A stretch of 64,000 bases of DNA, taken from the IMG/VR virus record IMGVR_UViG_3300045988_154892; one strand, given 5' to 3'. Origin of the DNA: a virus. The translations under genes were made by a program, and so were the position numbers. This document shows, one piece after another, positions 1-64,000 of the stretch. The notes beneath the pieces are model-generated. The model ran no database searches and was not told where the DNA came from. It saw only the letters and a list, made by a program, of their open reading frames with translations. Position 1 is the stretch's first letter. Each line of letters starts with the position of its first letter.

Positions 1-73
1 AATTGGTAATGCAGTGGCGGTACCTATGGGTAGATGGATTGGAGAACAGATTGTAAGATATTTCGAACAATAG
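1..73 (+). CDS. C-terminal end of a DNA (cytosine-5)-methyltransferase, 5'-truncated by window edge
   Basis: Frame 2 reads IGNAVAVPMGRWIGEQIVRYFEQ*, ending at TAG 71-73. GNAV.VP resembles the conserved C-terminal motif X of C5-MTases. Confidence 0.5.
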   Translation, partial: IGNAVAVPMGRWIGEQIVRYFEQ

Positions 74-124
74 GAGATAGGTATGGAAGAAGTTTTGTTT
101 CATTTGGAGGGTAAAAAATAAATA

Positions 125-286
125 ATGACTACAAAAGAAAAAGAACTTAAAGAGGAATACGAAAAATTCATACTAACAAAAGAAGGTAAGGAATGGATAA
201 ATCATTGGCAGAAGATAATTGGTTCTGATACTGGCGGAGACTTTGGAGATTATTTATATGATTTCTATCCTGAAATGATTTCTTAG
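125..286 (+). CDS. small hypothetical protein (53 aa)
   Basis: ATG 125 to TAG 284-286 (MTTKEKELKEEYEKF...). It is below the ORF-track cutoff and fills a same-strand gap. Confidence 0.4.
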   Translation: MTTKEKELKEEYEKFILTKEGKEWINHWQKIIGSDTGGDFGDYLYDFYPEMIS

Positions 287-299
287 GAAGGAGAATATT

Positions 300-807
300 A
301 TGAAGAAAACGAAAATTATTAGTGCATTTCCTGCTTGTGGCAAGACATATGCTTTTAAAAAAATTAAATGAAAAAGGTTATAAGATTCTCGATAGCGATA
401 GCAGTCGGTTCAGTTGGTGTTATGATTATGATCCAACCATTTCAGATCAAATTGAAGAGTATCGTAATCCAGAATTTCCAAGTAATTATATTCAGCACAT
501 TAAAGAGAATATTGAGAAAGCTGATTATATTTTCGTAAGCAGCCACAAAGAAGTAAGAGATGCTTTAATTGAAAATGGAATCTATTTTACATTGGTTTAT
601 CCAGATAGAAGCATGAAAGCTGAATGGGTTGGCAGATGTTTCTTGCGTGGAAGTGGCGAAAAGTTCTGTCAGCTCATTGCAGACAATTGGGATAAATGGA
701 TTAATGAAATGGAAGAAGTTGAGTGCGACAAATGGATTCTTGGAGATAAGGAATCAATTGACAGATATTATTATCTTGATGAATTAGTAGAGAACAAATT
801 GATTTAA
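300..807 (+). CDS. P-loop NTPase/kinase-like protein, frame broken in an A7 run
   Basis: ATG 300 follows AGGAAGGAG and encodes MKKTKIISAFPACGKTYAFKK (Walker A AxxxxGKT), stopping at 369-371. Track ORF 322..807 continues LNEKGYKILDSDSS in the +1 frame. The two frames join if one A of A7 (357-363) is removed. Confidence 0.55.
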
Positions 808-813
808 CATGAG

Positions 814-1170
814 GTGAAAATTATGTATCAAAATTGCTGTAGAAAGTGTGGAAGTACATCTTTGCATACGAAAGAAAAGGGTAACAACACAGGGTTATAT
901 TGTGATGATTGCGGTGCTTGGATAAAATGGCTTGGAAAAGATGAATTGAGAGCATTTGAGCATTCACAGAAATCGCAATTACCAAAAACAAGTTGCGACA
1001 TTCCGATGTCTGAAGTTGTAACAGCTTGCTCACCAAAAACAATTGCAAGAATCAAACTGTGTGGAGTGATGGTTTTTTATGTTACAGATATGATGCCATG
1101 GAAGAAACCGACAGAAGAACAGATTAAGAACCTTCATGATATGTTATGTATCGATGTTGAAATTTTTTGA
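814..1170 (+). CDS. Zn-ribbon protein, function unknown
   Basis: ORF track. GAGGTG lies 6 nt upstream. CxxC pairs CCRKCGS...CDDCG. Confidence 0.6.
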   Translation: MKIMYQNCCRKCGSTSLHTKEKGNNTGLYCDDCGAWIKWLGKDELRAFEHSQKSQLPKTSCDIPMSEVVTACSPKTIARIKLCGVMVFYVTDMMPWKKPTEEQIKNLHDMLCIDVEIF

Positions 1171-1214
1171 AGATGGAGAATAAGTATTATGCATGGAAAG
1201 ATGGTGAAGAATAA

Positions 1215-1637
1215 ATGGAAGTATTAGTAAATACGGAGTATCAAGATGTTTATAGAATTGTAGATGGTGTGCTGCTTATTGTAAATAAATTCTTATACAA
1301 AGATTATTCTAAGAAAACAAATCGTATTGTGGAAGTCAATAATACAGGAAGAGACAATTGTAAAACATACAATAAAGGATGTCAGTCTTGTCTGAAAGAG
1401 TTAAAAAGAGATTATCTTAACACATATGCAACAGTAACAATTCCTAAAGGTACAGTTCTGTATCATGGCTATCCAGTAGAATATACAATTAAACCAGAGA
1501 ATTATATTTACGAGATCAAAACCACAGGTAATGCCTTTGGTGGTGATTATGGTGAAGTGATGGATATGATTAAGAATATCCGTGAAGTCATGGATGGTAA
1601 TAATTTTGCTAACGATTCATGTTTAAAAGGAGAATAA
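1215..1637 (+). CDS. hypothetical protein
   Basis: ORF track. Co-directional tiling with neighbours. No motif recognised. Confidence 0.55.
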   Translation: MEVLVNTEYQDVYRIVDGVLLIVNKFLYKDYSKKTNRIVEVNNTGRDNCKTYNKGCQSCLKELKRDYLNTYATVTIPKGTVLYHGYPVEYTIKPENYIYEIKTTGNAFGGDYGEVMDMIKNIREVMDGNNFANDSCLKGE

Positions 1638-1641
1638 TATA

Positions 1642-2190
1642 ATGTCTGATTTATATGTATATCTAATTCGTTCAAGAAATAAAGACAACAAAGATGTTCC
1701 TAATTTCAAGGAACGTGCAAAGACTATCTTGGAATACAAAGAAAATGAAGATAGAGTAATCAAAGAATTTCATAGATTTGCAGCAGATGGAGTTCCTGGC
1801 GAACAGACAAGATTGTATCGGTCTGTAAATTCAAGAAATGAAGAAAAGATAATGAAAGAACTTATTATTAGATTGCTTAGAGATAAACCAAGTGTGACAA
1901 AGCTGAATCGTACATTAGCTTCTGTTGCGCAGCAAGTAGAGAATCGGGATGAGAGTAAATGGTTGTTTGATTTCGATGTGGACGATGAAGAAAAAGTAAA
2001 TGATTTTATCGATGATATTTACTTTTATTCTGAACTAGAAAATCATGAATTATATAAAACTCCACATGGTTATGCGATTGTGGTTCCTCATAAATTTGAT
2101 ATAAGAGAATTAATGGAGAAGTGGAAAGATTATGATATCACATTAAAAAAAGATAGATTGTTGTTCTTGGATATGATTACAAAGGAGTGA
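1642..2190 (+). CDS. hypothetical protein
   Basis: ORF track. AAGGAGA SD upstream. No motif recognised. Confidence 0.6.
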   Translation: MSDLYVYLIRSRNKDNKDVPNFKERAKTILEYKENEDRVIKEFHRFAADGVPGEQTRLYRSVNSRNEEKIMKELIIRLLRDKPSVTKLNRTLASVAQQVENRDESKWLFDFDVDDEEKVNDFIDDIYFYSELENHELYKTPHGYAIVVPHKFDIRELMEKWKDYDITLKKDRLLFLDMITKE

Positions 2191-2196
2191 AGCGAA

Positions 2197-2580
2197 TTGA
2201 CGTTTGAAGAAAGAATACGTGAATATTGTCTACGATCAGACATAGTGTATGAAAGAATCCTTTCATCTCCATGTGAAAAAGACTTGTATGTTTTGTATCC
2301 ATCAGAATTAGCAAATGAACAGATCCTCCAAGACAATATTCCAAAGATGTTAAAGGTTATAAAGGAATATATCAGTGAGTTGGAATTATGTGCATATTGT
2401 ATGCGTAAAGTTGATAATCTTTATTTTGATTCTCAAAAAACAGTTATAATAAATGAAGCACATAACCGTCAAGAAAAAGCAGATGAGCTGGCAGAAATTA
2501 TGAATGAAGGAATTAGTCCTTATGCTTGGTATTATTATGATACTGCGGAAGGATATGTTGTGTATTTAGACAATATTTAA
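2197..2580 (+). CDS. hypothetical protein
   Basis: ORF track. TTG start after AAGGAG. Confidence 0.55.
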   Translation: MTFEERIREYCLRSDIVYERILSSPCEKDLYVLYPSELANEQILQDNIPKMLKVIKEYISELELCAYCMRKVDNLYFDSQKTVIINEAHNRQEKADELAEIMNEGISPYAWYYYDTAEGYVVYLDNI

Positions 2581-2594
2581 GGAGGGAACTAACA

Positions 2595-2751
2595 ATGGCA
2601 GAAGCAACAAGATTATGTCCTGTTTGTAGGACAATCATGAAATCAGCAGCTTACAAAGTTGGAAAATAATATTTTTACACCTGATGGTGTTGGTATTATT
2701 GGAAAACTTTTAGTATGTCCGAAATGTGGGAATTTAGCAGTGGTGAAATAA
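2595..2751 (+). pseudogene. small Zn-ribbon protein interrupted by an apparent 1-nt indel
   Basis: ATG 2595 after GGAGGG encodes MAEATRLCPVCRTIMKSAAYKVGK*, with TAA at 2667-2669. The +1 frame continues NNIFTPDGVGIIGKLLVCPKCGNLAVVK* to 2751. The two CxxC halves lie in different frames and join at A4 2663-2666. Confidence 0.45.
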
Positions 2752-2754
2752 ATT

Positions 2755-3171
2755 ATGGAGAAAGTAATTAGATATATATGCGATTACTGCGGTGAATTGT
2801 TTAGTTTAGAAGAATGGTGTTTGGAACATGAAGAGTCGCACAGAAAATCAGAAAAAGCTAATGAGATGCTTAGTGGCGGTAAAACATTAAAAGAGATTAA
2901 TAACGAATGTCATCTTTGGTCTGAAGTTCCAGATTATTTAAAGAATGTGACAAAAGATAATTGCTTTGTCGTTAGTTACTGGCAATGTTGTGACAAGCCA
3001 GCTTATAGAATTGTTTCTATTACTCATAAAGGACGATTAGAACTTTGGGGTTGTGGTTCTTGGAATGGTTATTACGGTGGTGAGTTTAAGATTGGCAATG
3101 ATAATCTTAAAGATCCAAGACCTAAAGAAGAATTGTTTATTGATCCGAGATATGAAGAATTATATTGGTAG
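2755..3171 (+). CDS. zinc-finger protein, function unknown
   Basis: ORF track. CDYCGELF...CLEHEESH is a C2H2-like motif. Confidence 0.6.
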   Translation: MEKVIRYICDYCGELFSLEEWCLEHEESHRKSEKANEMLSGGKTLKEINNECHLWSEVPDYLKNVTKDNCFVVSYWQCCDKPAYRIVSITHKGRLELWGCGSWNGYYGGEFKIGNDNLKDPRPKEELFIDPRYEELYW

Positions 3172-3211
3172 GGTAACTTTGTAATAGAGAATAATTAAAG
3201 GAGGAAAACGA

Positions 3212-4336
3212 TTGAGAAGTAGTATTTTTATTCCTAAAACAATTAATGTTGGTTATCAGAATCGTTCAGGAACATATACAGGAAAGCTTGCTTATGTAAT
3301 TTACTATGACGAAAAGGGTAAGTTGCGAAAAGAGACTTCATGGAATGGTTGGCGAGATAAGGATATTCCAAATAACGAATATGATAATATTCCAACCGAA
3401 GGATTTGTGCTTAATAAAAAAGCAGGTGATTATTCTACGGATTGGGATCATAGACATGCATATTGTAGAGTATACGATCCACGAGGATTTGAATTTGAGA
3501 TTACCATTGAGAATTTATTATACATTCTTGAAAATGCAAATTGCATCAGAGGTAAAGGACTTGAAGGAGAATTTGTATATGGATGGGATGGAAAAGATTT
3601 AGTTCTTATGCCAGTAGAATCACCTGATTATAAAGAGATTGGTGAGTTTAATAAGATTATCCATAATAATGAATGTGTTAAGGCAAAAGACCTTATTATA
3701 GGTGCTACATATTTAACTAAAGATAATGAAAATTGGATTTATATGGGTAAATTTGATGTCTATGATAGATATAAAAATTGGAAAAATAAAGGTAAACATT
3801 TTTGGTTTTGGAAAGATAGTTATTTTGAGCATTATAGGTCGATGCCAAAGAATAAATTTATCAAATGTATTGATGATAAGTGCAATGAAAAGTATGCAGA
3901 CATTTTTGATAAATTGGAAGGAGAATCTGAGTATTCTCCATATGATAGTAGCAAAGACGAATATAAATACTTTACACTTGATGAATTTAAAAAAGACGCT
4001 TACTGGGAAAGAATTCGTTTTATAAGCGAATATTATAGTGGGAATAAATATGTATTTGAGACTTATAAACGGGATGATAATTTATATATTATCTATAAAA
4101 TACAAATGGAATATATGCATTACGGTCCATATGAAGAACGTGTTAAAGTAACTGACATATTTCCTACCACATCTAAAATGGTTAAGTCAAACCGATATCC
4201 ATATAATGATAAAGAAGAAAAACATATGAATCCTGTTACTATTGAACAGATTTTTGAAACAATGAAGCCAATGTATATTCAGAAACATTTAGCAAACGGC
4301 AGAGAATATGAAAGGAGTACGAAATCAAATGAGTAA
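3212..4336 (+). CDS. hypothetical protein (374 aa)
   Basis: ORF track. TTG start after AAAGGAGG. Two alternate-frame ORFs lie inside it. Confidence 0.65.
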   Translation: MRSSIFIPKTINVGYQNRSGTYTGKLAYVIYYDEKGKLRKETSWNGWRDKDIPNNEYDNIPTEGFVLNKKAGDYSTDWDHRHAYCRVYDPRGFEFEITIENLLYILENANCIRGKGLEGEFVYGWDGKDLVLMPVESPDYKEIGEFNKIIHNNECVKAKDLIIGATYLTKDNENWIYMGKFDVYDRYKNWKNKGKHFWFWKDSYFEHYRSMPKNKFIKCIDDKCNEKYADIFDKLEGESEYSPYDSSKDEYKYFTLDEFKKDAYWERIRFISEYYSGNKYVFETYKRDDNLYIIYKIQMEYMHYGPYEERVKVTDIFPTTSKMVKSNRYPYNDKEEKHMNPVTIEQIFETMKPMYIQKHLANGREYERSTKSNE

Positions 4337-4736
4337 GAATGATGATAGAATTTTAGAATTAAAGAAACAGATTGAGGATAAGAGAAAAGCTATCTCTGAG
4401 AAGAAGATTAGATTTGTTCCTGAGACAAATTGTGTTCTCAATATGGATGGAATAACTATCAACCTTAATGTATGTTCAGATGATGCATTAGTGTTGTTAC
4501 TTATTAGACTTAATTCATATCTTATGTCAGCAGTTGACCTTGGAATGCCTGATTTTGAGATTTCGGGCTACAGTGTAACGGATTGGATTAAGGACATTAA
4601 GAGTAAATTAGAAGTGTCTAGTCTAAAGAAAGAGGAAACAGATTTGAAGAAGATGGAGAGTAAACTGGACAAACTGCTATCTAATGACAAGAAAACTGAG
4701 ATTGAAATTGATGAGATTGCAAGTCTATTGAGGTAG
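4329..4736 (+). CDS. coiled-coil hypothetical protein
   Basis: Same frame as track ORF 4308..4736. ATG 4329 follows AAAGGAG at plausible spacing (MSKNDDRILELKK...). Confidence 0.55.
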   Translation: MSKNDDRILELKKQIEDKRKAISEKKIRFVPETNCVLNMDGITINLNVCSDDALVLLLIRLNSYLMSAVDLGMPDFEISGYSVTDWIKDIKSKLEVSSLKKEETDLKKMESKLDKLLSNDKKTEIEIDEIASLLR

Positions 4737-4753
4737 TATTGGAGAATAAATCA

Positions 4754-4918
4754 ATGGAAGAATATATTAAGAGAATTGAACAAATTGCAGCAAGATGCAC
4801 AGAAAGTCAGTCAGATGGATATTCACAGATTATGAGAATCTGTGATGCCATGAGAGAAGAACAGAGATATTGCTTAGGATATGTTTCTGAAAAATGGGAT
4901 CAAATCCCCACAATTTGA
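4754..4918 (+). CDS. small hypothetical protein (54 aa)
   Basis: ATG 4754 after GGAGAATAA, TGA at 4916-4918. Below the track cutoff. Confidence 0.4.
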   Translation: MEEYIKRIEQIAARCTESQSDGYSQIMRICDAMREEQRYCLGYVSEKWDQIPTI

Positions 4919-4963
4919 TTAGTAATGAAATTTTTCTTTCAATAGAAGGAGAGAATAAACATT

Positions 4964-5158
4964 ATGACAATTAAATTTATTAAAGATGTTGTCTTCAAAG
5001 ATCAAAAAGAAGACAGTGTAAAGATTAAAAAAGGGAAGATTCTTACAGCAAGAATTGTAACAAATGAAGATGGGAAAGAAGAATACGAAATAAAACAGAA
5101 GAAGAATGTATTTACAATCCCATCAACAATGAAAGATGTAGTGTTTGTAGTTCTGTAG
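4964..5158 (+). CDS. hypothetical protein
   Basis: ORF track. AAGGAGAG SD upstream. Confidence 0.5.
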   Translation: MTIKFIKDVVFKDQKEDSVKIKKGKILTARIVTNEDGKEEYEIKQKKNVFTIPSTMKDVVFVVL

Positions 5159-5218
5159 TTTGGTTGAAAGAAGAAGAGAATATATAGGTGATAATAAAAA
5201 TTTGAAGGAGATGTTGCT

Positions 5219-5905
5219 ATGTTTAAAGCACAACGAGGATTAAAAATTTGTTACAAAGTAGAAGATAAAATATTATCTCAACACTTTAAAACAATTGAAG
5301 ATTTTTTACAAACAGAATTTCCAAAGAGTAATAATCCATTGTCACCTACTCTTGATACAGAGATTACAGGAATTAAATGGAACGGCAGTACTATTTCTAT
5401 TCCCAATAAAATTCACACAGTAAGAGATTTGTCTGACTTATTAAGCAAAGAAAATGTAGAAAATATTTTTATTTCAAATAGAGATGTTAGGCTGCATAAG
5501 ATTAAACCAAAATATGATGATCTTATCAGAAAGTCCACATATTCCATAGAATATGTGGACAGTAAGGTTAAAGATGTTTTGTTTGAAAAAGACAAGCGAA
5601 ATGCAAAAGTTGATTTTGATGGAGATTTGATTAAAGGCAATAGTCAACGATATCAGACATTTTTTACAAAAGGCTGTAAATGCTCAGTTTGTGGAATTGA
5701 AGGACAATATTTTGCGAAAGAAAGACATTTGCAGGATAAAAGTTATCATCTGAATTTGTATGCAGTTGATGATAATGGTGATGAAATATTAATGACAAAA
5801 GATCATATTTTACCACGTTCAAAAGGTGGGATTGATGATATTAGTAACTATCAAACAATGTGTAAGCCTTGTAATGAAGCAAAAGGTAACAAATTAGAAG
5901 ATTAA
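5219..5905 (+). CDS. HNH endonuclease
   Basis: C-terminal DHILPRSKGGIDDISNYQTMCKPCNEAKGN is the HNH motif, preceded by CKCSVCG. Confidence 0.8.
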   Translation: MFKAQRGLKICYKVEDKILSQHFKTIEDFLQTEFPKSNNPLSPTLDTEITGIKWNGSTISIPNKIHTVRDLSDLLSKENVENIFISNRDVRLHKIKPKYDDLIRKSTYSIEYVDSKVKDVLFEKDKRNAKVDFDGDLIKGNSQRYQTFFTKGCKCSVCGIEGQYFAKERHLQDKSYHLNLYAVDDNGDEILMTKDHILPRSKGGIDDISNYQTMCKPCNEAKGNKLED

Positions 5906-5975
5906 ATAAGAAAGGACAAAATAGAAAAGTTCCTATAGGATAAAGTGCGCACTACTTACTAATGGTAAGAGGGAC

Positions 5976-7145
5976 TTGGAGAATAAGGAAAGAGCATTAG
6001 CCCATATTGAAAAAATTGAATGGGTAAAACCAATTGAAGGAGCAAATAATATTGAACTCATTGGAGTGTTAGGATGGGTTTGTGTAGCAAAGAAAGGTGA
6101 GTTTCAGACTGGTGATTTAGCAGTTTATATTGAAATTGATAGCAAGTGTCCTGAAAATGATGAACGTTTCGAGTTTCTGGCAAACAAGAAATACAAAGTC
6201 AAGACGATGAAACTTGGAAAGTTTAAAGTAATTAGTCAAGGATTAGCACTTCCATTATCTCTATTTCCAGAACTAGATGGAAAAAATATTGGTGATGATG
6301 TCAGCAAAGATCTCAAAATTACATATTCTTCTGAAGAAGATGTCAAACGAAAAAGCAATTCTATTGATCCCAATGCAAAATTCAAATCTATGGCAGCTCG
6401 CCATAAAAATCTCGCAAAGAAAAAATGGTTCAGATGGTTAATGAAACGTGAGTGGGGGAAGAAATTATTATTCTTCTTTCTTGGAAAGAAACGTGATAAT
6501 CCAAAGGAGTTTCCAAAATGGATTGTTAAAACCGACGAAACGAGAATTGAAAATGCTCCTTTTTACTTGCAGAATAAAAACCCATGGATTAAGACAGAAA
6601 AATTAGATGGTACTTCCTGTACATTCGCTATAGACCGGCAGAAGAAAGGTAAGGATAAATTCGAATTTATTGTTTGTAGCAGAAATGTCAGACAAGCAGA
6701 TAAAAATCAGGAATGCTATCATGACTCTAATATTTATTGGGAACTTGCTGATAAATACGGTATTGAAAGCGTATTAACAAAATTGGCAATTGAGAATAAT
6801 TATGATCGAGTTGTGCTACAGGGTGAAGGAGTTGGATACGTACAGGGTAATCCATATAAATTTAAAGAGAATAGATTGTATGTATTTAATCTTATTATTG
6901 AAGGTAATCGTGTAGGGACGAAAGAGATGGCAGATTTTTGTGATGGTAATAATCTGTTACATGTGCCGATTATTTCTACAGAATATTATTTACCTAAAAC
7001 AATGGAAGAAATGAAACTCGAAGCTGATGGATATAGTGAGATTAATCCAAAAGTTCGAAGAGAAGGATACGTCTATAGATCTCAGGATGGACAGCAGAGT
7101 TTTAAAAATGTCAGTCGAGAATATTTATTAAAACATAATGGATAG
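5976..7145 (+). CDS. ATP-dependent RNA ligase (DRB0094-like family)
   Basis: Nucleotidyltransferase motif I TEKLDGTS (KxDG). Also VLQGEGVGYVQGNPY and an N-terminal IEKIEWVKPIEGANNIE domain typical of this RNA-ligase family. Confidence 0.7.
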   Translation: MENKERALAHIEKIEWVKPIEGANNIELIGVLGWVCVAKKGEFQTGDLAVYIEIDSKCPENDERFEFLANKKYKVKTMKLGKFKVISQGLALPLSLFPELDGKNIGDDVSKDLKITYSSEEDVKRKSNSIDPNAKFKSMAARHKNLAKKKWFRWLMKREWGKKLLFFFLGKKRDNPKEFPKWIVKTDETRIENAPFYLQNKNPWIKTEKLDGTSCTFAIDRQKKGKDKFEFIVCSRNVRQADKNQECYHDSNIYWELADKYGIESVLTKLAIENNYDRVVLQGEGVGYVQGNPYKFKENRLYVFNLIIEGNRVGTKEMADFCDGNNLLHVPIISTEYYLPKTMEEMKLEADGYSEINPKVRREGYVYRSQDGQQSFKNVSREYLLKHNG

Positions 7146-7154
7146 GAGAATTGG

Positions 7155-8045
7155 ATGAATAGACCTACGCTTTGGGTTATGTGCGGGCTGAGTGGAAGCG
7201 GAAAATCTACCATTGCCAAGCAATTAGCACAGGAACATGAAAATACAGTTATCGTATCGTCAGATTCGGTCAGAGAAGAATTAACTGGCGATTATGAAAA
7301 TCAGGATCATAATGAAGAAGTATTTAAAATATTTCATAAAAAAATTCGTGAGAACTTAGAGAATAATAAAAATGTGATTGCTGATGCAACCAATATTACT
7401 ATGAAATCAAGACGTGCAATTCTTGAGAATGTAAAAGGAATTGATTGCCATAAGGTTGCTTATTTGATTCCAAAACCATTTAGGCAATGTAAGATTGATA
7501 ACCTAGACAGACAACATCCTGTGCCTGAAGAAGTGTTGGATAAGCAGATTAGAAAATTCCAGATTCCGTTCATAAAAGAGGGGTTTGACGAGGGGATTAT
7601 TCATTACATACATAATAAAAATAGATTAGATTCGTTAAAAATGTTTGATAATATGGAAGGCTTCAATCAGCAAAATCCACATCATACTTCGACACTTGCA
7701 GACCATTGTAAGAATACACATGAATTATTCTCAAGATATGGTTATCCGTCAAAATATAATCTGGCAGCGTTATTGCATGATTATGGGAAATTGTACTGTA
7801 AAGAATTAGATAATGATGGAGTTGCGCATTATTACGGGCATGATTCAATTGGTTCATATATGATTTTAGAAAATTTTGCAGAAATATTTTATAAAGACGT
7901 TGCAGATATGTGTTTTCTAATTAATTATCATATGATGCCATTTGCCTGGAATACAGAAAAAATTAAACGACGATGGAAAGAACGTTTTGGAGAATATAAA
8001 TATCAGATGTTATTAGACTTCCATGAATGTGACATTGCTCGATAG
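7155..8045 (+). CDS. polynucleotide 5'-kinase fused to an HD phosphohydrolase (RNA end-healing enzyme)
   Basis: N-terminal P-loop GLSGSGKST with SSDSVREEL and DATNIT...SRR. C-terminal HD signatures NPHHTS...LLHDYGK...YYGHDSIG. Adjacent to the RNA ligase. Confidence 0.7.
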   Translation: MNRPTLWVMCGLSGSGKSTIAKQLAQEHENTVIVSSDSVREELTGDYENQDHNEEVFKIFHKKIRENLENNKNVIADATNITMKSRRAILENVKGIDCHKVAYLIPKPFRQCKIDNLDRQHPVPEEVLDKQIRKFQIPFIKEGFDEGIIHYIHNKNRLDSLKMFDNMEGFNQQNPHHTSTLADHCKNTHELFSRYGYPSKYNLAALLHDYGKLYCKELDNDGVAHYYGHDSIGSYMILENFAEIFYKDVADMCFLINYHMMPFAWNTEKIKRRWKERFGEYKYQMLLDFHECDIAR

Positions 8046-8138
8046 AGAATAAAAATTAAGATGACTGAGATGGTCATTATTATTTTTGGACTATCTTTGT
8101 TATAGATATTCTAAAACAAATAGAAAAGGAGTGTAAAA

Positions 8139-10766
8139 TTGAAAGGACTAACAAACGAACAAGTAAAAATGAGTCGGGAAAAATATGGCTCAAACAAACT
8201 ACCAGAACCAAAGCTTAAGAAATGGTATGAATTTGCGATTGAAAATATCTTTGGTGATAAAACGCTGATGCTGTTATTAGCATTATCTGCATATGAGATT
8301 TTCGCTGCAGTATTTGGATTGGCATCATTTTCAGAACCAATCATGGTGATTTTAGTTATTTCATTATGTACATATATTGGTGTAAAAATGGCGCTTGGTA
8401 TTCAAAAATCAACACAAGAACTAAGAGCAAAGACATCAACTAGGTATTGTGATGTTATCAGAGATGGGCAAGTTCAGACAATCAACAAAGATAATTTAGT
8501 TGTTGGTGATGTGGTTTGTATTGGAACTGGACAGGAAATTTACGCGGATGGATATATTATTGAGGGTAAAATTTCTGTAAGCAATGCTGCTATCAACGGA
8601 GAAAGTAAAGAATGTCAGAAAATTCCAATTAATGGTTATGTATACAAAAAATCAACATCCACCGATGATTTTACGAATCAAAATAGCTTATTTGCTGGAA
8701 CAACGATTCTGTCTGGCGAAGGAAAGATGATCGTAGGCGAAGTTGGCGTAAACACCATAAATGGTGACACACTTGTAAAAATGCAGACACTTGAGCCACC
8801 TAAAACAGCACTTCAGATTGCGATCGATAAACTTTGTGATACAATTTCGAGATATGGAACTATTGCTGCAGTCGTCACGTTTATTGCACTTATGGTAACG
8901 GATATTGCGTATATTGGATTCAGAGAATATATCAATGGTGGTGTGCTAGAAGTTATCCAAAAGATTGCACAGAACATTTCGGTTGCTCTAACAATCATTG
9001 TAGCTGCTGTTCCAGAAGGACTTCCATTAATTATCAAGCTTGTTACAAAACAGAATGTTAAGACAATGGAACAGTTCAACATTCTTGCTAAAAATCCTAA
9101 TAAGATTCCTGAGTTAGCATACGTTGATCTTATTTGTACTGATAAAACAGGGACTCTTACGACTGGTGTTATGACGCCTGTAACTATTATTGATGGACAA
9201 GGTAATGAAGTAGATCATGGTTCTGATCTTTGGAAAAATATTGTAAATAATATTTGCTTAAACAACAGTGCTACATATGATTCAGAGAATAATATCACAG
9301 GTGGAAATTCCATTGACAGAGCGGTTTTAAGTCTTGTTAATCCAAAAGAATGTGAAGATATTTTTGGAAAGTATCCATTAGTTCAGAAGCAAACTTTTAG
9401 TAGTGAAAATAAGTATTCTGCTTTTGAGAGCAAATATAACTGGGGCGAATCGTTTACATATTATAAAGGAGCACCTGAAAAACTGATCGAGCATTGTACG
9501 CATTGGCTAGATTTAGAAGCCATTCCATTTGGTGGGGATGACAAGAAAAAGCTGTATGACAAAATTAAGGCTTTAACTGAAAAGTCTATGCGTTGTATCG
9601 CTCTTACATTTTCTAATTCACCGCTGGTGGAGAATACATTACCAGACAACATGGTACTTCTCGGAATCATCGGTGTCATTGACCCAGTAAGAAAAGAGGT
9701 TCCAAAGGCTGTGCAGGTCGCTCATGAAGCTGGCATTCAGGTTATCGAGATTACCGGTGATTGTCATGAAACTGCAGTAGCCGTTGCTACGGAAGCTGGC
9801 ATTTATAAAGAAGGTGATCTTGCCCTTACAAATGCACAGTTTGAAGCGATGTCTGACGATGAAGTCAAGAAAATTATTCCTGTACTTCGAGTAATTTCCA
9901 GATGCTCACCTAATACAAAACTGAGACTTGTAACATTAGCACAGGAGCTTGGTAGATCAGTAGCTATGACAGGTGACGGGGTTAATGATAGTCCAGCATT
10001 AAAACGAGCTGATGTAGGTTTCGGTATGAATGCTGGATCTGATGTAGCAAAAGAAGCATCCGATATTATTCTAACAGACAATAACTTCGCAAGTATTATT
10101 AGAGGTGTGGAACTTGGCAGAACATTTATGCACGATATCATGATGTTTTTGGAGTTTCAGTTGCCAATTAACTTTTCACTTCTTATTTTAAGTATTCTAT
10201 TTCCTATTTTATCTGGCGGAGTATTACTAGCTTCCGTTCAAATTCTGATTATCAATATTATCATGGACTCACTTAATTCCTTATCATTTGGCGGTGAACC
10301 TCCGAAAGCTGAATATATGACAGAGAATCCAATTAAGAAGGGTTCTGGATTGTTTATTCGAGGTGCAAAGAAACGAATTGCTATTAGCACAGTAACATTT
10401 ATTGTACTATATGGAATTCTTATGTTTTCACCAGTATCAAAATTATTTACAACAGATGTCGAAGCTATGACTGCAAGATTTGCAATGCTTTGCATCATGT
10501 CTGTATGCAATGGATTTGGTATTCGTACAGAACATATTAATTTGCTCAATGGACTGAAAAACAATAAAACATTTGTATATATTGCAGCAGGTATTGTACT
10601 TGGAACTATTGCCTTATGTAATGTACTCGGTGGACTTATCCAGGTAACAGCAATGAATATGAGTCAGTGGATCGCAATCATTGGACTATCACTCACGGTA
10701 ATCGTGGTTGATGTTATTCGAAAATTATTTATCAAAGGAGAGAATAAAAATCATGGGACTATTTGA
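8139..10766 (+). CDS. P-type cation-transporting ATPase (Ca2+-ATPase-like, P2 type)
   Basis: 875 aa. Phosphorylation site ICTDKTGTLT, hinge TGDGVNDSPALKRADVG, PEGLP in TM4, N-terminal LTNEQV..REKYGSNKL. TTG start after AAAGGAG. Confidence 0.9.
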   Translation: MKGLTNEQVKMSREKYGSNKLPEPKLKKWYEFAIENIFGDKTLMLLLALSAYEIFAAVFGLASFSEPIMVILVISLCTYIGVKMALGIQKSTQELRAKTSTRYCDVIRDGQVQTINKDNLVVGDVVCIGTGQEIYADGYIIEGKISVSNAAINGESKECQKIPINGYVYKKSTSTDDFTNQNSLFAGTTILSGEGKMIVGEVGVNTINGDTLVKMQTLEPPKTALQIAIDKLCDTISRYGTIAAVVTFIALMVTDIAYIGFREYINGGVLEVIQKIAQNISVALTIIVAAVPEGLPLIIKLVTKQNVKTMEQFNILAKNPNKIPELAYVDLICTDKTGTLTTGVMTPVTIIDGQGNEVDHGSDLWKNIVNNICLNNSATYDSENNITGGNSIDRAVLSLVNPKECEDIFGKYPLVQKQTFSSENKYSAFESKYNWGESFTYYKGAPEKLIEHCTHWLDLEAIPFGGDDKKKLYDKIKALTEKSMRCIALTFSNSPLVENTLPDNMVLLGIIGVIDPVRKEVPKAVQVAHEAGIQVIEITGDCHETAVAVATEAGIYKEGDLALTNAQFEAMSDDEVKKIIPVLRVISRCSPNTKLRLVTLAQELGRSVAMTGDGVNDSPALKRADVGFGMNAGSDVAKEASDIILTDNNFASIIRGVELGRTFMHDIMMFLEFQLPINFSLLILSILFPILSGGVLLASVQILIINIIMDSLNSLSFGGEPPKAEYMTENPIKKGSGLFIRGAKKRIAISTVTFIVLYGILMFSPVSKLFTTDVEAMTARFAMLCIMSVCNGFGIRTEHINLLNGLKNNKTFVYIAAGIVLGTIALCNVLGGLIQVTAMNMSQWIAIIGLSLTVIVVDVIRKLFIKGENKNHGTI

Positions 10767-11526
10767 CAAACTTTTTGGAAAAAAGACTTCAACAACAAAT
10801 ACTATGGCGGATAATACATCCGCTGTGGTACATGAAGAAAATGCAGCGCAGCCAGTTGTAATTGACATGTCTAAGTCAGCAGAAAATCTAAATAATGTGC
10901 TAATTAATATGTCGAAATCAAGCAAGATTGATATGACCAAGCATCAAGCAAGGGTTGCGCTCGCTATGGACTATTCTGGAAGTATGGGTAATCTTTTTGG
11001 AAACGGATCTGTACAAGATGTAATTACAAGACTTTTGCCAATCGCTCTTAAATTTGATGATGATGGTAAGTTAGAATCTTGGCTATTTTCAAATGATTTT
11101 GATTTTCTGAAACCAGTGACAATTGATAATTATAAGAACTATGTTCGAAAAATTATGATGAATTCTCGTATGAGCATGGGTGGAACTAATTACGCTCCAG
11201 TCTTGAAAGATATTGTTTCCTATTATAAGGACATTGAGCCAAGTACAATTCCAGCATTTATCATTTTTATTACAGATGGTGAAAATTGGGATACAGACGA
11301 AACAAATAAAATTGTGAGAGAGCTTTCTAATTACAATATGTTTGTACAGTTTGTTGGCATTGGAAATGAGAATTTTAGTTATCTGAGATCTCTGGATGAT
11401 ATGAAGGGTAGAAAATGTGACAACACTGGATTTATCGCAGTCAAAAACATGAATAGAATGATTGACGAAGAACTATATACAGAGCTTTTGAGACCATACA
11501 AAGATTGGCTAAATAACAAACAGTAA
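10753..11526 (+). CDS. vWA domain protein (TerF/TerY-like)
   Basis: MIDAS motif AMDYSGSMG, and FITDGEN. ATG 10753 follows AAGGAGAG and overlaps the ATPase stop by 14 nt. Confidence 0.75.
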   Translation: MGLFDKLFGKKTSTTNTMADNTSAVVHEENAAQPVVIDMSKSAENLNNVLINMSKSSKIDMTKHQARVALAMDYSGSMGNLFGNGSVQDVITRLLPIALKFDDDGKLESWLFSNDFDFLKPVTIDNYKNYVRKIMMNSRMSMGGTNYAPVLKDIVSYYKDIEPSTIPAFIIFITDGENWDTDETNKIVRELSNYNMFVQFVGIGNENFSYLRSLDDMKGRKCDNTGFIAVKNMNRMIDEELYTELLRPYKDWLNNKQ

Positions 11527-11545
11527 AAAAGGAGAATATAAAACT

Positions 11546-12184
11546 ATGGCAAACGTAATTAATATGAGTAAAAACCAGAAAATCAGCATGACAAAAGAAG
11601 ATGGAACTGCAATTAAAAACTTTTTCATCGGTGTAAATTGGGATCAGAACCGTTATGCTGGCGAAGCAGATATTGATTTTGATATTAACGGATTTCTTAC
11701 AAACGCTGACCGAAAGGTAACTTATCCAAAAGATATCGTAAACTATAATACATATGGTGATGGTAGCGGATATCCGTGGGTAGAATATTCTGGAGACAAT
11801 CTTACGGGCGATGATTCTCAAGGGATTACTTTTGACGGACATCATTATGATGAATATTTTATTATTCATGCAGATACATTTCCATCAGATAAAACAGACT
11901 TCACAATTTGCCTTACTATTTTCAGAGCTGTACAGAGACTACAGAATTTTGGAATGGTTAATAACGCAACTATGATGATCTGTGATTATGACAATCCGAC
12001 AACAAAATGGGAATATGATCTTTCTGAAAATGAGAATTTTGAAAAACTGAACGCTGTAGAAATGGGAAGATTATATAAATATGGTAACGGATTCAAATTT
12101 CAAGCACTAGGATCTGGTTATATGGGTGGAATGACAGAGCTATTCAAAAATTTTGGACTTGATATTGATGAAGGTAGGGACTAA
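11546..12184 (+). CDS. TerD-family stress protein
   Basis: TerD-like signatures: ISMTKEDG...GVNWD...DIDFDINGF...GDNLTGDD (Ca2+-binding acidic motifs). Confidence 0.7.
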   Translation: MANVINMSKNQKISMTKEDGTAIKNFFIGVNWDQNRYAGEADIDFDINGFLTNADRKVTYPKDIVNYNTYGDGSGYPWVEYSGDNLTGDDSQGITFDGHHYDEYFIIHADTFPSDKTDFTICLTIFRAVQRLQNFGMVNNATMMICDYDNPTTKWEYDLSENENFEKLNAVEMGRLYKYGNGFKFQALGSGYMGGMTELFKNFGLDIDEGRD

Positions 12185-12186
12185 TT

Positions 12187-12921
12187 ATGGCAACGTTCAT
12201 GATCGTAATTCTTGTAATTGCAGCAGTTATATTCTTTACAACAACTAAAACAGGTAAGAGACTAAAAATGAGAGCATCAGGAACTGCTGACGAAATGATT
12301 AGCAATGATGCGTCTACTCCAGATGGAGCTAAAGCGTATTATAATTCTATAATCTCCAAAAAAGGAGATAGTTATATAAAAGCAAATTCTTTATATACTC
12401 AAATTGAAGGTAAAATCCAGAATTATGAAACACAATTAAGACAGTTGCAGAAAGAGAATATGCAGATGGATCTTAGTGTTGCATCCTGTATTGATAGAAA
12501 TGATGACGAAGGTGCAAAAGCATATTTGGCGAAACAACAGGAAGTCGCAGACAAAATCGAAACGATTAAAACAACGCTAAAGGAATTAAAAGAGAATAGA
12601 GATGTACAGAAAGAAAATTTAACAGCTCTACAGGAAGAAATCAAATCTTTAAAAGCAGAAAAGGATAAAGCAGTATTCACACTCGAAGCTGCCGAAACTG
12701 TGAAATCTTTGCAATCTATTCCAAATACATCAACGCAGGAAGAAAATAAGATGCTTGAGAAAGTACGCGAAGGTGTCCAGAAAACAAAAGAGCAAGCTGA
12801 CGGCACAAGAATTGCTTATGAGAATTCCACTGACGTCCAGATGAAACGTTTGGATAAAAAGATGAAAGACGAAGAACTTCAGAAAAAATTAGATGCGCTG
12901 AAAGCAGCTCAGAAAAAATAA
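12187..12921 (+). CDS. PspA/IM30-like coiled-coil protein with N-terminal TM anchor
   Basis: TM helix MATFMIVILVIAAVIFFTTT, then a PspA-like coiled coil (DDEGAKAYLAKQQEVADKIE...). The start lies 2 nt after the TerD stop. Confidence 0.6.
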   Translation: MATFMIVILVIAAVIFFTTTKTGKRLKMRASGTADEMISNDASTPDGAKAYYNSIISKKGDSYIKANSLYTQIEGKIQNYETQLRQLQKENMQMDLSVASCIDRNDDEGAKAYLAKQQEVADKIETIKTTLKELKENRDVQKENLTALQEEIKSLKAEKDKAVFTLEAAETVKSLQSIPNTSTQEENKMLEKVREGVQKTKEQADGTRIAYENSTDVQMKRLDKKMKDEELQKKLDALKAAQKK

Positions 12922-12929
12922 TATATTTT

Positions 12930-12959
12930 ACTTCGTGCGGTGTAATAGCTGCACGGAGT
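12930..12959 (+). terminator. hairpin after the ATPase-PspA operon (terminator candidate, no U-tract)
   Basis: ACTTCGTGC (12930-38) pairs with GCACGGAGT (12951-59): 9 bp including one G:U, 12-nt loop. Confidence 0.3.
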
Positions 12960-13005
12960 ACTAAGTGAAATAACACTATACAGCAAGAGAGAATATGGAG
13001 GTGTA

Positions 13006-13224
13006 ATGATGCGAAATCTAGATATATTGAGAGTTATGCCAGTTGAGGATTTAGCTGAATTTCTGGTTCGTTTAGATATCAAATCAACAGCTAATATTTT
13101 GGATGAAAATTTATGTTTGGCTGGAAATCTCGTTTGGCAATCACCGTCTAGAAAACATTTTGAGCATAGAGATGAGGCAATTGAAGATTGTATTCAGTGG
13201 CTAAATGAAGAGATTGGAGAATAA
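13006..13224 (+). CDS. hypothetical protein
   Basis: ORF track. GGAGGTG SD upstream. Confidence 0.55.
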   Translation: MMRNLDILRVMPVEDLAEFLVRLDIKSTANILDENLCLAGNLVWQSPSRKHFEHRDEAIEDCIQWLNEEIGE

Positions 13225-13228
13225 AACA

Positions 13229-13639
13229 ATGGGTAAAAATATTAATGAGATTCTTGATAAAATCATTAGAAAAGAAGATCAGACACCGTACATTATTAAA
13301 AATGTTGAAGATGGATTAAAAAAGCGTGATGAAGAAATTGCTCGATTGAGAGAAGAGAATAAAAGATTAAGAGATGAAGTTTATAAAGATTCTGAATTAC
13401 AGATGATGAAAAGCAAATGCGAAGCAATGCAGGAAGAATTAAATCGAGGGTTCACAATTTCAGAGGATGAAGAATCAATGATTAATATATGGGTGATGAA
13501 CCATATGAGAAACAAGCATCAGACAGTTGGATATTCTAACGGTCAATTCAAGTATGAATTTCAAGAATTTGCAGAAGTTGAATTTGGAACAATTATTTGT
13601 ACAAAGTGTGGTGAAAGGTTTAATTTTAGACAGTCTTAG
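13229..13639 (+). CDS. coiled-coil protein with C-terminal CxxC
   Basis: Same frame as track ORF 13205..13639. ATG 13229 follows GGAGAATAA. CTKCGERF near the C-terminus. Confidence 0.55.
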   Translation: MGKNINEILDKIIRKEDQTPYIIKNVEDGLKKRDEEIARLREENKRLRDEVYKDSELQMMKSKCEAMQEELNRGFTISEDEESMINIWVMNHMRNKHQTVGYSNGQFKYEFQEFAEVEFGTIICTKCGERFNFRQS

Positions 13640-13652
13640 AAGGAGAGTACAT

Positions 13653-13868
13653 ATGAATGAATATTGGTTAATGTTATTTTTAACGTTAGTATTAGAAATT
13701 GTTGCGATTGCAGTTGTGTCTGTATTTGGAATGACATTTATCGCAAAATCATATGATAAAATTATTGCTTATGTTGAAAAACGATGGGGAGAGGATGTAA
13801 GTTTTGGAGTATCATGCGGAATCATTTTGACTTTCTTGTTTATCACGTTAGCTGTGATTTTTTGTTAG
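13653..13868 (+). CDS. small two-TM membrane protein
   Basis: Same frame as track ORF 13527..13868. ATG 13653 follows AGGAGAG. Hydrophobic segments LMLFLTLVLEIVAIAVVSVF and CGIILTFLFITLAVIF. Confidence 0.5.
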   Translation: MNEYWLMLFLTLVLEIVAIAVVSVFGMTFIAKSYDKIIAYVEKRWGEDVSFGVSCGIILTFLFITLAVIFC

Positions 13869-14024
13869 AGAATAAATAATTGTCCAAGCATGAAAGACAT
13901 AAAACTTATCATGTATCGCAATACAAGCTTCCACTTGTAATAAACTGATCACTTAAGCGATGGGTTTGGATCAGCATCCTTGTTAGGAAACATCCTAAAC
14001 TGATGAAGCAACTATCGCACACAT

Positions 14025-14105
14025 GCTGGCGTGGCGGAATTGGTATACGCACTGGCTTCAAATACCAGGATCACAGATATGTGGGTTCGAGTCCCACCGT
14101 CAGTA
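14025..14105 (+). tRNA. tRNA-Leu (anticodon CAA), class II, no encoded CCA
   Basis: Hand-folded cloverleaf. Acceptor GCTGGCG/CGTCAGT has two G:U pairs. D arm GCG-GAATTGGTATA-CGC. Anticodon loop TTCAAAT (CAA at 14059-61, C31:A39 mismatch). Long variable arm. T arm GTGGG-TTCGAGT-CCCAC. Confidence 0.75.
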
Positions 14106-14109
14106 TTTA

Positions 14110-14256
14110 GCACCATGAAGTATGCAACTTTGTTTAGTTGGAAGTAAAAGAATATCGCAACACAAAAATCGTATGTTTTGTGTAACTAAATGCAGCGAAA
14201 AGGTATTATGAAAGGCTAATTCATTGGAGGTCGTGCATGGCTTCGCTTCATGGTGC
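14110..14256 (+). ncRNA. structured spacer RNA between the two tRNAs (candidate stable RNA)
   Basis: GCACCATGAAG (14110-20) pairs perfectly with CTTCATGGTGC (14246-56). The helix extends through TATGCA (14121-26) / TGCATG (14234-39). Inner helices are TTTAGTT/AACTAAA and ACACAAAA/TTTTGTGT. The closing helix starts 4-5 nt from each tRNA end. Confidence 0.45.
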
Positions 14257-14261
14257 GATCA

Positions 14262-14335
14262 GGATCATTAGTTCAGTAGGTTAGAACGCCCAGCTCATAA
14301 CTGGGAAGTCACTGGTTCAAGTCCAGTATGATCCA
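14262..14335 (+). tRNA. tRNA-Met or Ile2 (anticodon CAT), no encoded CCA
   Basis: Perfect cloverleaf. Acceptor GGATCAT/ATGATCC. D arm GTTC-AGTAGGTTA-GAAC. Anticodon arm CCCAG-CTCATAA-CTGGG. T arm ACTGG-TTCAAGT-CCAGT. A paired 1:72 argues against an initiator. Confidence 0.9.
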
Positions 14336-14425
14336 CTTTACTTTTCTGAAGGAATATAATGGATGATTGTATCATTTGACTTGATGAAAAGTTAATTTCA
14401 TAAGTTTTAAAGAAAGGAAGTAGTT

Positions 14426-14815
14426 ATGAAATTAGTGGATGAAGTTGTTTTGCATGGTGAAGATAATCGACCAGAATGCTGCAAAGTCCATGACAAATAT
14501 TTTTTTACTTGCGATACATGTGAGTATGGAGAATACGATGAAGAGGAAGAAGATTCAGCGGCAATAGACTTTTACACTGGAATTGCGAACAGAGAATGGT
14601 ATGACTTTGATAATATATGGAAGAAAAGTCCGTTAATTAAAAAAATCGTTGTTTGTGCAGAGAATAAGGAAGTAGCAAAAGAAAAACTAATACTTTCTGT
14701 TAATAGTATTAATGAAGAAATGAAAATGGCAGGTGAAAGATATGTATTAGACGAAAACTCAATCAAAAAAGCATATGGATTCATATCTATTACAAATACA
14801 TTTTTAGAGGAATGA
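14426..14815 (+). CDS. hypothetical acidic protein
   Basis: ORF track. AAAGGAAG SD upstream. Confidence 0.55.
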   Translation: MKLVDEVVLHGEDNRPECCKVHDKYFFTCDTCEYGEYDEEEEDSAAIDFYTGIANREWYDFDNIWKKSPLIKKIVVCAENKEVAKEKLILSVNSINEEMKMAGERYVLDENSIKKAYGFISITNTFLEE

Positions 14816-14940
14816 GAAAATAATCTCATGTGGAAGTACAAAAAAACAAAACAAGCCGAATCCTGTGCTGGTACACAAAATCCGACTTGCCACATTATAA
14901 AAAGTTATTGATTAAAAGGAGAAAATAAATAATAAACAGA

Positions 14941-15138
14941 TTATTTTGGTAGCTTTTTCAAGAACGGGATATCCCGATGTTGTTTGGAAATCATGTTGGT
15001 AATACATTCCACTTTCTTATCTGATAATTCAGATGAGTACCTGCAAATCATATCGACTGCATGGTTTTTGGAATGATAATACATACCAACGGCGATTAGT
15101 CCAACAACTGCACATATAATTGTTGCTAATATGTACAA
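14941..15138 (-). CDS. small single-TM membrane protein on the opposite strand
   Basis: TTG start at 15138 preceded by GGAGG on the minus strand. N-terminal TM YILATIICAVVGLIAVGMYY. The only minus-strand gene in the first 51 kb. Confidence 0.5.
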   Translation of the reverse strand: MYILATIICAVVGLIAVGMYYHSKNHAVDMICRYSSELSDKKVECITNMISKQHRDIPFLKKLPK

Positions 15139-15215
15139 TATTTACCTCCAATCTGAGATTTATTTTCTCATGTTTTATACGCACTACATAAGTAGTACTT
15201 CCGCATGAGTTATTT

Positions 15216-15304
15216 TATAAACCCAAGGCATAGCCGTGCAGTTGAGTCAGTATGCGGCGAACCAGGCTGCTATGACCTGTATGGGTATTATAGCAGAAAA
15301 CCCA
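15216..15304 (+). promoter_or_regulatory. GC-rich three-way-junction-like structured element upstream of ORF 15336
   Basis: P1 is TATAAACCCA (15216-25) with TGGGT-A-TTATA (15282-92). Inner helices are GCCG..CGGC and CAGG..CCTG. An alternative helix CTGCTAT (15267-73) / ATAGCAG (15290-96) is possible. A second ACCCA sits at 15300-04. Confidence 0.35.
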
Positions 15305-15335
15305 AATATTTCAAGAGTCAAAGGAGAATAAAAGA

Positions 15336-15557
15336 ATGAAGCCAATTGTATTTTACGATTTCAAACCAGATAAGGATGATCCGAATAATAAGATCGTTAT
15401 TAAGAAAACCGATCTTGAAGAGCTTTTGAATAAAACATATGAAGCTGGATATCAAGATGGACAGAAAGAATTAAGACAGACTCCCGTTTGGACGACAACG
15501 AAAAGAGATTTTGATATTGTTCCAACAATTATGACGACAGGTAATGAAAAATGGTAA
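15336..15557 (+). CDS. hypothetical protein
   Basis: ORF track. AAAGGAGAATAA SD upstream. Confidence 0.55.
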   Translation: MKPIVFYDFKPDKDDPNNKIVIKKTDLEELLNKTYEAGYQDGQKELRQTPVWTTTKRDFDIVPTIMTTGNEKW

Positions 15558-15862
15558 AAATTATCGAAATAAATCTTTCAGTCAATGGAGAGAATAATAT
15601 TAAGGATCATCAAGCAAGATTGGTATTAATTGACGATTGGAAAGATTACTGTCAAGAATATCAAAATTATAGTGGACGTCGTGTTTATTATAGTATTGCG
15701 AGTAGTATGCCTGGTGCAGATATTCCAGCAGATGCAAAAATAACAAATTTGCAGTTCGATGAACGTCATTTGTCATGTGACATTACAAATCGAGATCATT
15801 TTACTACAAAACGTCTTGTGTATAACATAGATGCAGTACCAGCACATCTATTAAATAATTAA
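15551..15862 (+). CDS. hypothetical protein
   Basis: ORF track. Overlaps the upstream stop by 7 nt. Confidence 0.5.
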   Translation: MVKIIEINLSVNGENNIKDHQARLVLIDDWKDYCQEYQNYSGRRVYYSIASSMPGADIPADAKITNLQFDERHLSCDITNRDHFTTKRLVYNIDAVPAHLLNN

Positions 15863-16086
15863 TCTAGGCTATTCAGCCGATAAATTCCAAATTTTCAAAT
15901 ATTTTCGAAAACAGAATAGATAAATTTTGAGGTGGCTAACAGCATACCTTGGGTTTGTGCGCCCTGAATCACTGTTTACATAGTTAAACATAGATTTAAT
16001 TCTGTGTTCCGTCCATGTATTGGGCGTTAAAATAGATTGTTTTATTTAACAATAATATAAATTTTAATTTTAGGAGGACAAAAATT

Positions 16087-17280
16087 TTGGCTAAAACTAA
16101 AGAACCAAAAGCACTAAAAAAAGGAAAAGCATCTTTCAATTTAATCGGTAGAGTAAAACGTACCGATAAATCATTCAACCTCAATAATACATATGATTCT
16201 GGTTGGACAGATAACAGCATGTATATCGGCGTTGATTGCGGTAATGGCAATGTAATCTATTCAGAGATGAGAAGCGGATTTTTCCCTGACAATGAATCTA
16301 CCATTAGAGCATACAGCAAAGATGATAAAGATGAAAATGGAAAGAGTAAATCTGTAGAGATTGCATGGGAAGATCGTCTTGATGAATCAATTCTCGATAC
16401 TGTGGCGGACACATCTCTAATTACTGTTGGAGTTGAAAAAGATGTGCATGGTAAAACCGTTTATAAAAAATTTCTACAGGCGTATGACGCGGTAGAATAC
16501 CTCGATGAATATCTAGAAGATAATGTTGTAGTAAATGTAAAAGGGAATATTGGATACAGCGAATATGATGGAAATGTTTCTGTAAAAAAAGATATCACTT
16601 CTATCGTTCTTTCTAAAGTAGAAGATGAAAACGATTTTAAAGCAACGTTTTCTCAGACAATTCTTATTGAGCCAAAATGTATTGGTAAAACACTGGAAGA
16701 AAAAGGAACAATTGAGCTAGATGCTTATGTTGTTGACTATGTTGGAAAACCAAAAGTTGACGGCAAAAAAGTGGAAGTTAAAAAGAATGTTGTATTTCCA
16801 AAAACATTCGAAATTGAAGTCAATGAAAATCCGGAAATCACTGCAAAAATGATTAAAAGATTTTTTGATCCTAAGAAAAAAGGACAAGTTAACGAAATCA
16901 CTGTAGCAGGAAAACTTGTAGAAGGTGGAACTACAGTAACTATTACCAAGGATGATATTCCAGATGATATTAAAGAGTTGATCGAAATGGGTATCTATTC
17001 TGAGGACGAAGCAGTAAAGAAAATTGCCGTTGGTGGTGGTAATCGTGAAAGAAGAATGATTGTCGTTAAACCAGATATTGTTTATGTCGGACAAGATGAT
17101 GATAGAAAGCCATCTGTAGCATTTGAAGAAGGAAAATATGAGGAAGATGATCTTATCTTCTATGAACAAGCACTTTTAGCTGCAGGAGATGGTAGTGAAG
17201 ATACTGACTCTGACGCGGATTCGTCTGAAATGACAGATGAAGACGATGAACTGGTAAAAATGTTAGCAGATATGGCCTAA
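16087..17280 (+). CDS. putative ssDNA-binding protein
   Basis: First gene of the replication block. TTG start after AGGAGG. Strongly acidic C-terminal tail DSDADSSEMTDEDDELVKMLADMA, as in SSBs. No motif-level proof. Confidence 0.4.
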   Translation: MAKTKEPKALKKGKASFNLIGRVKRTDKSFNLNNTYDSGWTDNSMYIGVDCGNGNVIYSEMRSGFFPDNESTIRAYSKDDKDENGKSKSVEIAWEDRLDESILDTVADTSLITVGVEKDVHGKTVYKKFLQAYDAVEYLDEYLEDNVVVNVKGNIGYSEYDGNVSVKKDITSIVLSKVEDENDFKATFSQTILIEPKCIGKTLEEKGTIELDAYVVDYVGKPKVDGKKVEVKKNVVFPKTFEIEVNENPEITAKMIKRFFDPKKKGQVNEITVAGKLVEGGTTVTITKDDIPDDIKELIEMGIYSEDEAVKKIAVGGGNRERRMIVVKPDIVYVGQDDDRKPSVAFEEGKYEEDDLIFYEQALLAAGDGSEDTDSDADSSEMTDEDDELVKMLADMA

Positions 17281-17291
17281 GTAAATAAAAT

Positions 17292-17319
17292 GTCTTGCCA
17301 ACTATAATGCTGGCAAGAC
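17292..17319 (+). terminator. perfect 9-bp hairpin after the SSB-like gene (terminator candidate)
   Basis: GTCTTGCCA (17292-300) pairs with TGGCAAGAC (17311-19). No clear U-tract on the + strand. Confidence 0.35.
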
Positions 17320-17353
17320 ACATAAAAATAAATATATATTTGGAGGATATTGA

Positions 17354-18334
17354 ATGTTTAGAAAAGCAAAAGCAGCAAAAATCGGAGGAAAATTTCTAAG
17401 TTATGGAGAATCTGGATCTGGAAAATCAACATTCCAGCTTACATTCCCAAAAGTAGCATGTATTGATTCAGAGACAGGTATCGCTCATTATGAGGGTAAA
17501 GATATTGAACTGAATAATGGCAAAACATATAATAATCTGGTTATGGTAGATAATACATCAGATCTTGATGAGTTAGAGAGCGATCTTGATGATTTTATCA
17601 ACGGAGAATACGATGGACAGATTGAGACATTATCCATTGACTCCGAAACAAAATTTTATAACACCATGCAGATTGGTGCAACAGAAGTTGAGGAAAGAAG
17701 AGCACGAAAAAAAGGTGGCGATGTTGATGATGCCGGTATCAGTGTAAAACAGTGGGGCCGTATCAAGATTATCAACATGAAGCTACAGCAGGCTAAAATC
17801 GACCTTTCTTCCAAAGGTACTCATGTTGTATCTGTGGCTCAGGAAATTGAACTCAAAGATGATGATGGAAAAAAAGTAATTGGATATAAACCAGATATGC
17901 ATAAATCTGTAAAATTCGATTACGATACAATTCTTAGACATTATACTAAGAAAGAAAAAGATGGCAGCGTGTCATTCTGGGCAGAAGTTATTAAAGACAG
18001 AACTAACGTGACAAAAGTAGGTCAGCAGATCGAAAACCCATGCTTCGATATTTGGAAAGACTATTATGATTCTATGAATGGTCTGGAGACAAATACCACA
18101 TCTTATAAGAATGATCTTAAAACTTCTACAGAATCTATGATTGATCAGGCAGACAAATCTGAAGCTCTCGCAGCGGAATTCAAAGATATTCTCAAAACAT
18201 TCAAAGACAAAGATACACTACTCAAAGTAAATAAGCTCATGAAAGATAAAGGTGTATCTATTAAAGAGCTAGAAATGCAGACTCCTGAAGTACTTACTGA
18301 GCTAATTGACTTTGCAAAACTTCAGTTAGCGTAA
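17354..18334 (+). CDS. AAA/RecA-like ATPase (Sak4-like recombination ATPase candidate)
   Basis: Walker A GESGSGKST near the N-terminus, Walker B-like LSIDSE. Sits in the replication block. Confidence 0.5.
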   Translation: MFRKAKAAKIGGKFLSYGESGSGKSTFQLTFPKVACIDSETGIAHYEGKDIELNNGKTYNNLVMVDNTSDLDELESDLDDFINGEYDGQIETLSIDSETKFYNTMQIGATEVEERRARKKGGDVDDAGISVKQWGRIKIINMKLQQAKIDLSSKGTHVVSVAQEIELKDDDGKKVIGYKPDMHKSVKFDYDTILRHYTKKEKDGSVSFWAEVIKDRTNVTKVGQQIENPCFDIWKDYYDSMNGLETNTTSYKNDLKTSTESMIDQADKSEALAAEFKDILKTFKDKDTLLKVNKLMKDKGVSIKELEMQTPEVLTELIDFAKLQLA

Positions 18335-18341
18335 TACATAA

Positions 18342-18372
18342 TTTCTCCGGTGGATTATCTCTGCCGGAGAAA
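18342..18372 (+). terminator. rho-independent terminator candidate
   Basis: TTTCTCCGG (18342-50) pairs with CCGGAGAAA (18364-72), followed by ATTTAT. Confidence 0.4.
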
Positions 18373-18389
18373 ATTTATAGGAGATCTAT

Positions 18390-18845
18390 ATGGCAAAGAA
18401 AAAAGAAGAAAAAAGTTCCTGGAACGAGTTATGCGATTATGTAAAAAGAGAAATCTTAGAGTATGACGAAAATATGAAATTTCCAAAATATCTTGCACTT
18501 AAATTGCAAGGCCTTAAAAAAGGTGAACATATTGCAAATAAAAACATTAGGGCATCTGCATCATATGATGATTTTACAATTTTGTGTGCGTTTAAATTAA
18601 ACAAGAATAAGATTGTAAAATATTTACATGATAACGAAACAAAAATCAATGGGGAAGATCATAGGATTAATCTTATTATAAAAATGATCGAACCGGAAAT
18701 TAACGATGTTTATCTGAGACTTCAAAATACTAAAAAAGTACAAGAGCGTGTAGCGGATAAGGACTTTGAAAATCAAGTATATGAAGGTGCAATGTATACG
18801 CCCAAAACAACAGAAGTATCAGAAAAGATGAAGAGTTTGTTTTAG
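18390..18845 (+). CDS. hypothetical protein (helicase-loader position)
   Basis: ORF track. TAGGAGA SD upstream. Immediately upstream of the DnaB-like helicase. Confidence 0.55.
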   Translation: MAKKKEEKSSWNELCDYVKREILEYDENMKFPKYLALKLQGLKKGEHIANKNIRASASYDDFTILCAFKLNKNKIVKYLHDNETKINGEDHRINLIIKMIEPEINDVYLRLQNTKKVQERVADKDFENQVYEGAMYTPKTTEVSEKMKSLF

Positions 18846-18857
18846 GAGAATTAAATA

Positions 18858-20351
18858 TTGGCAGAAAAGAAAAAACTAACTCCATACCAAGAAGAAAAAC
18901 TAAAATGCGCCAAACAGGTTAAAGAATATAAAGTTGCTTGTGAAGCAAATATCGTTAGCATTTTTTATAAGAAACCTGAGTTAATGTATGATTACCAACT
19001 AAAATTGGAAGATTTTTCTGAAAATACTTGGAGAGTATATTGGCAAATCGCATACGATATCATTGTTAAAGAAAAGAAATCGGTTCTAGATGATATTACA
19101 GTTGGGTTATATCTAGAAAAGCATTCAAAATTAAAGCAAAAATATGATGAATATGGTGGATATGACACGATTGACAAAGCAACTGAGTATATCAAGACAA
19201 GCAATATTTCAGGATATGTAAATGAACTAAAAAAATGGGAAACTGTCATCAGAATGATTGCATCAGGGTTTCCTGTAACTGATCGTATCAAAGAATTTGT
19301 TGATATGTCATTGGATGAAATATATAAAGAATACGATGCACTTCTCAATCATATCTTTATTAACGCTGAAGAAGATGTTATGTCTTATTCTTTATCAGAT
19401 GGTATTTATGATCTCATTGAACAATTGAATGAAGGTATTGCAGTAGGATTACCATACGATAACATGCCAACACTAACAAAAGAGACGGGTGGACAGCTTC
19501 CAGGCAATATCACTTTAGTTGGTGGATTATCCAATATGGGTAAAACCACATTGACAAGAACAATGCTAATTCCAAGTGCTGTTAAATACGGTGAACGACT
19601 TGTTATTTTAGTTAACGAGGAAGGAAAAGCTAAGTGGCAGCGAGAACTTATTGTTTGGGTTGCAAATAATATTTACAAGACAGATCTGCAAAAATTTGTT
19701 GTTAGGGATGGAAAATTCTCTGACGAAGTTAAAGAACTTTTGTATAAGTGTGCAGATTGGATTGCCGAAAAATCAGAGAATAATATGTTAACTATTATTC
19801 CATTCTCGAGATATGAAACACAGAAAGCGATTAGAGTAATAAAAAAATATGCTAGTCTTGGTGTAAAGTATTTTATTCTTGATACATATAAAGCTGATGC
19901 CGGTAGTCGGTCTGATCGTATGTGGTTAGATATGCAACAGAACATGGTTGATATCTATGACACTGTAAAAGCAGAAGGTGGTAAAAACGTGCATATTACC
20001 ATCACATTTCAGTTGGCAAAATCATCTGCAAGACAAAGATTTTATAGTCAGGATAACATTGGTATGGCAAAATCAATCATTGATCCAGCAAGTACATGTC
20101 TAATGTTGCGCGATGTGTTTGAGGATGAATATACTGGTGAAAGGAATGAATTAAAAGTGTATAGGCTTGATGGTAAAAATAATAAATCTAAGATTCCAGT
20201 TAAATTGGATCATGATAAACATTATCAACTTATTTTCATTGTAAAAAATAGAGAAGGAGCTGCTAATAACATCCAAATTGTGTGCGAACATGATATGAGC
20301 AGAAATCTATTGAAAGAGGTTGGATTTACATCTGTTCCAGTTGATTTTTAA
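18858..20351 (+). CDS. dnaB: DnaB-like replicative DNA helicase
   Basis: Walker A GGLSNMGKTTL, Walker B-like FILDTYK, RecA-fold C-terminal half. Confidence 0.75.
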   Translation: MAEKKKLTPYQEEKLKCAKQVKEYKVACEANIVSIFYKKPELMYDYQLKLEDFSENTWRVYWQIAYDIIVKEKKSVLDDITVGLYLEKHSKLKQKYDEYGGYDTIDKATEYIKTSNISGYVNELKKWETVIRMIASGFPVTDRIKEFVDMSLDEIYKEYDALLNHIFINAEEDVMSYSLSDGIYDLIEQLNEGIAVGLPYDNMPTLTKETGGQLPGNITLVGGLSNMGKTTLTRTMLIPSAVKYGERLVILVNEEGKAKWQRELIVWVANNIYKTDLQKFVVRDGKFSDEVKELLYKCADWIAEKSENNMLTIIPFSRYETQKAIRVIKKYASLGVKYFILDTYKADAGSRSDRMWLDMQQNMVDIYDTVKAEGGKNVHITITFQLAKSSARQRFYSQDNIGMAKSIIDPASTCLMLRDVFEDEYTGERNELKVYRLDGKNNKSKIPVKLDHDKHYQLIFIVKNREGAANNIQIVCEHDMSRNLLKEVGFTSVPVDF

Positions 20352-20365
20352 TATTAAGTAAGGCG

Positions 20366-21448
20366 GTGAGTACAATTAATGCGGATAAATTAAAAGAATA
20401 CATTATTGAAAATAATTGTGTAGAACAAATTTTAGAATCCTTAGATTGTCATTCAATAAAAGAATATCCAAAAGAATGGCGAGCCGCTTTACCAAATGGA
20501 ACAAACAAAACAGCGGTATCTGTAAAGAAGGATACATTATCTATTGCAATTCGAAGTTCAGATCAAAATGCACATGGAGATATCTTTACGCTTGTTATGA
20601 CGTTAAAAAATATGTCTTTTGGTCAAGCGAATAAATACATACATAGTATTTTAGGGTTAAAGTATTCTTTCAAAAGAAATGAGAAAGAGAATGTTACAAA
20701 AGGCCCATTAGCTATTTTCAAAAAAGTAAAAAGAACAAAAAGAATAATCAATAAAGACGTTCCTCTATATGATGATTCATGTTTAAAAGAATATGTAAAT
20801 TTGCCATATATTGGATGGGTACGAGAAGGTATTATGCCTGATACGTGCAAGCGTTTTAATATAGGTTATTCTTATGATAAACGTAGAATTATTATTCCTT
20901 GGAGAAAATGGGATGGTGATGAAAATGAGTATTTGGGGATTGTTGGAAGAACTACAGTCCCTAAATATGAATTATTGGATATCCCAAAATATTTTGGAAT
21001 CATTCCATTTTCTAAAGGAATTAATATATATGGATTAAATGAAAATTATAAATATATTCAAGAAGCAGGTTATATTGTAGTATTTGAAGCTGAGAAATCA
21101 ACATTGAAAAGAGCGTCAAGACTTGACAATACAGGATCTTCATTAGGGAATTGTGAAATTACAGATGAACAAGTTAGAATTCTAATCAGTCTAGATGTGG
21201 AAATAGTGATTGCTTTAGATGAAGGTATTGATATAAACCATATTCGAAAAGAATGCGAAAAATTTTATCCGATCCGGAAAGTAAGTTATATCTATGATAA
21301 ATGGGATTTAATACCTAAAGGTAGTAAAAATTCGCCAGCAGATATGCCGAATAAAATTTATAATTTTTTATTTAAACACAGAACAGTATATGACGAAAAA
21401 GAAAGGAAATTATATAAAGATTGGCTAGAAAAACAAAGCAAGAATTAA
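20366..21448 (+). CDS. DNA primase (Toprim domain)
   Basis: Toprim glutamate VVFEAEKS and acidic IALDEGID. Follows the helicase. Confidence 0.65.
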   Translation: MSTINADKLKEYIIENNCVEQILESLDCHSIKEYPKEWRAALPNGTNKTAVSVKKDTLSIAIRSSDQNAHGDIFTLVMTLKNMSFGQANKYIHSILGLKYSFKRNEKENVTKGPLAIFKKVKRTKRIINKDVPLYDDSCLKEYVNLPYIGWVREGIMPDTCKRFNIGYSYDKRRIIIPWRKWDGDENEYLGIVGRTTVPKYELLDIPKYFGIIPFSKGINIYGLNENYKYIQEAGYIVVFEAEKSTLKRASRLDNTGSSLGNCEITDEQVRILISLDVEIVIALDEGIDINHIRKECEKFYPIRKVSYIYDKWDLIPKGSKNSPADMPNKIYNFLFKHRTVYDEKERKLYKDWLEKQSKN

Positions 21449-22581
21449 ATGAGTTATGCAAGACGCTCCATGTGGATACATTATGGTCTTGGTCTAGATA
21501 TCATTGCTATAAGCAAGATACATATGAATATTTTCTAAAATATGTACTTCATGAGCCAGAAGATCGTACCAATAGTATTTACTGTGTTTCTGGCGGAAAT
21601 GTACATGAAATTATTGAACAGCTATATACCGATCAGATCAAATATGAAGATATGGCAGAACTATATGAAGATAGTCTATTCACAATGAATTGTGCAGAGT
21701 TAAAGTATAATCGTAGCGATTCTGAGAAGAATGAAGCGATTGCTGATAAATATGAAAATTGTATTCGACATTTCTTTAAACATCATAATATGATCACGTC
21801 TCCTCATTTCGTAGAAAAATTCATTACAATTAAAATTTCTGACGATATTTACATGCAAGGATATATTGATATGCTTGTTGTTGAAAAATATTTTGATGAG
21901 AATAAAAAAGAAAAAGCAAAAGTACGAGTGTTAGATTGGAAAACTTCTACATTATATCGTGGAGAAAAAATCAATAAAGAATGTGGTCAGCTCGTTTTAT
22001 ATGCAGAGGGTATTCGCCAATTACTCAATATTCCACTTGAAAATATTGAGTGTGAATGGAATTTTCTCAAATATGTAACAGTTACAATTGAACAGAAGAA
22101 TGGAAAGAAAAAAGATCGTTACATTGAGAGAAATTCAATTGGAGAAAGTCTGATCAATACCGCAAAGATGTGGTTAAAATATTTTGGTTATGAAGAAAAT
22201 TTGGATGAATATGTTGATAAAATGGTTTTAGATAATGATGTGGAATGTCTGCCAGACGAAGTTAGAGAGAAGATCCAAATTCATGATTGTTATGTGCAGG
22301 TTCCATTGTCAGAAGAAAAGATTACAGATTTAAAAAATGACATCATTTCAACGATTCATGATATCCATAAAAAAGAGGAAGAGTATCGTGACACACATGA
22401 TGAAAAAACTTTTTGGCAGGAGGTAACTGCTGCAGATGAGTTTAGGTTGGCAACTCTTTCAGGATATTCCAGGCAAAAACATAAACCATATGATTCGTAT
22501 TTAAAACAGAAAGAATTGTTTCTAAATAAAGAAAATAATACAGAAGATGATGAACTGATAGATTTCATTAATAGCTTATAA
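21421..22581 (+). CDS. PD-(D/E)xK (RecB/Cas4-like) exonuclease
   Basis: GYIDMLVV ... VLDWKTS ... QLVLYA matches the D...(D/E)xK...QxxxY arrangement. Confidence 0.65.
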   Translation: MARKTKQELNELCKTLHVDTLWSWSRYHCYKQDTYEYFLKYVLHEPEDRTNSIYCVSGGNVHEIIEQLYTDQIKYEDMAELYEDSLFTMNCAELKYNRSDSEKNEAIADKYENCIRHFFKHHNMITSPHFVEKFITIKISDDIYMQGYIDMLVVEKYFDENKKEKAKVRVLDWKTSTLYRGEKINKECGQLVLYAEGIRQLLNIPLENIECEWNFLKYVTVTIEQKNGKKKDRYIERNSIGESLINTAKMWLKYFGYEENLDEYVDKMVLDNDVECLPDEVREKIQIHDCYVQVPLSEEKITDLKNDIISTIHDIHKKEEEYRDTHDEKTFWQEVTAADEFRLATLSGYSRQKHKPYDSYLKQKELFLNKENNTEDDELIDFINSL

Positions 22582-22592
22582 GAGGTGGCTTA

Positions 22593-25500
22593 GTGGTAGC
22601 ATTTAATCATATACATTTACATAGCATGGATTCTAATCCATATAGCGGATTGGAAGTAGATTCTGTTGTGCCATTTCAAAAATATATTGATCAAGCCGTA
22701 AAAGATGGGATGACTGCAATTGCTTTCACGGAACATGGTGCGGTGTTACACAATATTGCTAAACGTCAAGCTTGTGAAAAGGCTGGAATTAAATACATTA
22801 ATGCAGAGGAGTTCTATGTAACTGAAACAATTGATGAAAATAATTTAGTGAGAGACAATTATCATTGTTGTTTATTTGCTAAAAATTATCAAGGTGTGCT
22901 AGAGTTGAATTATTTGTCTTCAATATCGTTTAATCGTAAAGACGGACATTTCTATTACAATCCACGAATTACATTAGATGAGCTTATTAATACTTCGGAT
23001 AATATTTTAGTTAGCACTGCTTGTGTCGGTGGTATTTTGTGTAAAGGTACAAAAGATGCACAAGAAAAATTTTTAAAGTTTATTATTGAAAATAAACATA
23101 GATGCTGGTTGGAGATCCAGCCACACAATTTTGACTTACAAATTCGATATAACCAATATTTATATAGAATAGCAAATGAATATGGATTGAAACTTATTGC
23201 AACAAATGACGTTCATGCTCTAAATCAAGATTATGCTGATGGTCGTGCAATTATGCAGCAATCTAAAAAAGTTATTTTTCATGATGAGGATCAATGTGAT
23301 CTTAATTGGAAAAATGGAGATGAAATGGTAGAAGCATTCAAAAAACAATGCTCATTACCAGATTTTGTATATATGGCTGCGATCCAAGAGACAGTGGATT
23401 TTGTCGATCAGATAGAATCATATGAACTTGATTATAGTAATAAATATCCACGATTATATAAAGACGCGAAAGGCGAATTTGTAAAACGTATTGTAGAAGG
23501 TGTAGAAAAAAGAGGCATAAACAAGCTTCCTAATTATAAGACGGAATACATTCCAAGAATTCAAGAGGAACTAAAAACATATGAACATAACGATGCAATT
23601 GATTTTATGTTGTTAGATTCTGATTATAAAAATTGGCTTTTAAAAAATAATATGCATTATGGCCCATCTCGTGGATCTGTTTCAGGTAGTGAAATAGCAT
23701 ATCTAATTAATTGTACAGATGTAGATTCTGTAAAGTACAATCTTAATTTTTCTCGATTTATGAATCCAGAGAGAATGTCACTTGCTGATGTTGATACAGA
23801 TATTTATGCAGAGGACAGATATCGAGTAAGAGAATATCTTTTTAACCGCGAAGGATTATATTGTTGCAATATTCTTACATTCAATACGATTCAGTTAAAA
23901 GGGGCTATTAAGGATGTAGGTCGTGCGCTAGGTATGACACCAGAAGAAACTCAAACATTATCTGATTTGACACAAGTTGATGAAAAAGGGCATGATTTTA
24001 TGCCAAAGGATATTAGAGAAAAATATCCGGAACTTTTCAAATATGTAGATATTGTTATCGGCACAACGACATCTTTGGGAAGACATGCTGCAGGTATTGT
24101 TTGTAGTCCAACAGATATTCGTTATGATTTTGGAACCTTATCAATTACTTCTGATCCGCGTCCCGTAAGTCAAATTGACATGCACGAAATAGACTCACTA
24201 AATTTTGTCAAGCTAGATTTGTTAGGGCTAAATGCTATTGGCTTAATTGATGGTGCTTGTAAGCTTGCAGGAATTGATTTTTTGACACCGGATAAGATTA
24301 ATTTCTCAGATGAGAATGTTATTAGTTCAATCGCTCAAGATACAACGTTAATTTTTCAGTTTGAAAGTGGGTTTGCAAGCGATTCGTTAAAAAGAACACT
24401 TAGTAAAGAAACGTTGGCGAATATTAAAGCACAGAATGATAATATTTCATATCTTGACATTATGGCTATGGTTAGTGGAGCAATTAGACCTGCCGGTGAA
24501 TCTTATAGGGAACAGTTATTTGCTGGTGTTTACAACGATAACGGAAATGCTGCGTTGAATGAATTCTTAAAACCTACATTGGGATATTTAGTATATCAGG
24601 AACAAATCATTGATTTCTTACATGAATTCTGTGGATTTACGATGGGACAAGCAGATATTGTTCGAAGACACTTCGCAAAGAAGACTGGTACAGAAGCAGA
24701 CATCCCTATTATCGAAAATGGCGGTTATATGCTTGATATTCATGGAGATAAAGATTCACGATATATAAAAGGTTTCATCGCTGTAGCACAAGAAAAATAT
24801 GGGATGACAGAAGAAGAAGCAAGAAGCGCTATTAAATCATTCCTTGTTGTTATTGCTGATGCATCGAACTATCTCTTCTCTCGAAATCACTCGATTCCAT
24901 ACAGTATGATTGGTTTATTTATTGGTTGGTTGCGTTATTATCATAAAATTGAATTATTGACAGCAGCTCTAAATGTATATGTTGACAATAATGAAAAAAT
25001 GTCAAACATCAAGGAGTATATTAAGTCACAAGGGATTAATATTGCTGGTATTAAATTTGGAAAATCAAAAGCACAATATTTTATGGATAAAAATGAGAAT
25101 ACGATTTATCAAGGAATTGGTTCAATTAAATATTGCAATAATCAAATTGCTGATGAACTTTATGAATTATCCAAAAATCAATACGATAGTTTTATCGACT
25201 TGCTTATAGATATTATTAACAAAACTTCCGTGGATGATCGACAGTTACATATTCTTACCACTCTTAATTTCTTTTCTGAATTTGGTAAAAATAAATATTT
25301 GCTTGAAATTATTGATCTGTATAATTCACTAGGTACTTGTAAAACATTTAAAAAAGATAAAATTGCAGCAATGGGAATTGATGAAAATATTGTACGAGAA
25401 TGTGCAGAGAAGGAAACACCAAAACAATATAGTACGGTTAACAAAAGAAAACTTGTTAAAATGCTTATTGGAATGTTTGAAAACAAATCTTTGTCAGTTA

Positions 25501-25826
25501 AAGAGCAAATATTAAAAGAACAAGAATATCTCGGGAATATCACATACAAAAATCCAAGTGCTCCAGAGAATATGTTTTATGTAATAGAGTGTAAGTTCTA
25601 CAAAGATAAAACAAAACCATATCTTCAACTTTATGATCTTAAAAACGGCGAATATTTAAAAACTAAAATCACATCTGGAAAATCTTTTATTGAAAATCCA
25701 TTTGATACAAATAATGTAATTCATGTAAAAGAATTTGGAGAAAAAAATAAAATGAAAAAAATAAATGGATCATGGGTAAAAACGGATGAAACTGAAAAAA
25801 TCGTAAAAAAATGGACGGTTTACTAA
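22593..25826 (+). CDS. dnaE: DNA polymerase III alpha subunit (PHP + polymerase core)
   Basis: PHP motif HLHSMDS. GPSRGSVSGSEIAYLINCTDVDSV and SLADVDTDI are PolIIIalpha catalytic signatures. 1077 aa. Confidence 0.9.
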   Translation: MVAFNHIHLHSMDSNPYSGLEVDSVVPFQKYIDQAVKDGMTAIAFTEHGAVLHNIAKRQACEKAGIKYINAEEFYVTETIDENNLVRDNYHCCLFAKNYQGVLELNYLSSISFNRKDGHFYYNPRITLDELINTSDNILVSTACVGGILCKGTKDAQEKFLKFIIENKHRCWLEIQPHNFDLQIRYNQYLYRIANEYGLKLIATNDVHALNQDYADGRAIMQQSKKVIFHDEDQCDLNWKNGDEMVEAFKKQCSLPDFVYMAAIQETVDFVDQIESYELDYSNKYPRLYKDAKGEFVKRIVEGVEKRGINKLPNYKTEYIPRIQEELKTYEHNDAIDFMLLDSDYKNWLLKNNMHYGPSRGSVSGSEIAYLINCTDVDSVKYNLNFSRFMNPERMSLADVDTDIYAEDRYRVREYLFNREGLYCCNILTFNTIQLKGAIKDVGRALGMTPEETQTLSDLTQVDEKGHDFMPKDIREKYPELFKYVDIVIGTTTSLGRHAAGIVCSPTDIRYDFGTLSITSDPRPVSQIDMHEIDSLNFVKLDLLGLNAIGLIDGACKLAGIDFLTPDKINFSDENVISSIAQDTTLIFQFESGFASDSLKRTLSKETLANIKAQNDNISYLDIMAMVSGAIRPAGESYREQLFAGVYNDNGNAALNEFLKPTLGYLVYQEQIIDFLHEFCGFTMGQADIVRRHFAKKTGTEADIPIIENGGYMLDIHGDKDSRYIKGFIAVAQEKYGMTEEEARSAIKSFLVVIADASNYLFSRNHSIPYSMIGLFIGWLRYYHKIELLTAALNVYVDNNEKMSNIKEYIKSQGINIAGIKFGKSKAQYFMDKNENTIYQGIGSIKYCNNQIADELYELSKNQYDSFIDLLIDIINKTSVDDRQLHILTTLNFFSEFGKNKYLLEIIDLYNSLGTCKTFKKDKIAAMGIDENIVRECAEKETPKQYSTVNKRKLVKMLIGMFENKSLSVKEQILKEQEYLGNITYKNPSAPENMFYVIECKFYKDKTKPYLQLYDLKNGEYLKTKITSGKSFIENPFDTNNVIHVKEFGEKNKMKKINGSWVKTDETEKIVKKWTVY

Positions 25827-25836
25827 GGAGGATAAT

Positions 25837-28086
25837 TTGAGTAATATTGTAGAATTTAAATGCGTCCCAGAACGATGTGTTTACAACTCTGAAAACTTTA
25901 AAATCTATGGCGTATCAATTAACCCATTTGATTATCCAGATATTAAAGTAAATAAATATAATAATGTCACTATTAAAGGAAACATTTCCGAATTAAATCT
26001 TGGTGTAGATTATTCTGTTAAGGCAAAGGAGGTATCCGATTCCTATGGAGTCGGATACGAAGTTTTAAATGTGAAACGAGAGAAGCCTACAACATTAGAT
26101 GCGACAAAGAATTTCTTATACGAGATTTTAACACCAAATCAAACAGATACATTATTGGCGGTATATCCAGATATTGTTGACAGAGTTATTCATAATCGTT
26201 TGGATGATATTGATTTATCCAAAACAAAGGGTATTAAAGAATATACATTCAATGTCATTAAAAGAAAAATTATTGAAAATTTTAAGTTGGCAGATATTGT
26301 AGAAGAGTTTAAAGGATTATTTAACATGTCTGTTGTAAAAAAACTTTATGAAAAATATACATCTGTAGATAAAATCAAAGAAAAGCTTCGAGAAGAACCA
26401 TATCAATGCTTGTGCAGGTTAGGTGGAATTGGATTCAAAACGGCTGATTCACTGCTTTTGACATTAGATAAAGAAGCAAAAAAATGTGCCGAAACAGGCG
26501 AAAAACCAATCTTGTATTTTGGATTCGATTTAGTAACATCTTACCAAAGGGCGAAAGCATGTGTTGATTTCATCTTAGATGAGAATGAAATATCTGGAAA
26601 TACATATATGGACGTTGGGGAATTAAAAAGAAAGTTTGATGTCCTAGTTCCAGAAGCAAAAAATAATTTAGGAGTAATTCTAAAAGGCGATAATGATGTA
26701 ATTTTTAATCGTGATCTCATGTGCGTATGTAGGGAAGAAACTTATGACACTGAGCAATATGTTGCGGATAGGATTAAAGAGGCTGTCCAAATTAATATAA
26801 AATGGGATTATGACCTGGAGCAATTTAAAGAACTGGATGGATTTACATTAACAGAGGAACAATGTAAAACATCAAAATATATGTGTGATCATAATATTGT
26901 GTTATTAGTCGGTTATGCTGGATCGGGAAAGAGCAGTTCTACACAAGCATTTGTAAATTTGCTTGATACATACCATAAATCATATATGTTATTAGCACCT
27001 ACAGGAAGAGCTGCCAAAGTGCTAACTGGATATACAGGAAAAGAAGCTCAAACAATTCATAGAGGATTATGTTATATGCCACCAGGGAGATGGGAATATA
27101 ATTCAGAAAATAAATTACCGCATGATGTAATTATTGTAGATGAATTTTCTATGGTTGATATTTTTCTGTTTAAGCATTTGGTTGAAGCAATTGATTTTTC
27201 ACGCACAAAATTATTATTGATTGGAGACGATGCGCAGATCCCATCTGTAGGAGCAGGAAACGTACTTTACGATTTACTCAAATGGGAACATGTGCCAACA
27301 GTAACGTTGAATAAAATCTTCAGATACGGAGCAGGTGGTTTGTCAAGCGTGGCTACGGATATTCGTCAAGGCAAGGAATACTTAGATAAAACTAAAACAG
27401 GAATTCAAATTTTTGGAGATGATCAAGCATATGTATTTGTACCGTTAGATCAAACAAAGATAATTGATTATACAGTTAAACTGTACCAAACACTTTTGAC
27501 CAAAGGATATTCATTAGAAGACATTGGTGTATTATCTTGTTACAACGTTGGCGATTATGGAACTATCGTTTTAAATCAGAAGCTTCAAGAAGTGATAAAT
27601 GATACAACGGAATATATTAAGTTCGGAGAGAATGAATATCGCCTTAATGATATTGTTATGAATTATTCAAATGACTACAAGGCTGTACTATATTCAGAAG
27701 AGAATATTAGCAAGGATGATAAAGGACAAGAAAAAACATTTATTGCAAATGGTGAAGCAGGTATTGTAAAGCATGTAAACAAAGATAATATTGTTGTGGA
27801 TTATGATGGTACCTTGATTTACTATGAAAAAGGACAGTTGAAAAATATTAAACTTGCCTATGCAATTAGTACGCATAAATCACAGGGAGGATCTTTTAAA
27901 GTTGTAATTATGCTTACACCTAAGAGCCATACATTTATGCTTAATTCGAATCTTCTATATGTTGGAGTAAGTAGAGCAAAAGAACGTTGCTATCACCTTG
28001 GAGAAATTCGAACAGTTAATATGGCTTTAAAGAAAAAAGAAAATTTTGATAGAAAAACTTTATTATTAACTCTATTAAATCAATAA
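25837..28086 (+). CDS. RecD-like SF1 DNA helicase
   Basis: Motif I GYAGSGKSS, motif II IIVDEFSMVD, motif V/VI AISTHKSQGGSF and LYVGVSRAKE. Confidence 0.85.
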   Translation: MSNIVEFKCVPERCVYNSENFKIYGVSINPFDYPDIKVNKYNNVTIKGNISELNLGVDYSVKAKEVSDSYGVGYEVLNVKREKPTTLDATKNFLYEILTPNQTDTLLAVYPDIVDRVIHNRLDDIDLSKTKGIKEYTFNVIKRKIIENFKLADIVEEFKGLFNMSVVKKLYEKYTSVDKIKEKLREEPYQCLCRLGGIGFKTADSLLLTLDKEAKKCAETGEKPILYFGFDLVTSYQRAKACVDFILDENEISGNTYMDVGELKRKFDVLVPEAKNNLGVILKGDNDVIFNRDLMCVCREETYDTEQYVADRIKEAVQINIKWDYDLEQFKELDGFTLTEEQCKTSKYMCDHNIVLLVGYAGSGKSSSTQAFVNLLDTYHKSYMLLAPTGRAAKVLTGYTGKEAQTIHRGLCYMPPGRWEYNSENKLPHDVIIVDEFSMVDIFLFKHLVEAIDFSRTKLLLIGDDAQIPSVGAGNVLYDLLKWEHVPTVTLNKIFRYGAGGLSSVATDIRQGKEYLDKTKTGIQIFGDDQAYVFVPLDQTKIIDYTVKLYQTLLTKGYSLEDIGVLSCYNVGDYGTIVLNQKLQEVINDTTEYIKFGENEYRLNDIVMNYSNDYKAVLYSEENISKDDKGQEKTFIANGEAGIVKHVNKDNIVVDYDGTLIYYEKGQLKNIKLAYAISTHKSQGGSFKVVIMLTPKSHTFMLNSNLLYVGVSRAKERCYHLGEIRTVNMALKKKENFDRKTLLLTLLNQ

Positions 28087-28103
28087 GCATAGGAGGAGAA
28101 TAT

Positions 28104-28340
28104 ATGTTTACAGCACAAGAAGCAAGAAATATATCGAACAAAGCATACAAAGAGCAAATAGATGCCGAATTAGCGTCTATTGTGCCTGAAATCGAGGCAG
28201 CAATGCGTAAGGGTGAGTACAGTTGTTGGATTTATGAAACTAACATTTCATCAGCCACAATTGCTTATCTGAAAGAACTAGGATACAAAATTACATCTTC
28301 AACACAGTATAATGAAACAGAATACAAGATTACGTGGTAG
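28104..28340 (+). CDS. hypothetical protein
   Basis: ORF track. AGGAGGAG SD upstream. Confidence 0.55.
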   Translation: MFTAQEARNISNKAYKEQIDAELASIVPEIEAAMRKGEYSCWIYETNISSATIAYLKELGYKITSSTQYNETEYKITW

Positions 28341-28352
28341 GAGAATGAAAAT

Positions 28353-28811
28353 ATGAAGTTAAGTGAAATAACGGAATACATTGCAGACAATTATCCAGAA
28401 TCTAATATCGCATATAACAACGATGTCATAAAGGGATGCAGAGAAGAATGGTACGAAGAAAGTCTTATCGATCCACTGCTAGATTTTTACATGCACGAAG
28501 AATTAGGTCTATGCGGATGTGGAAATCCAGAATTTACATATGAGACGATAAGAAGATATCTAAATATACGAAACGAATTTGTAATATCAAAAATTGATTA
28601 TCAGGAGGTTATTGATAGATACAAAAATGATCTTTTGCTTGATTATTATAACGACATTCAATATGGTCTATTACAATTCATGATGTATATTCTTGATGAC
28701 AAAGATTTTACAACACATGGGAGTAGTATTGATGGATGCTGGTTAACTAAAAAAGGACAAAGATTATTGACAGTTCTGGAAGCATGGAGAACAAGAGAAG
28801 ATAAAGAATAA
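28353..28811 (+). CDS. hypothetical protein
   Basis: ORF track. TAGGAGAA SD upstream. Confidence 0.55.
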   Translation: MKLSEITEYIADNYPESNIAYNNDVIKGCREEWYEESLIDPLLDFYMHEELGLCGCGNPEFTYETIRRYLNIRNEFVISKIDYQEVIDRYKNDLLLDYYNDIQYGLLQFMMYILDDKDFTTHGSSIDGCWLTKKGQRLLTVLEAWRTREDKE

Positions 28812-28848
28812 TTTGTCAGGATGATAAAAGATGGAAGGCTGATGAGCT

Positions 28849-29622
28849 ATGGCAGTATATGTGACTGGTGATATACATGGAGATCCTACCAGGTTAAGTA
28901 AAAATAGTTTCTACGAACAAAAGGATTTTTCTAATAACAAAGATGAAAATGTAGTTATTATTCTTGGAGATTTCGGTCTTGTTTGGAATAGAAATAAGGA
29001 AAGTAAACAAGAAAAGTACTGGTTAGATTGGCTTAACAAAAAACCGTTTACAACAGTATTTGTAGATGGGAATCATGAAAATCACAAAAGACTTTCAACT
29101 TATCCTATAAAAGAATGGCATGGTGGCAAAGTACATGAGATAAGAACCCATGTATTACATCTTATACGAGGAGAAGTATTTACAATTGATGAAACAAAGT
29201 TCTTCGCTTTTGGTGGAGCAAGCAGCCATGATATTCAAGATGGCATTCTTGATTGCGATGATTCTAATTGGCAGGAAAAAGCAAAGAAACTTGATAAACA
29301 AGGTAAATATATGTATCGTGTTAAGGATTTATCTTGGTGGGAAGAGGAATTGCCAACTGATGAGGAAATGCGGCATGGAATTAATGTATTAAAAGAGAAT
29401 AACAATATGGTCGATTTTATTATTACCCACAGTCCTTCGACGTCAGAATTATATCTTATGAGTGGTAATAATTTATATGAACCAGATGTCCTTACAAATT
29501 ATCTAGAAGATATAAAAGTTACGACAAAATATAAAAGGCATTTATTTGGACATATGCATATTAATAAAGCTATTAATGACAAAGATATTTGCTTATATGA
29601 ACAAATTATTAGACTATTATAA
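28849..29622 (+). CDS. calcineurin-like metallophosphoesterase
   Basis: GDIHGD, ILGDFG, VDGNHEN and GHMH motifs in canonical order. Confidence 0.8.
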   Translation: MAVYVTGDIHGDPTRLSKNSFYEQKDFSNNKDENVVIILGDFGLVWNRNKESKQEKYWLDWLNKKPFTTVFVDGNHENHKRLSTYPIKEWHGGKVHEIRTHVLHLIRGEVFTIDETKFFAFGGASSHDIQDGILDCDDSNWQEKAKKLDKQGKYMYRVKDLSWWEEELPTDEEMRHGINVLKENNNMVDFIITHSPSTSELYLMSGNNLYEPDVLTNYLEDIKVTTKYKRHLFGHMHINKAINDKDICLYEQIIRLL

Positions 29623-29637
29623 GGAAGTGATTATGTA

Positions 29638-29816
29638 ATGTGCAGATATTGTAACTATGAATCTGATGACAATCGAATTTTTATTGATCCACTGATTAAT
29701 GAATATTATTTGGATATCGAAACGATGGTATGTGATAGTTATGATGATGGTTTTTTCATGATAAAGAATATATCAATTATTGTCCATGGTGCGGAAGAAA
29801 ATTGACGAAAGAATGA
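29638..29816 (+). pseudogene. small Zn-ribbon protein (paralog of 31946..32137) broken at a T6 run
   Basis: ATG 29638 encodes MCRYCNYESDD...DDGFF. The frame after T6 (29751-56) that encodes HDKEYINYCPWCGRKLTKE* is reached only if one T is added. The paralog ends ...YCPVCGRKL. Confidence 0.45.
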
Positions 29817-29825
29817 GATATCGTT

Positions 29826-30017
29826 ATGGAAAAGAAAATTGTTGACTATAGAAAAAGACATAGACGATGTAAATACTGTAAATATAATGTGCTTGTAATG
29901 CCAAAGGACATGTATACACCAGACTACTATGTATGCAAAGTGAAAGATAAAATTATAGAAGATTGGTTTGTCGAGTATTTACCAAGAATATTTTGTTCAT
30001 GTTATGAATTAAAATAA
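29826..30017 (+). CDS. Cys-rich hypothetical protein
   Basis: ORF track. CKYCKY...CKV...CSC. Confidence 0.45.
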   Translation: MEKKIVDYRKRHRRCKYCKYNVLVMPKDMYTPDYYVCKVKDKIIEDWFVEYLPRIFCSCYELK

Positions 30018-30021
30018 ATAA

Positions 30022-30178
30022 TGTGTGGTGGCGGAATATGTAGACGCTAATGACAGATAGGTTGCTCTAACGGTTCAATTCCGTCGGTATCTGAAACAGT
30101 GAAATAGCTGATGATACTGGGTCTGATTAGGCAGAAGGGTGTGAGTAGCTATGTATGGTGAAAATCCATACCCACATA
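30022..30178 (+). ncRNA. tRNA-like structured RNA candidate (non-canonical)
   Basis: TGTGTGG (30022-28) pairs with CCACATA (30172-78), stacked on hairpin GTATGG-TGAAAAT-CCATAC (30153-71). The 5' side is TG + GCGGAATATGTAGACGC, nearly identical to the D arm of the tRNA-Leu at 14025. An internal T-arm-like ACGG-TTCAATT-CCGT lies at 30070-84. No cloverleaf could be completed. Confidence 0.3.
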
Positions 30179-30210
30179 TTATAGAAAAATTGAAAGGAAG
30201 AAACTAAAAG

Positions 30211-30672
30211 ATGAATAAAGAATTAGAAAATAAAGCATTAGAGATTATTCAGAAATTGCAAACATATAATCCAGCAGCGGGAGATGATTCTAGATGGTTT
30301 AAACAATGTTTATTAGATTTAGAAGATATAATTATTGATGATGAAATTTCGCCAAAAGAGCGCGAAAGATTGAAACGCATTGAAAATCGTAAAAAGCTTG
30401 GCACAAATATGGATAATACACTTTATGTTAATATGAATAAAAATAATATTCAAATTGCAGTGTCTGCACCGCAAGCTGAAATCGCATATTCAAAATGGTG
30501 TTCTAAAACAGACGCTGCAGCAGATATTATTATAGAAATGTGTTCCAGATATGGTGTAAAACAGATTTTCATTCAAGATGATCATTTTGGAACTAATCTT
30601 CTCGATCTGCTTAGTCAAAAAGGGATGGATGATTCTATGGATATTGTCAAATTTAATTATATGGAAGCATAA
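30211..30672 (+). CDS. hypothetical protein
   Basis: ORF track. AAAGGAAG SD upstream. Confidence 0.55.
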   Translation: MNKELENKALEIIQKLQTYNPAAGDDSRWFKQCLLDLEDIIIDDEISPKERERLKRIENRKKLGTNMDNTLYVNMNKNNIQIAVSAPQAEIAYSKWCSKTDAAADIIIEMCSRYGVKQIFIQDDHFGTNLLDLLSQKGMDDSMDIVKFNYMEA

Positions 30673-30780
30673 AGTATCTTAATTAAGTGTATGTGTTTAA
30701 ATCTAGAGAAATTCATGAAAGATAATTAATGAATCTTGATTTATTGAGGATCTGAAAAAAAATGGAGACAGTAGAAGATT

Positions 30781-31224
30781 ATGAATAGAGAAATACTTTT
30801 TAGAGGGAAACGTGTCGATAATGGTGAATGGGTAGATGGATATTTGTTTGACGATGGTTATCAAAAACCTAGGCACGTTTTTGTCGGTGATTTGGTGATT
30901 GCCGAGTATAATGGAATGGCTTGTGACGAATGGGACATTGAAGGCATTGGTTTTTATGATGTTGACCCGAATACAGTTTGCCAGTACACAGGGCTGACCG
31001 ACAAGATCGGAAAGAAAATCTTTGAGGGAGATATTGTTCAGGTTGGATGGTATAAGGGAACAGTTGTGTATGAAAACGGATGCTTCGCAATTAAGTGGAA
31101 CAATATTAAGTTTCTCGGAAAAGACTTGGGATATTGGGCGGATTTAGATGGTTTCCATACTGTAGGCAACATATTTGACAATCCTGAACTGTTGGAAGAT
31201 GAAAATGAAAAAACGCAAAGATAA
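30781..31224 (+). CDS. YopX-family protein
   Basis: REILFRGKRVDNGEWVDGYL ... GNIFDNPELLE matches YopX-type phage proteins. Confidence 0.65.
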   Translation: MNREILFRGKRVDNGEWVDGYLFDDGYQKPRHVFVGDLVIAEYNGMACDEWDIEGIGFYDVDPNTVCQYTGLTDKIGKKIFEGDIVQVGWYKGTVVYENGCFAIKWNNIKFLGKDLGYWADLDGFHTVGNIFDNPELLEDENEKTQR

Positions 31225-31241
31225 TAAAGGAAGGAAAAAGA

Positions 31242-31826
31242 ATGATGAAATATAAAGTTGGAGATAAAATTAAAATTGTCAGAGCAACTACTGGTTGTTA
31301 TGGCGCAGAAGGAAAAATTGGTATTATTACTAATAGACCTTCTACAGATGGTCTTACTTGTTACCAAGACGGTTTTAACGTAGATTGTGGCGATGAACAT
31401 GTTTGGAGAATTGGTTTTGAATCAGAATTCGAACTATTAGACGAATTGACAGCAGCGGAAGCAACTAAGATTTTAGGCGAAATTTGTTGCGAACATAAAT
31501 GCCTTAATGGATGTCCTATTGGTAAAGTAAAAGGGAAGATAACGTGTCAAGATTTCCGAAAAGATAAACCTGAACAAGTTATTGAAATCCTTAAACAGTG
31601 GAAGAAAGACCATGAGAAAAAAGAAATAGAGACTGAAATCGTAGACCTTATTCGAGTTATGAAAGAAGTATATGATGACGAAACATGTATATATGCTTAT
31701 GAAATTGACGTAAATAAGGAAGACATTAACGAGAAAATGAAAGAGTTGGTAAAAAAGTATTCTAACGAACAAAACGGAAAAATTTACGCCAAATATGAGC
31801 GTATTTGTAGAGTAATACGAGCATGA
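31242..31826 (+). CDS. hypothetical protein
   Basis: ORF track. AAGGAAGG SD upstream. Confidence 0.55.
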   Translation: MMKYKVGDKIKIVRATTGCYGAEGKIGIITNRPSTDGLTCYQDGFNVDCGDEHVWRIGFESEFELLDELTAAEATKILGEICCEHKCLNGCPIGKVKGKITCQDFRKDKPEQVIEILKQWKKDHEKKEIETEIVDLIRVMKEVYDDETCIYAYEIDVNKEDINEKMKELVKKYSNEQNGKIYAKYERICRVIRA

Positions 31827-31945
31827 AATGTCGATTTCAATTGAGTGATGATATAACAGTGTAGTTTAAATAGTTATCTACCATGTGAGCCTAATAGCAG
31901 CATCTCAAGGATAGAACAGCCATCAACAGAAAGGATTAAAAATAA

Positions 31946-32137
31946 ATGTGTGATTTTTGCAATAAAATATACAATGAAGATGAATTGAACAGTCAATATT
32001 GCCGTGAAGTATGTGATTGTATTACATATGATGAAAATAACAATCATTATAACTTTTGGCACGAGTGTTATGATGATTATTACACTGGCAATATTATGGA
32101 AATTAAGTATTGTCCTGTATGTGGAAGGAAATTATGA
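31946..32137 (+). CDS. small Zn-ribbon protein
   Basis: MCDFCNK...YCPVCGRKL. Paralog of the broken ORF at 29638. Confidence 0.55.
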   Translation: MCDFCNKIYNEDELNSQYCREVCDCITYDENNNHYNFWHECYDDYYTGNIMEIKYCPVCGRKL

Positions 32138-32352
32138 AAATTATTGTAGATGAGATGCCAAGATGTGCAAGTGAATGTCCTTTATCAAGAATGGAATGTG
32201 GTAGCGATTGGTTTTGTAGTAAATATAGATCTGAGTGTAATGTAGACATGTGTGACCTGCTTAAACCAATTACAGATTATGTTTTTGAGGAACGTATTGC
32301 AGAGAATATTACTAAGAGAATTCCGTTGGTAGATATTAAAAATGAGAGGTAA
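32134..32352 (+). CDS. Cys-rich hypothetical protein
   Basis: Same frame as track ORF 32110..32352. ATG 32134 follows GGAAGG and overlaps the upstream stop (ATGA). Confidence 0.5.
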   Translation: MKIIVDEMPRCASECPLSRMECGSDWFCSKYRSECNVDMCDLLKPITDYVFEERIAENITKRIPLVDIKNER

Positions 32353-32360
32353 AGTAAGTT

Positions 32361-32591
32361 ATGAGTGGTTTTGATTTTTCCAACAAAATATTAATTGATT
32401 CTACAGAATTTCAACAGAAAGTTTTAGATTATATTTATTCTGGTGAAATTGATAAGATGATTGATACGACAGTGTTCAAAGACAATCAAGAATGCAAACA
32501 AGCTATAATTCATGGGATGGTAATAGCTTCGATGCTGACAAGTAGATGCACATTTTATGAATTAACGGGAGAACAGATAAATGAAAATTAA
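32361..32591 (+). CDS. hypothetical protein
   Basis: ORF track. GAGAGG SD upstream. Confidence 0.5.
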   Translation: MSGFDFSNKILIDSTEFQQKVLDYIYSGEIDKMIDTTVFKDNQECKQAIIHGMVIASMLTSRCTFYELTGEQINEN

Positions 32592-32868
32592 TTTAGAAAA
32601 CATATATATCCCATGTATGAATTGTATAATGCGAAGACATTCATACTCACCTGATGATAAGTTGTGTCAAAGTTGCGAATATAATATTTCTATCCAGATG
32701 TTAAAAGAAGTATTAAAACAGAATGATTACTGTAATCTATGCAAATATGTAGAGCGTATTAAAGGTGGATATACAGATTGTAGTGTAGGTCGTGAAGGAT
32801 GGAGAGATTGTCAAAATTATACAATTGACTGGAATGCAGTAGCGAAAGAATATTTAGAGAAAGAATAA
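32581..32868 (+). CDS. Cys-rich hypothetical protein
   Basis: ORF track. CMNC...CQSC...CNLC. Confidence 0.5.
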   Translation: MKINLENIYIPCMNCIMRRHSYSPDDKLCQSCEYNISIQMLKEVLKQNDYCNLCKYVERIKGGYTDCSVGREGWRDCQNYTIDWNAVAKEYLEKE

Positions 32869-32910
32869 CGAAATCACTCTTTCATTTGGAAAATTTAAGG
32901 AGATAATAAT

Positions 32911-33174
32911 ATGATTGGTATGCACGAAGATTATAATTATCACAATATTTTCAAAGAATATGCAGAAAATATTTCGGGAAAATGGTTTAAAGAAAACTAT
33001 CTTCAGATTGTTGGAACTAAAACTGTAGATGATTATATGTATGTAAAAGGATTTGATGGTGGATTTCCACATACAAGTGCTTATGTAAAAATTGACATGA
33101 AAGAGAATAAGATTGTTGATTATTATAACGCACATAGCTGCCCTGTTGAAGTAAAGGATGGAATATATGAATAA
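32911..33174 (+). CDS. hypothetical protein
   Basis: ORF track. TAAGGAGA SD upstream. Confidence 0.55.
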   Translation: MIGMHEDYNYHNIFKEYAENISGKWFKENYLQIVGTKTVDDYMYVKGFDGGFPHTSAYVKIDMKENKIVDYYNAHSCPVEVKDGIYE

Positions 33175-33448
33175 GGCAATTTTATTAGTATTTTGTCACT
33201 TGGTTGGTGATTATGTTTTACAAAATGATTTTATTGCAAAGACCAAGGGAAGTAATTGGTATCATTTGTTCGTACATTGTGCGTTGTATTGTTTACCATT
33301 TTATCTTGCCTTTGGATTAACTTGGCAGCTTGGAGTTGTTTTTTTGACACACTGTATTATTGATCCGCTAAAGGCGAGATATCAAAAAATATCATATGTA
33401 ACAGATCAAGTTTTGCATTATTTGGTATCATTCGTTTATTTTTTGTAA
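33158..33448 (+). CDS. DUF3307-like membrane protein
   Basis: HLVGDYVLQNDFIA followed by hydrophobic helices and a second H...IDP motif. Confidence 0.5.
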   Translation: MEYMNKAILLVFCHLVGDYVLQNDFIAKTKGSNWYHLFVHCALYCLPFYLAFGLTWQLGVVFLTHCIIDPLKARYQKISYVTDQVLHYLVSFVYFL

Positions 33449-33461
33449 AAACAGAAACGAA

Positions 33462-33737
33462 GTGAGTAAAACTATGAAACATGATAAATTTACAATTACA
33501 ACAAAAGAATTAGATTTTATGAAACTGAATAAAAAGATCCACACTTATGAATTTGAGAATGGATATAAACCATATTTGTTTATGAATGAAGATACAATTG
33601 ACGAATTAGTAAACATAATTGGACTTTCTTGTAACGGATTAACAGGCGTTCAGTCAAATGGTTTGTGCGGAACATATTGTGGAATGAAAACTTTTTGTGA
33701 TAATACAATGCAATTTGGTGATGTAGAAATGAGGTGA
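33462..33737 (+). CDS. hypothetical protein
   Basis: ORF track. The start is uncertain: GTG 33462 or ATG 33474. Confidence 0.45.
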   Translation: MSKTMKHDKFTITTKELDFMKLNKKIHTYEFENGYKPYLFMNEDTIDELVNIIGLSCNGLTGVQSNGLCGTYCGMKTFCDNTMQFGDVEMR

Positions 33738-34153
33738 GAATTATGCATTATAAAATACCGTATATAACAGGTTTTATTGATAAGTATACAGTTCCAATCA
33801 ATCATGATATCGATTTAGACAGTATAAAAATTTACAAAAGAAACAAAGATAGAACATTAGGTGAAATGGTTTATAACTTTAAAGTAGATTGTAATTCTAC
33901 GCCAGCAACAATTTTTGTTGAAGATTCTTTTGGACAAGAATATTTTTTAAAATATAGTTATTTAACAAAATACACATCGTTCAACAAAATTAAACTTATA
34001 ACAGCAGATGGTTATGCAGTTCTTCGTTATAAAGATTTCATTAGAGAAGGACATAGAATTGACAATGATGATTGGATGGATCTTTTTAAATATCTCGGAT
34101 ATGAAGTAGAATATAAAGAGATTTCTGATGAAGAGGTGGAGGAAATGTTATAA
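33734..34153 (+). CDS. hypothetical protein
   Basis: ORF track. Overlaps the upstream stop by 4 nt. Confidence 0.5.
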   Translation: MRIMHYKIPYITGFIDKYTVPINHDIDLDSIKIYKRNKDRTLGEMVYNFKVDCNSTPATIFVEDSFGQEYFLKYSYLTKYTSFNKIKLITADGYAVLRYKDFIREGHRIDNDDWMDLFKYLGYEVEYKEISDEEVEEML

Positions 34154-34369
34154 ATGATAGATAGCAATGAAACAATGTCTTACATGAACGGGAAAGACAT
34201 TGGATACGTAGAAGGATTTGATGATTGTAAAACCGAGCTTATGGAAGTCATCCGTTCTCTTGCTTGGCGTATTGCGCAATACCAATATCCGAATGTATAT
34301 GATTTTGATGACAAAACGTTAGAGAATATCATGGTAGATGCGGGATTGAATAGAGAATATTTGGAGTGA
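34154..34369 (+). CDS. hypothetical protein
   Basis: ORF track. GGAGGAAA SD upstream. Confidence 0.5.
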   Translation: MIDSNETMSYMNGKDIGYVEGFDDCKTELMEVIRSLAWRIAQYQYPNVYDFDDKTLENIMVDAGLNREYLE

Positions 34370-34375
34370 TGAAAT

Positions 34376-34771
34376 ATGGACGAAAATTATATGAAAGAAT
34401 TTAATAAGCTTAGAATCTTGCCGCGTGATAATCTATCAAAACATGATTATATCAAACGATACTTTTATCAAAATGAAATGATGAGAAAATTATATGACAG
34501 CGAAGAGTTTTCGGATGATCAGCTCTTATATATTTTTAACAATAATACATTAAAAAGACTTGGTTTTCCTCTTAAGCGATGTGGTAAGAAAAGAAGAAAA
34601 CAGAGAAAAGAACGTATTATTTGCAATCCGGTATTTTTCGATATTGTATACAAAACTATGGAAAAGGTTTGGGATCAGTACACACTGGCAGAGTTTATTG
34701 ATCCTTCTAAAAATTTTGTTGATTGTAAAGATCTTCATTTGGGAGATAAAAATATAGAGGTATTATTATGA
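34376..34771 (+). CDS. hypothetical protein with basic KKRRKQRKER patch
   Basis: ORF track. TTGGAG SD upstream. Confidence 0.5.
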   Translation: MDENYMKEFNKLRILPRDNLSKHDYIKRYFYQNEMMRKLYDSEEFSDDQLLYIFNNNTLKRLGFPLKRCGKKRRKQRKERIICNPVFFDIVYKTMEKVWDQYTLAEFIDPSKNFVDCKDLHLGDKNIEVLL

Positions 34772-34983
34772 GTTGGATTATTACATATTTAAAGTGTGAT
34801 CACTGTGGCAAAGAATATAAAGATGTTTATGTCAGCTTTGGACATCCAGAGAAAGATCTTGTATGGAAATGGAAATGTGATGGCTGCAAACATGTTAATG
34901 AAAAACTAATTAAAGCTTGGCCACATAAAGAGATTGATTTTATAGCATTAAAAAACTTGGATTTAAATAAAGAGGAAATATAG
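34768..34983 (+). CDS. small Zn-ribbon protein
   Basis: CDHCGKEY...CDGCKH. Overlaps the upstream stop by 4 nt. Confidence 0.5.
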   Translation: MSWIITYLKCDHCGKEYKDVYVSFGHPEKDLVWKWKCDGCKHVNEKLIKAWPHKEIDFIALKNLDLNKEEI

Positions 34984-34988
34984 CACGA

Positions 34989-35216
34989 ATGAAATTTCAA
35001 AAATATAATTACTTCTCAAACGCCTTAAACAAAAAGTATAAAGTTACTTTCGAAGTTTATAAAGGATACGAGGAAAATATTGTTGGGATATTGTTAAATT
35101 ATAATTCTGGCAATCTTGACTTATATAATGAAGAAAAAGGTGAATTATATCATATTCCATTTTCGGGATTAAAATGGCTTTTGCCTGTAAAAGATAAAAA
35201 CAAAATAAATTCTTAG
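34989..35216 (+). CDS. hypothetical protein
   Basis: ORF track. AGAGGAAA SD upstream. Confidence 0.5.
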   Translation: MKFQKYNYFSNALNKKYKVTFEVYKGYEENIVGILLNYNSGNLDLYNEEKGELYHIPFSGLKWLLPVKDKNKINS

Positions 35217-35374
35217 AGCGTTTCAGCTCAAAAATTTCCAATTGGACAAGAGAATAATATATTAGATGGTTGCAAACATCTAGTTATGAAATTGAATTTT
35301 CATTATATTAAATAAAGAAAGGAGTATGAGATTTGTGCGCACATTAAAGAATTCTTTACTCTTAGTAGTTACTA

Positions 35375-36109
35375 TTGAAATACATGGGATCAAAATCTCG
35401 AATATCGAAATATATAATTCCGATTATTCAAAAGAGGATAAAAGATTATAATATAAAAACGTACATAGAGCCGTTCTGTGGTGGATGTAATATTGTTGAT
35501 AAGATTCAATGTGATACGAAGATTGCATCCGATAATCATAAGTATCTTATAGAAATGTTCAAGAATCTAAATCAGATTCAAAGACTTCCAGAGTTTATTA
35601 CAAAAGAACACTATTCAAATGTAAGAGAATGTTTTAATAAAGGTTTAACTACATATCCAGATTGGTATATTGGAGCTATTGGTTTTCTTGCAAGTTACAA
35701 TGGACGCTTTTTCGATGGCGGATACTCAGGTATTGTACATACAAAAGCTGGAACTGAGAGAAATTATTATGATGAAGCAAGAAGAAATTTATTAATGCAG
35801 ATTTCACAGTTAAAAGACATACAGTTCCAATATGGAGATTATGAAGAATTGTATTCAGATAAAATTGATTGTTTACTTTACTGTGATATTCCATATTACG
35901 GGGTAAAACAATATGGTACAAGCAAAAACTTTGATTATGATAGATTTTGGAATTGGGCTGAAAAAATGAGCGAAAAGAATATTATTCTGGTTAGTGAACA
36001 TAAAGCACCTTCAGGATGGGATTGTATTTGGGAACAGGAAGTAAAAAGAACAATTGATAATAACAAGCGTGTAAAAGCAGTAGAAAAATTATTTGAGATA
36101 AGAGAATAA
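35375..36109 (+). CDS. dam: N6-adenine DNA methyltransferase (Dam/D12 class)
   Basis: YMGSKSRISKYI, motif I EPFCGGCNI, motif IV LLYCDIPYYG (DPPY variant). The start is TTG 35375 or ATG 35384. Confidence 0.8.
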   Translation: MKYMGSKSRISKYIIPIIQKRIKDYNIKTYIEPFCGGCNIVDKIQCDTKIASDNHKYLIEMFKNLNQIQRLPEFITKEHYSNVRECFNKGLTTYPDWYIGAIGFLASYNGRFFDGGYSGIVHTKAGTERNYYDEARRNLLMQISQLKDIQFQYGDYEELYSDKIDCLLYCDIPYYGVKQYGTSKNFDYDRFWNWAEKMSEKNIILVSEHKAPSGWDCIWEQEVKRTIDNNKRVKAVEKLFEIRE

Positions 36110-36131
36110 ATAACCAGGAGATGAAGTTGTA

Positions 36132-36455
36132 ATGAAGATATCAGAATTACAAGCAGTTTGTAAGTACGATGACAGTGAAATGGAAGAAGTTAAAAACTGC
36201 CATCCAAAACAGATTGCAAGTGAAGTAATTCCTATTCCAACTTGGAAGATTAAATATAAGTATACAACTGCTCGTGGAAATCCAAAAGAAGCAGTAAAGT
36301 ATATGTTCTTAGATAAGAATGCCTGGGATTCTGTCGATCAGGAATTCATGAATTATATAAAAGAACTTAATGAAAAACATCCGGAAAGAATAGCATCAAA
36401 CGTAGAAATTCTTGACGCAGTTTATTTCGGAAAACTTTATTTAGAACTTGAATAA
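36132..36455 (+). CDS. small protein, paralog of 37961..38317
   Basis: Shares NCHPK/NVHPK, P.WK/P.YK, Y.T..GN.K and N..P motifs with the 118-aa ORF 1.8 kb downstream. Confidence 0.6.
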   Translation: MKISELQAVCKYDDSEMEEVKNCHPKQIASEVIPIPTWKIKYKYTTARGNPKEAVKYMFLDKNAWDSVDQEFMNYIKELNEKHPERIASNVEILDAVYFGKLYLELE

Positions 36456-36650
36456 TAAATATTTTTCAATTGTAATCAAATCCCTGTAATCAGGGTTGTA
36501 TAGCGAGATGGCTTGTATTACCCATGCAGCATAGTGACATGAGGTTAAAACGTAAAATCTTACACCATGACCTAAAATAATTGGTTTCTAAGCATAAGAT
36601 AGACTCCTTTAACTAATTGGTAAAATCCAAAAGTTAAAGGAAGATTACAA
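36456..36650 (+). promoter_or_regulatory. conserved structured leader with RBS-sequestering hairpin (copy 1)
   Basis: Hairpin CCCTG-TAAT-CAGGG followed by GGTTGT (36482-99). AGTGAC (36533-38), CGTAAAA (36551-57), ACACC (36562-66). CCTTTAAC (36606-13) pairs with GTTAAAGG (36633-40), which covers the SD AAAGGAAG. TTG start at 36651. Confidence 0.5.
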
Positions 36651-37697
36651 TTGAATCCGATATTCAATGAATATATCAAATTTTTAAGAGACACTTTTGG
36701 AGAAGAATTACCTTATTTAAAAGAAGGATTCTTTTGGCTTGATAAACAGATTATAAAAGGCTTTGATAGTCAACTTGTAGAACATAAATTTTACAGAGTT
36801 AAAGTATCAGATAACCTAAAAAAAGTAGAAATTCTAAAATTAAAATCTTATGAAGATCCATCTGAAGTTGACATAATAAATTGGAATACGATGGTTAGCA
36901 TCAAAGAGAATCAATTGATAGAACTTGAGCATGAATCCTTATATCTGATACGTGAGAAAATCAAAGACTATAATGCATATACTCCAATAATACCTGTTTC
37001 TATGGGTAAAGATTCTATGGTTACATGTCATTTAGTTCGAAAACTATATCCAAACACAAAAGCAATATTCAATAATACATCACTTGACTGTGCTGATACA
37101 TATAAGATGGTTAAACGATTTCCGAATTGCGAAATTATGAATCCAGACAAAGGATTTTATCAATATGTAAAATCTGATTCTATGATTCCGTCAAGATTTT
37201 CAAGATTCTGTTGTAGGATTTTTAAAGTTGGAGTTATGGTTTCTCAGCTTGATAATAAGCATCCGTATTTAATTTTTATGGGAATGAGAAATGAAGAATC
37301 AAACACAAGAAGCAATTATCAAGATGAATGGGTTAATACTTCCGAATGGGGAGACACATGTTGGCAAGGAATACTTCCTATTAGAAAGTGGACAGAGTTA
37401 GATGTTTGGCTTTATACATTTTGGAGAGATATTGAAGTCAATTCAAAATATAAAAAAGGATATTCAAGAGTTGGATGCCATTGTGCTTGTCCGTATTATG
37501 CGAAGTCAACATGGATTCTTGATAAATATTGGTATCCAAAAGCATATAAAAGATGGAGAGATATTCTAAGAGAAGATTTTATTAACAATCAGAAATGGCT
37601 GATTATGAATTGCACTATCAAAGAGTATCTTACTCAAGCATGGAATGGTGGTGTGTTTAGAAGTGAGCCACACAAGAAGTTATTGATGAATTTGTAG
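36651..37697 (+). CDS. PAPS-reductase-like PP-loop ATPase (IbrA/DUF3440-type), C-terminus in another frame to 37930
   Basis: PP-loop VSMGKDS, plus CCRIFK, GMRNEESNTR and GYSRVGCHCACPY. The frame stops at 37697. An 87-codon Zn-ribbon tail (EVIDEFVEHTGIDKQIALQYF..CCECN..CKKC) is open in the -1 frame over 37667..37930. Confidence 0.7.
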   Translation: MNPIFNEYIKFLRDTFGEELPYLKEGFFWLDKQIIKGFDSQLVEHKFYRVKVSDNLKKVEILKLKSYEDPSEVDIINWNTMVSIKENQLIELEHESLYLIREKIKDYNAYTPIIPVSMGKDSMVTCHLVRKLYPNTKAIFNNTSLDCADTYKMVKRFPNCEIMNPDKGFYQYVKSDSMIPSRFSRFCCRIFKVGVMVSQLDNKHPYLIFMGMRNEESNTRSNYQDEWVNTSEWGDTCWQGILPIRKWTELDVWLYTFWRDIEVNSKYKKGYSRVGCHCACPYYAKSTWILDKYWYPKAYKRWRDILREDFINNQKWLIMNCTIKEYLTQAWNGGVFRSEPHKKLLMNL

Positions 37698-37960
37698 AAC
37701 ATACAGGAATTGATAAACAGATTGCGCTGCAATATTTTAATAAGAAATGTTGTGAGTGCAATAAGAGAATAAAACATAAGGAAGTTCTTTCAATGAACTT
37801 AAAAATACATGGAAGACAAGTTAATAAATTCTATTGTAAGAAATGTTTGATGAAAGAATTCGATTGGACAAAAGAAGATTGGGACAAACAGGTGGAAGCG
37901 TTTAAGGCTCAAGGTTGTGCGTTGTTCTAGGTTTTATTGGTAGAAAGGTGGTGAAAAGTA

Positions 37961-38317
37961 GTGCATCCGAGTGAGTTTTTTAAGAATTGTTCTCTAAGGA
38001 CAGGAATTGATATATTTGAAATCTACGATACAGATTTAAAAGAAAAATTAAAAAATGTGCATCCAAAGAATTTCCTGAAAACAAAAATTACATTGCCAGT
38101 ATATAAAGTCAATTTATCTTATCTTACAGAAAAAGGTAATTACAAAACAGTTGACAGATATGCGGTAATGGATTCAAGTGCAGATGATGAGTATTTTGAT
38201 TTCTGGCTCGATATGTTTATGAGAGATTATAATAATGATAATCCAAATCACAAGATGATAAATTGTGAAATAAACAACATAGAAAGACTTTGCGAAGCTG
38301 TACTACCAATTGGTTAG
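37961..38317 (+). CDS. small protein, paralog of 36132..36455
   Basis: GTG start after AAAGGTGGTG. Shares motifs with the 107-aa paralog. Confidence 0.6.
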   Translation: MHPSEFFKNCSLRTGIDIFEIYDTDLKEKLKNVHPKNFLKTKITLPVYKVNLSYLTEKGNYKTVDRYAVMDSSADDEYFDFWLDMFMRDYNNDNPNHKMINCEINNIERLCEAVLPIG

Positions 38318-38524
38318 CTTTTCACCATATGTATTTAATACCTTTGTGCAGCAAAGGTTGTCACGATGATTTATAGAAGACGGATCATTGGTTAATATAA
38401 ATCGAAAAAGCAATGTGGTAGTGACGTAAAAAGACACCCACGATAAAAATGAATAAGTCTCATTTTTAAAGAGTATGGCTTTACCTCATTGAAATGAAAT
38501 AATTTTCAGTGAGGAAAGTACATA
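38318..38524 (+). promoter_or_regulatory. conserved structured leader with RBS-sequestering hairpin (copy 2)
   Basis: Hairpin CCTTTG-TGCAG-CAAAGG followed by GGTTGT (38341-60). AGTGACGTAAAA (38420-31), ACACC (38434-38). CCTCATTGAAA (38484-94) pairs with TTTCAGTGAGG (38504-14), which covers the SD GAGGAAAG. TTG start at 38525. Confidence 0.5.
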
Positions 38525-39538
38525 TTGGTACAGAAAGCTAATACAATTGAGGAACTATTAAATGATTGTCCTGTAAATCAAACGATTTGTGACAACTTAA
38601 TTCGTGCATGGGTAATTATTAATAATACAAAATATAAGAAAATCATTTGTTCAATCTCAGGCGGTTCTGACAGTGATGTAATGTTAGATATCGTTTGGAG
38701 ATGTGACAAAGATAATAAAGTAGATTATGTGTGGTTTGATACTGGACTGGAATATCAAGCAACAAAAGATCATTTGAAATTTCTTGAAGGAAAATACGAT
38801 ATTGCATTTCATTCTTACAAGGCTATAAAACCTATTCCTACATCTTGCAAGGAATATGGACAACCATTCTTATCAAAACAAGTCAGTGAATTTATCCAAA
38901 GATTACAAAAGTATAACTTTCAATGGGAAGATGAAGATTTTGACACATTATATAAGAAATATCTAAAATGTAAGTCTGCCTTGGAATGGTGGTGTTGCAG
39001 CAAAGGTAACGACAGTTGTTTCAATATTACAAGAAACAAATGGTTGAAAGAATTTATGATTGCAAATCCTCCAACGTTTAATATTTCAAACAAGTGTTGT
39101 AAATATGCAAAGAAAAATGTTGCGCATAACATTGTAAAGTATGGAATAGATGGCAAATTATTTGACTTACAGATTATAGGTATCAGGAAAGCTGAAGGTG
39201 GTGCTAGATCAACAGCATACAAATCATGCTTTGATGATAATAACGACATTGACAATTATAGACCTTTGTTCTGGTATAAAAATTCAGATAAAGAAGATTA
39301 TGAGAAAGCATATGGAATTATTCATAGTGATTGTTACTTGGAATATGGTTTAAAACGTACAGGATGTTGTGGTTGTCCTTATGGAAGAGATTTTGAGAAT
39401 GAATTAGATGTAATTGAGAAGTATGAACCTAAACTATATAAAGCAGTAACGAATATTTTCAAAGATTCTTATGAATATACAAGAAAGTACGTGGAGTTTA
39501 GAAAAATGATGGATGAGAAGGAGAGAATCAAACAATGA
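38525..39538 (+). CDS. PAPS-reductase-like PP-loop ATPase (second, divergent copy)
   Basis: PP-loop SISGGSDS, plus CCKYAKK, GIRKAEGGARS and GLKRTGCCGCPYG. Confidence 0.7.
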   Translation: MVQKANTIEELLNDCPVNQTICDNLIRAWVIINNTKYKKIICSISGGSDSDVMLDIVWRCDKDNKVDYVWFDTGLEYQATKDHLKFLEGKYDIAFHSYKAIKPIPTSCKEYGQPFLSKQVSEFIQRLQKYNFQWEDEDFDTLYKKYLKCKSALEWWCCSKGNDSCFNITRNKWLKEFMIANPPTFNISNKCCKYAKKNVAHNIVKYGIDGKLFDLQIIGIRKAEGGARSTAYKSCFDDNNDIDNYRPLFWYKNSDKEDYEKAYGIIHSDCYLEYGLKRTGCCGCPYGRDFENELDVIEKYEPKLYKAVTNIFKDSYEYTRKYVEFRKMMDEKERIKQ

Positions 39539-39804
39539 GAATATTAGCAGTACATAATGACCATATAAAGAAACCAGATCCAGAAAGAAAGTATGGTTGT
39601 GTTTGTAACAAATGTGGTACAGTATTTATTTTTGCAAGGTCTGAAGCTTGTATTCCAAGATGTATTAACCCAAAACCTAGTCAATGCACAGTTAGATGTC
39701 CAAATTCTAGTTGTCAGAACGTTATGACATTTGATTTGTGTAAGGAATTAAAAACTCTTACAGATGAGAATGATTTTTGCGATTTCTATGCAGATGATAA
39801 ATAA
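39535..39804 (+). CDS. Cys-rich small protein
   Basis: CVCNKCG...CPNSSC. Overlaps the upstream stop by 4 nt. Confidence 0.5.
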   Translation: MRILAVHNDHIKKPDPERKYGCVCNKCGTVFIFARSEACIPRCINPKPSQCTVRCPNSSCQNVMTFDLCKELKTLTDENDFCDFYADDK

Positions 39805-39876
39805 ATATATGAATTTTGGGTTTCATTTATCTTTGCTATTATAACCAAAATAAGGTAATACACTGAGGAATCGACT

Positions 39877-40092
39877 ATGGAAGAAATGATTGAAAAATTA
39901 AAAGAATGGGTTAATAAAAACTATGATCCATATGCATGTGGATTTACACCACAGCGTTCAGAAGGAAATTATTATGATTGTTTCTTTGATGGAGAATCTT
40001 GTGGTACATCGTATGCTGCATATGAAGTAGGACAAATCTTAGGTTTAGAGCTTGCTCCACCAGAAGATGACGGAGAGAATAATGAATATTAA
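39877..40092 (+). CDS. hypothetical acidic protein
   Basis: ORF track. TGAGGAA SD upstream. Confidence 0.5.
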   Translation: MEEMIEKLKEWVNKNYDPYACGFTPQRSEGNYYDCFFDGESCGTSYAAYEVGQILGLELAPPEDDGENNEY

Positions 40093-40113
40093 TTATTGAA
40101 TGAATGAGCGTGT

Positions 40114-40446
40114 ATGTGGTGGGATTACCATGGTAGACCCAAAATCAAAGAAAAAATATGTTTCTTTAATGACATACAAGAGATTAATATGACACGAAAT
40201 ACAGTCGAACAATGTCATGATTATATAAGGTATAAACCAATCATTACAAAAGATGAAAGAACTCTTTCGTTTTCAGCAAATATATCAAAGATCAATCCAG
40301 CAATTCTTAGCGCTGATCTTTCTAAGACGCCAGATCAAGTTAATATTTTGTATGTCAAGAAAATCCAAGCAAGAAAACATCATAAGAAGAGAATTAATAA
40401 AAAATGGCTTAAACGTTATGGGTACAAAGAGCAGTTGTTTAATTAG
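40114..40446 (+). CDS. hypothetical basic protein
   Basis: ORF track. C-terminal KKIQARKHHKKRINKKWLKRYG. Confidence 0.45.
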   Translation: MWWDYHGRPKIKEKICFFNDIQEINMTRNTVEQCHDYIRYKPIITKDERTLSFSANISKINPAILSADLSKTPDQVNILYVKKIQARKHHKKRINKKWLKRYGYKEQLFN

Positions 40447-40512
40447 GACGATGGAATTGTAAATCAACTGATCAATTTGGTGAAGAATATAAATTTACAA
40501 GAAAGGTAATAG

Positions 40513-40797
40513 ATGATGCTAATTCCGACAGTACCAGCAAAAGAATTTGAAAAATTCGGATTTAAAAAATGTAAAGGAATGCCAAAAGATACAGAGTGTT
40601 ATTATCTTTGTGTAGCACGAGGGTCTAAGATGTTATTTGTTAGTAATATATATTTTGGAGTAAATGATTGGATAAAGGACGATCAAAGAATTCATAAAAA
40701 TGCCAATTGCAGATATAGCGATAAAAGAGATTATCTTGATATTGTTTATGAATTAATTAAAGAAGGTATGTTAAAAAGCAGTTTTTATAAGAGGTAA
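40513..40797 (+). CDS. hypothetical protein
   Basis: ORF track. AAAGGTAA SD upstream. Confidence 0.5.
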   Translation: MMLIPTVPAKEFEKFGFKKCKGMPKDTECYYLCVARGSKMLFVSNIYFGVNDWIKDDQRIHKNANCRYSDKRDYLDIVYELIKEGMLKSSFYKR

Positions 40798-40801
40798 AAC
40801 C

Positions 40802-41110
40802 ATGAAAAACAAATTACTAATATTTTTGTGTGTCAGTATTTTACTATCATTTTCAGGATGTAGAGTAGAATCAGCACAAGCAAATGTAAAAACGAACGAT
40901 ACTGTAACAGTAAAATCTCTTGGAACCGATAATTTAATTAACATTGGTGGATATTTATATTATGATAGTACAACAAAAATCGTGTATTTTTGGAACGGAT
41001 CAATTGGATATGGTCGAGCTTCAACAACACCATCACCATATTTTGCGCCAAATGGTCTTCCATATAAGTATGAACCAGAAACAAATACATTTGTAGAAAT
41101 CACAGAATAG
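40802..41110 (+). CDS. putative lipoprotein
   Basis: Signal peptide MKNKLLIFLCVSILLSFSGC with lipobox LSFSGC. Confidence 0.6.
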   Translation: MKNKLLIFLCVSILLSFSGCRVESAQANVKTNDTVTVKSLGTDNLINIGGYLYYDSTTKIVYFWNGSIGYGRASTTPSPYFAPNGLPYKYEPETNTFVEITE

Positions 41111-41127
41111 TCGAGAGGAAAGAAAAT

Positions 41128-41337
41128 ATGAGAGATCCAAATAGATTATATAATTTTTATAATGAAGTAACAAGATTACACATGACATATAGACCAGATT
41201 GGAGAATTGGTCAATTTTGGGATGGTTTTAAAAAATGGCTGGATGGATGTAAACATATTGATATTTATTATCTGGAAGACAATGAATTGCTTGAATATTT
41301 AAAAGAAATGTGTGGGGAGAAATCGGTAAATGGATAA
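41128..41337 (+). CDS. hypothetical protein
   Basis: ORF track. GAGAGGAAAG SD upstream. Confidence 0.5.
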   Translation: MRDPNRLYNFYNEVTRLHMTYRPDWRIGQFWDGFKKWLDGCKHIDIYYLEDNELLEYLKEMCGEKSVNG

Positions 41338-43294
41338 GATCAAACGAATGAAAGAACTGATTCATGATCTGAATAAGGCATCAAAATCATATTATACTGG
41401 AGAACCTATTATGTCAGATTATGATTGGGATCGAAAATATGAAGAACTATCTCGGTTAGAAAAAGAGTTAGGTATTACTTTGAATGATAGTCCTACCCTG
41501 CATGTTGGATATAAAGTGTCCAAAGAATTAAAAGAAGTACGGCATAATCATTCTATGCTTTCTCTTGATAAAACAAAAAACGTAAATGAACTAAAACAAT
41601 TTGCGGGAAATAAAAATTGTTTTCTGTCTGTCAAATGTGATGGCTTAACTTTATCATTATACTATAAAAACGGTAAATTAATTGCAGCAGAAACCAGAGG
41701 TGACGGTGAAAATGGTATCTCTGTATTAGAGAATGCACTAACAATTCGAAACATTCCACAAACGATCCCATACAAAGATGAATTGATTATTGATGGTGAA
41801 ACTATCATTGGATGGGAAACATTTCGACAAATTAATGAAGATCTTCCTGCAGATAAAAGATATAAACATCCAAGGAATTTAGTTTCTGGATCATTACAGT
41901 TACTAGATAGTTATGAAGCGTCTAAACGTAATATGAGATTTATTGCATGGCGTGTTATTAAAGGATTTTATCATAAATCAGTATCTTTGGACTTAAAAGA
42001 AGCTGAACGAAATGGTTTTGAAGTGGTTCCGATGATTACATATTCAAATAATACCGAAAATAATCTATCAAAACAGCTCGAACAACTTCGTACAATGGCA
42101 GATGAACACAATATTCCATATGATGGAGCAGTTATGGCAGTCGATGATTATAACACTGCAGAGGAAATGGGAAGAACAGACAAATTCTTTCGACATTCTA
42201 TGGCCTATAAGTACGAAGACGAGCTATTTGAAACAGTATTAAGAGGTATTGAATGGAATACTTCCAAAACAGGCCTGATTAATCCTGTAGCAATTTTTGA
42301 TCCTGTAGATATGAATGGAGCAATTACAACCAGGGCAACACTTCATAATATTACATATATTAAAGATATGATGCTTGGAATCGGAGATCGTATTAGAGTA
42401 TATCGTTCTAATATGGTTATTCCAAAAGTACACGACAGTATTGATAAGAGTGGTAAATTTGATATTCCTGATAAATGTCCAGTATGCGGCGAACCAACTA
42501 AAATAATTAAAGAAAACGATTCAGAAGTTCTATGGTGTACAAACCCTGAATGTAAGGGCAAATTACTTGGCAAACTAACTCATGCAGTTAGTAGAAATGC
42601 TCTAAACATTGATGGTTTATCTGAAGCAACAATTCAAAAATTCATTTCTTTAGGATGGTTAAAATCTATCCAAGACATCTATTATCTCACTAAGTACGAA
42701 AAACAAATGAAAACGCTTGATGGTTTCGGTTCGAAATCAGTTTCCAAACTATTTAATTCAATTGAAAAAAGTAGAAATACAACGTTTGATCGTTTTATTT
42801 ATGCGCTTTCTATTCCTCTTGTTGGTAAAACAGCAAGCAAAGCTATTGCAAAAGCTGAAGCTTATCAGTTCGAAAATTTTATGCGTGATATGACACGTAC
42901 AGGCGCGAAATTCTTTTCATCTATTCCTGGAATTGGAGATTCTATTACTGATTCACTTGATGAATATTTCAATAAAGAATGTAGTAACGTGTGGGAACTT
43001 GGTAAAGAATTTACATTCGAAACGCCAAAGAAAGTATCTCTCAAAACAAGTAGCGGAAAAGATTTGACGGGACAAACATTTGTTGTTACCGGTAGTTTGA
43101 AACATTTCGAAAATCGAGATGCGCTTAAAGAGAATATTGAATCATTGGGTGGGAAAGTATCTGGTTCAATATCGAAGAAGGTTACTGCATTGATCAATAA
43201 TGATGTTAATTCTACGTCAAGTAAAAATACGAAAGCAAAGAGCCTTGGTGTAAAAATCATGAGCGAAGATGAATTCCTAGAATACATCAACTAA
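41330..43294 (+). CDS. ligA: NAD-dependent DNA ligase
   Basis: Adenylation motif VKCDGLT (KxDG). Zn finger CPVCGEPT...CTNPEC. HhH region. C-terminal BRCT-like GQTFVVTGSL... Confidence 0.9.
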   Translation: MDKIKRMKELIHDLNKASKSYYTGEPIMSDYDWDRKYEELSRLEKELGITLNDSPTLHVGYKVSKELKEVRHNHSMLSLDKTKNVNELKQFAGNKNCFLSVKCDGLTLSLYYKNGKLIAAETRGDGENGISVLENALTIRNIPQTIPYKDELIIDGETIIGWETFRQINEDLPADKRYKHPRNLVSGSLQLLDSYEASKRNMRFIAWRVIKGFYHKSVSLDLKEAERNGFEVVPMITYSNNTENNLSKQLEQLRTMADEHNIPYDGAVMAVDDYNTAEEMGRTDKFFRHSMAYKYEDELFETVLRGIEWNTSKTGLINPVAIFDPVDMNGAITTRATLHNITYIKDMMLGIGDRIRVYRSNMVIPKVHDSIDKSGKFDIPDKCPVCGEPTKIIKENDSEVLWCTNPECKGKLLGKLTHAVSRNALNIDGLSEATIQKFISLGWLKSIQDIYYLTKYEKQMKTLDGFGSKSVSKLFNSIEKSRNTTFDRFIYALSIPLVGKTASKAIAKAEAYQFENFMRDMTRTGAKFFSSIPGIGDSITDSLDEYFNKECSNVWELGKEFTFETPKKVSLKTSSGKDLTGQTFVVTGSLKHFENRDALKENIESLGGKVSGSISKKVTALINNDVNSTSSKNTKAKSLGVKIMSEDEFLEYIN

Positions 43295-43311
43295 GAAAGA
43301 AGGTGAAAAAT

Positions 43312-43557
43312 ATGAATGATCATAAAATTAGAATCTGTCTTAGAACAGTAAACAACGCTAGTCTATTCGTTGCCAAGTGTGGAGAATATAAAGATTGGGA
43401 TATCAATTATATTCACGGAAGACTTGTTCTTGATGCTAAATCTCTGATGGGCGTACTAAGCGTTGCCATTGACGCACCTGCGTATGTAGAGATTTTAACA
43501 TATGATGAAAAAGTTCTTGAAAATTTTAAAAATGATATGACATTATGGGAGGTATAA
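43312..43557 (+). CDS. HPr/Crh-like small protein lacking His15
   Basis: LDAKSLMGVLSVAI matches the HPr Ser46 region (KSIMGVMSLG). The His15 region reads RTVNNASLFV with no His. ATG 43312 lies 6 nt after AGGTG; the track gives GTG 43303. Confidence 0.55.
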   Translation: MNDHKIRICLRTVNNASLFVAKCGEYKDWDINYIHGRLVLDAKSLMGVLSVAIDAPAYVEILTYDEKVLENFKNDMTLWEV

Positions 43558-43559
43558 AA

Positions 43560-44237
43560 ATGGGAACAATTACAATTTTACCAGAAACACCAAAAGATCC
43601 ACTTGCATTAATTGGCAGAAGAGCTGGCATTTGTTGGAATGCTGATATTACAAACGAAGAAAAAAATATCAAACGAGGTATTGATTGTATTAAATCAGGA
43701 CATGGAAGAACACTTGAATTTGTAGATGTTCATATGATTATTGATGGATTTTCTGCGAGGGTTATGCGCGAATATTATCGTCATGTCGGCGGTATGACAC
43801 CATATTTACAGGCATCTACTAGATATATCAATTATAAAGACTTTGATATTATTGTACCAAAATCAGTCAAAAAAGATACAGATGCTTTGGTTGAATTTAA
43901 CGCAACTACTCGTCAGCTTAGAGATTCACTCGTCAAGCTTCAAAATATGGGTGTCCCAAATGAGGATGCAGCGAATCTTCTTCCACTTGGTATGACGACA
44001 AAATGTGTAGAAAAACGTAATCTTAGAAATCTGATGGATATGAGCCATGTAAGAAAATGTAGTCGTGCATATTGGGAATTTAGACAAGAACTATTTCCTA
44101 CCATTGAGAATGCATTAAAAGATTATTCTGAACAGTGGGTATGGATTGTTGATGAACTATTTAAACCAAAATGTGAGGTAATGGGATATTGCGATGAAAC
44201 AAAATCATGTGGAAGAAAACCAAAACGAGAGGAGTGA
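43560..44237 (+). CDS. thyX: FAD-dependent thymidylate synthase
   Basis: GHGRTLEFVDVHMIIDGFSARVMREYYRHV...QASTRY is the ThyX signature. ATG 43560 follows GGGAGG. Confidence 0.8.
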   Translation: MGTITILPETPKDPLALIGRRAGICWNADITNEEKNIKRGIDCIKSGHGRTLEFVDVHMIIDGFSARVMREYYRHVGGMTPYLQASTRYINYKDFDIIVPKSVKKDTDALVEFNATTRQLRDSLVKLQNMGVPNEDAANLLPLGMTTKCVEKRNLRNLMDMSHVRKCSRAYWEFRQELFPTIENALKDYSEQWVWIVDELFKPKCEVMGYCDETKSCGRKPKREE

Positions 44238-44243
44238 TTCCTT

Positions 44244-44801
44244 TTGCACACACTATATTGTATCCTTGGTAGAACTTCTTCTGGCAAGTCCTCTATTACC
44301 AAAGAAGCTGCTAAGAAATTAAATATGACGGTTCTTAAGTCTTATACAACCAGATCGATGCGACCAGGCGAAACAGTTGATAATTCAGATCATATTTTTA
44401 TTTCACCTAATGACGTTGAAAAATATAAACCAAACATGGTGGCATATACAGATCGAGTTGGATATTGCAGTTTTGCAACAAAAGAGCAAATCTTAAATTC
44501 TAATTTCTATATCATTGATCCAGTCGGATTATATACTCTTAAACTCAAAACAAGAGATATAGATGTCCGTCTAGTATCTATCTATGTTACAACCCCATAT
44601 ACAACTGCAGAAGAACGTGCAAAGAAACGTGGTGACTATGATTCATGGAAACAGAACTATGCTGCAGAAAATGATTCGTTCAGCAATTTTGAAAAATCTA
44701 ATCTAATTGATTATCGTATTCTCAATGACAGGTCATTGGAAACTTCTGTAGAAAAAATGATAAACATTATTCGAAAGGATTGGAATAAAAGCAATGTATA
44801 G
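44244..44801 (+). CDS. guanylate-kinase-like (d)NMP kinase
   Basis: P-loop GRTSSGKSS and SYTTRSMRPGE..D...F motif. Confidence 0.65.
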   Translation: MHTLYCILGRTSSGKSSITKEAAKKLNMTVLKSYTTRSMRPGETVDNSDHIFISPNDVEKYKPNMVAYTDRVGYCSFATKEQILNSNFYIIDPVGLYTLKLKTRDIDVRLVSIYVTTPYTTAEERAKKRGDYDSWKQNYAAENDSFSNFEKSNLIDYRILNDRSLETSVEKMINIIRKDWNKSNV

Positions 44802-45357
44802 ACCAGATATTAAAACGATCTATATTGACTTCGATAATACGCTAGTGGACACGATCAAAACGATTGTGTCCCTATACAACGAAGACTTTGAATATTATAA
44901 GAAATTCCATCATGTTAATTGGTGGGAGATTGATTCATATGATTTTAAGGAATTAACCTGTACATCTAAGGAATACATTAATACATACTTTAACACACCA
45001 CGATTCTTTTATGAACTGGAATTTATGCCAGATGCACATGAAATTATTGATGAACTTGGAAAAGTATATCAGGTAAAAATTGTTAGCATGGGTTATTCTC
45101 CAAACTTAAAACAAAAAGAACAGTGGATTAATCAGTATCTTTTCTATCCAGAATTTATTGGTGTAAATATGAAAAAATACAAAGATAAATCACATATAGA
45201 TATGAGCGATGGCATTCTTATTGATGATTCGGTACATATGTTAGAAACAAGTAATGCTCAAGAAAAATATTGTTTTGGGGATATTTATAGTTGGAATAAA
45301 GATTGGGCTGGAAAGAGGTTAATGAATTGGACGGATATTGCACATTTACTATTATGA
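44794..45357 (+). CDS. HAD-family 5'(3')-deoxyribonucleotidase
   Basis: HAD motif I IYIDFDNTLVD, late LIDD motif. Lies in the nucleotide-metabolism block. Confidence 0.6.
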   Translation: MYRPDIKTIYIDFDNTLVDTIKTIVSLYNEDFEYYKKFHHVNWWEIDSYDFKELTCTSKEYINTYFNTPRFFYELEFMPDAHEIIDELGKVYQVKIVSMGYSPNLKQKEQWINQYLFYPEFIGVNMKKYKDKSHIDMSDGILIDDSVHMLETSNAQEKYCFGDIYSWNKDWAGKRLMNWTDIAHLLL

Positions 45358-45375
45358 AAGGAAGAAAATTAGACA

Positions 45376-45573
45376 TTGTATATTGGAACAAGCGGCGAGC
45401 TATGCCGTACACTAAAACAAATGGGAGATGATTTTATTACTGTAGAAATCGAAGGACAAGACAGAGAATATATCATTGAAGCTGTAACAAGACAATCAAA
45501 TTACAGTGAATCGCCTTGTAGCCATATCTGTATTAAATGCAGAGATGGTGGTCAAGGATATATCAAAAGGTAG
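45376..45573 (+). CDS. hypothetical protein
   Basis: ORF track. TTG start. Confidence 0.45.
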   Translation: MYIGTSGELCRTLKQMGDDFITVEIEGQDREYIIEAVTRQSNYSESPCSHICIKCRDGGQGYIKR

Positions 45574-45586
45574 GAGGTAACTAATA

Positions 45587-45757
45587 ATGAGTGTACTTTA
45601 TGTGGTACTTGGAGCAGTTCTTGGGATTGGGTTTTGCACAACTGTAATGTCGTTGTGTAAAATTTCCAAGAGTGCTGATGAAGAATTGGAGCAAATGAAT
45701 AACTGCTGCAATTACACTTGGAAGAAAGAAGAAATTCATGAGGAGGTGGAGAAATGA
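45587..45757 (+). CDS. small TM protein (56 aa)
   Basis: ATG 45587 lies 9 nt after AGGAGG (MSVLYVVLGAVLGIGFCTTVMSL...). The stop overlaps the nrdD ATG (ATGA). Below the track cutoff. Confidence 0.5.
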   Translation: MSVLYVVLGAVLGIGFCTTVMSLCKISKSADEELEQMNNCCNYTWKKEEIHEEVEK

Positions 45758-47916
45758 GAGTAGTAAAGAAAGATGGAACAATTGAAGAATATCAAGAGCA
45801 AAAAATCATTGATGCTTGCAATAAAGCTGCAAGAAGAGCAATGGTTGAACTAAGTAATCAAGACTATGAAAAAATCCTGAATGATGTTTGGGAAGAAATC
45901 GAAGAAAACTACGATGATGATACAAGCATCGAAATTTATGATATGCATAATATCGTCGAAGCTGTATTGGAAGAAGACTACCCAAAAGTAGCCAAAATGT
46001 ATAAAGAATATCGGAATTACAAAAAAGATTTTGTACATATGATGGATAAAGTATATGAGCGTAGCCAGTCCATCCGCTACATCGGAGACAAGAGCAATGC
46101 CAACACAGACAGCGCCCTTGTTGCAACGAAGCGAAGCCTGATTTTCAACGAGCTGAATAGTGAATTATATAAAAAATTCTTTTTAACATATGCAGAAAAA
46201 CAAGCAGCAAAAGATGGATATATTTATATCCATGATAGGTCTGCTCGACTCGATACGATTAATTGTTGCCTTTTTAACGTAGGGGATGTTATGAAAAACG
46301 GTTTTGAAATGGGTAACATTTGGTATAATGAGCCAAACTATTTGGATACGGCTTTTGATGTTATGGGAGATATTATTTTATCAACAGCAGCGCAACAATA
46401 TGGTGGTTTTACCGTTCCAGAAGCAGATAAGATTCTTGAACCATATGCAGAAAAATCATATAGAAAATATTTTGATGAATTTAAAGACATATCTTTTTGT
46501 GTAGATTCAGAATTCGATAATGATTTACTCAATGATATAGCAGATAAATATGCAACCAATAAAGTACATCGTGACTTTGAACAAGGTTGGCAAGGAATTG
46601 AATATAAATTGAACTCGGTTTCTTCGAGTCGAGGGGATTATCCATTCGTTACGATAACTATTGGTCTTGCTACGTCTAAATTCGGCAAAATGGCTGCAAT
46701 TACGCTTCTTAATGTACATAAGGACGGACAGGGTAAAAAAGGATTTAAACGTCCTGTATTGTTCCCTAAAATCGTATTTCTATATGACAAAGAATTGCAT
46801 GGTGATGGATCGGATAAATATCCGAGTGCAGATGTGTTTAATGCAGGAATTGATTGCAGCGCAAAAACTATGTATCCGGATTGGTTATCTTTAACTGGCG
46901 ATGGATATGTAGCAGAAATGTATAAAAAATATAAAAAAGTGGTTAGTCCTATGGGGTGTAGGGCTTTTCTTAGTCCATGGTATGAACGTGGTGGTATGCA
47001 TCCAGCAGATGAAAATGATACACCAATTTTTAAAGGAAGATTTAATCTTGGGGTTGTTTCCTTGCATCTTCCAATGATTCTTGCAAAAGCTCGTAGAGAG
47101 TCAAAAGATTTTTATGAAGTATTAGATTACTATCTTGAACTTGTTCGTGGATTACATAAAAGAACCTATGATTACATTGGAGAGCTTCATGCCAGTGTTA
47201 ATCCGGTTGCTTTCTGTGAAGGTGGTTTTTTAGGTGGACATCTAAATCCAGATGATAAAATTAAATCTATTCTTCCTCCAATGACAATGAGTTATGGTAT
47301 CACTGCACTGAATGAACTTCAGAGGCTTTATAATGGAAAATCTATTAGAGAAGATGGGCAATTTGCCTTAGAGGTCATGCAGTATATCAATGATTACACA
47401 AACAGAATCAAGGAAGAAGACCATATTTTATATGCAATTTACGGTACGCCCGCAGAGTCACTTTGTGGTTTGCAGGTAGAGCAATTCCGTAAAATTTATG
47501 GGATTATTGAAAACGTATCCGACAAAGAATATGTAAGCAATAGTTTCCATTGCCATGTATCAGAAGATATGAATCCGATTGAAAAACAAGATAAGGAAGG
47601 AAGATTCTGGAATCTGTTTAACGGTGGGAAAATTCAATACTGTAGATATAATCTTGGCTATAACAAACAGGCAATTAAAACACTTGTACTTAGAGCAATG
47701 GATAAAGGGTTCTATGAAGGTGTAAATCTTGCAATGTGTTATTGTGAAGATTGTGGATACCAGCAAGTAGAAATGGATACTTGTCCAAAATGTGGAAGTA
47801 AAATGATTACAAAGATCGACAGAATGAACGGGTACTTAGGATTTACAAGAGTTCACGGTCAAACTCGCTATAACGAAGCAAAGAATGCAGAAATCAAGGA
47901 CAGGGTAAGCATGTAA
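45754..47916 (+). CDS. nrdD: anaerobic ribonucleoside-triphosphate reductase
   Basis: N-terminal ATP-cone VVKKDGTIEEY. C-terminal Zn site CEDCGY...CPKCGS and glycyl-radical motif RMNGYLG. Confidence 0.9.
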   Translation: MRVVKKDGTIEEYQEQKIIDACNKAARRAMVELSNQDYEKILNDVWEEIEENYDDDTSIEIYDMHNIVEAVLEEDYPKVAKMYKEYRNYKKDFVHMMDKVYERSQSIRYIGDKSNANTDSALVATKRSLIFNELNSELYKKFFLTYAEKQAAKDGYIYIHDRSARLDTINCCLFNVGDVMKNGFEMGNIWYNEPNYLDTAFDVMGDIILSTAAQQYGGFTVPEADKILEPYAEKSYRKYFDEFKDISFCVDSEFDNDLLNDIADKYATNKVHRDFEQGWQGIEYKLNSVSSSRGDYPFVTITIGLATSKFGKMAAITLLNVHKDGQGKKGFKRPVLFPKIVFLYDKELHGDGSDKYPSADVFNAGIDCSAKTMYPDWLSLTGDGYVAEMYKKYKKVVSPMGCRAFLSPWYERGGMHPADENDTPIFKGRFNLGVVSLHLPMILAKARRESKDFYEVLDYYLELVRGLHKRTYDYIGELHASVNPVAFCEGGFLGGHLNPDDKIKSILPPMTMSYGITALNELQRLYNGKSIREDGQFALEVMQYINDYTNRIKEEDHILYAIYGTPAESLCGLQVEQFRKIYGIIENVSDKEYVSNSFHCHVSEDMNPIEKQDKEGRFWNLFNGGKIQYCRYNLGYNKQAIKTLVLRAMDKGFYEGVNLAMCYCEDCGYQQVEMDTCPKCGSKMITKIDRMNGYLGFTRVHGQTRYNEAKNAEIKDRVSM

Positions 47917-47932
47917 TCATTAAATATTATAT

Positions 47933-47957
47933 GGGCTGGATGTATTATTTCCAGCCC
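47933..47957 (+). terminator. hairpin after nrdD (terminator candidate)
   Basis: GGGCTGGA pairs with TCCAGCCC across a 9-nt loop. Weak T-tail. Confidence 0.35.
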
Positions 47958-47970
47958 TGTTAGGAGAAAT

Positions 47971-48522
47971 ATGAATTATCACAATATTACATATCCAGAC
48001 CAAAATAATGGAGACGGACTAAGAGTTGTTGTGTGGGTGTCTGGATGTAGCCATCATTGTTCAGAATGCCAAAATCCTCAAACCTGGAATCCACACGGTG
48101 GCATTGAATTTAATAATGATGCAGAACAAGAAGTTATGGATCAAATATCAAAAGACTATATTAGTGGCATTACTTGGAGTGGTGGAGATCCAATGTTTGA
48201 ATCTAATATTGAAACTGTATTAGATATTACACAAAAAATCAAAAAACAATATCCGAATAAAACGATATGGTTATACACAGGCTACAAATTTGAACAATTA
48301 ATCTGGCCTGTTATAACTGGTGATTTTAATCCAGAAAGAGATAAACGTCTGAAACAAACAAGAAAACTAATCTCTTTATGTGATGTCATTGTTGACGGTC
48401 GGTATAAAAAAGAACTACGTGATGTCTCTTTACATTGGTGTGGGTCATCCAATCAACGAGTAATTGATGTGCAAAAAACTCTTGCTCAAAATAAAATTAT
48501 TTTATACGAGGATAACAAATGA
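47971..48522 (+). CDS. nrdG: anaerobic RNR activating enzyme (radical SAM)
   Basis: CSHHCSECQN is the CxxxCxxC cluster. GGDP motif. Confidence 0.85.
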   Translation: MNYHNITYPDQNNGDGLRVVVWVSGCSHHCSECQNPQTWNPHGGIEFNNDAEQEVMDQISKDYISGITWSGGDPMFESNIETVLDITQKIKKQYPNKTIWLYTGYKFEQLIWPVITGDFNPERDKRLKQTRKLISLCDVIVDGRYKKELRDVSLHWCGSSNQRVIDVQKTLAQNKIILYEDNK

Positions 48523-48797
48523 CACAACAACTACATAAAAATGACATTTTATACTACGCCAGAATTATGCCAACATTGGGCTTATACGATGTATACGAGC
48601 TTAAAATTCGTACTATTAATGAAGAAAACAGATGGTTCTGTGGCATGGAAAAACGTACTAAAATAGCATATCTTTTCAGCTATGATAATATTGGCAAGAC
48701 GATTTTCTTTGATCGAAAAGAAGCTCTTAAAGCAGTTAAACAAGCTGAAAAGAATAAAATCCCAGTTAGCAGCGAAACACTATACGAAGAATACTAG
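48519..48797 (+). CDS. hypothetical protein
   Basis: ORF track. 4-nt overlap with nrdG. Confidence 0.5.
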   Translation: MTQQLHKNDILYYARIMPTLGLYDVYELKIRTINEENRWFCGMEKRTKIAYLFSYDNIGKTIFFDRKEALKAVKQAEKNKIPVSSETLYEEY

Positions 48798-48823
48798 GAG
48801 GTGATATTACGCCAAGTCCACTA

Positions 48824-49507
48824 ATGAAATATAAAGGAACATATCGTCTAATGGCTAATCTGGATCATGATACAAATGATTTTCCACGAGACGATAAAGG
48901 AAATCTTGATACAGATGATATCTATATCAAGTGTCAATATGGCAATCAAATATATTACTATGGCAGAAATGATCTTGTAGCTTACGTTCCATCAATTGGA
49001 AGAGGTCATAACATTCTCAGAACAATTGCGTTAGATAAACTTCAAATTGAAGATAAAATCCCATACGAAGAACTTTATCCTCAACTATTGTTCGAAGGAA
49101 CAGTAAAACATATCATGGAAAATGATGCAGAAATTGAATTTCATTTTCATCCAAAAGACCTTTCTTATATTGCAACACTTCTTAAAGCATCTACACATGG
49201 AGCAGATATTTCACCATTCTCAACCCGAAATCTTCCAAAGCAAAAATATGAAATACCAGAATCTGATCTTAATCAGTACAAACAGGTTGTAAAGGATGTG
49301 CCAAAAGATAAATTTCTTATCATATCTCGTGCTACATCTAATTATATCTTTGAGCGTATGCAGAAAATGAAACAATACAAATCTGAACCAATTAAAAAAC
49401 TGATGCGTAAAAAGATGCTCAAAGGTAAGGAATTTATCCATTCTGAGAAACAATTTGATGATTTTCTCAAATATCTAAGCAAGGAGGTATCTGTATGCTT
49501 GACTTAA
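48824..49507 (+). CDS. hypothetical protein
   Basis: ORF track. AGGAGGTG lies 20 nt upstream, so the true start is uncertain. Confidence 0.5.
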   Translation: MKYKGTYRLMANLDHDTNDFPRDDKGNLDTDDIYIKCQYGNQIYYYGRNDLVAYVPSIGRGHNILRTIALDKLQIEDKIPYEELYPQLLFEGTVKHIMENDAEIEFHFHPKDLSYIATLLKASTHGADISPFSTRNLPKQKYEIPESDLNQYKQVVKDVPKDKFLIISRATSNYIFERMQKMKQYKSEPIKKLMRKKMLKGKEFIHSEKQFDDFLKYLSKEVSVCLT

Positions 49508-50250
49508 ACAATTATGAACTAGTAACAGATCTCTCAAATAATAAGCTCAGAAAGAATGGATTCACCTTTGGTTGTTATCGAATGAGTGTATATAAAGATA
49601 CGATTGAGTTTCGTCTATATATTGATATTGAGGAACAGGACGTATTCTATCAAGTGTTCGACTCAGATCATAATCAGCTCTATATTCCTTATTACAACAG
49701 AAAATATGGTAATAACAAGATTGTAAAAGAGATTGATAGAAAAATTAATCGTATCATAAAAACTATGATGAACCAAAAAATCCTAAAGAAAACAAAAGAA
49801 GAGGAGAAAAATACTATGGATACAGAAACAATTAAAATTAAATACTTTGCAGATATCGAACCAATCGCACCTATTCAAAATGGTGATTGGATTGACCTAA
49901 GAGCTGCAGAAGACGTACATCTCAAAAAAGGTGAATTTAGACTTATTTCTCTTGGCGTTGGAATGAAACTTCCTGATGGATATGAAGCGCACATTGCACC
50001 TAGAAGCAGTACATATAAGAATTTTAAGATTATGCAATGTAACTCGATTGGGATCGTTGATAACTCTTACAGTGGGCCACAGGACTGTTGGAAATATCCA
50101 GCAATTGCTATGGAAGATACAGTTATCCATAAAAACGATCGTATCTGTCAGTTCCGTATCATGAAGAAACAGCCAGAAATTCATTTCGAAACTGTTAAAG
50201 AGCTAAGTGGCAAAAGTCGTGGTGGTTTTGGAAGTACAGGTAAAAACTAA
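49495..50250 (+). CDS. dut: dUTPase with ~105-aa N-terminal extension (internal start possible at 49816)
   Basis: The C-terminal 145 aa carry trimeric dUTPase motifs (DLRA, PRSS, GIVDNSYSG, RGGFGSTG). An in-frame ATG at 49816 is preceded by GAGGAG. Confidence 0.8.
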   Translation: MLDLNNYELVTDLSNNKLRKNGFTFGCYRMSVYKDTIEFRLYIDIEEQDVFYQVFDSDHNQLYIPYYNRKYGNNKIVKEIDRKINRIIKTMMNQKILKKTKEEEKNTMDTETIKIKYFADIEPIAPIQNGDWIDLRAAEDVHLKKGEFRLISLGVGMKLPDGYEAHIAPRSSTYKNFKIMQCNSIGIVDNSYSGPQDCWKYPAIAMEDTVIHKNDRICQFRIMKKQPEIHFETVKELSGKSRGGFGSTGKN

Positions 50251-50251
50251 T

Positions 50252-50452
50252 ATGGACGACGATCTGCAATACAGAGAAGAAAATTGGGCATGGGATGCTC
50301 AATGTGCAGCGGTGGATGAGAGAATATTAACTTGTCCACGCTGCGGATCAATTATGCTTCCTCAGTTCCAAAGATATGAATATATGGGAGCTGGATGGGA
50401 AGAATGGTATGAATGTACCAATGGCACATGTGGCTATTGTTGCAAAATATAA
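50252..50452 (+). CDS. small Zn-ribbon protein
   Basis: Same frame as track ORF 50207..50452, using ATG 50252. CPRCGS...CTNGTCGYCC. Confidence 0.5.
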   Translation: MDDDLQYREENWAWDAQCAAVDERILTCPRCGSIMLPQFQRYEYMGAGWEEWYECTNGTCGYCCKI

Positions 50453-50475
50453 ATTATGCAAAGGAGAACAAAACA

Positions 50476-50715
50476 ATGAAACTACAAAAACAAATCATTC
50501 TTGACAACGTTGATAAAGTAAAAGCGTTTGTTATGACAGTCAGCAAATATCCTGGGGATGCAACACTTACATCTGGAAGATATGTTGTTGATGCAAAATC
50601 CATTATGGGTATCTTCAGCCTTGCTCTAAATCAGCCAATTGATTTTACCTATGAAGGTGAACTAGCAGCAGAGCTTGCGAAAGAAGTCCAAGTATACGAA
50701 AGTCAGGAGGTATAA
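50476..50715 (+). CDS. HPr/Crh-like small protein lacking His15 (second copy)
   Basis: VDAKSIMGIFSLAL matches the HPr Ser46 region. No His at the phosphocarrier position. ATG 50476 follows AAGGAGAA. Confidence 0.55.
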   Translation: MKLQKQIILDNVDKVKAFVMTVSKYPGDATLTSGRYVVDAKSIMGIFSLALNQPIDFTYEGELAAELAKEVQVYESQEV

Positions 50716-50719
50716 ACCA

Positions 50720-51340
50720 TTGAATAATTTTAAGAAAAAACTAACAACTACTGTAACTCTACTAACCGTATTACTCACTCCAACACTGGCTAATGCAGAG
50801 ACTAAATATGTCGAACCTAGCATCGGTCTTAATTATCGAACAGGTGATTCTGTTAAGTCTCAGAAGATTGGTGCTCTTCCATATGGAGCATCAGTAGAGG
50901 TGCTTGACATCACAGAGAGCAACTGGGCAAAAGTACAGATTGGCGATAATGTATTCTATATGTCAAATGAATATCTTTCTGATACCCCACTTATCGCAGA
51001 GCCTATTCAACAGGCTGAACCAATTGAGACGGAATCCGTAGAGACAACTTCTTATTCCTGCTACAGTCTTGGTACATATCGAATCACTCATTACTGCGGA
51101 TGTGCAAACTGCAATGGTTCCTGGGCTGGCAGTCCAACGGCATCTGGTGCATATCCTGTAGCTGGCAGAACAGTTGCCATGGCTGATTTACCGTTTGGAA
51201 CTGAAGTAGAAATTAACGGTCAGATCTACACTGTAGAAGATCGTGGAGTGCCGAGTGGATGCGTTGATATTTATGTCGACAACCATTCTGAAGCTCTTAA
51301 TGCAGGTATGTATTATGCAGAAGTTAGAGTAGTGGGATAG
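50720..51340 (+). CDS. secreted SH3 + 3D-domain cell-wall protein
   Basis: TTG 50720 lies 9 nt after AGGAGG. Signal peptide ...TVLLTPTLANA. 3D-domain signature YRITHYCGC..CNG...TASG...VA.......G..V...G..YTVEDRG...DIY. Confidence 0.7.
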   Translation: MNNFKKKLTTTVTLLTVLLTPTLANAETKYVEPSIGLNYRTGDSVKSQKIGALPYGASVEVLDITESNWAKVQIGDNVFYMSNEYLSDTPLIAEPIQQAEPIETESVETTSYSCYSLGTYRITHYCGCANCNGSWAGSPTASGAYPVAGRTVAMADLPFGTEVEINGQIYTVEDRGVPSGCVDIYVDNHSEALNAGMYYAEVRVVG

Positions 51341-51369
51341 TTGACATGGAGAAAATCTGAGGTTATAAT
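51341..51369 (+). promoter_or_regulatory. perfect sigma70/sigmaA consensus promoter
   Basis: TTGACA (51341-46), 17-nt spacer, TATAAT (51364-69). Begins directly after the stop codon at 51338-40. Confidence 0.7.
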
Positions 51370-51385
51370 ATCCCCAACAAGGTTT
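51355..51385 (-). repeat. copy 1 (inverted) of the TTGGGGAT-core repeat
   Basis: The minus strand reads TTGTTGGGGATATTATAACCTCAGAT. Core ATCCCCAA at 51370-77. Overlaps the -10 box. Confidence 0.55.
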
Positions 51386-51571
51386 TCTCTATGTCCCAGG
51401 GCAATCCAGTTGATCCTCAAAAGGGCAAAGTCACTGATCCCCTAGCCGTTCGCTAACAGATCACCAACCGCCCCTTTTCCGGATCATCAGCCCGGACACA
51501 AGCCCAACCATCTATAAAATCAAAATGAAGACCTTGTAACCATGAAAAATGTGGTTATGAGGTCTTTTTTT
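51376..51571 (+). ncRNA. orphan ~195-nt transcription unit (sRNA or leader; contains a 21-codon sORF 51391..51456)
   Basis: Bounded by the consensus promoter and a strong terminator. The interior is visibly GC-richer than its flanks. No SD precedes ATG 51391. Confidence 0.5.
51529..51571. terminator. strong, probably bidirectional, rho-independent terminator
   Basis: AGACCTTGTAACCA (51529-42) pairs with TGGTTATGAGGTCT (51552-65): 14 bp including 2 G:U, 9-nt loop, then T7. The reverse complement is followed by CATTTTGATTTT. Confidence 0.75.
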
Positions 51572-51614
51572 ATATTAATAGCAAATTATGCACAGATAAA
51601 AAGGCTTAAATACT

Positions 51615-51645
51615 GGGTTTTGGGGATGTGCAATTTTGAAATTTC
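51615..51645 (+). repeat. copy 2 of the TTGGGGAT-core repeat
   Basis: TTTTGGGGATGTGCAATT at 51618-35, which is 17/18 identical to copy 3. Core at 51620-27. Confidence 0.65.
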
Positions 51646-51707
51646 CCGATGAAACTGGGATTTCATCTGCTTTTATCTATCCCATATCCATTTCTCACCT
51701 GCCCTCT

Positions 51708-51848
51708 TCAAACATAGACTAAACCTTCCAGTCGGAAAAGTTTATACGAAATATATGTCAAAATATCTATTAAATATTCTATAGTCATATCAGCGGCAGA
51801 ACCAACAGTTTTGCCCTTTTTAGGCTCAAGGAGGTTGCCTTGAAACAT
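51708..51848 (-). CDS. 46-codon sORF whose 5' end is homologous to sORF 51391
   Basis: Minus-strand ATG at 51848: MFQGNLLEPKKGKTVGSAADMTIEYLIDILTYISYKLFRLEGLVYV*. The first ~16 codons align with MSQGNPVDPQKGKVTD, with synonymous differences. Confidence 0.3.
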   Translation of the reverse strand: MFQGNLLEPKKGKTVGSAADMTIEYLIDILTYISYKLFRLEGLVYV

Positions 51849-51864
51849 AGTATATTTTTTACTC

Positions 51865-51895
51865 TATTTTTGGGGATGTGTAATTATAGATATTA
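51865..51895 (+). repeat. copy 3 of the TTGGGGAT-core repeat (candidate tnsA-proximal transposon terminus)
   Basis: TTTTGGGGATGTGTAATT at 51868-85, core at 51870-77. The reverse complement contains TATAAT. Confidence 0.6.
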
Positions 51896-51945
51896 AAAAG
51901 TCTGGGAACCCGCATAAACACTGGATTCTTGATTTCCCAGATTTT

Positions 51946-52044
51946 CCCAAAAACAACAGGATTTGGGTACTTATTCTTACACACGCCCAAAAACAAGCAT
52001 TTTTGGGTACTTTTCGAAACACACATAATTCATTTTTGGGTAAC
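51946..52044 (+). repeat. three direct TnsB-binding-site-like repeats upstream of tnsA
   Basis: CCCAAAAACAACAGGATTTGGGTAC (51946-70), CCCAAAAACAAGCATTTTTGGGTAC (51986-52010), CATAATTCATTTTTGGGTAAC (52024-44). TTTGGGTA starts at 51962, 52002 and 52035. Confidence 0.55.
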
Positions 52045-52077
52045 TTTTTCGACACATAAAATCAAAGGAGGTACACT

Positions 52078-52422
52078 ATGTACAAGAAAAACTACAAAGG
52101 ACGCTGTGAGAAAAAGTCTCTTTCTAAATGTGACACGATCTGCCGATGCTATAGCACCATCCAATCTGTTTATGCAGACAAACTGGAAACCGATCCATCT
52201 GTTCAATCCTTTCAATGTAACACGCCACTCGAAGATGAAGACTACACAACAGACTTCCTTATTACACGACAGGACGGCACGCAATATGTCCGAGAGTGTG
52301 TAGAACGAAGTCATCTGACCAGGCCCAAGCCACTTACAATCAAACTTCTGGACACATCACGTTCCTACTGGCTTGCCCATAACGTTCAAGATTGGGGGAT
52401 TGTAACAGATGCAGAAAGCTGA
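52078..52422 (+). CDS. tnsA: short TnsA-like protein (N-terminal nuclease fold only, catalytic residues apparently substituted)
   Basis: AAGGAGG SD upstream. STIQSVYADKLETDPSVQSF..TPL, YTTDFLI and SYW....WGIVTDAE align with Tn7 TnsA SDLE...FPL, STDFLV and RYW...WFIFTDKE (alignment from memory). 114 aa. Confidence 0.6.
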   Translation: MYKKNYKGRCEKKSLSKCDTICRCYSTIQSVYADKLETDPSVQSFQCNTPLEDEDYTTDFLITRQDGTQYVRECVERSHLTRPKPLTIKLLDTSRSYWLAHNVQDWGIVTDAES

Positions 52423-54142
52423 TATAGCCTATATCAATAACACGTTCTACAGAATTTTAAAGACATCAGATAACCAGACCCTTGTAATTGACTGTCTCCA
52501 TCCGAAAATGCCATTCTGGACGATCAGAACGCAATATACCCCATTGCCAGAGAAGCAATTATATGATGTTCTAAACATCACACCACCAGATGTGAAAGAC
52601 CTTACATCTGATCAGATGCGCATTGCACATGAGCGGTACACACTGATTGCACCAATTTTATACCACTTAGGAGAAAGCACAGCAACTGCAAACATCATCT
52701 CTTCCATCTCAGAAGAGCATAACATTAGTAAGCAGACCATCCGCCGCTATCTATATCAATATCTAATCTTTCAGACCATCACTGTACTTGCACCAAAAGT
52801 TCATACGAAAGAAAAGGTGCTGACTAAAGATGAGAAGAACATGAGATGGGCATTGAATAAGTTCTTCTATACACGCAGACAAAACAGTCTTGTGACAGCA
52901 TATGAGATGATGTTAAAAGAAAAGTATTGTGACAGCATGGGACAGCTACTATCCGATCATCCATCCTTTTATCAGTTCCGATACTTTTACCGGAAAACTA
53001 AGAAGCTCCAAACTTATTATATTTCCAGAGATGGACTGTCAAATTACCAGAGGAACAATCGTCCCTTGCTAGGAGATGGTATCCGTGAGTTCGCAACCAA
53101 TATCGGTACTGGTATGTTTGATTCCACCGTATGTGACATTTACCTTATTGACGAAACCGGTACCTTAAAAGGTCGTCCGATCCTAACCACTTGCATTGAT
53201 GCTTACAGCAGTATGTGTTATGGCTATGTTCTCTCATGGAATAACGATACAAAGAGTTTATGCCATCTGCTCCAAAATATACTTACCGACAAAACAGAAT
53301 GGTGTAGAAAGTTTGGTATCCCATTAGACAAATCCCAGTGGAACGTGCAAGAGTTACCGGGCATCTTTATCACTGATATGGGACGGGAATACACATCAGA
53401 ATCCTTTGCACAGATCACAGAAACAGGCGTGACTATGGTAAATCTTCCACCATACAGACCAGAGTTGAAAGGTGCTGTAGAGAAATTCTTTGACATCATT
53501 CAATCCATGTATAAACCACTTCTCAAGGGTAAAGGTGTGATTGATCCGGACTTCCAGGAACGAGGTGCAAGAGATTACAGATTAGATGCTTGCTTGACAA
53601 TGTTTGATTTTGAGAAGATCATCTTACGCTGTATCATTTACTATAACAGTCAACGGCTCATAGAACGATTCCCTTACACACAATCTATGATTCATGATGG
53701 AGTAAAGCCATATGCAGCCAGTTTATGGGAATGGGGAAGACGGCAACCAGGCGCAAATTTAATTTCATTCCCGCATGATACCGCGAAAATAATCCTATAT
53801 CTGCTCCCACGTACCATTGGGACATTCACTAGGCGTGGTCTAGTGGTAAAAGGGATGCGGTATAAACGGGATGATTGCGCCGAAAGATTCCTGCAAGGTG
53901 GAGATGTTAAGGTTGCTTACGATCCAGATGATGTATCTGTAGTATGGACAGTAGAGAAGGGCGAGTTTATTCCTTTTGAATTGGTTGAAAGCAGATATAA
54001 GAATAGAAAATTGGATGAAGTAGAGCAGATCAAAGAACAGAGCAAAACAACACTACGTTCTGAACAAATCAATGCAAGACAGGCGAAAATTAATTTGATG
54101 AATGAGATCGAGTTGATTGCTAGGGGAGGAGTTAAAAGATGA
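52409..54142 (+). CDS. tnsB: TnsB-like DDE transposase
   Basis: HTH ISKQTIRRYLYQY. DDE candidates CDIYLID, ITDMGREYTS and YRPELKGAVEKFF. Mu-transposase-type C-terminal barrel GLVVKGMRYKRD. Confidence 0.85.
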   Translation: MQKADIAYINNTFYRILKTSDNQTLVIDCLHPKMPFWTIRTQYTPLPEKQLYDVLNITPPDVKDLTSDQMRIAHERYTLIAPILYHLGESTATANIISSISEEHNISKQTIRRYLYQYLIFQTITVLAPKVHTKEKVLTKDEKNMRWALNKFFYTRRQNSLVTAYEMMLKEKYCDSMGQLLSDHPSFYQFRYFYRKTKKLQTYYISRDGLSNYQRNNRPLLGDGIREFATNIGTGMFDSTVCDIYLIDETGTLKGRPILTTCIDAYSSMCYGYVLSWNNDTKSLCHLLQNILTDKTEWCRKFGIPLDKSQWNVQELPGIFITDMGREYTSESFAQITETGVTMVNLPPYRPELKGAVEKFFDIIQSMYKPLLKGKGVIDPDFQERGARDYRLDACLTMFDFEKIILRCIIYYNSQRLIERFPYTQSMIHDGVKPYAASLWEWGRRQPGANLISFPHDTAKIILYLLPRTIGTFTRRGLVVKGMRYKRDDCAERFLQGGDVKVAYDPDDVSVVWTVEKGEFIPFELVESRYKNRKLDEVEQIKEQSKTTLRSEQINARQAKINLMNEIELIARGGVKR

Positions 54143-55347
54143 ACGGTAAATTACTTTCACAATTGCCTGATTTTTTATGTGAAAACGAATTAGTAGAACG
54201 ACTGAAGATATTACCAAACTATAATATAAACATTGCCAATGAAACAATACCAACTCGTCTTCTTGCGTTATCAGAATTATATGATATTTATATTCCATCA
54301 CAATTATCTGTTGATGTATATAATAAATTGTATATGGCATTACTCAGATCGATTAAGAAAAAAGAAAATGATATGATGGTAAAACAGCAAAGAATCGAAA
54401 ATACAACAAACACCATACAAACGTATAATGGTATTATAGGTGGTGCTGATTCGTTTACAATCATTGGAGTTTCTGGCATAGGGAAGAGTAGTGCTATTAC
54501 CAGAGCGATCTCATTGATTTTCGGAAATCATTTTATCGAAACAACAGACCCATATCAACGAATTGCTCCTTTTATACTTGTGCAATGCCCATTTGACTCT
54601 TCTGTAAAAAGTCTATTGTTAGAAATCGTTCGTATTCTTGATGCTACATTGGATGGAGATTATTTACAGATAGCACAACGGTATACGACGGATAGACTAA
54701 TCGGTTTTGTTAGCCAAATATGTTTAAATCATGTTGGGGTACTTATTGTTGATGAGATTCAAAATGTAGTTAATAATAAAAACGGTGATAAACTTATTGG
54801 GGCATTAACACAGATTATAAATAGTAGTGGAATTAGTGTAGGCATGGTTGGAACACCAGAATGTCTACATTGGTTTGAAAGCGCACCACATCTGGAACGA
54901 AGGACAATAGGCTTGCGATATTTACGGACTGATTATGATGATGATTTTATACATTTTTGCAAAAATCTATTAAAATTTCAATATGTGCAACAATACACAG
55001 AACCATCAGAAAAATTTATAAATTGGTTGTATGCTCATTCAAACGGAGTGACATCAACTGTTGTATCATTATTTTATAGAGCACAAGAATTAGCCATTAT
55101 GAGTAACACAGAGAAATTAAGTATTGATATTTTTAATGCGTCATACAATGGGCTGATGTCTATGCAAGTAGAAAAAGTGCAAAAGAAAAATAGTCAAACA
55201 GTCAATAAATCACATAAAGAAATAACAATTCATCATTCGAATGGTGTTAATATTGCTGACTTATACAATTATTCACAATCTAATAACTATGATCTCTTAA
55301 CTCTTATCAAAAATACTTTTACTGTTGAAGAGGTGGAAATATGTTAA
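54139..55347 (+). CDS. tnsC: TnsC/TniB-like AAA+ ATPase
   Basis: Walker A GVSGIGKSS, Walker B LIVDEIQN. 4-nt overlap with tnsB. Confidence 0.85.
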   Translation: MNGKLLSQLPDFLCENELVERLKILPNYNINIANETIPTRLLALSELYDIYIPSQLSVDVYNKLYMALLRSIKKKENDMMVKQQRIENTTNTIQTYNGIIGGADSFTIIGVSGIGKSSAITRAISLIFGNHFIETTDPYQRIAPFILVQCPFDSSVKSLLLEIVRILDATLDGDYLQIAQRYTTDRLIGFVSQICLNHVGVLIVDEIQNVVNNKNGDKLIGALTQIINSSGISVGMVGTPECLHWFESAPHLERRTIGLRYLRTDYDDDFIHFCKNLLKFQYVQQYTEPSEKFINWLYAHSNGVTSTVVSLFYRAQELAIMSNTEKLSIDIFNASYNGLMSMQVEKVQKKNSQTVNKSHKEITIHHSNGVNIADLYNYSQSNNYDLLTLIKNTFTVEEVEIC

Positions 55348-56825
55348 ATTATTTTCCTAAAATATATGACTATGAATTGTTCTATAGCATATATTCAAGA
55401 TTGAAACAAGATATAAATGTACAGAGCAATCAATCTTTTAAAGAAATCGTGTTTAAACGACCGAATGAATACATCGAAATATTTTATATAAACGAACCAA
55501 GTGACATACTACATTCTTTTATGTCAAAAAATTATATTATTAATGACTTATACTATAACCATACTATGTTTTTTTACTGGTCTGTATTTCTAAACGAATC
55601 GGATAAAGAAAATGCGTTGAGAAAGCTCATATCAAATGACAAAAGTTTTTTAGAATACCTTTCCCCAAGACCAAAACATAAACATCAAAAAATATTTCTA
55701 AAATATTGTCCATTATGTGCAAAAGAAAATCGAGAGCAATATCATGAAACATATTGGAATGCTTTCCATCAAATTCCAGAAATTAATGTTTGTGTAATTC
55801 ATGGATGTAAACTCAAAGATTCATCGGTTCATGTTAACAATTCAAGAATAATAAATTTTCTAACGGCTGAAAATTGCATTAATGATGATTATTCATATGA
55901 TATGGGAACCATCGGTGAAATCAAGGCTGCAAAATACCTATATCAATTGGTAGTAAGAAAACAGAGTCTTAAGAACGGTATTACGATGTTTGACGTATTT
56001 TACAGGAAGTTAATTCAAAAGAAATATATCAATCAGCTTTCATGGCTCCAACACAAGTCGGTATTTTTAAATAATTTTAAACAATATTTATCTGACAATA
56101 ACATAAAGGAAGCTTGTCAAATAAAAGCAATGAGTAATATATTCTTAAATAAAGCGAATCCACTTAGAACAATTCATATATTATTATTTTTAGATATACA
56201 AATATCTGATATTTTTGTATGCAAAACGGCGAAACAAATTGATTTGGAATTAATTGAAAGAATTCGATCAGAGTATACAAAAGATAACGGTATAAACAAA
56301 CTTGCGAAGCAATATCATATTTTACCTTGTAATGTAAGTAAAATAATTAACGGTCAATATGAAGTTGAAAAACAAAAATTAATAAGCCAAAATTATGCAC
56401 ATAGCAGCAGTAGGAATATACCGCCTAAAGGAAAGAGGCATTCTGAATTAGATAAAAAGTATTATCCTAAAATTGAATATTATATTGACTTATATTTTAA
56501 GAATTCTGACAAAGTTAGAAGATTAACTGTAGGAGGATTTAATGTTTTCATGCAACAAATTTGTCAGGACATCAGAAGAAATGATTTTTATTATATGCCA
56601 CAATGCTATAAGTATATTAAAACAAAAGAAAAACCAATAGAGGATTATTGGGTCGATAAAATAAAATATATTGTCGATCAAATTGACAGCGATTATATTT
56701 CATATAACGAATTAAAGGGTATGGTACACATAATAGAAAAAAATATGATAAAAGCTATGGATATACTACAATACAGATATCCTGAAACGTACCTAAAAAT
56801 ACAGAAAAATAATAAAAAAGCGTAA
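55341..56825 (+). CDS. tniQ: TniQ/TnsD-like target selector
   Basis: N-terminal TniQ motif YELFYSIYSRL. Zn module CPLCAKE..(19 aa)..CVIHGC. HTH-like INKLAKQYHILPCNVSKI. 494 aa, which is TnsD-size. Confidence 0.8.
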   Translation: MLNYFPKIYDYELFYSIYSRLKQDINVQSNQSFKEIVFKRPNEYIEIFYINEPSDILHSFMSKNYIINDLYYNHTMFFYWSVFLNESDKENALRKLISNDKSFLEYLSPRPKHKHQKIFLKYCPLCAKENREQYHETYWNAFHQIPEINVCVIHGCKLKDSSVHVNNSRIINFLTAENCINDDYSYDMGTIGEIKAAKYLYQLVVRKQSLKNGITMFDVFYRKLIQKKYINQLSWLQHKSVFLNNFKQYLSDNNIKEACQIKAMSNIFLNKANPLRTIHILLFLDIQISDIFVCKTAKQIDLELIERIRSEYTKDNGINKLAKQYHILPCNVSKIINGQYEVEKQKLISQNYAHSSSRNIPPKGKRHSELDKKYYPKIEYYIDLYFKNSDKVRRLTVGGFNVFMQQICQDIRRNDFYYMPQCYKYIKTKEKPIEDYWVDKIKYIVDQIDSDYISYNELKGMVHIIEKNMIKAMDILQYRYPETYLKIQKNNKKA

Positions 56826-56828
56826 AAA

Positions 56829-56877
56829 ATGGGGAATACCAAAATTAATTGATATTCCCCATAAAATTATTGCATCA
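56829..56877. repeat. inverted repeat / candidate distal transposon end
   Basis: ATGGGGAATA (56829-38) and TATTCCCCAT (56853-62) form a perfect 10-bp IR with a 14-nt spacer. The reverse complement reads TGCAATAATTTTATGGGGAATATCAATTAATTTTGGTATTCC, resembling the tnsA-side repeats. Confidence 0.45.
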
Positions 56878-57004
56878 TTTTATCTTATATGATATACTAT
56901 TTTTGCACTGATGAAACGGTTGTTTCATATGATGGTGAAAAAAGAATATTTTCTTTTCTGGCTGTCTGATGAAGGCGGCTTTTCTTATTTCACGCGTATA
57001 TTTA

Positions 57005-58762
57005 TTATAGTTTAACGCAGCATTCAATTGCTATCCATCCTGCACCAGATTTCAATTTACCCCATGTATATCCATCAGCAGTTTTTGTTTCTGTGATAGT
57101 ATATGTTCCAATAGGACAAGAACCAATGGCAATTCTAGCACTTAGACCAGCAGAAGCACGAACTCTGATACCATTTTCCTTAACTGCAATTTGAAATTCT
57201 TTATTTACAACAGTGCTATGCTTATCCAAGGCACCGACATAAGTACAGAAATCTTTGTCAATGCAAATCCAACCTGCACCAGATTTTAGCTTACCCCAGT
57301 ATGTATTTTTAATTTCAGTGATATTATAAGTTCCTTTATCACGAATGCTTCCAGTTGCACTTGCCTTGCTGGATGCATCGCTTCTAATTGTTAAAGCATC
57401 GCAATTAACTTTATATTTTCCTGCTTTGTATACGGGCGTAGCTGGCTTTGCGGTTGGTTTAGACACTGGTTTACTTGCAGTGGCTACTACACCAACATAC
57501 GTACAATATTCATCCGAAACATTGATCCAGCCAGCTCCAGATTTTAGTTTACCCCAACAATTATTCTTAATCTCTGTTATAGTATACTCTCCACGATCTC
57601 GAATAGTATTGACAACTTTTGAATTAACAGTTGCATCCGATCTGATATGAAGATCACAATTTACCTTATACATACCAACTTTATATGTTTTTGTTTGTGC
57701 TGGTGTGGACGGTGTAACAGTAGGAATGGAAGTAGAACCTAGCTTTGCTTTAAATTCGCTCCATGTCCAAGAAGTTTTATATTTATTGTTAGTAACATAT
57801 GGAGCAGGACAATATTTGTTAACAACATCATAATGTCTAAGTACATGATCCGTACCTACGCCAAGTTGTCCCATCAAATATTTTACTAATTGCACACAAG
57901 CATTTTGTGTTGCTTCTGTAAAGTACCATGTTGGATCTTCTGCATATTTTCCAGATCCATCACACTTAGGACACATCTCGATTCCGATACAGTTACTATT
58001 TCTTGCATATGGATGTTTTTGAGTATAGTATCCTGCAGTGCCTACTTGCCAAAGGATAGCATTATGATCTGCTGCTTTATAAATCGTACCATCCCAATAA
58101 ATATAGTAATGCGCACCACATCCATCTGAATTAATTTTATTATTTTGTCCTGCCACTCCAAGATAATGAACTACAATATATTGTTTTTGATTTCCCCATT
58201 GTGGGACATAAGGTCTGCTTGCATTTGTAACGTCAATAATATTCATATTCGAATTCTCCCTTCCGAGTTTATCAAAACGAGTTAAATCCCATCGTTCGAT
58301 CAAACTACAAATTTTATCTACATATTTAACATCTGTTGCATATCCGCCATTTTTGATGATCTGCGTTGCTGTTTTGTAGTCTTTGCAACCAGATAAACCC
58401 GCATATCTTTTTACTTTTCCATTCATCGCTCCATTGAGATAACAGGAATGGTCTTTGATGCTAGTCAGGATATCTGCATACTTTCGAAAATCAGCAGTTA
58501 CAACATAAACTTTCCCATCTTTGGTTTGCTCATTTGTTTTCTTCGTATATTTACTCTTTCCATCCCAAACAGAAGTCCATGTGTTACCAGAAAGACTTGT
58601 TTTCATTCCGAATAAATTATTTGCATTTTTTGCCAATTCGGTTGTTCCGTATCCAGATTCCAAGCAAGCCTGGGCAGTAGTAACTGATGCTAAAATTCTA
58701 TTTGTCTTCATATCTTCAGCGGCAAGCTTACCTATTTTTTCAACGAATTCTTTTTCTGTCAT
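57005..58762 (-). CDS. modular endolysin: glucosaminidase + amidase_2 + repeated SH3b domains
   Basis: N-terminal LASVTTAQACLESGYGTTELA..NNLFG is GH73-like. The central region has IVVHYLG and CIGIEMC (amidase_2). The WGKLKSGAGWI motif repeats 4 times in SH3b-like modules. Confidence 0.85.
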   Translation of the reverse strand: MTEKEFVEKIGKLAAEDMKTNRILASVTTAQACLESGYGTTELAKNANNLFGMKTSLSGNTWTSVWDGKSKYTKKTNEQTKDGKVYVVTADFRKYADILTSIKDHSCYLNGAMNGKVKRYAGLSGCKDYKTATQIIKNGGYATDVKYVDKICSLIERWDLTRFDKLGRENSNMNIIDVTNASRPYVPQWGNQKQYIVVHYLGVAGQNNKINSDGCGAHYYIYWDGTIYKAADHNAILWQVGTAGYYTQKHPYARNSNCIGIEMCPKCDGSGKYAEDPTWYFTEATQNACVQLVKYLMGQLGVGTDHVLRHYDVVNKYCPAPYVTNNKYKTSWTWSEFKAKLGSTSIPTVTPSTPAQTKTYKVGMYKVNCDLHIRSDATVNSKVVNTIRDRGEYTITEIKNNCWGKLKSGAGWINVSDEYCTYVGVVATASKPVSKPTAKPATPVYKAGKYKVNCDALTIRSDASSKASATGSIRDKGTYNITEIKNTYWGKLKSGAGWICIDKDFCTYVGALDKHSTVVNKEFQIAVKENGIRVRASAGLSARIAIGSCPIGTYTITETKTADGYTWGKLKSGAGWIAIECCVKL

Positions 58763-58818
58763 CTAATCGCCTTCTTTCACAAAAAATGAGAGATATCATA
58801 TAGATACCTCTCATCAAA

Positions 58819-59304
58819 TTATTTAAATCTAAAAATGGTTTTTCCAAAAATCTTATAATATGGTTTTTCTGATTTCTTTTGATTAAATATTGCCCATTCA
58901 ACCCAATCTAAAAATGGAATAAAAATAGCAGATAGAAATATCCAAATGAAACAAAACGGCAAGCAAATTTGCCCTTTGATATTGAATGGCATATTGCGAT
59001 AATCCCATATGGTATAGTCTCGATTTAGCGTAATGCCAACAATATATTCACCTACAGTAATGGCAATACTACAAATTAGAATCTGTGGTAAATAATCCAT
59101 ATCATATGAAAACATGTCATTTAAACCATCAATAAAAAATAAACCAGCAAAGCCTGCGAGTAAGAACATAGACCAATGTGATGTATGAGATTTTTTAAAC
59201 AGAACTTCCATTTCATAATAGACAATACCGGAGAATATAAAGATGAAAAGATGACATAAAAGAATTGTGTTCTCCCATGACGAATGTACCAATGTTTGAT
59301 ACAT
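58819..59304 (-). CDS. multi-pass membrane protein next to the endolysin (holin candidate)
   Basis: 161 aa with at least 4 hydrophobic helices. Position is consistent with a lysis cassette. The start is uncertain. Confidence 0.4.
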   Translation of the reverse strand: MYQTLVHSSWENTILLCHLFIFIFSGIVYYEMEVLFKKSHTSHWSMFLLAGFAGLFFIDGLNDMFSYDMDYLPQILICSIAITVGEYIVGITLNRDYTIWDYRNMPFNIKGQICLPFCFIWIFLSAIFIPFLDWVEWAIFNQKKSEKPYYKIFGKTIFRFK

Positions 59305-59445
59305 CTACAACTTTCTCTGAAATTGTAGCTGTTGAATGTTGGTCGCTCATTGGAGTCACTATGTAGTTTTCGTTTGAAATAAAGCTTTCATCCATTTAAT
59401 TAGTTCACCTCGTTTCTGAGTTTTGAAAATACAACAATATTTTTC

Positions 59446-62223
59446 TTATTTGTTGATTAATTCGTATAATTTAGCTCCAAATTCGCTCGGATTTCCATTA
59501 TAACCTGCTTCTACGGCTCCAGCGTATATACTTCCGGCAATGTCTACTTTGTTTCCTTTAAGGTCGTATGAATATATTCTACCTTTTTCCGTAACATAAA
59601 GAGAGTTTTTAATCTTTGATGGAGTTAAATTTTCTTGTTCTTCTTTAACTCTACACAAACGTAATGACACGTTTGTACTATCTTTTCCTCGAATAGACAC
59701 TTCTTCTTGCAAATCATACATATATACATTCTTTAAAGATACAATTGTTTTAGCCGGATAACCATAACTCCTAAAACCAATACATATACTTGTTGCATCT
59801 TCTGGAATAGTACAAGTAAGACAAACAAGTTTTTCATCCCATACACTCGATTTCATTATTGTATCTGAATATAATCTATACGAATTTGGAGTATCGGTAT
59901 TAACCCCTATTCCAAATGCATAATTTGAGTAATCGGAAAGTTGATGTCCGGTATAACCATTTGAAAAAATCATCGTAGAACATCCTAATTCAATCGTATG
60001 CCCTCTTAATTGTATAATTTCATCACCAGATAATTTATAACAAGCCCATCCCCATGGATCAGTAGATGTTGCAGTTATATCTACAACAGGCCATCCATTT
60101 TTTGAACTTCTCTTTTGTACCACGTTCAAAGCAGAAACATAATTAAATGATGCTGGAAAAATATTCGTATACCATCGTTTTGAAATTTCATCAGTATGTT
60201 CACCAGTATCTATCAAATACAGATTTTTTAGAGTTACAGTACCATTTATTAAACTTGATTCTCCTGGTGAACGAATCCAGACATAAACTTTTGCAGCGGT
60301 GATTTCTCCGCGTTGTGTTCTCTCGTAATGCCCATTAGTTTCTCCTACATCACTTGATACACCTTTTATATATTCTATATCTTTATATGTCCCATTTACG
60401 GTATATGCAAGATGAGGTCTAAAAGATGGGATTGCCCAAAGACTTGACCCATAATATGCTGTTCCATTTGGTAATGTCCAACTACCTTCCTCCATATCAA
60501 AAATAACATCAGAAAATCCAAACTCTAATGATTCTCCTGTAAGTTTAAAATTTTCATAATTCGACGAGGTAATAACGTCAAAAGAGACATGCATACTATT
60601 ACAATTAGTATATTTTATTATTAGATCAACAGTCCCATCATTATTTTTAATAATTTTTGCCAACGCTTGCTCTGGATAATTATAAACAAAATTCGATGCA
60701 TTTTGTAAAATTAAATTGTTATAATCTAAATAGCTTAAACTTTCTTGCCAATCGTCAATAGCCATTCTCCAATATGACGAAGCGTTTTTACGTGTATCTT
60801 CAGTTAGACCTCCTATTGTCTTTGTTACCTTGTTCATCTGCTCAGATAACTCATAATTTGAAGTAGAAGCTAGTTTGAAACCATTATTAAAAGTCTCTCC
60901 ATCATAAATATAATAATTTTTTGATATATTACTCTGGCTTACTATACCTGAAAGCCCAGACCATCTATGTACTTCTAACTGATGCCTTCCAACACTTAAT
61001 GAATATGTATTGTCGTCAATTTTAACTATTTTTTTCTGAGTACCACATGTGAAAATTTCAACAAAAAATGGTTTTTCAATACGACCTGCTACACCCATCG
61101 ATATATAATTCACCCCACAGGCTAATCCCATTGCACATAAATATGTAAGAACTTGGTTTTTAAATTCCTTAGATCCACTTGGAACATAATCTAAAGACCA
61201 CAGTTTTGCTTTGCATTTTCCAGTACTATACCAATTTGTATAATAATTATATATTGATTTATGACCGTTATTCCATATATTTCCTGCTGATGAAATCATA
61301 CATGATTCCAAAGCAATAATATCGTTTTCATCAAGATGTGTGTACCAATCACCTATTGCAAAAGGTGTGCCTCCATTAGTAATTACAGCTAATCCTCTTT
61401 CATGACATGCATCAATTAGCTTTTTCCATTTTTCGTTTTTTGCTGCATTTAAATTTTCATAATTATCCGGATTCCATCCGAACTGATAACAAATATCTTC
61501 TTTTGCAAAGTCATATCCCCAATCATCAAAAAAGATACCATCTGCGCCTTGTTTTTTAAACCAATCAAACCAGTCACAAAACTGAGTAAATGTATAAATC
61601 CTCGAACTTCCAGATAGATCAGCAGTTGATCCTTCCCATGAACCATCTGGATTTAAATGTGCATGATCCCCATTATAAGAGAAATCTATTCTACCACTAT
61701 CTGATTGTATATATTCAAAATGTCTTAATTTTGAATTTAATTCTTTTGCTCGTTTTAAAATGATAACGCTATCCGAAGTCAAAGTTGGTTTAGACGATGC
61801 CAATTTATCCAAATGTAAACATTGTGTAGCAATAATATCATGTTTAGAATAGGTAATAGCATCATTTTCAAGCCCATCTCCAGTCACAAGATTGTTTGTC
61901 CAATAAATCCAAGCAAGTCCAAATTCTTGAGAATTAACGGAATTTGTTTTATGGATGATTTGTTTTTCATTGTTTCCTTTTGTGACAGTTATAATATTTT
62001 TATCAACAGATATATTTTTAATATAAGTACTGTTAATCTGTTGTCCACTTGAATCAAATGTAGTAGTAGCAGCATACTTTACGGATTTTTCTGCATCTGA
62101 CGTGTTATCTACTTTTGAAAGACCGACTTCTGATTTTGTATGAGAATGTTGTTTTGTAGCAAATATTGACTTCAATTTTAACAATAAATGAGATAAACCT
62201 TGTTCATTTAACTTTTTGCTCAT
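59446..62223 (-). CDS. tail fibre/spike with central TIM-barrel glycoside-hydrolase-like domain (depolymerase candidate)
   Basis: N-terminal HSHTKSEVGLSKVDNTSDAEKSV is a phage tail-fibre motif. GADGIFFDDWGYDF resembles GH114/GHL-type hydrolases. 925 aa. Confidence 0.55.
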   Translation of the reverse strand: MSKKLNEQGLSHLLLKLKSIFATKQHSHTKSEVGLSKVDNTSDAEKSVKYAATTTFDSSGQQINSTYIKNISVDKNIITVTKGNNEKQIIHKTNSVNSQEFGLAWIYWTNNLVTGDGLENDAITYSKHDIIATQCLHLDKLASSKPTLTSDSVIILKRAKELNSKLRHFEYIQSDSGRIDFSYNGDHAHLNPDGSWEGSTADLSGSSRIYTFTQFCDWFDWFKKQGADGIFFDDWGYDFAKEDICYQFGWNPDNYENLNAAKNEKWKKLIDACHERGLAVITNGGTPFAIGDWYTHLDENDIIALESCMISSAGNIWNNGHKSIYNYYTNWYSTGKCKAKLWSLDYVPSGSKEFKNQVLTYLCAMGLACGVNYISMGVAGRIEKPFFVEIFTCGTQKKIVKIDDNTYSLSVGRHQLEVHRWSGLSGIVSQSNISKNYYIYDGETFNNGFKLASTSNYELSEQMNKVTKTIGGLTEDTRKNASSYWRMAIDDWQESLSYLDYNNLILQNASNFVYNYPEQALAKIIKNNDGTVDLIIKYTNCNSMHVSFDVITSSNYENFKLTGESLEFGFSDVIFDMEEGSWTLPNGTAYYGSSLWAIPSFRPHLAYTVNGTYKDIEYIKGVSSDVGETNGHYERTQRGEITAAKVYVWIRSPGESSLINGTVTLKNLYLIDTGEHTDEISKRWYTNIFPASFNYVSALNVVQKRSSKNGWPVVDITATSTDPWGWACYKLSGDEIIQLRGHTIELGCSTMIFSNGYTGHQLSDYSNYAFGIGVNTDTPNSYRLYSDTIMKSSVWDEKLVCLTCTIPEDATSICIGFRSYGYPAKTIVSLKNVYMYDLQEEVSIRGKDSTNVSLRLCRVKEEQENLTPSKIKNSLYVTEKGRIYSYDLKGNKVDIAGSIYAGAVEAGYNGNPSEFGAKLYELINK

Positions 62224-62253
62224 TACTCCCTCCTTTCTATTTTATATCCCCCC

Positions 62254-62281
62254 TTGACAATAATTGATAACATGTTAAATT
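62254..62281 (+). promoter_or_regulatory. promoter for the + strand moron
   Basis: TTGACA (62254-59), 16-nt spacer, TGtTAAATT extended -10 (62273-81). AAAGGAG SD at 62288-94. Confidence 0.55.
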
Positions 62282-62302
62282 AACAGTAAAGGAGATGATT
62301 GT

Positions 62303-62548
62303 ATGCATAACAAACAAAACATAATACCAGTGCCAGTAATTGCGTCTTTCGATACAGAAGGAAGAGTCATGCCTTTGTATTTTAGGTATAAAGAACATGG
62401 CTCTATTCCTGTAACAATGAAGACACAAGTAAAGTATATAACATATATTCAATTTACTTGCGAATGTGAAATAAATGATCAAACACACCAAATATATTTA
62501 ATATATGAATGGCTTGACCGAAAATGGTATGTAAAGAATATGTACTAA
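62303..62548 (+). CDS. moron-like hypothetical protein (81 aa) embedded in the - strand tail module
   Basis: Has its own promoter and SD. Opposite orientation to all neighbours. No motif recognised. Confidence 0.55.
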   Translation: MHNKQNIIPVPVIASFDTEGRVMPLYFRYKEHGSIPVTMKTQVKYITYIQFTCECEINDQTHQIYLIYEWLDRKWYVKNMY

Positions 62549-62549
62549 A

Positions 62550-62825
62550 TTATTTTGATACAGTTTTTGTGTTTTCTACTTCTAACTTTGCAATATATTC
62601 ATCATATTCAGTCCAGATATCATTTTCAAATTTATCAACAATATCATCAATAGCAGACTTATTTGCTCTATATTTTCTGCCATTATTGATGTATCGGTTA
62701 ATGATCGGTACATCTGGATGTTTTGCGTCCATGTTTGCGTCCATAGATATTACTGTTTCACCATCTACAGTAATAATACCCGAATAATGAATATCCTTTG
62801 TGTAAGTTGCTTTTACTTCTGCCAT
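62550..62825 (-). CDS. hypothetical protein (91 aa)
   Basis: ORF track. Lies between the tail-fibre genes on the same strand. Confidence 0.5.
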   Translation of the reverse strand: MAEVKATYTKDIHYSGIITVDGETVISMDANMDAKHPDVPIINRYINNGRKYRANKSAIDDIVDKFENDIWTEYDEYIAKLEVENTKTVSK

Positions 62826-62843
62826 AGTTCTGTCCTCCTAAAA

Positions 62844-64000
62844 TTAATTTGTATTCCCAGAGAGATTATCCCTCATGGTTTCAAGTTCACTTCTTAGATC
62901 CGCAACCTCTATTTCAAGGTTCGATCTTCTTTGCTTTTCGAGTTGAAGCTCATGCGTTATTATCGCAATCAAATTGGTATATACCATACTATAAGTATCA
63001 ATATAGCTATCCTCAGTGTTCTTCCTGTCGTGGTGTACCAGATCCAGCTCGTCTTCTCGGATTCCGAGTTCTCGCATGGCTTCTACGACATCCTGTGCGA
63101 CGAATCCATAACAAATGCGCCCATCACCGTCAATCATCCGATACTGAACTGGTTTTAAGCGATCGAACAGCTCTGAATGAATATCCGTCTTATTGATCTT
63201 ACTCTCACCGAGTGGAAATATGTTTGTTTTGGCGCGGCGATCGGATGTGACCTGTGGGGAGTTTTTAACAATCAAACGCTCCCATACTCTTCCACTATCT
63301 CCTAACATAATCTTTTCGGAGTACGCCTTGGTCGGTGCGAACGCTCCAGTATACACTCCTCCAGACCAGCCACAGCCATAAAATTCGACCTCTGCCTGAT
63401 AACCTTTCTTCTTTGATTCAAGAATAATGCTACCGTTACCAATATCGAAGTTTGCTTTGTTGTTGGCATCCGAGTAAGTATTTACAACAAAAGAATCGTC
63501 AACAGCTCCGGCTATACAGCTTCCAGAAGAACTTGATGTCTCCAATACAGATTCGTGGACACCTTTAATATCTACATATTCGCTCTGGATTGACAGAGCC
63601 GCATTGCCGGATTTTGTTTCAACCAAAATCTTACCGACACCACCACATAACTCAATAACTGCATCTTTTGCGTTCTTTCCAAGCTGGATCAACTTATCAC
63701 CATAATATGCGAGTGTCGTTCCTGCCTGGTTAAGAATCTCAAATGCTGATGCTGAAATTTTGGTTCGATAACCAGACCAAGAACCATCAGTTTTGTTTCC
63801 GATTTGCAAACCATTTCCAGAAGTAAACGCCATAAAGTTGGTTGCTGTTTTGGCAGCATTAAAACTATCAACTTGATCTGCTTTCTTACTAAGTTGTACT
63901 TGAAAACCATTCGCTGTTTGTTGTAGAGTCGATATATCTCCTTCAGCATTAGAAATCCGTGTTTTCATTGTTGTAGCATCTGATTTCATAGTATTAATAT
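62844..64000 (-). CDS. tail fibre with C-terminal peptidase-S74 intramolecular chaperone domain (5' end probably beyond the window)
   Basis: SDRRAKTNIFPL...LKPVQYRMIDGDGRICYGFVAQDV...YTNLIAIITHELQ is the endosialidase-chaperone signature. The frame stays open upstream of ATG 63989 to the window edge. Confidence 0.75.
   Translation of the reverse strand, partial: INTMKSDATTMKTRISNAEGDISTLQQTANGFQVQLSKKADQVDSFNAAKTATNFMAFTSGNGLQIGNKTDGSWSGYRTKISASAFEILNQAGTTLAYYGDKLIQLGKNAKDAVIELCGGVGKILVETKSGNAALSIQSEYVDIKGVHESVLETSSSSGSCIAGAVDDSFVVNTYSDANNKANFDIGNGSIILESKKKGYQAEVEFYGCGWSGGVYTGAFAPTKAYSEKIMLGDSGRVWERLIVKNSPQVTSDRRAKTNIFPLGESKINKTDIHSELFDRLKPVQYRMIDGDGRICYGFVAQDVVEAMRELGIREDELDLVHHDRKNTEDSYIDTYSMVYTNLIAIITHELQLEKQRRSNLEIEVADLRSELETMRDNLSGNTN

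Follow-up and report, generated by a model that had tools for sequence, protein, structure and literature searches.

One of the described systems closest to the locus analysed here is the TnsD pathway of Tn7 at attTn7 (glmS). It employs TnsB, TnsC and a TniQ/TnsD-like protein, produces a 5-bp target duplication next to 5'-TGT...ACA-3' termini and places the element tens of bp past the stop codon of a conserved gene, with a fixed end facing that gene. TnsA-mutant Tn7 is replicative and forms cointegrates. Mu and Mu-like phages share with the present locus a DDE transposase (rve and Mu-transpos_C domains), an AAA+ partner and a 5-bp duplication; Mu, however, inserts near-randomly, replicates by transposition and has no TniQ, whereas the phage described here inserts site-specifically, encodes Pol III alpha, a helicase and a ligase itself and has a joined form with a single copy of its 456-bp mini-transposon. 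Tn7-like elements without TnsA form cointegrates (PMC11406308), and in a 2021 survey covering 6,549 Tn7-like transposons, homologues of Tn7-like transposases were reported from no virus (PMC8649781). No natural phage lysogenising with TnsB, TnsC and TniQ was found in the literature searched.

The window, i.e. the whole 64-kb stretch of DNA that was analysed, belongs to a large phage whose host is a Fusicatenibacter-like member of the Lachnospiraceae. On its + strand, TnsB (52409–54142; rve and Mu-transpos_C, with HTH_TnsB in the gene calls of relatives), the AAA+ regulator TnsC (54139–55347; TniB and AAA_22 domains) and a TniQ/TnsD-like target selector of 494 aa (55341–56825; PF06527) are encoded together. 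They are preceded by a TnsA-like protein of 114 aa (52078–52422, + strand), whose score for Pfam PF08722 lies just below the cut-off (24.7 versus 26.5 bits) and which matched none of the PDB sequences. In a provisional BLASTP alignment of this protein to Tn7 TnsA, D114 is kept, V stands opposite K132 and the protein stops near Tn7 TnsA residue 167, before the C-terminal domain. The protein is truncated, its catalytic lysine appears to be replaced, and it is probably inactive. The tns module itself showed no resolvase, no cas genes and no other candidate effector. It is followed, 3' of tniQ, by convergent genes for phage lysis and tail functions, and the phage also encodes Pol III alpha, a RecD-like helicase, an NAD ligase, NrdD and tRNAs. 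A tblastn search with TniQ against 50,697 GenBank phage records gave no match, and among 5.8 billion proteins only relatives at least 77% identical were retrieved, besides fragments and one weak partial match; the contexts examined for these relatives all show the same phage synteny.

With Tn7 the locus shares not only TnsB, TnsC and TniQ and the 5-bp duplication but also imperfect inverted repeats and an insertion that is specific for site and orientation, just 3' of a conserved gene. It differs in that tnsABC-tniQ lies outside the transposon ends, which in the joined form enclose 456 bp only, in that the integrated "cargo" is the whole phage, in that TnsA is truncated and probably inactive, and in that it targets pfl, rlmH and asd. 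Tn7-like proteins, cointegrates and transposable phages have each been described before, and it is their combination that is new: a 456-bp element consisting of ends, proteins encoded outside those ends, an integrated phage of ~100 kb and swappable protein selectors. As a whole, the locus is probably best explained by a mini-transposon (M) of which one end, U1, would be transcribed, by Tn7-type integration of the phage through a replicative cointegrate and by a terminator that would insulate the element.

The mini-transposon and its boundaries

The first-pass annotation had singled out positions 51341–51571 as an orphan RNA unit and had read it either as an attachment site for TniQ or as an sRNA of the element. 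This unit is the junction of phage DNA with the U1 end of M and not a free-standing RNA gene. M (51392–51847; 456 bp, 5'-TGTCCC...GAAACA-3') is, in the joined form, the sole DNA enclosed by transposon ends; it comprises hardly anything besides these two ends, with termini of the type 5'-TGT...ACA-3'. The comparison set comprised ~75 related gut contigs, and a degenerate U-box pattern retrieved 44 loci from human-gut metagenomes. Across all loci fetched, the boundaries of M are sharp and identical in at least five outside flank contexts, namely that of the window itself, that of a second phage type and several with bacterial DNA on one side. The bacterial flanks carry pyruvate formate-lyase-like, Obg, ApbE-family, pyridoxamine-phosphate-oxidase-family (PNPOx) and also CobW genes; those ending in rlmH and asd were identified by their translated C-termini.

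The terminal inverted repeat that faces the target gene, U1 (51392–51429, + strand; Tn7R-like), is near-invariant in 34 distinct copies. Its inverted copy at the other end of M, U2 (51810–51847, - strand; Tn7L-like), adjoins the tns operon when the ends are joined; in the prophage, at the far end, its neighbour is host DNA. The repeats are imperfect: the 41 nt at 51389–51429 are 78% complementary to 51810–51850. Within M, an inverted pair of the core motif TGATCCNNAAAAGGG (51411–51425 and 51472–51486, 87% complementary) and a third copy inside U2 (51814–51828) are candidate TnsB sites, and three copies of TGAKCCNNAAAAGGG together with GATC-centred repeats, spaced by 23–26 nt, may form TnsB-binding arrays. 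The segment 3' of U1 is rich in substitutions and 11-nt indels, which rules out a conserved coding region, whereas the promoter, U1, U2 and the terminator are near-invariant among relatives. In the alignments the 11-nt indels fall in hypervariable linkers (51467–51520) around a conserved motif copy, and the same linker variant occurs in prophages at different insertion sites.

Between M and tnsA lies a stretch of donor flank and tns upstream region (51848–52077, + strand) with the palindromes CCCAAAAAC..TTTTTGGG at 51946–52058, which resemble operators and may function as such. These had been taken for repeats of the tnsA-side transposon end; they are palindromes upstream of tnsA and do not form a terminus. 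The repeats described ~50 nt downstream of the unit do exist, at 51618 and 51868, but they are not a transposon end either. The copy at 51618 lies inside M and is not conserved. The donor flanks on either side of M are symmetric over ~30 bp.

Several other placements of ends and binding sites were considered and rejected. Homology at the host junctions stops at 51847 and 51392, which excludes an end at the TGTG of 51877 or 51627, and TnsB sites at 51962–52058 were ruled out once the host-junction copies had fixed these boundaries. Resemblances to a left end in 56826–57004 are weak, and that region is conserved phage DNA. The U-box pattern derived from the U1/U2 consensus (CTRTGT...AAAAGGGCAAA) had zero matches in 185,579 representative genomes; matches of the short pattern in unrelated viral coding sequences (peptide FDPKKGK) are due to chance.

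The ends of assembled contigs provide an independent measure of the same boundaries. Roughly 31 locus ends, a number in which some contigs are counted twice, stop 52–55, 77, 87–88, 97 or 127 nt inside the outer boundaries of M, and there are single ends at 69 and 118 nt. This clustering is the signature of a de Bruijn assembler at a repeat with different flanks, and the M repeat accounts for the breaks at this locus in short-read assemblies of these phages, which are common in the gut. An invertible segment between U1 and U2 was rejected as the cause, as every assembled copy has one orientation and the contig breaks are k-mer-length stops; long perfect inverted repeats were likewise dismissed, since the arms differ in genome 2854395284.

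The order of SH3 gene, unit, tnsABC-tniQ and endolysin is kept in ~30 IMG/VR contigs and in two remoter relatives whose TniQ is 77–78% identical. A blastn search of the unit against GenBank phages gave no match, and a transposon-free phage relative, sought through the upstream SH3 protein or TniQ, was not found, the synteny being universal even at 77% TniQ identity.

Prophage junctions, target choice and integration

For one insertion site only, a sequenced empty counterpart is available. In Fusicatenibacter saccharivorans AM67-22ACA the uninterrupted site reads ...AAAGCC[CCCGC]GGCCGC..., and the lysogen junctions read ...[CCCGC]/TGTCCC... on one side and ...GAAACA/[CCCGC]GGCCGC... on the other, where the slash marks the boundary of M. 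Judged against this empty site, the 5-bp target duplication is CCCGC. When the left flank from one host context is put together with the right flank from another, an intact terminator hairpin results, in which CCCGC is duplicated. At the rlmH site the duplication looks 7–8 bp long, as reconstructed from different samples. Both prophage junctions are present in each of two contigs, with the M copies in the same orientation; these copies are identical at 461/461 positions in one contig and at 443/459 in the other, and identity of M between different prophages is ~90%. Taken together, the junctions, the empty site and the contigs with both junctions demonstrate that the whole phage was inserted with a 5-bp duplication, with TG...CA termini and with M at both ends.

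The first of the two earlier proposals, that the unit is an attachment site at which TniQ recognises a phage RNA gene and the tnsA-proximal end is inserted beyond it, draws on the geometry of the window, which resembles glmS-Tn7R with the 3' end of the unit pointing at the tns genes, and on the fact that all close relatives share this arrangement. The unit, however, lies within the 5-bp duplication, is copied at both prophage ends and is missing from the F. saccharivorans site; in other words, the segment travels with the element, which refutes this proposal by the criterion that the first-pass annotation had itself set. The supposed end repeat at 51618 is moreover not conserved, and we regard the attachment-site reading as very improbable. 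Its reasoning from Tn7 geometry was sound, but the conserved gene ends in question are the 3' ends of the pflB-like, rlmH and asd genes of the host.

Three insertion sites were seen, each behind one of these conserved genes, and the U1 end always points toward the 3' end of the host gene, 28–36 nt past its stop codon. The C-terminus of the pflB-like gene product bears the glycyl-radical motif RVSGYAV; at this site the insertion splits the gene's own terminator, and at the rlmH site it lands in the start of the next gene, a member of the PNPOx family. To judge from the sequences, the target geometry is that of classic TnsD/TniQ systems. In the pfl-site prophages TniQ is just 22% identical to that of the window and TnsC is divergent, whereas the tnsA and tnsB genes are 96–97% identical at the DNA level, which points to a swap of the target-selector module. 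The insertion site differs with the type of TniQ.

This pattern also bears on the idea that the variable 3' half of the RNA directs the choice of target, as the homing guide of a CAST or a bridge RNA does. Such a guide would be in keeping with an RNA that has conserved flanks around a variable stretch and is encoded beside tniQ-type genes at a transposon end. Site choice nevertheless follows TniQ type; the variable segment of the rlmH prophage (L076) is nearly that of the pfl prophages L081 and L104, it differs between two prophages at the pfl site, and no complementarity between variable segment and insertion site was seen. The indels resemble slippage, and the tns module holds neither cas genes nor another candidate effector. 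The probability of a guide function is close to negligible.

The structure of the prophages can be accounted for by the following route. TniQ would select the 3' end of the conserved host gene, and TnsB would join the ends of M ~30 nt beyond its stop codon. Replicative transposition of M would then fuse the circular phage to the chromosome, and the resulting cointegrate, with two direct copies of M and the 5-bp duplication, would be the prophage; the window would represent the joined form with a single M. Transposition is taken to be replicative because the 5' cleavage by TnsA is probably missing, and replicative transposition from a circular phage with the cointegrate as prophage is the most likely course of events. 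Replicative elements devoid of TnsA, namely type V-K CASTs and those of the Tn5053 type, resemble the prophage in this cointegrate-type structure with two direct copies (PMC11406308). In contrast to such replicative Tn7-like elements, the cointegrate of the phage would be a useful end product, namely lysogeny, and not a by-product, and no guide RNA is involved. Resolution of a cointegrate should leave a single M behind in the chromosome, but no such chromosome was seen among the sequences compared.

A second route would start from a linear packaged genome that carries M as a direct terminal repeat and whose two physical ends TnsB would join to the target, or else from a two-M unit cut from concatemers. 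The single-M junction of the window would then be a circle, a concatemer junction or a collapsed repeat. M at both ends, the 5-bp duplication and the TG...CA termini fit this route equally well, and the ~30-bp symmetry of the donor flanks looks as if it were recognised by a cutting enzyme. Architecturally, direct repeats of a few hundred bp that are bounded by TG...CA and contain transcription signals recall retroviral and LTR termini; the likeness ends there, as the phage is a dsDNA phage without reverse transcription and its promoter lies outside the repeat. Against this second route, no contig starts or ends exactly at the outer boundaries of M, the TnsA-like protein looks inactive, and cointegrate formation requires no extra assumptions; the route is a somewhat unlikely, if still serious, competitor.

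Since Pol III alpha, helicase, ligase, NrdD and tRNAs are all encoded by the phage itself, transposition probably serves lysogeny and not replication. If the cointegrate model is true, lysogeny would be reached in a third way, apart from site-specific recombinases and random transposition of the Mu type, and nature would provide an example of the Tn7 cointegrate, commonly deemed a nuisance, as a functional product. A 456-bp donor with external proteins and swappable protein-only selectors for pfl, rlmH and asd is also of relevance for engineering the insertion of ~100 kb into gut Firmicutes.

Promoter, terminator and the predicted transcript

The promoter P (51341–51369, + strand) lies outside M, in the phage DNA that flanks the U1 end, and follows directly on the TAG stop codon of the upstream ORF 50675–51340, which encodes an SH3_3-domain protein. 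As had been noted at first reading, it matches TTGACA-17-TATAAT perfectly (12/12), and it is the sole perfect match in the window. Shuffled sequences are expected to yield 0.15 such matches each, with at least one match in 14 of 100 shuffles, and the perfect match alone is therefore not significant. The -35 hexamer, the 17-nt spacing and the -10 hexamer are kept across all relatives; the second phage type, which has another upstream gene and changes at 11 of the 17 spacer positions, retains TTGAAT-17-TATAAT, with the same -10 hexamer and leader as the window. Such conservation adds weight to the view that P may be a real signal. Both P and the terminator are predicted signals: the hexamers at 17 nt and the GC-rich hairpin with its U-run correspond to what is expected of a sigma-70 promoter and an intrinsic terminator.

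The strong intrinsic terminator (51527–51571, + strand) comprises a hairpin at 51527–51567 and a run of seven T. It had been recognised before, with a stem of 14 bp; the stem in fact has 18 pairs by scan and 17 in the ViennaRNA fold, and it is unchanged in 34/34 distinct copies. It contains four G·U pairs on the + strand, and its folding energy is -22.9 kcal/mol on that strand against -14.6 kcal/mol on the - strand, a gap of ~8 kcal/mol. The terminator is predicted to be efficient on the + strand only, and its greater strength there, G·U pairs included, suggests that it was selected for + strand transcripts. A second terminator-like hairpin (51795–51824, + strand), with an 8-pair stem followed by CTTTTT, of which the T-run belongs to U2, is kept in the alignments of relatives.

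From the geometry of promoter and terminator, a transcript of ~195 nt is predicted (51376–51571, + strand). It would start ~15 nt outside U1 and consist of a leader of ~15 nt derived from the flank and the first 180 nt of M. The whole unit, as an RNA of 196 nt, has a folding energy of -61.5 kcal/mol (z = -5.9). A scan of 51376–51571 with the covariance models of Rfam 15, at gathering and permissive thresholds, matched no family; the best matches around the unit have E > 1, far under the thresholds, and in the window as a whole the scan found two tRNAs and nothing else. RNAalifold on the 34 distinct copies retains five short helices and the terminator. Compensatory changes on both sides of a pair are seen at 0 of 43 pairs in these copies, with an uninformative shuffle control, and all nine of the one-sided helix changes (9/9) preserve G-U pairing on the + strand, a mild hint that may favour constraint at the level of RNA. 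Helices 3 and 4, however, are the inverted pair of the DNA motif TGATCCNNAAAAGGG. As the helix segments are inverted motif copies without covariation, constraint on the DNA, i.e. on candidate TnsB sites, explains their conservation, and the 5' half of the "RNA" would be conserved as transposase-binding end DNA. For annotation, the lesson is that a convincing "orphan sRNA gene" may be transposon-end DNA.

In the proposed mechanism, transcription from P would read from the phage flank across U1 and be stopped by the terminator after ~195 nt. The terminator would likewise stop incoming transcription before it reaches the second end and the tns operon, whether this comes from the host gene, at the near end of the prophage, or from P, at its far end and when the ends are joined. 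The lysogen has the terminator 3' of the host gene targeted by TniQ, and the pfl gene's own terminator is split by the insertion; insulation is therefore taken as the main role. Transcription signals at transposon ends that depend on outside DNA are familiar from insertion sequences: control of impinging transcription is known for IS10, IS50 and IS1, with end-proximal terminators or antisense RNAs, and IS circles have junction promoters. These elements have no sequence or family relationship to the phage, in which a comparable role may be proposed by analogy.

A consensus promoter that feeds a dead-end transcript of 195 nt is odd for a pure insulator and hints that the RNA itself may be active. 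A regulatory role could consist in the occlusion of the internal copy of the end, in antisense pairing with U2 transcripts or in sensing whether the ends are joined or integrated. If the transcript does act for the element as a regulatory RNA, which is compatible with the favoured explanation, two versions can be envisaged. In the first, its initial ~55 nt (U1) would pair with + strand transcripts leaving through U2; in the second, transcription from P across U1 would keep the transposase from using this internal end. Both versions would make the RNA, or its synthesis, a reporter of whether the ends are joined or integrated. The consensus promoter retained in two phage types, the 41-nt complementarity of U1 and U2, the + strand specificity of the terminator and the G-U-preserving changes all speak for such an activity. 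Terminal inverted repeats already demand complementarity between U1 and U2, however, and a promoter that would place U2 in the tns mRNA was not identified. The second terminator-like hairpin stands just before U2, covariation is absent, and no antisense target of the RNA beyond U2 was found within the window. A regulatory RNA is on balance unlikely. The earlier notion of an sRNA of the element holds in so far as the unit is part of the element and probably gives rise to a transcript, but evidence of sRNA action did not emerge.

In its fullest form, the favoured explanation describes a family of large temperate phages from Lachnospiraceae of the human gut that use a Tn7-type machine in place of an integrase, with an M made of ends only, a cointegrate prophage behind a housekeeping gene, swappable TniQ/TnsC that would redirect lysogeny to other genes and an RNA switch that would sense joined versus integrated ends and govern how the transposase uses the internal copies of the ends. 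This extended picture is plausible but tentative, and we place it slightly below an even balance.

The position of P relative to the tns genes admits a further function. P lies 5' of tnsABCQ in the joined form alone, integration placing it at the opposite, far end of the prophage. Joining of the ends could accordingly connect P to the tns operon, which would be driven by read-through or antitermination, and integration would disconnect it, much as for the promoters that arise on IS circles. Two + strand terminators stand between P and tnsA, though, and no antiterminator was identified, so that a promoter switched by the junction is decidedly improbable.

Still less can be said for a coding function. 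The 21-codon ORF at 51391–51456 without SD is present as first described and begins with ATG, and U2 also yields a similar short ORF; yet in other copies the start is GTG, CTG, TTG or fused to the host, and the length of the ORF varies, being much longer in L065 and L100, with an 11-nt indel just 3' of it. That the unit encodes a peptide of 21 residues is highly doubtful.

The base composition of the unit had also been remarked upon, its interior having been described as much richer in GC than the phage. This holds against much of the surroundings (0.46–0.52 versus ~0.3–0.4) but not throughout, as parts of the flanking genes reach 0.45–0.49.

Target selection and host junctions

The prophages related to the phage in the window sit behind the 3' ends of host genes, with the U1 end (the terminal inverted repeat at 51392–51429 of the 456-bp mini-transposon M, 51392–51847) facing the host gene. 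Comparison of a prophage at the pfl site (L104 5083–7805) with the corresponding window segment (54139–56825) revealed a swap of the target selector. The two TniQ proteins are 22% identical and TnsC is alignable only over a stretch of approximately 180 nt with about 70% nucleotide identity. By contrast, tnsA and tnsB share 96–97% of their DNA sequence. This exchange of TniQ and TnsC is accompanied by a change of insertion site.

For rlmH, the left junction is found at L077 ~11976–12000, where the insertion has joined the SD of the host PNPOx-family gene plus ATGCGTGAA in frame to the short ORF at the U1 end of M. At the other junction of this site, the second ATG is the only one retained by the host gene. 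The apparent duplication amounts to 7–8 bp, with the junctions combined from different samples.

Sequences around M and upstream of tnsA

The phage DNA flanking M is symmetric (51341–51391 and 51848–51890), as both flanks read ..TATAAT(N0-5)ATCCCCAA(N13-21)CTA|TGT into M, the copy on the tns side (51848–51890) carrying the -10 element without a -35. Such symmetric flanks might be recognized by a cutting or packaging enzyme. Within M, a near-copy of the terminus of U2 (the opposite inverted repeat, 51810–51847) and its flank is located at 51706–51717 (CTTCAAACATAG as compared to CTTGAAACATAG), which may represent a relic end or an additional transposase site.

Directly 5' of tnsA, two 40-nt repeats and a third half-site occupy 51946–52058. 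Each 40-nt repeat contains the palindrome CCCAAAAAC..TTTTTGGG. In appearance, these elements match operators bound by a repressor, not the repeats of a transposon end.

The tniQ–endolysin region and other phage genes

The interval separating tniQ from the endolysin gene holds a second small feature resembling a transcription unit (56869–56990, + strand), oriented antisense to the 3' end of the endolysin gene. It comprises TTGCAT-17-(TG)TATACT, whose spacer differs from one relative to another, as well as a hairpin (GATGAAAC..GTTTCAT) resembling 51648–51669, a terminator-like hairpin containing G.U pairs, and an ORF of 28 codons.

Several relatives carry insertions in this region. One contains an insertion of ~1.48 kb near the 3' end of tniQ (L015 14096–15582/L023 9427–10913), which is probably an insertion sequence; tniQ nucleotides 1420–1427 occur on both sides as an 8-bp duplication. 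In three others, the endolysin gene is split at nt 1227/1229 by ~1.8 kb (L024 10892–12713; L030 10891–12712; L031 2432–4253), possibly an intron or homing element. A further insertion of ~1.5 kb in another relative (L093 4889–6395) separates the spacer downstream of tniQ from the endolysin gene.

Elsewhere, the phage carries a gene for a P-type cation-transporting ATPase, an unusual protein to find in phages, along with two genes that contain a PAPS-reductase domain and two tRNA genes (listed together at 8139–10766, 36651–39538, and 14025–14335).

Follow-up and report, generated by a model that had tools for sequence, protein, structure and literature searches.

Tn7 and the Tn7-like transposons targeted by TnsD/TniQ insert a few tens of nucleotides downstream of a conserved gene, as at attTn7 downstream of glmS, with the tns-proximal end nearest to that gene; their termini are TGT...ACA, and 5 bp of the target are duplicated. 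Cointegrates arise from type V-K CASTs and Tn5053/Tn402, in which TnsA is missing, and, as May and Craig reportedly found in 1996, from Tn7 with a catalytically dead TnsA, which turns replicative. For the TnsA-less branches of the Tn7-like elements, replicative transposition was predicted by Benler et al. 2021 (PMC8649781). Here, we compare these systems with a Tn7-type locus of a gut phage, in which the tns genes are likely to serve for the integration of the phage itself. No description of this route to lysogeny was found in the literature.

The phage sequence examined comprises the window, i.e. the whole analysed stretch of 64,000 nucleotides out of a genome of about 210 kb, plus about 20 kb in relatives. 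The phage is a temperate phage of about 205-216 kb of a gut Lachnospiraceae, with Fusicatenibacter saccharivorans as the probable host. Four co-directional genes on the + strand, tnsA (52078-52422, 114 aa), tnsB (52409-54142, 577 aa), tnsC (54139-55347, 402 aa) and tniQ (55341-56825, 494 aa), overlap by 14, 4 and 7 nt and are located, as the initial annotation had described, where a + strand block for replication and nucleotide metabolism (PolC-type polymerase, DnaB, exonuclease V, NAD ligase, NrdD, dUTPase) meets a - strand lysis and tail block (endolysin, tail fibre). The same annotation had read these genes as a site-specific Tn7-type core residing in a phage, and both the Pfam matches and the host junctions described below agree with this reading. 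TnsB matched rve (E 1.3e-6) and, above the cut-off of that family, Mu-transpos_C (E 3.3e-5); HTH_TnsB is annotated on proteins identical to it, the motifs quoted for a DDE transposase with a Mu-type C-terminus were found, and the triad D238/D323/E358, aligned to D273/D361/E396 of Tn7 TnsB, is intact. The AAA+ regulator TnsC, correctly assigned to the TniB family, matched AAA_22 and TniB (E 5e-13 and 2e-10) and contains both quoted motifs, Walker A (GVSGIGKS, residue 110) and Walker B (VLIVDE, residue 201). In the case of the TnsD-sized target selector TniQ, the entire TniQ profile was covered (E 2e-11) and the N-terminal zinc module CPLC...C.IHGC starts at residue 123. The TnsA-N-like fold proposed for the short first protein corresponds to a match to Tn7_TnsA-like_N (E 3.5e-5), although the score of 24.7 bits is slightly below the Pfam cut-off of 26.5 bits. 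We infer the roles of the individual proteins from their homology with those of Tn7.

The module contains neither tnsE nor a cas gene, no cargo is present from tniQ to the endolysin gene, and tnsA/tnsB are less AT-rich than their surroundings (40-44% GC compared to 26-34% for tnsC/tniQ and about 33% for the flanks), all of which had been noted before. All four genes are under purifying selection, with dN/dS values of 0.08, 0.09, 0.21 and 0.12 for tnsA, tnsB, tnsC and tniQ, respectively. The order SH3 gene-X-U-Y-tnsABCQ-endolysin, in which X, U and Y denote the segments described in the next paragraph, was found on at least 14 IMG/VR contigs and about 30 contigs from ENA, Logan and NCBI, 200-216 kb in length, and two further phage clades with TnsB proteins 49-55% identical to this one have the same layout. 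In a public assembly collection, 959 indexed blocks contain exactly this TnsA sequence; GenBank phage records yielded no homologue of this TnsB. In this abundant phage of the human gut, the Tn7-type system is a core function that is conserved and under selection. Where related phages lack tns genes, a Phage_integrase gene and an HTH_17 Xis-like gene occupy the same slot, with the nucleotide-metabolism module on one side and the Amidase_2 lysin on the other. No tyrosine or serine recombinase gene was found in the corresponding interval of the window, and a crude motif scan of the window's ORFs revealed no credible recombinase, nor was a resolvase or res site detected; a conventional integrase may be encoded in another part of the genome.

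Directly upstream of tnsA lies U (51392-51847, + strand), a mini-transposon-like unit of 456 bp with the structure 5'-TGT...ACA-3', which is duplicated upon integration. It is bounded by imperfect inverted arms that face inward: the (+) arm, TGTCCCAGGGCAATCCAGTTGATCCTCAAAAGGGCAAAG, at 51392-51430, detected as inverted repeat I1 and by a motif scan, and, on the - strand at 51809-51847, its inverted copy, the (-) arm, which ends in ...GAAACA and forms the right terminus. Each arm contains two GGCAA-type sub-sites, spaced by 14 nt in the (+) arm. The (+) arm, the end adjoining the host target gene, is presumed to bind TnsB; in bacterial relatives, a similar arm starts with TGT 5-8 nt past the stop codon of guaA or ppdK. 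The edges of U are defined by its copies elsewhere, as the match to host-flanked copies begins exactly at 51392 (L415, L412) and ends exactly at 51847 (L424, L427, L453, L257), where ACA is followed by GCGTG at the host flank and by unrelated DNA in the solo U of L257. The interior of U is highly variable between strains and includes a strong intrinsic terminator (51527-51575, + strand; 18-bp stem plus T-run) that could be bidirectional; all of the bacterial and phage relatives that were examined have an equivalent hairpin in the interval enclosed by the arms.

On the phage side, U is preceded by X (51341-51391, + strand), which consists of a sigma-70 promoter, TTGACA-17-TATAAT (51341-51369, 12/12 match), and a leader of about 22 nt with CTCTA as its final letters. 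An equivalent of the TATAAT box is found 19-27 nt upstream of the CTA-TGT boundary in two other phage clades and in unit B of the decayed copy L078. On the other side, Y (51848-52077, + strand) leads from U to tnsA; it starts with TAGTA and contains TTTTGGGGATGTGTAATT at 51868, inverted TTCCCA/CCCAAAAA motifs, three direct repeats of about 33-40 nt each (51946-52062) and the ribosome-binding site AAGGAGG. In relatives, 4-12 TTTTTGGGA repeats are arrayed at the position of Y and nowhere else in those loci, and Y is presumed to be the regulatory region and promoter of the tns operon. The tns genes are not located between transposon ends, as tnsABCQ follows U on the right, beyond its ACA terminus, and from 51 kb upstream to 17 kb downstream of the module no end-like arm was detected apart from the two bounding U. 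A hairpin with T-run between tniQ and the endolysin gene (56829-56862, - strand), which is conserved in relatives, with two allelic forms of the sequence directly beside it, is a convergent terminator and not a transposon end.

In metagenomic contigs that are 332-971 kb long, the phage is integrated with host rlmH on one side and a gene for a PNPOx-like protein on the other. At the left junction (L415, 971-kb contig), FtsK and RlmH genes and 33 nt are followed by TGT, the remainder of U, Y, tnsABCQ, lysin and tail genes; X is missing there. At the right junction (L424, L427 and L453 on contigs of 768, 678 and 332 kb, respectively), the dUTPase, HPr and SH3 genes, X and a full U ending in ACA are followed by GCGTGAAATGCG and the PNPOx-like gene, with CobW ... 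YabP and YqfD further downstream. X thus stays beside the right-hand copy of U in the prophage. Empty sites (L429-L446) consist of RlmH, 29 nt and the PNPOx-like gene and contain GCGTG once, compared to the 5-bp duplication of GCGTG at both outer sides of the prophage, these sides being derived from different assemblies and not from a single contig. Coming from either side, several assemblies stop after 53-56 nt of U, where L453 contains an N gap, as would be expected for a repeat present in two contexts at k=55. The free genome contains a single X-U-Y, and the prophage has one U at each junction; one copy in the free form and two in the prophage is the signature of a replicon fusion, i.e. a cointegrate, formed by transposition of U. 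Since the junctions show whole-phage integration downstream of rlmH, the attachment site is in the host and not in the phage. The initial annotation had reckoned with either a phage-borne attachment site or a phage acting as vehicle, and of these two the latter pointed in the right direction; the 5-bp target duplication that it expected exists as well, albeit around the whole prophage and not next to any transposon end at 51618 or 56877.

These results make it likely, in our judgement, that tnsABCQ is the integration (lysogeny) module of the phage and acts on U from outside its ends. TniQ, which is presumed to recognise the site between rlmH and the PNPOx-like gene, would bind just downstream of rlmH and recruit TnsC, which in turn would recruit TnsB bound to both arms of U on the circular phage genome. 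TnsB would then link the 3' end of each strand of U to the target, at two positions separated by 5 bp. The donor would stay attached because the short TnsA is probably unable to cut the 5' strands, and replication across U would convert the strand-transfer intermediate into the cointegrate, host rlmH-GCGTG-U-tnsABCQ-(about 210 kb of phage)-SH3 gene-X-U-GCGTG-host. Excision would require recombination between the two direct copies of U. We infer the inactivity of TnsA, the replicative route and the mechanism of excision. TnsA matches residues ~57-166 of Tn7 TnsA and lacks the C-terminal domain. In a weak hhalign profile alignment to Tn7 TnsA (probability 4.9%, E 0.008), which agrees at the level of motifs, D114 is kept as D59, whereas E63 corresponds to Q29 and K132 to V75; across the family, E63 is replaced by Q or M and K132 by a hydrophobic residue, and the D114 equivalent is kept. 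A search of the PDB gave no sequence match to TnsA. With two of three catalytic residues seemingly missing, the short TnsA is probably no nuclease, although its active site may be atypical, and a replicative pathway fits with this loss.

The main competitor of the replicative reading, which we consider unlikely, is cut-and-paste transposition by TnsB together with an active TnsA, in which U-phage-U on a dimer or concatemer would be moved as a 211-kb composite transposon that has the TGT terminus of a first U and the ACA terminus of the following U as its ends. The structure of the product would be identical, large dsDNA phages make concatemers, and the contig L417 (210,583 bp) starts exactly at the first base of U; moreover, TnsA is under strong purifying selection, with D59 and E73 invariant in the family alignment. 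Apart from the non-conserved equivalents of E63 and K132, this reading would have to explain why ends 210 kb apart are paired in preference to ends 456 bp apart, and the decision for lysogeny is normally made before concatemers form. We regard it as distinctly improbable that integration proceeds in two steps, with U inserting alone at the rlmH site and the phage following by Campbell-type homologous recombination of its own U with the resident one. The end structure would be indistinguishable and solo copies of U do occur in other phages (L257, L330), but none of about 33 contigs inspected had a solo U at the rlmH site, and the great variation of the U interior between strains would hamper homologous recombination. 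A point against our main reading is that 34 nt of X accompany the solo U of L257, since they would not be expected if U had simply transposed.

The reading with which this locus was initially annotated, an autonomous, cargo-less Tn7-like transposon of about 5.3 kb (51618-56877) in a phage-borne attachment site with the phage as its vehicle, is in our view very unlikely. It could draw on the presence of all four core families, the GC content of tnsA/tnsB that differs from the flanks, a repeat of 18 nt with copies at 51618 and 51868, and a direct match of 22 nt, albeit a weak one, between 51648 and 56910. The four genes are, however, not enclosed by ends: position 51618 falls inside U, no inverted end, TnsB-site arm or TGT/ACA terminus is present downstream of tniQ, and the host junctions identify the whole phage as the integrating unit. 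In addition, the genes are fixed and syntenic without end repeats in more than 30 related phages and in the two diverged clades, and no relative provides an empty site. A Mu-like phage whose TnsB and TnsC would replicate the genome by repeated transposition into many sites has hardly any probability left despite the homology of TnsB and TnsC to MuA and MuB and their grouping with phage transposase and transposition proteins in PHROGs, since it is contradicted by the junction data, with all four lysogen junctions at a single site, and also by the phage's own replisome and nucleotide-metabolism genes, by free genomes that are contiguous over X-U-Y without variable host DNA, and by ends that face inward around 456 bp and not outward around the genome. 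Similarly, we give almost no credence to the idea that the joins of host and phage are artefacts of chimeric assembly and that the module, as a domesticated or decaying remnant, takes no part in integration; all data are metagenomic assemblies and U is a repeat that breaks them, but the junction nucleotides are identical in four independent assemblies (two of which, of 678 and 971 kb, are of the long-read type, judged from their names), the breakpoints are exactly on TGT and ACA, the duplicated 5 bp are single in empty sites, and the dN/dS values are far below 1.

Other members of the family use other sites. L412 has the same TnsA/TnsB linked to another TnsC/TniQ pair, and with this different TniQ (486 aa) the junction is pflB followed by TGT and U, i.e. 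at pflB rather than at rlmH. Chromosomal relatives in Clostridia are located downstream of guaA, ppdK, purL and pflB, and the bacterial relatives at guaA or ppdK carry island-type cargo, namely a MobA/MobL relaxase and SAM lyase; in the purL case (L067), no clear TGT terminus was found. The decayed copy L078 has the order guaA-U-tnsA-tnsB'-cargo-X'-U, and its outer 5 bp are mismatched (ATCAC vs ATTTG). On balance, we lean towards the wider proposal that, in temperate phages of about 200 kb and mobilisable islands of gut Clostridia, the integrase has been replaced by a Tn7-type machine with a nuclease-dead TnsA, encoded outside a 456-bp mini-transposon that serves as attachment site, and that integration is a deliberate formation of cointegrates, with an exchangeable TniQ choosing the site (rlmH, pflB, guaA, ppdK or purL). 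If true, this would be a new class of lysogeny or integration module. Lysogeny by site-specific recombinases and by Mu-type transposition would be joined by a third way, in which the targeted transposition of a tiny element pulls in a whole replicon; the mechanism would also account for a class of Clostridia islands downstream of housekeeping genes and give Tn7 systems with a dead TnsA a biological role. A natural system that inserts more than 200 kb at a programmed site in one step, and whose targeting subunit can be exchanged, is of interest for engineering, and prophage finders based on integrases will misjudge these phages as virulent.

Compared to the described systems, the phage module shares with Tn7 and its TniQ-targeted relatives the order of the four genes, the terminal trinucleotides, the length of the target duplication and the position and orientation of the insertion relative to a conserved gene, and its TnsB is 25% identical to Tn7 TnsB over the full length, with the same DDE triad. 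In contrast to Tn7, the transposon ends do not enclose the tns genes, the 456-bp element contains no genes, the whole donor replicon, a 210-kb phage, ends up integrated, the tns-proximal region has an inverted arm and an internal terminator, and TnsA is a protein of 114 aa without the C-terminal domain and probably without two catalytic residues. A DDE transposase (MuA ~ TnsB) and an AAA+ helper (MuB ~ TnsC) are common to this phage and to Mu and other transposable phages; in Mu, however, the ends bound the whole genome, integration is near-random, and transposition is the mode of replication, with host DNA at the ends of the virion genome, features that the present phage does not share. The 3' end of rlmH (orfX) is an integration hotspot for SCCmec in staphylococci (see also PMC11470126), which thus shares the host landmark, but SCC uses Ccr serine recombinases and not transposition. 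The modules of tyrosine integrase and excisionase that occupy the same genome slot in related phages achieve the same outcome, site-specific integration beside a conserved host gene, by an enzyme of another class and another chemistry; unlike them, the Tn7-type module has no attP/attB core in common with the host, duplicates a 456-bp element and generates a 5-bp target duplication. A precedent for keeping a nuclease-dead TnsA, and for non-canonical movement tied to replicon structure, are the one-ended 'telomeric' Tn7-like transposons (Hsieh et al. 2024, bioRxiv 10.1101/2024.11.13.623437), in which the telomere of a linear Streptomyces or cyanobacterial replicon is the second boundary; these are not phages and do not operate via a mini-element. 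With the replicative relatives, i.e. TnsA-dead Tn7, type V-K CASTs and Tn5053/Tn402, the phage module shares the predicted chemistry, transfer of the 3' ends only, and the product, in which each junction has a direct copy of the element and the entire insertion is flanked by a single 5-bp duplication, and it differs from them in that it keeps a TnsA-like protein and no resolvase was identified. The cointegrates of these relatives are by-products or intermediates and are later resolved, whereas the cointegrate of the phage, i.e. the prophage, would be the goal of the process.

The four + strand open reading frames that the initial annotation had read as a Tn7-type core were found at the positions claimed (52078-52422, 52409-54142, 54139-55347 and 55341-56825, overlapping by 14, 4 and 7 nt), and the Tn7 core families were borne out by a Pfam profile search, the TnsA-type match lying slightly under the cut-off. 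The products are a 114-aa TnsA (Tn7_TnsA-like_N, E 3.5e-5, 24.7 bits at a cut-off of 26.5 bits), a 577-aa TnsB (rve and Mu-transpos_C), a 402-aa TnsC (AAA_22 and TniB) and a 494-aa TniQ (TniQ, E 2e-11, full profile covered). Tn7 TnsB could be aligned with the 577-aa protein from end to end (25% identity, E 2e-44), the Tn7 triad D273, D361 and E396 corresponding to D238, D323 and E358, and Walker A and B motifs as well as a Cys/His zinc module were found in the tns proteins. The GC content is 40-44% in tnsA/tnsB and 26-34% in tnsC/tniQ. Genes of a large phage occupy the + strand of the window (a ~1077-aa DNA polymerase, DnaB, exonuclease V, NAD ligase, NrdD and dUTPase), and the - strand encodes a glucosaminidase/amidase endolysin and a tail fibre. 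Genes for tRNA-Leu(CAA) and tRNA-Met(CAT) are present at 14024-14336.

The location of this tnsABCQ operon proved to be constant. At least 14 IMG/VR contigs of 83-217 kb, with TnsB proteins 94-98% identical, all share one gene order (dUTPase, small genes, an SH3-domain gene, a spacer of ~740 nt, tnsABCQ, endolysin), and exact-protein look-ups yielded ~30 more contigs of 200-216 kb with the identical order. In two further phage clades, the module is in the equivalent place, with just 49-55% identity in TnsB and 33-48% in the flanking proteins. An empty site was not found among the related phages, and dN/dS among 15-16 phage copies was 0.08 for tnsA, 0.09 for tnsB, 0.21 for tnsC and 0.12 for tniQ. 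Since the relatives all carry the module in place, none with an empty site and with dN/dS at these values, the initial annotation's cargo-less transposon residing in the phage is refuted; fixed, syntenic genes in relatives were its own ground for withdrawing that view. No second end was detected downstream of tniQ or elsewhere within -51 kb / +17 kb using repeat finding, fuzzy motif scans, blastn-short with the arms described below, nhmmer with the whole intergenic region and queries in which ACA was joined to the 5 bp preceding TGT. Among GenBank phages and plasmids, there was no relative closer than 31%.

Upstream of tnsA lies an imperfect 41-nt inverted repeat (51389-51429 / 51810-51850). 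According to a motif scan, its arms have the motif TGT-N4-6-GGCAA-N14-AAAAGGGCAAA and face each other, bounding a unit of 456 bp, here called U, that extends from TGT at 51392 to ACA at 51847 (coordinates checked). No other arm was found when the same scan was applied to the window and to relatives reaching 17 kb further. When IMG/VR was scanned twice by pattern for a third arm, the matches listed were mostly chance, and solo copies of U came to light in the second scan. A strong terminator is located inside U (51527-51575), a perfect TTGACA-17-TATAAT promoter (51341-51369) in the left flank, X, directly after the stop of the SH3-domain gene, and a repeat array together with the ribosome-binding site of tnsA in the leader to the right of U, Y (51848-52077).

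The integrated state of the phage was found in metagenomic assemblies. The left junction was read in a contig of 971 kb (ERZ28757994 contig_345) with a TnsA identical to that of the window; the contig is bacterial upstream of this gene (FtsK, PyrK-like, GltD-like, RlmH) and continues downstream with tnsB, tnsC, tniQ, lysin and tail genes. Here, the rlmH stop is followed by 33 nt ending in ...GATGCGTG and then by TGTCCCAGGG..., and similarity to the window starts exactly at 51392. For the right junction, exact HPr-like and NrdG-like phage proteins were located in contigs of 768, 678 and 332 kb, which read SH3-domain gene, X, complete U, ...GAAACA|GCGTGAAATGCG and bacterial genes, namely a PNPOx-like gene, CobW ... 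YabP, YqfD and PhoH. Among the lysogen contigs, besides contig_345, are ERZ28755900 contig_23061 and GCA_964261755.1 CAXVQW010044639.1. Look-ups with near-identical RlmH revealed many empty sites, in which RlmH is followed by 29 nt and by the same PNPOx-like gene and neighbours, and whose sequence, ...TGATATCATGCGTGAAATGCGG..., holds one GCGTG. Put together from left and right junctions of different assemblies, the prophage would be host-GCGTG|U-Y-tnsABCQ-phage-X-U|GCGTG-host. U is present once in the free phage and once at each prophage junction (the two junctions coming from different assemblies), and the 5-bp duplication is on the outer flanks. Several assemblies break 53-56 nt inside U, on both sides, or show an N gap there, as is expected at k=55 for a repeat with two contexts. 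On integration, the PNPOx-like host gene loses its connection to the first ATG (L424 11354-11380 compared to L429 4510), since codons 1-3 are covered by the duplicated GCGTG; translation could still start from an ATG in frame three codons on, or from a TTG inside the U end.

As judged from its sequence, this layout is that of a cointegrate, such as arises when U transposes out of a circular donor, and the same structure is seen in the decayed copy L078 described below. The best-supported reading, drawn from sequence with the phage read over 64 kb of ~210 kb, is a replicative fusion by TniQ, TnsC and TnsB through U. TniQ would pick the rlmH-proximal site and TnsC would serve as the bridge to the TnsB that occupies U in the circular phage DNA; the 3' termini of this unit would then be joined to the target 5 bp apart, the donor would stay uncut, and replication across U would fuse phage and chromosome. 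Excision would have to run through both U copies. Cut-and-paste of a U-phage-U segment from a concatemer would be another route, and its product would be the same as that of the replicative fusion. The same product would also arise if U inserted alone and the phage followed by homologous recombination, but no solo U was present at the rlmH site among the ~33 contigs read. That the whole phage is a Tn7 with outward-facing ends was rejected as both arms point inward.

The state of TnsA bears on the fate of the donor. D59, E73, C74 and R77 are common to 16 members of the TnsA family. In a weak profile alignment (probability 4.9%) with the Tn7 TnsA of plasmid pIA/C-KLUC, SDLE63 of Tn7 is paired with (S/D)x(I/L)(Q/M), i.e. 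S26-T-I-Q29 in the window TnsA, STD114F with TTD59F, Q130-V-K132 with E73-C-V75, and ERRYW...W.IFTD with SRSYW...WGIVTD. By the pairings of E63 with Q/M and of K132 with V75, two of the three catalytic residues would be replaced across the family, and the window TnsA is likely nuclease-dead. No TnsA was matched when the family profile was searched against PDB sequences. May and Craig are said to have found in 1996 that a catalytically dead TnsA turns Tn7 replicative, with cointegrates as products. Inactive TnsA is kept in other non-canonical Tn7-like elements (10.1101/2024.11.13.623437).

Other roles of U were also considered. U as the terminus of the genome or as a telomere was rejected: although many contigs stop within or close to it, the stops are scattered or lie 53-56 nt into U, a pattern that fits assembly breaks at a repeat or variable region rather than physical ends. 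One contig of the length of a phage genome, L417 (GCA_048511375.1, DBFVRG010000032.1, 210,583 bp), starts exactly at the first base (TGT) of U. The promoter in X would give a GC-rich transcript of ~200 nt through the (+) arm of U to the strong terminator (51341-51578), expected to run from 51376 to 51575, with a predicted fold of -62.6 kcal/mol (z = -6.3) and no match in Rfam; a TATAAT 19-27 nt upstream of CTA|TGT is kept in the two other phage clades, in unit B of L078 and in the solo U of the phage contig L330. Such a plus-strand RNA from U is a possible candidate, and could be a small regulatory RNA or plain insulation of the tns operon. A patch of U (51625-51700) is strongly divergent between otherwise near-identical relatives, and a second one (51470-51520) is rich in indels. 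A guide-like RNA pair with the first patch as hypervariable guide gained no support: a stretch of ~25 nt is locally inverted around the hairpin GATGAAAC...GTTTCATC, which makes up part of the divergence, the second, minus-strand RNA has no conserved promoter, and Rfam gave no match. Between U and tnsA (51868-52062), direct-repeat arrays of TTTTTGGG(A/T) comprise 3-12 copies, with some inverted CCCAAAA copies; they are in the same place in every family member (L015-L022, L057-L081) and nowhere else in those loci, and one extra TTTTTGGG-type copy lies inside U at 51618. These arrays may be operators or additional TnsB sites.

Solo U copies were found in phages without tns genes. The one in L257 (14258-14750; IMGVR_UViG_3300029578_000169), an unrelated phage encoding a tape-measure-like protein of 2740 aa, is ~95% identical to that of the window, and similarity ends exactly at ACA (51847), with unrelated DNA beyond; it also shares 34 nt of X (from GGTTATAAT), which is not accounted for by simple transposition of U. 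The other lies downstream of nrdD/nrdG in a related phage (651324049_000002; L330 12102-12500). Phages related by NrdD (~70% identical, neighbouring genes also related) likewise lack tns genes. In one that was read through (L331), the nucleotide-metabolism genes lie on one side of the slot and an Amidase_2 lysin on the other; within it are a Xis-like gene (HTH_17) and a tyrosine integrase of 442 aa with Phage_integrase, SAM-like and arm-binding domains. By its gene content, the tns slot is the lysogeny slot of these phages. The nrdD region itself (45754-47916) is variable: a NUMOD4/HNH_3 homing-endonuclease gene interrupts nrdD in some of L413, L416, L420, L424, L427 and L428, and NrdD/NrdG of the relatives are one of two allele pairs, 720/183 aa (window type) or 765/164 aa, at ~25% identity. 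One relative (L419 19424-20240) has a 403-aa RVT_1 reverse-transcriptase gene, absent in the window, adjoining the lysis/tail region, possibly part of a diversity-generating retroelement or of a group II intron.

At the tnsB/tnsC boundary (54139), GC falls from ~42% to ~30%. One TnsA/TnsB type (97-99% identical) is joined to TnsC proteins of 402, 415, 416 or 419 aa (L012, L412, L457-L464) and to TniQ proteins that are unrelated (22% identical); evidently, the half of the operon that governs targeting has been swapped as a cassette. At a locus with the junction pflB|TGT-U (L412), the window's TnsA/TnsB is combined with another TnsC (416 aa) and TniQ (486 aa), and the cargo includes an ArdC-type protein. 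In the relative L001 (IMGVR_UViG_3300045988_152273), a ~1.5-kb insertion at the tniQ 3' end (14363-16094) leaves a TniQ match of residues 1-477 only; its minus-strand ORF, starting MARQKKPVHRV..., is by eye a candidate IS transposase.

A scan of one genome per species revealed the four-gene module also in Clostridia, with a TnsA of ~113 aa and a TnsB 41-55% identical, directly downstream of guaA in 6 loci and of ppdK or purL in others. The layout is stereotyped: the TGT-arm comes 5-8 nt beyond the stop codon and is followed by a terminator, the inverted arm with its end ...ACA|TAG, TTTTTGGGA repeats and tnsA; the purL locus (L067) keeps it, but its junction is without a clear TGT. The cargo downstream is of the genomic-island type (MobA/MobL relaxase, SAM lyase, nucleases, helicases) and runs past the 10-kb flanks examined, and the left ends lie beyond those flanks. 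The decayed copy in the isolate chromosome of Lachnospiraceae XBB2008 (L078 9160-13022; FMVL01000004.1) has two direct copies of its own U of ~290 bp in the order guaA|U_A-repeats-tnsA-tnsB' (truncated)-gene-promoter-U_B. Its outer 5 bp are unequal (ATCAC vs ATTTG), and the ORF after the truncated tnsB is, as a guess, an EEP-type nuclease.

As to the host, WP_349143263.1, a member of a 90%-identity TnsA cluster of 610 sequences, is assigned by its NCBI annotation to Fusicatenibacter saccharivorans; the names of RlmH clusters pointed to no host. Sporulation genes are among those in the host flanks. As to prevalence, 959 indexed blocks of the assembly collection contain the exact TnsA. According to Benler et al. 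(PMC8649781), Tn7-like elements had not been identified in viruses, GenBank phages gave no homologue of the window TnsB, and in the literature we found no description of a phage lysogenising by such a Tn7-type route. The system resembles Tn7 in target choice, ends and duplication, and Tn7 relatives with a missing or dead TnsA in its product. It differs from an autonomous Tn7-like transposon in that the tns genes are not between the ends, and it lacks every defining feature of a Mu-type phage.
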